A stretch of DNA of 21,222 nucleotides from positions 60,900-82,121 of the forward strand of contig JBOEGD010000007.1 in NCBI GenBank assembly GCA_050633245.1. The letters run 5' to 3'. The position numbers and the translations under genes are program-made. Below are positions 1 through 21,222 of the stretch, piece after piece. Origin of the DNA: Calditrichia bacterium. GTDB lineage: Bacteria; Calditrichota; Calditrichia; RBG-13-44-9; J075. Every line of letters starts with the position of its first letter. The stretch's first letter is position 1. The notes below the pieces were generated by a model, which was not told where the DNA came from, ran no database searches, and saw nothing but the letters and a program-made list of their open reading frames with translations.

Positions 1-35
1 TGCCGTCTGTTCTCTGCCGTCTGTTCTCTGCCGTC
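1..35. repeat. Tandem heptamer array (TGCCGTC/TGTTCTC alternating; 14-bp period), truncated by the window edge
   Basis: TGCCGTC TGTTCTC TGCCGTC TGTTCTC TGCCGTC, 2 nt past the hmgA stop codon. Confidence 0.95.
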
Positions 36-37
36 TT

Positions 38-1198
38 TTATTGATCCAGCCAGGATTTGTAGTAATGCCCATCATCCAGCTTTATTGCAGCCTCAGTTAC
101 CATTAATGGACGAAAGGTATCAATCATTACTGCCAGTTCCCCGGTTTCCTTCTTTCCAATACTACCTTCATATGTGCCGGGATGTGGGCCATGTGGAATT
201 CCACCCGGATGCAGAGTTATGAATCCTTTTTCCACATGTTTGCGACTCATGAAATCGCCATCTACATAATAGAGCATCTCATCGGAATCGATATTGGAGT
301 GGTTATAGGGCGCCGGTATGGCACGCGGGTGATAGTCATACATCCGTGGACAGAAGGAACAGATTACGTAAGCGCTCGTCTCAAAGGTTTGATGAACCGG
401 GGGCGGCTGATGAACACGTCCGGTGATTGGCTCAAAATTATGGATCGAGAATCCATAAGGAAAGTTATACCCATCCCAGCCAATTACGTCAAATGGATGC
501 GTTGCATAAACTAACTCGTGCAGAAACCCCTGTTTTTTAATTTTCATCAAAAACTCGCCGGTTTCATCGAAGGTCTCAAGCTGTGACGGCATTTTATAGT
601 CACGCTCGCAAAATGGAGAATGTTCCAGAAGCTGCCCGAACCAGTTGCGGTAGCGTTTCGGCGTATAAATCGGGTGAAACGATTCTGCATATAGAATGCG
701 ATTTTCTTCCGTTTCAAACTCAATCTGATAAATCATGCCGCGTGGGATAATCAGGTAATCACCGTATTCAAAATCGATCGTGCCCATCAGGCTGTGTAGC
801 GTACCTTTTCCCTGGTGAATAAACAGCATTTCATCGGCATCGGCATTTTTATAAAAGTAGCTGGTCATAGATTTTCGCGGCGCTGCAAGTCCGATATGAA
901 TATCGCTATTCACCAGCATTGGAACGCGGCTTTCCAGAAAATCATCAGCAGGTGGCAGATCAAATCCCTTCAGGAGGCGTGCCTGCATATTCTTCTCTAC
1001 TGCAATGGCTGGCGACATATCGATCGATTTACCAATCTCACGAACCATTGTTGGTCTATGCAAATGATACATCAATGAAGACATCCCATCGAATCCAATT
1101 GTTCCAAAAAGCTGCTCGTTGTAGAGACTGCCATCTGGCTTCTCGAAAATAGTATGGCGCTTTGCCGGTACCTTGCCCAGACGATGATATATTGGCAT
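38..1198 (-). CDS. hmgA: Homogentisate 1,2-dioxygenase
   Basis: 386 aa with HGD motifs FYKNADADEML, HPFDVIGWDG, HQPPPVHQTF, PYNHSNIDSDE (Fe ligands His/Glu) and HPGGIPHGP. RBS AGGAGA upstream; follows fahA. Confidence 0.96.
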   Translation of the reverse strand: MPIYHRLGKVPAKRHTIFEKPDGSLYNEQLFGTIGFDGMSSLMYHLHRPTMVREIGKSIDMSPAIAVEKNMQARLLKGFDLPPADDFLESRVPMLVNSDIHIGLAAPRKSMTSYFYKNADADEMLFIHQGKGTLHSLMGTIDFEYGDYLIIPRGMIYQIEFETEENRILYAESFHPIYTPKRYRNWFGQLLEHSPFCERDYKMPSQLETFDETGEFLMKIKKQGFLHELVYATHPFDVIGWDGYNFPYGFSIHNFEPITGRVHQPPPVHQTFETSAYVICSFCPRMYDYHPRAIPAPYNHSNIDSDEMLYYVDGDFMSRKHVEKGFITLHPGGIPHGPHPGTYEGSIGKKETGELAVMIDTFRPLMVTEAAIKLDDGHYYKSWLDQ

Positions 1199-1232
1199 GC
1201 TATCTCCTTTGGTTTTGTTCTACTATAGTTTT

Positions 1233-2486
1233 TTAAACATCGGCATTTATGGCAGGAAGAATTTTTCCGCTTACATCACCCAAACCAATACGATAACCAT
1301 TGCCCTGTGCCCACCCTCTTAGCGTTAACGTGTCTCCATCGAGCAGAAACTTGCGTTCTTCGCCATTGGGAAGCTGGATTGGCTTGCTGCCACGCCAGGT
1401 TAATTCAAGCAGTGAACCATAGGAGTCTGGCGTTTCACCGCTGATTGTCCCCGAGGCCAACAGGTCTGCCGGGCGCATATTGCAACCATTCATGGTATGA
1501 TGAGCCAGCTGCTGCACCATATTCCAATACATGTATTTATAGTTCGAGCGAGAGATAACAAACGGCTCGCTTAGCGACTCTGTCTGTAACAATACTTCGA
1601 GCTGAATATCGTAGGTCCAATTGTCCTCATACTGCAGATACGGCAGCGGTTCCGGGTCGGTCTGCTTCGGTCCGGGAATACGAAATTCATCCAGAGCTTC
1701 CAGGGTAACAACCCACGGAGAAATTGACGTTCCCACATTCTTGGCAAGAAATGGTCCCAACGGCACATATTCCCACTTCTGCACATCTCTTGCACTCCAG
1801 TCATTCACCAATACCAGGCCAAAGATATGCTCGGGTGCTTTAGCCGTAGAAATAGTTGAACCATGGGCATTACCGGGACCAATAAAAAAGCCCATCTCAA
1901 GCTCAAAGTCGAATAAGCGGCTTGGGCCATAAACTGGCGGTTTGGCATCATCCGGGCGGGTCTGTCCATTGGGACGATGAATAGGTGTTCCACTGACGAC
2001 AACCGAGCTGGCACGTCCGTGATACCCCACAGGCACGTGAAGCCAGTTAGGCAACAACGCATTATCCGGGTCGCGGAACATTGTTCCGACATTCGTTGCG
2101 TGCTGACGGGATGAATAAAAGTCGGTATAATCACCAATTTCTGCCGGAAGGTGCATCGTAACGCTCTCCATAGGCAGCAATGCTTTTGCCCGTAAGTCCA
2201 TATCATCACGCAATGTAGCATTATCCGCACTTAACAAACGCTGAATGTCTGCACGAATGCGCTTCCACTCTTTCCGTCCTGCTTCCATAAACACATTTAA
2301 TGAAGATCTGTTAAAATAGTCCCCATTCAACATGCCGGAGGATTCAAGAAACGCGAGATCGAGAACATAACCTCCAATTGCAACGCCAACGCGTCTTGTT
2401 TTGTTTTCTGAAGTGCTAAAGATTCCGTAGGGAAGATTCTGGATTGGAAAGGGATGCTCGTTTGAATATTCAATAAAGGAAGTCAC
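1233..2486 (-). CDS. fahA: Fumarylacetoacetase
   Basis: Motifs [73 protein letters not shown]. Start reassigned from TTG 2570 to GTG 2486 (GAGGT RBS 6 nt upstream; the longer N-terminus would run through the promoter). Confidence 0.96.
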
Positions 2487-2514
2487 CAGTTTACCTCGAT
2501 TAAGATGAACAATT

Positions 2515-2544
2515 AGATGTTGCAACAACTGTTGCCAAAACAAT
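2515..2544. promoter_or_regulatory. Candidate MarR operator(s) at the fahA transcription start
   Basis: Perfect palindrome TGTTGCAACA (2518-2527) plus a related copy TGTTGCCAAAACA starting at 2530, directly downstream of the predicted -10. Confidence 0.6.
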
Positions 2545-2570
2545 ATATAGAGCGCAAGATTGCTTTGCAA
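2542..2570 (-). promoter_or_regulatory. Sigma70-type promoter of fahA-hmgA
   Basis: Minus strand TTGCAA (2570-2565), 17-nt spacer, TATATT (2547-2542). Confidence 0.65.
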
Positions 2571-2608
2571 CCCTATTCCTGCAGTTATGGGGAATTGCGC
2601 CTTATTGC

Positions 2609-3049
2609 CTACATATTCTGAAAGTTTTTATAGAGCTGGTTTAATATTCGTAAGAAGGTGTCGTAATCTTTATCAGATAGGCCATCCCAACCATTGCTTC
2701 GTAATGCAAAAATAGCAGGAGCTATTTTATCCACTACTTCCCTACCCGAATCCGTGAGAAATACTTTATATCGTCTGCGATCACCAGCAAATCGCGAACG
2801 TTCAGTCAAACCTTTATCGCAAAGCAAGTCAACAATCCGTGAGACTGTGGGAGGATCCTTAAAACTTTCATCAGCGAGTTCTTTTTGAGATTGCCCATTG
2901 TTCTGATACAAACTGTGTAAAAGCACCCACTGTTCAGTTGTAATGTTTACGTTGTGCTCCTTAAACGTCTTCGAAAATACCAATCGAATTTGTTTAAGGG
3001 TGCGATCCATAAACGTTCCAAAGTGCTTACTGTCGTTTCTATCGCTCAT
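2609..3049 (-). CDS. MarR-family transcriptional regulator (probable repressor of fahA-hmgA)
   Basis: Winged HTH pattern ITTEQWVLL...SQKELA...[16 protein letters not shown]....DRR...VFLTDSG. ATG at 3049 preferred over GTG at 3076. Confidence 0.93.
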
Positions 3050-3103
3050 CAAGCGTCTGGACGAAGAAGAATCCACTCCTGTAGGATTTCATAAAGATTT
3101 GTC

Positions 3104-3138
3104 TGATGCAACATACCGTTTCATGCAACAAAAATCAA
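3104..3138 (-). promoter_or_regulatory. Predicted marR promoter overlapped by two ATGCAACA boxes (autoregulation)
   Basis: Minus strand TTGATT (3138-3133), 17-nt spacer, TATGTT (3115-3110). TGATGCAACA (3104-3113) and TCATGCAACA (3121-3130) resemble the fahA palindrome. Confidence 0.5.
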
Positions 3139-3280
3139 TCATCAATCGCAATATCATTGTATAAAATTGTGTAAACAGTGCTTTGGTATTACTTGTGTTT
3201 TGGAGTGGATTGCTTTAAGTTTGATTGGCTCTACTATCAACTGGCAGATTGAGAATTAACCTGTAACACGTACTCGTATT

Positions 3281-4588
3281 TTGCAGAGACCTGATCCTTC
3301 AAGTATTCCGCACGTGGTATTTATTAACTACTACTTTCCCCCAATGGGTGGTGGAGGGGTTCAGCGTATTGTGAAATTTTTAAAGTTTCATAATCCCAAG
3401 CGCTTTAATGCTACCATTCTTACGGTGAAGCCAAGCTACTTCTACTCCGAAGACAATACGCTTGCAGCAGAGCTGCCGAAAGATTTGCCGGTCGTTTATT
3501 CAGGTTCGCTCGATCCTTTTCGCTTGCTGAAACTATTGCATAAAGGCCCCTCGGAAGATTCCCCTACCAATGAGAGTGGAGGTCTCTTAAGACGTATTGC
3601 CGGCTGGTTGTTTATTCCGGATTCGAGAATTCTTTGGCTGCCGTTTGCCGTTGCAAAAATCTGGTGGCTCAACCGCAGCCAGCCCATCGATTTACTGGTT
3701 GCAAGCATGCCGCCCTTTACTGCAGGTCTGATAGCCCGTATTGCTGCAAGAATGTGCAACATTCCCTATGTATTAGATTTTCGAGATGCATGGACAAATA
3801 ATCCCTATCTGCCCGAGCCAACAAAGCTTCACATGCGAATCAACAAGAAGCTGGAAAGCAGCGTACTGCAGCATTCAACCGGCACAGTATTCGTAAACCC
3901 GTACTTAAGCCGCTACTATCGACGTCATTATCATGATATCACTCAAAAGCCCACAATCACTCTGCGCAATGGTTTCGACCCGGATGACTTTAAGTCCATC
4001 CCGGAAAAGCCGGAAGCCGGCCTGACTACGCTTTGCATTATGGGAACGATCTATTCACAAGGAAATCGCCCAACAACTCTGATCCGAGCCTTAGAACGAT
4101 TGCATATTGCTGAGCCGGATCTCGCCATGCGCTTTCGCCTGCGTTTTATCGGGAAGTGGGTTCCGGAGTTCTATGAGGAAGTGCAGCGCAGTCCAATAAA
4201 AGATCTGGTTACATGGACGCCCTATTTACCGCACCGCATTGCTTTGCAGGAAGCGGCAAAAGCGCAACTGCTTGGCCTTGCCCTCGAAAGTAACCTGGAA
4301 GGAAGCGCAGATGTTACACCCGGTCGAATCTACGAGTATCTTCGCATGAGACGTCCTATTCTGGCAATGTGCAATCCTAACGGCGATCTGGCAGATTTAA
4401 TACGTAATGCCAAAGCCGGAGCCGTCGTAGACTATTCTGATGTAGATGGGATTGCCGAAACTCTATGGAACTGGATTTATTCAGCGGAATCGAAAGCAGG
4501 ATATACGTTCAAGGGACTTGATGTTTTTTCGAGAAAGACACAGGCTGAAGAGCTGGAAGAGTTTATTCTGGAAGTTTTACAGACTTAA
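3281..4588 (+). CDS. Glycosyltransferase, GT4 / group 1 (GT-B fold)
   Basis: N-terminal YYFPPMGGGGVQR, IPDSRILW, PYVLDFRDAW, LRNGFDPDDF and C-terminal PGRIYEYL..RRPILA. The TTG start is uncertain. Confidence 0.9.
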   Translation: MQRPDPSSIPHVVFINYYFPPMGGGGVQRIVKFLKFHNPKRFNATILTVKPSYFYSEDNTLAAELPKDLPVVYSGSLDPFRLLKLLHKGPSEDSPTNESGGLLRRIAGWLFIPDSRILWLPFAVAKIWWLNRSQPIDLLVASMPPFTAGLIARIAARMCNIPYVLDFRDAWTNNPYLPEPTKLHMRINKKLESSVLQHSTGTVFVNPYLSRYYRRHYHDITQKPTITLRNGFDPDDFKSIPEKPEAGLTTLCIMGTIYSQGNRPTTLIRALERLHIAEPDLAMRFRLRFIGKWVPEFYEEVQRSPIKDLVTWTPYLPHRIALQEAAKAQLLGLALESNLEGSADVTPGRIYEYLRMRRPILAMCNPNGDLADLIRNAKAGAVVDYSDVDGIAETLWNWIYSAESKAGYTFKGLDVFSRKTQAEELEEFILEVLQT

Positions 4589-7324
4589 ACCGAGCAGCAT
4601 ATCATATTCCCGTGACTCTTCTAATTGTTGGCGTAAAATGTCATCCCCAACTGCATTAAGCAGCTTTTCAAAGGCCTCGTGCGCTTGCGCAATGCGCTGC
4701 TCAAGAAGGGTGGCATTGCCCTGTTCCTTTGCAAGCGCAGCTAAATCCCTCACGACCAGAAACTCAAAATGCGGCAAACGAAAATTATGTGAACGCTCGA
4801 ATGCTTCATTTAGCTTAGGTTCTGCTTTCTCTAAATTTCCCTTCTTCATCGCAACCCGTCCCGTCAGCCAGAGAGCCAGGTTTTCAAATTTTGCTATCCC
4901 GGCACACTGTTCTTCCCAAAAGCCAACAACATCCCCGGCCTTTTCGAGATCATTTGCCTCTAAATGATAACAAACCAGATAGAAGATATAGTTCAATTTA
5001 TCAAGGGAATGATCAAGTAGGTTTACGTACGCCTTTGCATTAAACAGATAGCTTTTTGCCTGATCCAATCGCGCATGTTGCATTTCGTAGGATGCTAAAA
5101 AGAGCGAAGTCTGTAACAGCAACTCCTCTTCACTATGTTCCTTTGCCCAGGCATGAGCACCATTCAGCAGCTCTCCGGCACGAACAAAGCTTCTTACCAA
5201 CATGTGAATATGGCCCAGGTGTGAATGAATCAGATACTTTTCGCTATGCTGTTCGAGTTCAGCGGCCAAACTTGCGGCATCGGAGAGATATTGCAGCGCG
5301 TTGCCGTAGTGAGCGAGTTCTTTTTCAACAATGCCAACCTTGAAAAGCAGGCTGAGCGTGATTTGTCTGCTGGTAAGCAAAAGCGGTGTTTGCAGCAGAT
5401 CCAACAGATGGGACCGCGATAAATACCATTTGCCGAGATAGGCATAAATTTCCGCCAAATATAGCTTCAGCTGTAACCGCGTCGAACTATCGGAAGTGCG
5501 ATGATTTCTATATAGCAGAATAACTTCCGGTAAGGCCTCTGCATATTTATTTTTATGGAGCAGCCTGCGCACTTCTTCCAGGCGCGATAGCACATAGTAT
5601 TTTTTGTCGGAGTGGAATACCGAACGTGCTTTTTCAGTAAGAGCAACAATATCTTTTTCACGATTCTCTTCAGAATAACAGCGCAACAGCGTCTCGTATA
5701 TTCGGTAAGATAATGCCTCATCACCTATTTTAGGCATGTGCGAAGCCGCCTTTTCATAATGCCTTATAGCATAGGCCGAATTACCGGAATACCGCTCGAC
5801 CTTGCCGCTTAGCAAGCTCGCCAGTGCCTGAGCTTCAGGCTGGGTAAAGGCTTTAATCTTGATATCTTGCAGTAAATAACGTGCTTCAGAATAGCCATCC
5901 ATTTCAATCAAAACATCTGCCATATTCAGTGTGGCATAAACCCACTCTGTCGGAAAATCACGATGCAGCTTTTCACGAAGCTCTCTAAACGACTCAAAGG
6001 CATTTTCAAAAAGTCCTAACTGACGCTGCAGCTCTCCGCTTTCGCGCAAAATGTCACGCATATCAATATCGGAATCCGGATCGCGAAACAAATTTCGGCG
6101 CAGAAATCCATATCGCTCCAGGGCTCGGTTCGTCTGTCCGGTTTCGCGAAATCTGCGCGCCTCTCGCAGCGCATAAGCAAGAGACTCGCTGCTTTTACCG
6201 ACATCAAAAAGCTGATCTGAAACCTGGTATGGCAATGCCATTGCACGCGACGCGGCCTCCGGGCCAAAGTATTCCAACGGCTTCCTGAGTTCAGAGATTG
6301 CTGTTTGGTGTCGTAGGAATTGCCTCAGCTTTTGCCATCTGATATTAACAAAGCGTTGATCGAAAAAAGCTTCTCTTACAATCAATTCGTTGTGGAACAG
6401 CTTATCAATTTCCAACGCATCGATGTTAAGATGTTCAGCCAGAAGGTCAAATTCTTCCTCTGGAAAAGGGTCTTCCATTCGGCTCAGGAAAGCGACAAGT
6501 TCGGTAATTCCATTTCCAGCATGTTGGAACAAACTCTGAAAGATGTCTTCCAAAGATGAGCTGGCCTGAATATTCTGCAATTCTCCGCTGGTTACCAAAC
6601 TTACCGGATCTTTGGTGTATAAGGAATGATAGAACGCTTCTACCATACAGCGAATTTTTCGTTCATTGCCGTCAGATTTTATGTGCACAAAGTTGGTAAT
6701 TAATCGCGCAGTAATGTTGTTCATCTCGAGTTCGTCAACCAGAAGCATTTCCGTTTCCTTCACCGAGAGTTTATTCAGCGAAAACGTATCGGTACTTAAC
6801 TCGGCGTGCAACGCGTCATTGCTTGATGTTGCGGTAGTAATAATAAGAACAGGCAGGTTCTTGCTTTCCTGCAGAATGCGAATAAGGGAGCGCGCTTCTT
6901 TGCTTTGAGCACTCCGGAGACCGTGAAGAATACAAATTGACGCGTTTTCTTTGCCAAGATCGCGCAAAAAATCAGCGAGCAGGTTCTCCATCCAAGCAGC
7001 ATCCGATGGACGCTCCAGCACGTTCGAAATCATTTTGATCAGGGGAAGAGATTGTCGGTTCTGGTAAGCAGTAAATTCATTGGGAAACCGCTGCACCAGG
7101 TATTTAAACAGCCCGGCGATTGTGAAGTGTTTATCGAAAGCCGAGATCGCGAAATCAAACTCGAATATCAAACGGGCATTTTCTATTTGGGAGGCCATAT
7201 TTCTGGCAAATCGACGTTTTCCAGCACCCTCGGCGGCATCAATATTTAGCCAAAATGTTCCCCGGCCATTCCACTTGGCCAAACGAGATATAACGTGATC
7301 AAATTCCCTCTGATGCAACATCAC
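4577..7324 (-). CDS. Large protein with a degenerate STAND-type (AAA_16/MalT-like) NTPase followed by TPR-like repeats; function unknown
   Basis: Walker A-like AAEGAGKRR, Walker B-like ICILHGL, LNKLSVKETEMLL, SDGNE at the GNP position, and many helical A/L/Y-rich repeats. Start likely GTG 7324 or ATG 7321 (AGGGGA RBS) rather than 7396. The 3' end overlaps the GT4 gene by 12 nt. Confidence 0.75.
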   Translation of the reverse strand: MMLHQREFDHVISRLAKWNGRGTFWLNIDAAEGAGKRRFARNMASQIENARLIFEFDFAISAFDKHFTIAGLFKYLVQRFPNEFTAYQNRQSLPLIKMISNVLERPSDAAWMENLLADFLRDLGKENASICILHGLRSAQSKEARSLIRILQESKNLPVLIITTATSSNDALHAELSTDTFSLNKLSVKETEMLLVDELEMNNITARLITNFVHIKSDGNERKIRCMVEAFYHSLYTKDPVSLVTSGELQNIQASSSLEDIFQSLFQHAGNGITELVAFLSRMEDPFPEEEFDLLAEHLNIDALEIDKLFHNELIVREAFFDQRFVNIRWQKLRQFLRHQTAISELRKPLEYFGPEAASRAMALPYQVSDQLFDVGKSSESLAYALREARRFRETGQTNRALERYGFLRRNLFRDPDSDIDMRDILRESGELQRQLGLFENAFESFRELREKLHRDFPTEWVYATLNMADVLIEMDGYSEARYLLQDIKIKAFTQPEAQALASLLSGKVERYSGNSAYAIRHYEKAASHMPKIGDEALSYRIYETLLRCYSEENREKDIVALTEKARSVFHSDKKYYVLSRLEEVRRLLHKNKYAEALPEVILLYRNHRTSDSSTRLQLKLYLAEIYAYLGKWYLSRSHLLDLLQTPLLLTSRQITLSLLFKVGIVEKELAHYGNALQYLSDAASLAAELEQHSEKYLIHSHLGHIHMLVRSFVRAGELLNGAHAWAKEHSEEELLLQTSLFLASYEMQHARLDQAKSYLFNAKAYVNLLDHSLDKLNYIFYLVCYHLEANDLEKAGDVVGFWEEQCAGIAKFENLALWLTGRVAMKKGNLEKAEPKLNEAFERSHNFRLPHFEFLVVRDLAALAKEQGNATLLEQRIAQAHEAFEKLLNAVGDDILRQQLEESREYDMLLGLSL

Positions 7325-7407
7325 AATGCTGATTCCCCTATTGATACACGCCTTACAAATCGCTTCAATTGAATGGCGCGATTTGAATGAATACATCTGA
7401 TTGATTT

Positions 7408-8097
7408 TTAAGTGTAGAGCGTTCCCGTTCGCCCGGTCGCAGAGGCAACAACTTCGTGCAACCCTTTTACTGCAGCTCTACGATCTTTCTTACCAAATAT
7501 TGCGCTGCCAGCAACCAGGTAATCTGCACCGGCCTCATATACCAGCGGGGCAGTACGCATATCTACTCCCCCATCCACTTCGATAACAAAAGATAACCGT
7601 CTATTGCGACGCATTTCATCCAGCGCACGAATTTTCTCGAGAGAAGCCTCGATAAAACTTTGACCACCAAAACCGGGATTAACGCTCATGATCAGCACCA
7701 AGTCCACATCGTCTAATATCCACTTCAATGTATCCAGCGAGGTTGCAGGGTTTACCGCCACCCCCACCTTCACATTGTGCGAACGAATGAGATCGAGACT
7801 GCGATGCAGATGTCTTGTTGCTTCCTGATGAATGGTTATGATATCTGCGCCGGCTTCAGCAAAAAGCGGGGTGTATAAATCGACCTGGTCGATCATTAAA
7901 TGCACATCAAGCATATATGAAGTATTAGCCTTTAGAGAAGCGACTACCTTCGGTCCAAACGTAATATTGGGGACAAAGTGTCCATCCATAACATCGATAT
8001 GTAAACTGTCAATTTGATCGCCGGTGGATGCCACTTCTTCCAAAAAACGACCGTGGTCGGCGGCAAGAATAGACGGAAGTAGCTTAAAATTGGCCAT
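7408..8097 (-). CDS. rpe: Ribulose-phosphate 3-epimerase
   Basis: Motifs PSILAAD, HIDVMDGHFVPNITFG, DVHLMI, MSVNPGFGGQSFI, EVDGG, VAGSAIF. ATG at 8097. Confidence 0.97.
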   Translation of the reverse strand: MANFKLLPSILAADHGRFLEEVASTGDQIDSLHIDVMDGHFVPNITFGPKVVASLKANTSYMLDVHLMIDQVDLYTPLFAEAGADIITIHQEATRHLHRSLDLIRSHNVKVGVAVNPATSLDTLKWILDDVDLVLIMSVNPGFGGQSFIEASLEKIRALDEMRRNRRLSFVIEVDGGVDMRTAPLVYEAGADYLVAGSAIFGKKDRRAAVKGLHEVVASATGRTGTLYT

Positions 8098-8111
8098 GAA
8101 CAATCCGCTAT

Positions 8112-8906
8112 CTAGTTTTGATAATCCGGTTGCTGGTCGGTACTGACAACCAGATCGATGCTTTTTAAATCGCGGAGATTTGTTCCACCCGGGATAGACT
8201 GCGAAACAACAGTGTTCGGTACGAGTCGTGGTTGATACTGCATTCGAATCGCATTCACATCAACACCCAGAACGGAAAGCTCTTCGCGAACATTATTCAG
8301 TGTTTTGCCAACCAGGTTGGGCAGCGTACGCTGCGATGGTGGCGGGCCAAGGCTTAAAACAATATTTATCTCCGTTCGCTGTGATACCAGATCTCCCGGT
8401 AGTTCAGACTGAGAAATAACTGTTCCTTTATAGGGGTGCGCTCTGGAAAACTGCTCCACTATTCTACCCAACTTCAACCCCAGCTCTTTGAGCTTGAACT
8501 CAGCGTTTTGCTTGGTCATTGTTGTAAGGTTGGGCATGTAGATTGGTTTTTCACCATTGCTTTTTACGAGATAAACACGTCGCCCTTTTTTTACCGTCGA
8601 AAAGGACTGTGGGTTTTGCCTGACAATAATACCAGTGGGACGATCCGAATCAAATACAGAGTCCTGAATGATGGGAATAAATCCACTGCCTTCCAGAATA
8701 TCGATGGCTTCATCCAGTGTCTTTTCAGTCACATCAGGCAGCTCATATTCTTTCCCGAGCCGGGTATACCAAGGCATCGCTAAAAAATCCATGAACAAAG
8801 TAAAAACAAGCATCAGTGCAAATAACGTAAGCGATTTTTGCCACCAGCGCATAGCGAGGAATTTTTGCCAGGCTGTTGAGTCTTTAATTTTTTGCAAAAA
8901 ATTCAT
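8112..8906 (-). CDS. Membrane-anchored PASTA-domain protein (three PASTA repeats, no kinase or PBP domain)
   Basis: One N-terminal TM, then three repeats beginning LPDVTEKT, MPNLTTMT and LPNLVGKT, each with a G/N-x-(I/V)-(I/V)-x-Q motif. Confidence 0.9.
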   Translation of the reverse strand: MNFLQKIKDSTAWQKFLAMRWWQKSLTLFALMLVFTLFMDFLAMPWYTRLGKEYELPDVTEKTLDEAIDILEGSGFIPIIQDSVFDSDRPTGIIVRQNPQSFSTVKKGRRVYLVKSNGEKPIYMPNLTTMTKQNAEFKLKELGLKLGRIVEQFSRAHPYKGTVISQSELPGDLVSQRTEINIVLSLGPPPSQRTLPNLVGKTLNNVREELSVLGVDVNAIRMQYQPRLVPNTVVSQSIPGGTNLRDLKSIDLVVSTDQQPDYQN

Positions 8907-9010
8907 ATCGTATCGGATCTCAGTTAATGTGTCTTTTCAGTCTACCCGGGGCACGCGCTAAAGATAACAGGCAATTGACTATAAACCTATAATTTAGCAA
9001 AAAAGCTGGC

Positions 9011-9472
9011 TTAATTTCGCGGTCTTTTACGGTCGTGGCTATCGATAAGAATGGTAACCGGCCCATCATTGCGAATATCGACTACCATATGCGCACCAAA
9101 AACGCCGGCTTCTACCGAAACACCTAATTCGCGCAGCTGCTTCATAAAGTATTCGTAAAGTCGATTCGCGGTGTCGGGGGAAGCGGCATCGATAAAGCTC
9201 GGGCGGCGACCTCTGCGGGTATCGGCAAAAAGCGTGAACTGTGAAATTGCCAGAACGGCTCCGTTCACGTCTAACAAACTACGGTTCATCTTCCCATCAT
9301 CATCATTGAAAACACGAAGATGAGTAATTTTTTCCGCAAGGTAAGAGGCATCTGTTTCATCGTCATCGTGCCCAACGCCGAGTAAGACGACATAACCAAG
9401 ATCAATCTGTCCGGTGATGGCATCATCTACCGTAACTTTACCCGAAGTGACGCGCTGTAGGATTGCTTTCAT
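9011..9472 (-). CDS. dtd: D-aminoacyl-tRNA deacylase
   Basis: [25 protein letters not shown] and NDGPVT (Gly-cisPro motif). Confidence 0.97.
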
Positions 9473-9484
9473 ATTCTTAAAAGA

Positions 9485-9536
9485 GGTTCAAAGTTCTGAG
9501 TTCAAGGTTTAAAAAAGTGAAACGTGAAACGTGAAA
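9485..9536. repeat. Two adjacent heptamer arrays
   Basis: GGTTCAA AGTTCTG AGTTCAA GGTTTAA (9485-9512) and AGTGAAA CGTGAAA CGTGAAA (9516-9536). Confidence 0.85.
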
Positions 9537-9633
9537 AAGCAATTAGGCAATTTACTCAGAGGTTGATTATTCCTCAGCACTTCTTACTGTCTTTTCTGCC
9601 CTATTGCATCCGTGCTCTGATTTTGCTATAGCG

Positions 9634-9657
9634 AGACGCGAAGCATCGCGTCTTTAC
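9634..9657 (-). repeat. REP-like palindrome (GTAG-family variant, GTAA tag)
   Basis: AGACGCGA-AGCA-TCGCGTCT perfect 8-bp stem; the minus strand reads GTAA-AGACGCGATGCTTCGCGTCT. Confidence 0.6.
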
Positions 9658-9683
9658 ATTGCCGTGAGTTGATTGCCGTCTTT

Positions 9684-9725
9684 TCTCCCACTCTCCCGCT
9701 CTCCCGCTCTCCCGCTCTCCCGCTC
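9684..9725. repeat. Octamer tandem repeat (TCTCCCGC)x5
   Basis: TCTCCCAC followed by four TCTCCCGC copies and TC, 12 nt beyond the dnaE stop. Confidence 0.95.
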
Positions 9726-9737
9726 ATTTTTGTCTGC

Positions 9738-12700
9738 CTAGTTCACCTGCCCATTGTCCAGCAGGATAGCTTCGCGACCAAGGATGCCCTCTACCCGGTG
9801 GATAAAGTCGTCTGTGAGAAGCACACGAAAGCGCTTGGAGCGCAGCATCAGTCCAACATTGCTGTTTTCCGTACGCACGTCGAACTTCAGATCGACTGAG
9901 CCCGGAAATTCTCTGATTGTGCGATAGAGCGTGTCAATTTGATCGATGGAGATATTACTGGTATCGACTTTGAGACAAATGGAGTCTGCCATGCGATTGC
10001 GTGATTCTTCAATTGGAATGATCTCATTGCAGAGCATCTTAAAAGTCAGGTCTCCCTGATCATCCACTTTACCGCTGACAAAGACAATTTCTCCCTGCTT
10101 CAAAAATTCTGCGTATTTTTCGTAGGTGCTGGCGAAGACAATCCCTTCAAAAGTAGAAAAGCGATCTTCAAACGTTACAAAGGCCATAAATCGACCTTTA
10201 CGATCCATATGGGTCTTTAATACGCTTACCATTGCAGCAGTCTTTACAATCTTTCCGGAACGATAACTTTCGCTATCCTGCCAGTCCAGATTGGAAAACA
10301 GCTGAATTTCCTTCTCGTAACGATCGAGTGGATGTCCACTGATATAAAAGCCCATCAGTTCTTTTTCGCGATTCAGGCGATCCTGTAGCGGCCATTCCTG
10401 TAAATCTGGCAATACCGGATACTGAAGAAATGCACCGGCACTGTTTTCTTCCTTATCGTCACTCATCAGATCGAACAGATTAGTTTGCGATTTGTTCTTA
10501 GCCTGCTCCTGAAATTTTTGTCCGAAAGAGTGGGCCGTCTCGATAGATGCGAACTTCTGTGCCCGATTTCCTTCCAGCGAATCCACGGCACCAGCCTGAG
10601 TCAGCGATTCAACAACCTTGCGGTTTACCAGGCGCAAGTCGAGCTCCTGCAAGAACTGGAAAAGGTTCTTGAATTCGCCGACTTCTTTCCGCACTTCGAG
10701 CATATTGCGAATCGCATTCTTTCCAACATTCTTAATCGCCGTCAGTCCAAATGAGACCTTGCCGGGCTCAGGAACACCAAATACCGCATCCGAGCGATTT
10801 ACATCCGGTGGTAACACGTCTAGTCCCATGCGCTTACACTCATCAATTAAAATAATAATTCGCTTGGGATCACTGATTTCAGAGGTAAGCGACGCGGCCA
10901 TAAACTCCGCAGGATGATGGCGTTTTAGATATGCTGTTTGATAAGCGAGGATTGAATAAGCCGCAGAGTGAGATTTGTTAAATCCGTAGCTGGCGAACTT
11001 AAAGATCAAATCGTAAATCGCTTTGGCAGTCTTCTTGGTGATGCCGTTCTCGTCGCAACCTTCTACAAACTCGACTTCCATCTCTGCCATTAGTGCCAGC
11101 TTTTTCTTACCCATGGCGCGGCGCAGAATATCGGCTTTACCAAGACTGAACTTGCCAAGATCGGAAGCAATTCGCATCACCTGTTCCTGATAAACAATAA
11201 TTCCGTTCGTTTCTTTCAGGATAGGTTCGAGCATTGGGTGCAGGTATTCGATCTTCTGTCCAAACTTACGCGCAATGTAGGTATCGATATTCTCCATCGG
11301 CCCCGGTCGATACAGAGCATTCATCGCAATAAGATCTTCAATGCGATCGGGCTTTAGCTTTCGCAGATATTCCTGCATACCCTTACTCTCGAATTGGAAG
11401 ATTCCAACGGTTCCACCATCACAGAAAATTTCATAGGTCGCAGGGTCATCCAGCGGCACATTATCAATATCTAATGCCACACCGGTAGATTTCTTTACCA
11501 TTTCAACGCACTTATAAATCACCGTCAGCGTACGCAGGCCCAGGAAGTCCATTTTCAGCAGGCCAATTTCCTCGCAGCCGTTCATGCTGAACTGAGTGGT
11601 TACGACCTTGTTTTTATTGGCATCTTCGGTTTGATAGAGCGGCGCGTAGTCGGTAAGTTCACCTGGCGCAATAATAATTCCGGCGGCGTGAACCGAAGCA
11701 TGGCGAGACATGCCTTCGAGCACTTCGGCATGCTTAATAAGCTCTTTATGTTTTGGCGTGCCGTTTTCCGCGACTTCAATAAGCTCAGGGATTTTGCTAA
11801 ACGCCTCTTTAATCTTCATTGGCTTGCCCTGATGCACCGGGATGAGCTTGGAAATGCGATCAGCCTCGGCATAGTCGATTTCCAAAACACGGGCAACATC
11901 TTTTATTACACCTTTTGACGCCATTGTTCCAAAGGTGATAATCTGCGCTACGCTGCGCTCACCGTATTTCTGACGCACGTATTCAATCACCTCTTCACGG
12001 CGTTCGAAGCAAAAGTCAATATCAATATCGGGCATGGTAACGCGTTCCGGGTTCAGAAAACGCTCAAACAGCAGGTCATAACGCAGCGGGTCGACATTGG
12101 TAATCCCCAGCGCGTAAGCGACCAGACTTCCGGCGGCAGAGCCACGTCCGAGTCCCACCGGAATATCCTGCTCACGTGCATAATCGATAAAATCCTGCAC
12201 GATTAGGAAGTAACCGGCAAATCCGGTTTTGCGAATAACCGAGATTTCATACTTTAAGCGCTCTTCGATCTCGGGCGTAATGTCTCCATAGCGATCGGCG
12301 GTTCCAATTCGTGAGACCTTTTCAAGATAATCTTCCAGCGACAGATCTTTATCTTCTTCCGGTAACGGGAATTGCGGCAGCTTGTGCACGCCCATCTCAA
12401 TATCGACGTCGATCTTTTCCGCAACTTCCATGGTGCGCTCCAGCGCATCCACCTGATTGGGAAACATCTTATACATCTCGTCAACATTCTTTAGATACAG
12501 CTCTTGCGTTCCATAGCGTAGGCGATTTGGATCGCTCAGACATTTGCCAGAGTTGATACACACCAGCACATCATGCGAATCGTGATGTCCTTTTTCCAAA
12601 TAATGCACGTCATTCGTTGCCACAATAGGCACGTTCATTTCCTTGCCCAGCTTGTAGACATTATCATACCCGGCTTCCATCTCCAGCAGGTGATTTTGGA

Positions 12701-13223
12701 TCTCAAGATAATAATCGTCTCCAAATACCCCCTGATACCACTCAACCGTTTCGATAGCACCTTTTTTATCCCCCGTTTCGAGCTGAGCAAATACCTCACC
12801 ACTCATGCAGGCAGACAAAACGATAATCCCTTCGCTGTATTTTTCCAGCATTTCCCTGTCGATGCGTGGTTTGTAGTAAAAGCCTTCGATAAACGCCACA
12901 CTTGAGAGCTTCATCAGATTTCGATAGCCGACATTGTTTTTAGCAAGTAGAACCAAATGGTAGGAAGCGCGATTGCGGATGCCATTCGCCTTACGTTCGC
13001 TGCGATGTCCGGGAGCCATATAGGCTTCCATCCCGATGATCGGCTTTATTCCGGCGCTTTTAGCAGCTTTAAAGAATTCCAGCGCACCAAACATGTTGCC
13101 GTGATCGGTAATAGCCAGCGCCGGCATATTGTATTCCTGCGCTTTGGCGATCATCTGTTTGACCTTGTTTGCGCCGTCCAGCAGACTGAATTCACTGTGA
13201 TTATGTAGGTGAACGTAAGACAA
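9738..13223 (-). CDS. dnaE: DNA polymerase III alpha subunit
   Basis: 1161 aa; PHP HLHNHSEFSLLDG, GRGSAAGS, catalytic MPDIDIDF, GLLKMDFLGL, YGFNKSH, clamp motif QTNLF, C-terminal OB fold. TTG start with AAGGAG RBS. Confidence 0.98.
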   Translation of the reverse strand: MSYVHLHNHSEFSLLDGANKVKQMIAKAQEYNMPALAITDHGNMFGALEFFKAAKSAGIKPIIGMEAYMAPGHRSERKANGIRNRASYHLVLLAKNNVGYRNLMKLSSVAFIEGFYYKPRIDREMLEKYSEGIIVLSACMSGEVFAQLETGDKKGAIETVEWYQGVFGDDYYLEIQNHLLEMEAGYDNVYKLGKEMNVPIVATNDVHYLEKGHHDSHDVLVCINSGKCLSDPNRLRYGTQELYLKNVDEMYKMFPNQVDALERTMEVAEKIDVDIEMGVHKLPQFPLPEEDKDLSLEDYLEKVSRIGTADRYGDITPEIEERLKYEISVIRKTGFAGYFLIVQDFIDYAREQDIPVGLGRGSAAGSLVAYALGITNVDPLRYDLLFERFLNPERVTMPDIDIDFCFERREEVIEYVRQKYGERSVAQIITFGTMASKGVIKDVARVLEIDYAEADRISKLIPVHQGKPMKIKEAFSKIPELIEVAENGTPKHKELIKHAEVLEGMSRHASVHAAGIIIAPGELTDYAPLYQTEDANKNKVVTTQFSMNGCEEIGLLKMDFLGLRTLTVIYKCVEMVKKSTGVALDIDNVPLDDPATYEIFCDGGTVGIFQFESKGMQEYLRKLKPDRIEDLIAMNALYRPGPMENIDTYIARKFGQKIEYLHPMLEPILKETNGIIVYQEQVMRIASDLGKFSLGKADILRRAMGKKKLALMAEMEVEFVEGCDENGITKKTAKAIYDLIFKFASYGFNKSHSAAYSILAYQTAYLKRHHPAEFMAASLTSEISDPKRIIILIDECKRMGLDVLPPDVNRSDAVFGVPEPGKVSFGLTAIKNVGKNAIRNMLEVRKEVGEFKNLFQFLQELDLRLVNRKVVESLTQAGAVDSLEGNRAQKFASIETAHSFGQKFQEQAKNKSQTNLFDLMSDDKEENSAGAFLQYPVLPDLQEWPLQDRLNREKELMGFYISGHPLDRYEKEIQLFSNLDWQDSESYRSGKIVKTAAMVSVLKTHMDRKGRFMAFVTFEDRFSTFEGIVFASTYEKYAEFLKQGEIVFVSGKVDDQGDLTFKMLCNEIIPIEESRNRMADSICLKVDTSNISIDQIDTLYRTIREFPGSVDLKFDVRTENSNVGLMLRSKRFRVLLTDDFIHRVEGILGREAILLDNGQVN

Positions 13224-13268
13224 CCTTGCACTCCTTGCAGTTTGAGGTTACAAATCCGGGGTTGGGTT

Positions 13269-13297
13269 AATTTAGCCGTACAGAGGATGTATTGCAA
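13269..13297 (-). promoter_or_regulatory. Sigma70-type promoter of dnaE
   Basis: Minus strand TTGCAA (13297-13292), 17-nt spacer, TAAATT (13274-13269). Confidence 0.55.
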
Positions 13298-13348
13298 ACG
13301 GAATCTAGTGACCATTTGCAATTGACTATTTTACAATAGTTTAGAAGA

Positions 13349-13376
13349 AGTAAAAAGTGAAAGGTGAAAAGTGAAA
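13349..13376. repeat. Heptamer array (AGTGAAA)x4, imperfect
   Basis: AGTAAAA AGTGAAA GGTGAAA AGTGAAA; same family and orientation as 9516-9536. Confidence 0.85.
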
Positions 13377-13537
13377 AACAGACAGAGTTTTAGTGATATG
13401 AGGTGGATAAATGACGGGTTTTATAGGGGTTAGGGAGGGTTGCTTTTAAGTAAGGGAAATAGTGAACGGTTGTGATAGTTAAAAATCGTAGGCTACTGAA
13501 AGAACTACCTTTCAGGGTTTGATTAAGAACGTTTTGC

Positions 13538-14011
13538 TTATGAGCCAAACTGAAATCCCCATCTCGAATTTGCAATCAGCATTATTAGTATTAAATAGTG
13601 CCAGATTATAATTGAAACACCAAACTGCAAATACATATTTGGCAATTTATGATGAGTATAGAGTTCCTCTTCTAAAAAGTTAAGCCTTACCAGTTTTTCA
13701 TAGACGTCATGATTTGACTTAAACAGACGATGGATCGCAATTAGTGAGATCGGAAGAAAGCAAAATAAACCAATTATCGTTAAAATTGTTAGAAAGAAAC
13801 TCAGCTCAAAGACATTCTGAACAGCTTTGGAAGTTAAGAGCCGGCCAATCGTGATGAGTAAAATACTTGATATCGATATAATTGCATTGTTGAATCTCTG
13901 ATTAAAGCTTTCAAGCGCAGCGACCAAAGATTGAAACCTTTTTTCATCCATAGACTTCCTCTTGCTATTAGTTTCAGAAACGACTTGACCAGCAGTTGGC
14001 CTTCCACTCAT
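13538..14011 (-). CDS. Hypothetical small membrane protein (about 3 TM segments), low GC
   Basis: Hydrophobic stretches AIISISSILLITIG, FFLTILTIIGLFCFLPISLIAI and FGVSIIIWHYLILIMLIA. Its ATG overlaps the upstream stop (TAATG); alternative ATG at 13951 with GAGGA. Confidence 0.7.
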   Translation of the reverse strand: MSGRPTAGQVVSETNSKRKSMDEKRFQSLVAALESFNQRFNNAIISISSILLITIGRLLTSKAVQNVFELSFFLTILTIIGLFCFLPISLIAIHRLFKSNHDVYEKLVRLNFLEEELYTHHKLPNMYLQFGVSIIIWHYLILIMLIANSRWGFQFGS

Positions 14012-17000
14012 TAGCTACCAAACTCATCATCCGGGTTGATCTCGACCTCCGGCATGGGTTCGAATTTAGAAGGATCGAATGCAGGCATTTCTGGCTCAGG
14101 AGCCTCCAGGGTCTTCAGAAGCTCTTTCGCTTTGGTTAGGCCACGATAATAGGCATATGGAGGCCCATCACACCAGGCTTTGCGATAGGCCTCGGTGGCT
14201 GCTTCTATGGCAGCCTGGTTATTACCGGCATCCTGTTCAATTTTGGCCAGAACGAGCAAAGCATCGGCATGAAAGATTGGATAGGGGCCTCGTTCGGCTG
14301 ACTCCCACACCTCCTCTAGGAGATTTCGAGCGTTCTCAGGCTCTTTCTGCTGCCAATTTAAATCAGCAAGAGCGATCAGGGTCGCTAGTTCTTCTTCTAT
14401 TACTTGTACATTATGTGCGCGCCTGAGAGCAAAATGCAGCTTTTCCTTTGCATAATCCAGATCCCCTAACTGCATAGCTGCACTGCCCTGCAACCTAGCA
14501 GCACGGATAATGTCTCGTTCGAGACGTAGAATCCCAGCTAATCTCCAAGCCTCTTCAGCAAACTTTTTCGCTGAATCTGGCGTATTCTGTAAAAGAGATG
14601 CTTTTGAAAGGTAAGCATTTGTCACACCCATGAATTGTTCATGGTTTTGATCTATCCAAATTCGATAAGAGTGCTGTAAAAAGCGTTCGGCTTCCTCATA
14701 TTTTCCTAATAAAGGCAAGACAAGCCCCAATAAATACAGACTCATTCCCAAGGGATAGTCATATTTTATATCTTGAGCAATTACCAGAGCAATTTTAGCA
14801 GTGGCCTCAGACCTATAGAGTGCGCCAATCGAAGTCAAAGTCTGAGATAAATTGCACATTGAAACAGAAAGATTGCTTTGATCACCTTCTAGTGAGTCAA
14901 TTCGTAGAGCCCGTTCAAAAATCATAACTGCAGTACCGGGCCGGCCCGCAAAGTGATATCCACCTGCCAGCGAATCTATAGCAAATGCCTGAGTCATTGA
15001 ATTGCTTAGAGATGGTAGACTATCAGTGCCATTCGGAAAAAGACGTTCTAGCAGCTCAACCCGTAAACGGCTGGCACTCAACCGCCATAGCGTAGCAGCA
15101 TCAAGCTTTTCATAAAAAATCATAAATGCTGCATCATATTGCCCCAGTTCAATTAAGGTATTATAGAGTTCAATCGCTGGGGTCAGATCTTCCACAGTTT
15201 CTACTTTAAGATAATCCTCCATCATCGGCATAGCTTCGAAGTGGCTACGCAGTGAACCATAAATATCGCTACGTTGCGTGTCATCAAGTCTGCTCCACAC
15301 CACTCCGCGTACAATCGGATGCAAATCGTAGCGGTTTGCGCGGCGATCCCAGCCAAGCAGTCCTCTGTCTTCAAGTATCGTGAGTGACTGGTCCATTTCT
15401 TTGAAAGTCGCAAAGGGTCTCTGCCCATGATCATCACCGTTTTCGATGGAAATCAGCAGGGCCTTGAGAGTGTCAATGCTAGCCGGCATGCGGAAGCCGG
15501 CAATCACGTGCAGCGTACGCAGTTCTGCTTTGGAAAGGCCGCGCAGCGCATGGGTGAGTACCTCCGTCTGCACTTGCACCAGCGGTAGATCAAAGGGATC
15601 AAACTCTGGATGCGCAGCCCGCCAGGCATCAAAATCACCGGGTGCCTCACGAAATTCTGCAACCTCATAGGCAAGCAGCTGAAGGAGTAAGGGGTGTTTC
15701 TCAAATGTGTGAAAAACCGGCAGCATGGTCTCACGAGAGCCTTTGGCACCGTAAGCTCTCCATAGTTCCAGCGCATCGGCATCGCTTAATCCTTTAAGAA
15801 AAAGCGCAGAACAACCGGGCAAGAGCTGCCCCGTCGGTACCTGCAAATCTGCCGGATAAAGCCGGGTGCTGGCCAAGATTCGCGTGTTGCTAAGGCGGGC
15901 AAGCTTGCGAAGAAACTGGCCAGCCCTGACATCTGCGGTTTTACGCAGTTGATGCTTGCCAACGAAAGACTTACCGGCGCTTTGCGGCAGGCCTGATGCT
16001 TTGGCTACATAATTAGACGTTTCCTCATCAAGCGTATTCTCATCCAATAGATAGGCAGCATCCTGACGGGCATAGGCGATTAAAATGCGTTCCAATCCAT
16101 CCAGAACCAAAAGAAAAGACTCTTGACTAAGAGCATTGAGTAGGGCATCCTGCTGCTCGGCAATTGGAGTGTTTTTCAACGATTCAAGCGAACGCCCACT
16201 TACATATGCAAGAGTACGGGTCACAAAATTCTCAAAGGTTGCATCAGACTCATAGAAGCTCCACCAAACCTGTCCGGCCCACTTCTTTTCCTGCGGGGCA
16301 ATGTCATTGAACCAGGTCCAGGTAAGCGCAGATTTACCCATCCCGCCAATGGCCACAATATTGAAGATGGTAACATCTCGTAATTTCGATTTGGTGACCC
16401 AATCGGTAAGAATATCAAGCTCGCGCTTGCGTCCTACCAAACCTCTTGTTTGCAGCAAGGTATAAGGGTGCGCGATGTAGGGCTTGCCTTTTTCCGGGAT
16501 GGTAGAAACGTAATGAAACAAGTCAGCAACCTTGGTTGCAGGTTCTTCACCGCCGATAATAGCATCTTCCAGCTGCTTTCTGGCCTCGGTTAGCGCATGA
16601 AGCGCCTGACCTCGCAGATCTTTCGGACTCTCAAAGAAGCCAACAACACGCTCCTTTTTAAGACGGGCTTTTAACGCAGTCAGCTTATCTGCAGAGTCAC
16701 CAGTGTCAAAATCTGCCGGTTTCACAGCTACTTCACTATGCATCAAAAATAGCAGACGCGGGATGCCTCGTTCGACCGCCCTCTCGTATTCCATTTCAGT
16801 GATAGATATATCGTGCTCATCTGGAATATAGCCATAACGATGTGCAAACAGCCCAACATAGATATCTGCTTCTTCTACAAGAGCCAGTGAGGCTTCAATA
16901 GCATCGGCATCGAGCGCAGGTAGCTGCTCCATCATTATGGGAAACATGCTCGCCCGTAGACAGGCATCCTGTACCTGCTGACGATACTCCGGCAAATCGC

Positions 17001-17040
17001 GTGATGTGCTGCTGACCATTACCTTCAGAATTTCACTCAT
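14011..17040 (-). CDS. DUF4062 / STAND (NB-ARC-like) NTPase / winged helix / TPR protein (bacterial NLR-like)
   Basis: DUF4062 signature VMVSSTSRDL...ME...DIYVGLFAHRYG...SITEMEY..A; LVGRKREL; Walker A AIGGMGKS; Walker B FLLVLDGLE; LKGLSDADALEL; HPLLLQL; YDLHPIVR; C-terminal helical repeats. AAGGTG RBS. Confidence 0.92.
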   Translation of the reverse strand: MSEILKVMVSSTSRDLPEYRQQVQDACLRASMFPIMMEQLPALDADAIEASLALVEEADIYVGLFAHRYGYIPDEHDISITEMEYERAVERGIPRLLFLMHSEVAVKPADFDTGDSADKLTALKARLKKERVVGFFESPKDLRGQALHALTEARKQLEDAIIGGEEPATKVADLFHYVSTIPEKGKPYIAHPYTLLQTRGLVGRKRELDILTDWVTKSKLRDVTIFNIVAIGGMGKSALTWTWFNDIAPQEKKWAGQVWWSFYESDATFENFVTRTLAYVSGRSLESLKNTPIAEQQDALLNALSQESFLLVLDGLERILIAYARQDAAYLLDENTLDEETSNYVAKASGLPQSAGKSFVGKHQLRKTADVRAGQFLRKLARLSNTRILASTRLYPADLQVPTGQLLPGCSALFLKGLSDADALELWRAYGAKGSRETMLPVFHTFEKHPLLLQLLAYEVAEFREAPGDFDAWRAAHPEFDPFDLPLVQVQTEVLTHALRGLSKAELRTLHVIAGFRMPASIDTLKALLISIENGDDHGQRPFATFKEMDQSLTILEDRGLLGWDRRANRYDLHPIVRGVVWSRLDDTQRSDIYGSLRSHFEAMPMMEDYLKVETVEDLTPAIELYNTLIELGQYDAAFMIFYEKLDAATLWRLSASRLRVELLERLFPNGTDSLPSLSNSMTQAFAIDSLAGGYHFAGRPGTAVMIFERALRIDSLEGDQSNLSVSMCNLSQTLTSIGALYRSEATAKIALVIAQDIKYDYPLGMSLYLLGLVLPLLGKYEEAERFLQHSYRIWIDQNHEQFMGVTNAYLSKASLLQNTPDSAKKFAEEAWRLAGILRLERDIIRAARLQGSAAMQLGDLDYAKEKLHFALRRAHNVQVIEEELATLIALADLNWQQKEPENARNLLEEVWESAERGPYPIFHADALLVLAKIEQDAGNNQAAIEAATEAYRKAWCDGPPYAYYRGLTKAKELLKTLEAPEPEMPAFDPSKFEPMPEVEINPDDEFGS

Positions 17041-17078
17041 GTTTCACCTTTCGGCCTTTTGAAAAAGCAGAGCTAAGA

Positions 17079-17156
17079 AACAATTTTGTAGAAACACAAT
17101 AAAGTCATCTGCATCAGGGTAACCCTGGAGCAGGTTTTTCTATCAACAAAATTATT
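17079..17156 (-). promoter_or_regulatory. Long imperfect stem-loop in the predicted 5' leader of the DUF4062-STAND gene
   Basis: Nested inverted repeats AACAATTTTG/CAAAATTATT, TAGAAA/TTTCTA, CTGC/GCAG and CAGGGT/ACCCTG. Confidence 0.5.
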
Positions 17157-17179
17157 GGGGAGTAAACTTCTATTGATTA

Positions 17180-17208
17180 AATATAGCTGCATTTTATCGT
17201 TAGGGCAA
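17180..17208 (-). promoter_or_regulatory. Sigma70-type promoter of the DUF4062-STAND operon
   Basis: Minus strand TTGCCC (17208-17203), 17-nt spacer, TATATT (17185-17180); the -10 is identical to that predicted for fahA. Confidence 0.55.
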
Positions 17209-17311
17209 GCTGTTGCTACGGAGGTCAACAACTAGCTGCGAGCAAGTGCTTATCGCTATTAAGAGCTTTGCAACGCCACTGGATTGACCGATGTCTCCGC
17301 TCAAAATCACC

Positions 17312-17358
17312 TTTAACCATGAAATCTCGTAATTACAACTCGAATTTTCATGGTTAAA
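17312..17358. repeat. 13-bp perfect inverted repeat, function unknown
   Basis: TTTAACCATGAAA (17312-17324), 21 nt, TTTCATGGTTAAA (17346-17358). Confidence 0.85.
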
Positions 17359-17429
17359 ATGATAATTGTGCAATTAATCGCAGGAATTGCGAACATACGT
17401 GCGGGTCTGGGGTTGCGTGACGCAATTTA

Positions 17430-17508
17430 AATACGCGGGTCTGGACCCGCGCTACGTTTATTCAATCAATACGCGGGTCTGGACCCGCGCTACGTTTATT
17501 CAATCAAT
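17430..17508 (-). repeat. Exact 38-bp tandem duplication containing a GTAG-type REP hairpin
   Basis: AATACGCGGGTCTGGACCCGCGCTACGTTTATTCAATC at 17430-17467 and 17468-17505; the minus strand reads GTAG-CGCGGGTC-CA-GACCCGCG. Confidence 0.9.
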
Positions 17509-18113
17509 CCGAATCGCCAGCCTCTTGCCTGACAAAACTCTATAAACTGTGGCAGGACGTCAATAATGCACTCTGCGGCTTTGAGGGAATCGTGAAAAAC
17601 AAGAATATCACCAGGCCGCGTTTGCTTTTTGAGGTGTTTCAGCACACGCTCGGCAGGCCACTTGAAGTCGTTTGCCATCAGCGTCCAGAGCACCAGCTGT
17701 TGCTGCGTGTCTTGCAATGCTTTTTGGTAGCGAGCACTAAAAACGCCATAGGGTGGTCTGCAAAGGCTGGGGGTTCTATCCAAACGCTCGCTGATAAGTT
17801 GGGAAGTCTTGCAGATTTCTTCTCTCAGCAAATCGCTGTTAAAGCCAAACTGTGGGCGGTGGGTATACAGATGATTGCCTACGGCATGTCCGGAATAGTC
17901 CGGCAGGTCAGAGCATTTTTCCAGTGCATCCCCAGAGAGAAAAAAAGTCGCTGGAACATTGTAACGATTCAAAATGTCCAGGACTTGAGACGTGATACTG
18001 TCGAATGGACCGTCATCAAAAGTCAGGTAAATGGATTGCTTATCACTCCCCCGCCAGATGAGCTGCGGAAATGGTGCATACAGAAGCTTCGCCAGATAGC
18101 GATGGGCAATCAC
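17496..18113 (-). CDS. Polysaccharide deacetylase (CE4 / NodB homology)
   Basis: Motifs LTFDDGP, ATFF, NHLYTH, RPPYG, LW..MANDF, GDILVFHD. The GTG start overlaps the GT2 stop (GTGA). Confidence 0.93.
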   Translation of the reverse strand: MIAHRYLAKLLYAPFPQLIWRGSDKQSIYLTFDDGPFDSITSQVLDILNRYNVPATFFLSGDALEKCSDLPDYSGHAVGNHLYTHRPQFGFNSDLLREEICKTSQLISERLDRTPSLCRPPYGVFSARYQKALQDTQQQLVLWTLMANDFKWPAERVLKHLKKQTRPGDILVFHDSLKAAECIIDVLPQFIEFCQARGWRFGLIE

Positions 18114-19249
18114 GAGATGCTCCGCCAGCGATACAGCTTAAAGAAGCCGGCAAATCCTGCAATCAGTATATATAAGATTTGGGCACTCTGCGCAAGTGGG
18201 AAGAGCGGCAAGGATTCGCGTTGTCCCAATGCAATCGCAGCATGGCGGACAATCAGAAATTCCGAACCCAGCTTTAGCCCTAAAGCCAAGATGGGCATCC
18301 ACCAGGAAATGATGCCGAACAGCGCCAGCGGGATGGCAAGGAACAAGGCCACATAAAACAAGTAGATTGCCAGCAGAACAAAGAAGGTTTGCGATCCGGG
18401 ATAGTCGCGACTTTTAGATGCCCAGCGCGCTCGCTGATTCAAAAACTCCGCCACGCTGTTAACCGGGTTGGTAGAAACGGTCCCCGCAGAATCCAAATTA
18501 TAACGTATCTCCCAGTTGGTCTTCTGATCGATATTCTGCATAAGCAAATCATCATCACCGGAGGGAATGTGCTCATGTCCGGCAAAGCCACCAACCGACT
18601 CAAAGGCAATACGTCGATAGCTCAAATTACTGGCATTGCAAATGAGCGGCGTATTATTGCCTATTGCTCCAACGCCGGTAAAAACCAGACCGGCAAACTC
18701 CAGCGCCTGCATTCGCTTAAAAACGGTATCGTTTTCTGCATCATAGGCAACTAATCCGGCAACCAAACCGGTCTTTGTATCGTATCGCGATTCCATGGAG
18801 CGCACCCAGGTGGAGGGCACCCGGCAATCGGCATCGGTCGTCAGAACGATTTCACCAGATGATGTATTGATGCCAAACAGGATTGCGTGTTTTTTATAGG
18901 TCGGTTCGTCGGTCGACTCGGGCTGATGCTTCAAACAGCGAAAATTCTTGAGATGGCGAGAACGAATAAATTCACTGACAAGTTCAAAAGTATCGTCAGT
19001 CGAGCGATCATCAACAATCAACACCTCAAATCGATCTGCCGGATAATCCTGAACGATAAGGCTGTTCAAGAGGGGCATGATTCGGGTCTCTTCATTTCGC
19101 GCCGAGACAATCACGGAAACTCTGGGCAGCGGGTTCACAGATGTATTACGCTCTCGGCGCTCTTCTCGAAGAATACCTGCATAAAAAAACAGCATACATG
19201 CTGCATAGAAGAGTGAAAAACCGCTGAAGGCTATTTCAAATATGCTCAT
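18110..19249 (-). CDS. Membrane glycosyltransferase, family GT2
   Basis: N-terminal TM, VSVIVSARNEE, VDDRSTD, TDADC (DxD), SGDDDLL, QRARW (QxxRW), C-terminal TMs. Confidence 0.93.
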   Translation of the reverse strand: MSIFEIAFSGFSLFYAACMLFFYAGILREERRERNTSVNPLPRVSVIVSARNEETRIMPLLNSLIVQDYPADRFEVLIVDDRSTDDTFELVSEFIRSRHLKNFRCLKHQPESTDEPTYKKHAILFGINTSSGEIVLTTDADCRVPSTWVRSMESRYDTKTGLVAGLVAYDAENDTVFKRMQALEFAGLVFTGVGAIGNNTPLICNASNLSYRRIAFESVGGFAGHEHIPSGDDDLLMQNIDQKTNWEIRYNLDSAGTVSTNPVNSVAEFLNQRARWASKSRDYPGSQTFFVLLAIYLFYVALFLAIPLALFGIISWWMPILALGLKLGSEFLIVRHAAIALGQRESLPLFPLAQSAQILYILIAGFAGFFKLYRWRSIS

Positions 19250-19270
19250 AAAGCTTCTCGTTAGACAATG

Positions 19271-20254
19271 TTACTTATTCCCTTTATCTACCTCAGCACT
19301 CAGGCGTTGCCGCTTATTTTCGCGGGTGCGAATTTGAAAGAGAAAATAGAGTCCGGTTAGAGACGGTATAAGAAAATTGAAGAAGAAGATAAGCAAAGAT
19401 CCGTTAAAAACCGCGTCTGCCGGCACACCAAAAAGACGATAGAAAAAGATGGCAATGCCTTCCCGAACGCCGAGCTCACCAAAAGTAATCGGCACAAATG
19501 TCTTTGTAAACTGCGTGGCTGAGGCAGATAAAACCGAGCTTTTTATGCTGAGGTCGGTAAAAATTGCAATCAACACATGATACTGGAAATAGATCACGAA
19601 TGCCCACACCAGACTAATACCCATCATCACCATACTATCAAAGCGTTTCAGCCCCTCCAGCGCATAGACAATTGAATGCAGTCGCGAAGCGGTGCCCTTA
19701 CTCATCGCGTAGGTATGTATCCAGCGACGCAGGCGAGGCGGGTTCAGCACAATCCACCAGAGCACCAGCAAAACCAGCGTGCCGGGGATTAGAATAGCTG
19801 TGGCGTTGAATTCACCGAGCAGAGTTCCATCTGCCATCATGGTCATTATCGCGCTCCAACCCAACGTCATCAATACTATCTGACTCGATAGCTTATCGAG
19901 AACGTTTAGGCCGGTTATTGCAATTCGATCACGGTCTGCAAAGAAAAGACCGCGTCCCATTTCACCAAGGCTACCGGGAGTAAGTAAACCCAGTGAATAG
20001 CCAAACATAAGTGAGCCAAAGATATCGCGATCAGGAAGGTCTGAGAAGCGGCGTTTTAGTAAATAGCGCCAGCGGAGAAATGCCAATCCAATATTGCAGA
20101 AGAAGAGCGCAAAACACATCAGGATGTATTGTGGACTGAGATCTGCGAATGATTTAAGCACGGACTCGCGGCTATCAATCTTGTTGTAAAGAACAGCAAG
20201 TAATACGAAGCCAGCAAGCAGCTTTATCCAAAATATCCATCCGGATGTTTTCAT
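19271..20254 (-). CDS. Lysylphosphatidylglycerol synthase TM-like / flippase-like membrane protein (UPF0104)
   Basis: Multi-TM protein with RWRYLL, TPGSLGEMGR, LDKL and PITFGELGVREG motifs. Confidence 0.88.
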   Translation of the reverse strand: MKTSGWIFWIKLLAGFVLLAVLYNKIDSRESVLKSFADLSPQYILMCFALFFCNIGLAFLRWRYLLKRRFSDLPDRDIFGSLMFGYSLGLLTPGSLGEMGRGLFFADRDRIAITGLNVLDKLSSQIVLMTLGWSAIMTMMADGTLLGEFNATAILIPGTLVLLVLWWIVLNPPRLRRWIHTYAMSKGTASRLHSIVYALEGLKRFDSMVMMGISLVWAFVIYFQYHVLIAIFTDLSIKSSVLSASATQFTKTFVPITFGELGVREGIAIFFYRLFGVPADAVFNGSLLIFFFNFLIPSLTGLYFLFQIRTRENKRQRLSAEVDKGNK

Positions 20255-20273
20255 ACATCCCTGTCATTTCAGG

Positions 20274-20708
20274 TCAAATATCCAGTAAATTAAGACCGGT
20301 CTCTTCGTCAAAAACACGCTGCAACCGCTCAGAGAAAACCTTTAGGTGCATTTCTGCAGTAACTGCTACCCTGCCTTCAAAAAAATGGCCGCCAAACAAC
20401 TGACATTGCTCATTACTAATCGAGGCATGAGCATGCATGAATGGCTTTCCGTCTATCCAGCTAATATTGCCCGAGAGAGAAACCAACTCAACGATATCGG
20501 GAAAGTGCTTCCTGGAATACGTTTTCTCAGCAAGATGATAATATCCCAGTTCAACATCCTGAATCGCACCAATTGCGGAAACGGTTCCGGCAGCAATAGT
20601 ATGTTCGCGAATAAAATCGTGCATAGACTTGGCAATCTGCACGCCCTTGTGAAGGCGAATGATATACCCATCTTCAAGACTGCGATAACTGAGGTTTGAG
20701 GATGCCAT
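20274..20708 (-). CDS. PPC-domain (DUF296) protein
   Basis: AIGAI, ELVSLSGNI, HAHASIS, GGHF, VTAE. AGGAGA RBS. Confidence 0.9.
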   Translation of the reverse strand: MASSNLSYRSLEDGYIIRLHKGVQIAKSMHDFIREHTIAAGTVSAIGAIQDVELGYYHLAEKTYSRKHFPDIVELVSLSGNISWIDGKPFMHAHASISNEQCQLFGGHFFEGRVAVTAEMHLKVFSERLQRVFDEETGLNLLDI

Positions 20709-20738
20709 TAGTCTCTCCTGTTACGATCGATTAGTGAC

Positions 20739-21191
20739 TTAAAGTTCATCAATTCCGCGGTTCGCCAATTGATCAGCGCGTTCGTTAAGCGGGATACCGG
20801 CATGTCCTTTAACCTTCACAAAGGTCACATTATTCTTTTCAACCAGCTCGAGCATCGCCTCCCACAGATCGCGATTCTCAACCGGCTTTTTAGATGCGTT
20901 CCTCCAACCATTCCGACGCCAGTTCACATACCACTTTTGCTTAAAGCAATTTACAATATAGGCGCTGTCTGAATGTATTTTTATGGTCTTTTTGGAATCA
21001 CCAACGTATTTCAACGCCTCAACGCAGGCGGTCATTTCCATCCGGTTATTGGTCGTATTCATCTCACCGTCCCAGAGTTCCTTTTCGTCATCTCCGGAAA
21101 TGATTATCGCTCCCCAACCACCCTTGTTATTACGCTGCTGGTTTCCTGAGCAGGCACCGTCGGTGTAGATTATTATTTCGTCATTAGGCAT
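20739..21191 (-). CDS. rnhA: Ribonuclease HI
   Basis: IYTDGAC, TTNNRME, SDSAY, KPVENRDLW, VKGH, NERADQLA. Confidence 0.97.
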   Translation of the reverse strand: MPNDEIIIYTDGACSGNQQRNNKGGWGAIIISGDDEKELWDGEMNTTNNRMEMTACVEALKYVGDSKKTIKIHSDSAYIVNCFKQKWYVNWRRNGWRNASKKPVENRDLWEAMLELVEKNNVTFVKVKGHAGIPLNERADQLANRGIDEL

Positions 21192-21200
21192 AAGTCTTTC

Positions 21201-21222
21201 CTGAGTTCTGAGTTCTGAGTTC
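21201..21222. repeat. Heptamer array (CTGAGTT)x3+, truncated by the window edge
   Basis: CTGAGTT CTGAGTT CTGAGTT C; same unit as AGTTCTG at 9492. Confidence 0.92.

Follow-up and report, generated by a model that had tools for sequence, protein, structure and literature searches.

Results

Two genes in a block absent from related genomes

The window, the whole 21,222-nt stretch of a Calditrichia bacterium contig that was analyzed, carries a large gene (encoding P0001) and a small one (encoding P0002) on the minus strand, set between dnaE and a polysaccharide deacetylase gene.

13224..17498: 4275-nt block that carries both genes, with dnaE on one side and the deacetylase gene on the other; absent from relatives
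14011..17040, minus strand: coding sequence of the 1009-aa NIR(DUF4062)-STAND-TPR protein P0001, stop codon included (open reading frame list and translation)
13538..13951, minus strand: probable coding sequence of the 3-TM protein P0002, 137 aa from M21 plus stop (starts of homolog alignments, public record, Shine-Dalgarno-like site)
17180..17208, minus strand: promoter-like site upstream of the P0001 gene, TTGCCC, 17 nt, TATATT (9/12 in a consensus scan)
17430..17505: perfect 38-nt tandem duplication just past the upstream deacetylase gene, each copy with a terminator-like hairpin

The large open reading frame is genuine and intact and gives 1009 residues, as the earlier note had read it, with a codon-usage score (0.24) and GC content (0.487) typical of its genome. 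In three related genera (G007, G002, and G011), dnaE and the deacetylase gene lie only about 103, 333, and 444 nt apart, and DNA similarity to these genomes ends at the dnaE start, at 13222-13237. Because the intergenic DNA of the relatives is unalignable, the ends of the insertion can be placed no finer than 13224-17498, and a search for flanking direct repeats or att-like sites around the 4.3-kb block returned only short, chance-level matches. One flank encodes DnaE, Dtd, a PASTA protein, and Rpe, and the other the polysaccharide deacetylase, GT2, an LPG_synthase_TM protein, PCC, and RNase H. Every one of the 14 genes that flank the pair in the window has a housekeeping or envelope function, and no defense gene is among them; the pair does sit between two housekeeping runs, as first described.

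A promoter of its own had also been proposed for the pair. One 9/12 match is indeed present upstream, and a terminator-like hairpin follows the upstream gene, but the region holds eight such matches compared with 6.0 +/- 2.3 in shuffled sequence; as this count does not rise above the shuffles, the evidence for a promoter is weak. The 38-nt repeat that carries the hairpins occurs in these two copies only within the 6.3-Mb genome.

A small membrane-protein gene of a rare family

The maximal P0002 open reading frame (13538..14011, minus strand) encodes 157 aa, and its ATG does overlap the TAA of the P0001 gene (TAATG), as had been reported. Translational coupling through this overlap is doubtful, however, because translation most likely begins 60 nt farther downstream, at an internal ATG: 13 of 13 homologs align from query residues 15-23 onward, the protein in the public record has 137 aa and thus begins at M21, and a Shine-Dalgarno-like AAGAGGAAG lies at 13955-13963, 3 nt before the ATG at 13951, with no such stretch ahead of the TAATG start. 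If the M21 start is used, the two genes are about 57 nt apart and the overlap probably plays no part in translation.

A word-index search was empty and made P0002 look like an orphan, but exhaustive HMMER found 14 relatives, 9 of them at E <= 1e-10. Judged by these homologs, it is a real gene of a rare family of hypothetical proteins of about 145 aa. The three transmembrane segments claimed for it correspond to predicted hydrophobic segments at residues 43-61, 73-91, and 128-146, kept in the five homologs checked. The ESM Atlas returned only unnamed clusters of ~144-aa "hypothetical protein" entries (0.90-0.91) and structural neighbors at TM <= 0.53 that form no consistent family. A profile built from alignment A2 had no match in 85 other genomes of the phylum, a tblastn search of plasmids with the Azohydromonas homolog had none either, and no longer, fused forms were found, this last being a weak negative. 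Both the GC content (0.359) and the codon score (0.061) of the P0002 gene are atypical, and their contrast with the values of the P0001 gene suggests that the two genes have different histories.

Domain architecture of the large protein

The coding sequence of P0001 divides into four parts, within which three codons of functional motifs can be located.

16561..17040, minus strand: NIR/DUF4062 TIR-like head, residues 1-160 (Pfam PF13271; KpSwz profile match)
16789-16791, minus strand: codon of the presumed catalytic Glu, E84 (alignment position)
15241..16443, minus strand: STAND nucleotide-binding/oligomerization module (NOD: NBD, helical domain, winged helix), residues 200-600 (invariant columns and fold matches)
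16333-16335, minus strand: codon of Walker A K236 (GGMGKS motif)
16099-16101, minus strand: codon of Walker B D314 (LVLDG motif)
14161..15123, minus strand: TPR sensor array of ~16 helical hairpins, residues 640-960 (TPR_12 and TPR_MalT)
14014..14160, minus strand: conserved C-terminal tail, WCDGPP... to acidic end, residues 961-1009 (invariant columns W956 to E1000 in alignment A1)

The N-terminal DUF4062 domain named in the earlier note is matched by PF13271 at residues 6-88 with 79.3 bits (cutoff, 24.7), as are 22 of 22 family members. The solved DUF4062 NADase of KpSwz is matched by the family profile at E 3.3e-18 (PDB 10wc/11cq/11cv) and by the single P0001 N terminus at E 3.5e-10. The TEMEY stretch singled out for its glutamate was found; E84 is invariant in all 22 aligned members, and E82 is kept in 19. 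In a phmmer alignment E84 stands opposite an Ala of the deposited KpSwz chain, and according to its preprint the chain with that Ala is the 15-C E97A construct; we infer that E84 is the equivalent of catalytic E97. By sequence similarity, the DUF4062 head of P0001 most likely degrades NAD+.

The same sensor could in principle use another chemistry, its head making a signaling nucleotide, as Thoeris-type TIR domains do, or cleaving a different nucleotide, without bulk depletion of NAD+. The DUF4062 fold is described as intermediate between those of TIR and nucleoside 2-deoxyribosyltransferase, the first annotation given to the domain was CMP hydrolase, and the head of the P0001 clade is only distantly related to that of KpSwz, at the single-sequence E value given above. 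Against this, all NIR domains tested in the 2026 preprints (PsAvs2, Vulcan, VstA, KpSwz, and human TEP1) yield ADP-ribose plus nicotinamide, and the P0001 family has no conserved downstream receptor gene. We regard such a chemistry as very unlikely.

Behind the head, the central region carries what we take to be the Walker A (GxxGxGK[ST]), Walker B (hhhhD), and upstream GRxxE motifs of a STAND NTPase. Both Walker motifs are intact, as claimed, and G232, G235, K236, S237, D314, G203, R204, and E207 are invariant in alignment A1 and in the 71-sequence alignment A3; the STR strand end and the LHP columns of the winged helix are likewise invariant in 22 and in 71 sequences. All 22 family members have an AAA_16 match and 7 of them an NB-ARC match at E <= 0.01, with P0001 itself scoring 22.7 bits against NB-ARC (PF00931), just below the cutoff of 23.5. 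Between Walker B and the STR strand end (391-393), about 65 residues (319-385) form a conserved stretch whose predicted structure has low confidence.

The full-length AF2 model (pLDDT 73.1, pTM 0.49) drew mostly TPR proteins in Foldseek, so the NOD was folded again alone (pLDDT 73.3, pTM 0.72, with pLDDT <50 at model residues 132-160 and 170-180). This model displays the NBD, helical-domain, and winged-helix fold, in keeping with the winged-helix region noticed earlier, and it most resembles PH0952, a STAND-TPR protein (6mfv, Z 15.1), NRC2 (Z 13.6), Apaf-1 (Z 13.2), and MalT (Z 12.5). In Foldseek it matched Apaf-1 at E 2.2e-8 with TM 0.52, and Avs3 ranked 48th at E 4.1e-4.

The TPR-like repeats of the original description are matched by TPR_12 and TPR_MalT, with sub-threshold TPR matches only in an NCBIfam search, and are modeled with pLDDT mostly at 85-97. 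This array is the least conserved domain, with a mean identity of 50% to 21 relatives. The C-terminal tail has a mean identity of 66% and pLDDT <50 at residues 994-1009.

Distribution of the family

P0001 is one member of a large family of single genes whose products share 49-72% identity from end to end in several phyla, with at least 120 full-length relatives at >=54% identity. Its closest relatives come from other phyla. A search of 60 related genomes at E <= 1e-50 found a relative in none of them, and a contig scan with the single P0001 sequence returned only one locus. The absence from relatives and the insertion signature together fit an accessory gene, and that the gene was horizontally acquired is probable, jointly with the rest of our preferred reading; its insertion into a conserved slot is seen directly in the comparison with the three related genera. 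Searches of 72,556 plasmids and 50,697 phage records found no full-length copy; one distant relative, with its N-terminal domain swapped, lies on an IMG/VR contig beside an AAA+/subtilase pair.

This distribution bears on whether P0001 is an immune protein at all. A conserved cellular signaling STAND protein, turning over NAD+ or signaling through ADP-ribose when it binds a ligand from the cell itself or from the environment (for example during stress, dormancy, or development), would fit the strong purifying selection seen over all 1009 residues across phyla, including the TPR array and the conserved tail. Its relatives' mostly nondefense contexts and the lack of full-length plasmid or phage copies also suit such a role, and the closest modeled NOD folds include the regulators MalT and PH0952. 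P0001 nevertheless lacks a DNA-binding or other regulatory output domain, it was found in none of the 60 relatives searched and its locus bears an insertion signature, its distant relative sits beside the AAA+/subtilase pair, and every bacterial DUF4062 protein tested so far, according to the 2026 preprints, acts in phage defense. We therefore consider a nonimmune role unlikely.

Neighborhoods of relatives and the two-gene question

The earlier note had joined both genes into one system: the NIR head would produce or deplete a nucleotide, and a translationally coupled 3-TM protein would serve as a signal-gated membrane effector or accessory. The genes share a strand and are separated by no more than about 57 nt, a gap in which no terminator-like site was called on that strand; both are inside the same 4.3-kb insertion; neither was found in relatives (P0001 in 0 of 60, the P0002 profile in 0 of 85 other genomes of the phylum); and the small gene, with its 14 relatives, is genuine. 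Examination of homolog neighborhoods for the membrane partner, a check the note itself had called for, speaks against the pairing. No relative of P0002 turned up in any of 81 loci encoding full-length P0001 relatives (the best matches were at E 0.88 in blastp and E 3.2 in tblastn), and of 61 loci with 500 nt or more of room downstream, just one has a small multi-TM open reading frame there, which is unrelated to P0002 (hhalign probability 0.2%). The strong differences in GC content and codon score and the likely M21 start weigh in the same direction, and none of the three 2026 DUF4062 preprints mentions a transmembrane partner. A two-gene system of this kind is thus highly improbable; the 3-TM gene is probably cotranscribed by position only, and that it is an unrelated neighbor rather than a component forms part of the joint reading that we favor.

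Alternatively, the clade may in this genome have gained, with the rare 3-TM protein, a second effector or an immunity factor specific to the lineage, while its exceptional conservation (49-72% over 1000 residues in at least four phyla, with its own ~65-residue NTPase insert and an invariant acidic tail, marking a distinct NB-ARC-type NIR-NLR clade) reflects recognition of one near-universal ligand. We think this quite unlikely; if true, the cotranscribed acquisition would show a two-gene system at the moment of its origin.

Of 78 loci, no more than 6 share any one neighbor family. Among 248 neighbors (two genes on each side), 20 matched PADLOC models at E <= 1e-10, a raw count that includes near-duplicate loci (the scan cutoff was 1e-5 for a first batch and 1e-10 for a second, and counts are quoted at 1e-10). 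These were mostly generic: kinase, sigma-54 AAA+, helicase, ATPase, and TnpB. Clearly defense-specific neighbors (AbiEi/AbiEii, DrmD-like) occurred in 3 of 78 loci, again as a raw count with near-duplicates included. In the preprints, NIR genes are reported to be enriched near defense genes (20.0% versus 3.9%). P0001 itself matched no family of PADLOC v2 (PADLOC-DB v2.0.0, a library of 2023) at E <= 0.1. At E <= 0.01, Avs and NLR models matched none of the 22 family members, whose hits were confined to generic TPR models (in 4 and 1 members).

Discussion

The reading that we hold to be probable, judged from sequence comparison, is that P0001 works alone as an NLR-like antiviral sensor of the NIR(DUF4062)-STAND-TPR type, acquired by horizontal transfer and lying next to an unrelated 3-TM gene. 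In its favor count the order in which the domains follow one another, catalytic and ATPase motifs that are all intact, the class of fold, a distribution that is patchy, and a gene inserted into a slot that is otherwise conserved. Counting against it are the nondefense character of all 14 neighbors in the window and the few defense-specific neighbors among relatives, the lack of an Avs or NLR match in PADLOC v2 for P0001 or any of the 22 members, a conservation unusually high for an immune sensor (50% identity of the TPR array across phyla), and the absence of full-length copies from the plasmid and phage records. The earlier observation is in this way partly confirmed and its interpretation partly supported, for the large protein and not for the pairing.

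By homology, the TPR array and an ADP-bound, NB-ARC-like switch would hold P0001 as an inactive monomer at rest. Binding of a phage protein to the TPR region would free the switch, ATP-dependent oligomerization would gather the N-terminal NIR heads, and loss of NAD+ would stop the infected cell, amounting to abortive infection.

The effector-STAND-TPR, NLR-like architecture assigned to P0001 agrees with its domain order, motifs, and predicted fold, and both architecture and mechanism are already described, since three 2026 preprints show DUF4062 (NIR) to be a TIR-like NADase and PsAvs2 to defend by NAD+ depletion. The original label "undescribed" is outdated in that respect, although the P0001 clade does fall outside all PADLOC v2 models and is a candidate addition to this architecture. 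PsAvs2 of Pseudomonas chlororaphis, itself NIR-STAND-TPR, is triggered by terminase and depletes NAD+ in a manner that needs its catalytic Glu (Le Mouellic et al., bioRxiv 10.64898/2026.09.04.749371); that residue is E108, and its KpSwz counterpart is E97. Compared by published description, PsAvs2 resembles P0001 in being a single gene whose product has an NIR head with a catalytic Glu, then a STAND NTPase in the center, and TPR-type repeats at the C terminus. A similar course, from sensor binding through oligomerization and conversion of NAD+ to ADPR plus nicotinamide to abortive infection, may by analogy be expected of P0001. The NOD of P0001 is nearer in fold to NB-ARC/Apaf-1/PH0952 (Z 13-15) than to Avs3.

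NAD+ depletion by DUF4062 is reported in preprints for PsAvs2, Vulcan, Vesta, Swarozyc, and Evangelion. Swarozyc (KpSwz) and Evangelion share with P0001 a homologous NADase head with the same catalytic position, but as described there have helical stalks or an "AUX" region in place of a STAND NTPase or TPR array (bioRxiv 10.64898/2026.05.01.722283 and 10.64898/2026.06.25.731849); KpSwz is said there to be activated by phage portal within a supramolecular complex. Vulcan (NIR-HEAT) likewise combines an NIR NADase effector with a helical-repeat sensor but lacks an NTPase switch. Vesta, an NIR protein with an alkaline phosphatase, offers a precedent for a two-gene NIR operon; its phosphatase is reportedly strongly linked across genomes, whereas the 3-TM gene is unlinked to the P0001 family.

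Apaf-1, NRC2, and PH0952 (PDB 6mfv) share the modeled NBD/helical-domain/winged-helix fold of P0001 (Z 13.2-15.1), PH0952 has a TPR array as sensor as well, and the plant TIR-NLRs ROQ1 and RPP1 place a TIR-like enzymatic head before an NB-ARC-like switch. Sequence identity of P0001 to NB-ARC/AP-ATPase STAND proteins is 12-17%, and it differs from NB-ARC proteins in the ~65-residue extra stretch after Walker B and in an NIR head that is not a canonical TIR.

If active, the clade would be an NB-ARC-type bacterial counterpart of plant TIR-NLRs among NIR NADase effectors, and its full-length conservation across phyla makes the family convenient for a trigger search and for structures of a STAND switch gating an NIR head. 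A widespread family labeled "DUF4062 domain-containing" or "TPR repeat protein" becomes readable as a single-gene NLR-like NADase candidate, and the adjacent membrane open reading frame should not be annotated with it. The NIR head is also found in human TEP1, NWD1/2, and NPHP3.

Domain architecture of P0001

14011..17040, minus strand: P0001 ORF, intact, 1009 codons

P0001, a NIR (DUF4062)-STAND-TPR protein, is of a kind already described in 2026, of which it is a new candidate member with some clade-specific features. According to three preprints, DUF4062 is a TIR-like NADase whose products are ADP-ribose and nicotinamide (Le Mouellic et al., 10.64898/2026.09.04.749371; Osinski et al., 10.64898/2026.05.01.722283; Ibarra-Chavez et al., 10.64898/2026.06.25.731849). 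The first of these reports that PsAvs2 (WP_273864396.1), which likewise joins a NIR head to STAND and TPR modules, protects through NAD+ depletion, requires its catalytic glutamate, and is triggered by terminase (10.64898/2026.09.04.749371). The earlier note's view that the system was undescribed is superseded by this publication of the NIR-STAND-TPR kind. We consider it likely that P0001 is a stand-alone, horizontally acquired NIR-NB-ARC-TPR sensor which, judging by its homologs, would kill or arrest the infected cell by depleting NAD+.

The description of P0001 in that note, as an intact ORF with DUF4062, Walker motifs, and TPR-like repeats, was borne out by the ORF, Pfam, and family alignments. 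Pfam places DUF4062 at residues 6-88 (79.3 bits versus a cut-off of 24.7) and TPR_12 and TPR_MalT across residues 686-953; NB-ARC, at residues 212-314, falls just short of its threshold (22.7 bits versus 23.5). Walker A GGMGKS (K236) and Walker B LVLDG (D314) are invariant in the alignments of 22 and 71 family sequences, and the winged-helix region that had also been claimed is present, with an invariant LHP stretch (H574, P575). Against 21 relatives, identity averages 60% in the head, 68% in the NTPase, 65% in the winged-helix arm, 50% in the TPR region, and 66% in the tail. Worth a look as clade-specific features are a conserved, family-specific stretch of ~65 residues lying between Walker B and the STR strand end (residues 319-385; window 15886-16086), where predicted confidence is low, and a family-specific acidic C-terminal tail rich in invariant columns (residues 961-1009; window 14014-14160).

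Over residues 3-155, the P0001-family profile matches the solved DUF4062 NADase of the Swarozyc protein KpSwz (PDB 10wc, 11cq, 11cv) at E 3.3e-18; the single P0001 sequence matches it at E 3.5e-10. E84, invariant in 22/22 family members (E82 in 19/22), lies opposite an alanine of the deposited KpSwz chain. Because the deposited protein is, according to its preprint, a 15-C E97A construct (10.64898/2026.05.01.722283), we infer that E84 would be the catalytic glutamate of P0001. The STAND nucleotide-binding and oligomerization module (NOD) was modeled over residues 185-640 from an alignment of 71 sequences (pLDDT 73.3, pTM 0.72). In fold, this model is nearest to the archaeal STAND-TPR protein PH0952 (6mfv; Z 15.1, rmsd 5.5 over 297 aligned residues), followed by NRC2 (Z 13.6), Apaf-1 (Z 13.2), and MalT (Z 12.5). 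Foldseek matches it to Apaf-1 at E 2.2e-8 (TM 0.52) and, distantly, to Avs3 at rank 48 (E 4.1e-4). This ranking indicates a predicted switch that is NB-ARC/AP-ATPase-like.

The downstream membrane protein gene

13538..14011, minus strand: maximal ORF of P0002, the small three-TM protein, 157 codons

The earlier note had coupled P0002 to P0001 through overlapping stop and start codons. The overlap itself is real, since the TAA of the P0001 gene and the ATG of the maximal P0002 ORF share TAATG, but it is probably not used. Exhaustive HMMER against 1.84 billion representatives found 14 relatives of P0002 at E ≤ 0.001 (9/14 at E ≤ 1e-10), most of them 140-150 aa long; a word-index search returned none. 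One homolog, WP_169163210.1, is encoded on a 63.8-kb contig. Alignments of the full-length relatives begin at query residues 15-23, so that their N-termini coincide with M21; the public record's own protein at this locus is 137 aa; and AAGAGGAAG stands 3 nt ahead of the ATG at 13951, with no comparable site at the TAATG start. Because of these features the P0002 gene most likely starts at M21 and spans 13538..13951, ~57 nt past the P0001 stop.

The three hydrophobic segments of P0002 keep their positions in 5/5 homologs checked, and an ORF of at least 157 codons arises by chance in 0.12% of 5000 shuffles of local composition. No fitting family exists in Pfam, NCBIfam, or PADLOC, and ESM Atlas neighbors are unnamed clusters of similar size and nothing else. 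The P0002 gene is real and belongs to a rare family without a name; that it lies downstream of P0001 is happenstance.

That P0001 and the three-TM protein form a two-gene defense system, as the earlier note proposed, is very improbable. We collected 81 loci with full-length P0001 relatives, comprising one Rhodothermales MAG and 80 metagenome contigs (top-ranked among 373 matching stretches, 49-68% identical to P0001), and a P0002 relative was absent from all 81 (best E, 0.88 by blastp and 3.2 by tblastn). Composition also separates the two genes sharply. The P0002 gene has a GC content of 0.359, below the 1st percentile (0.377) of the genome's long genes, and a codon score of 0.061, at their 1st percentile (0.066) and reached by 29% of antisense shadow ORFs, versus 0.487 and 0.24 for the P0001 gene, values typical of its genome. 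Crude gene calling detected the main gene in 78 loci, 61 of them with at least 500 nt downstream. A small membrane ORF (same strand, 80-300 aa, at least two hydrophobic segments, within 300 nt of the P0001 relative) lay downstream in only 1/61, at L023; hhalign (probability 0.2%) shows no relationship between this ORF and the P0002 family. All-against-all clustering of neighbors yielded no recurrent family in more than 6/78 loci, a set whose near-duplicates (e.g., L027/L028, L052/L053, L072/L073) make the independent sample smaller than 78; the small groups that are shared look like synteny among close relatives. The word "transmembrane" occurs 0 times in the main text of each of the three DUF4062 preprints, which there mention no such partner. 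The P0001 family is a single-gene module, and its pairing with P0002 is peculiar to this genome.

Distribution and insertion history

A word-index search with P0001 scored 8000 proteins and returned 1900 of them at E ≤ 0.001. The top 120 all share at least 54% identity at 98-100% coverage, are annotated merely as "DUF4062 domain-containing" or "TPR repeat protein," and include as named sources Bacteroidota, Rhodothermaceae, Pyrinomonadaceae/Blastocatellia, and Cytophagales. At E ≤ 1e-50, a relative was absent from 60/60 genomes that share this bacterium's family, order, or class and are 62-100% complete (40/60 at ≥90% completeness and ≤5% contamination). The distance from the deacetylase gene to dnaE is 4275 nt here and ~103, 333, and 444 nt in G007, G002, and G011, relatives from three different genera; in G003 and G008 these flanking genes are widely separated, and in seven further relatives they are on different contigs. 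Because the flanks are nearly adjacent in those three genomes and DNA similarity to relatives ends at the dnaE start, the block holding the P0001 and P0002 genes is, from these comparisons, evidently an insertion. Shine-Dalgarno-like sites are clear ahead of both the P0001 gene and dnaE. The slot seems variable and in another relative, G004, holds chemotaxis-receptor genes. There (L090 1176-3363, G004:C116), PilJ/HAMP and MCP-signal ORFs are accompanied by a 196-aa ORF without a family.

Searches of 72,556 plasmids and 50,697 phage records found no full-length copies of P0001. Residues 187-1004 of P0001 have a 29%-identical counterpart in a 938-aa NB-ARC-TPR relative encoded on an IMG/VR contig (L094 4536-7352). 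The N-terminus of this relative is different and is not DUF4062, and the arrangement has the look of an effector swap on a mobile element. The contig (spans 4536-7352 and 7855-11286) continues from this gene to an AAA ATPase and an S8 subtilase, with a ParM-like gene nearby. Some family members are longer by 350-500 residues: P0014 (1438 aa), P0081 (1379 aa), and the 1511-aa ORF at L060 5989-10524. Precomputed Pfam assigns PF13749 to P0014 and PF14516 to P0081; fused family variants therefore exist.

Defense context

The housekeeping surroundings claimed for the gene pair were confirmed, with housekeeping or envelope genes on both flanks: DnaE, D-Tyr-tRNA deacylase, a PASTA protein, and Rpe on one side and polysaccharide deacetylase, GT2, an LPG_synthase_TM protein, PCC, and RNase H on the other. 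No Avs/NLR model of PADLOC v2 matches P0001 or any of 22 family members (0/22), whose matches are to generic TPR models only, in 4 and 1 of the 22. Among neighbors of P0001 relatives (two genes each side), 20/248 match PADLOC at E ≤ 1e-10 (12/125 in one neighbor set and 8/123 in the other), a count with no matched background. Most are generic, namely a Ser/Thr-kinase-like protein, sigma-54 AAA+ activators, a helicase, ATPases, and TnpB-like proteins. Genes specific to defense (AbiEi, AbiEi+AbiEii, DrmD-like) occur at 3 loci. Directly upstream of the P0001 relative, on the same strand, three loci encode a ~600-aa protein (L021 3888-5690, L046 3-926, L063 2719-4524). Its C-terminus matches PADLOC "mad3" at E 1e-33 to 1e-35, and its presence in all three may be mere synteny among close relatives.

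Other features of the window and genome

17430-17505, no strand: perfect 38-nt tandem duplication directly after the deacetylase gene
4577-7396, minus strand: 939-aa ORF between a glycosyltransferase gene and rpe

Each copy of the 38-nt repeat contains a GC-rich terminator-like hairpin, and the 6.3-Mb genome holds no copies beyond these two. The 939-aa ORF has no Pfam match at E ≤ 0.001. Three further DUF4062 proteins are encoded in the genome: that at L004 (G000 C22:42688-43167) is 337 aa long, that at L005 (C31:51629-52045) lies in a frame spanning at least 639 aa, and that at L003 (C16:112-561), on the edge of a contig, has at least 188 aa. No second Pfam domain was detected in any of them. 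Together with P0001, they bring the genome to at least four NIR-head genes.
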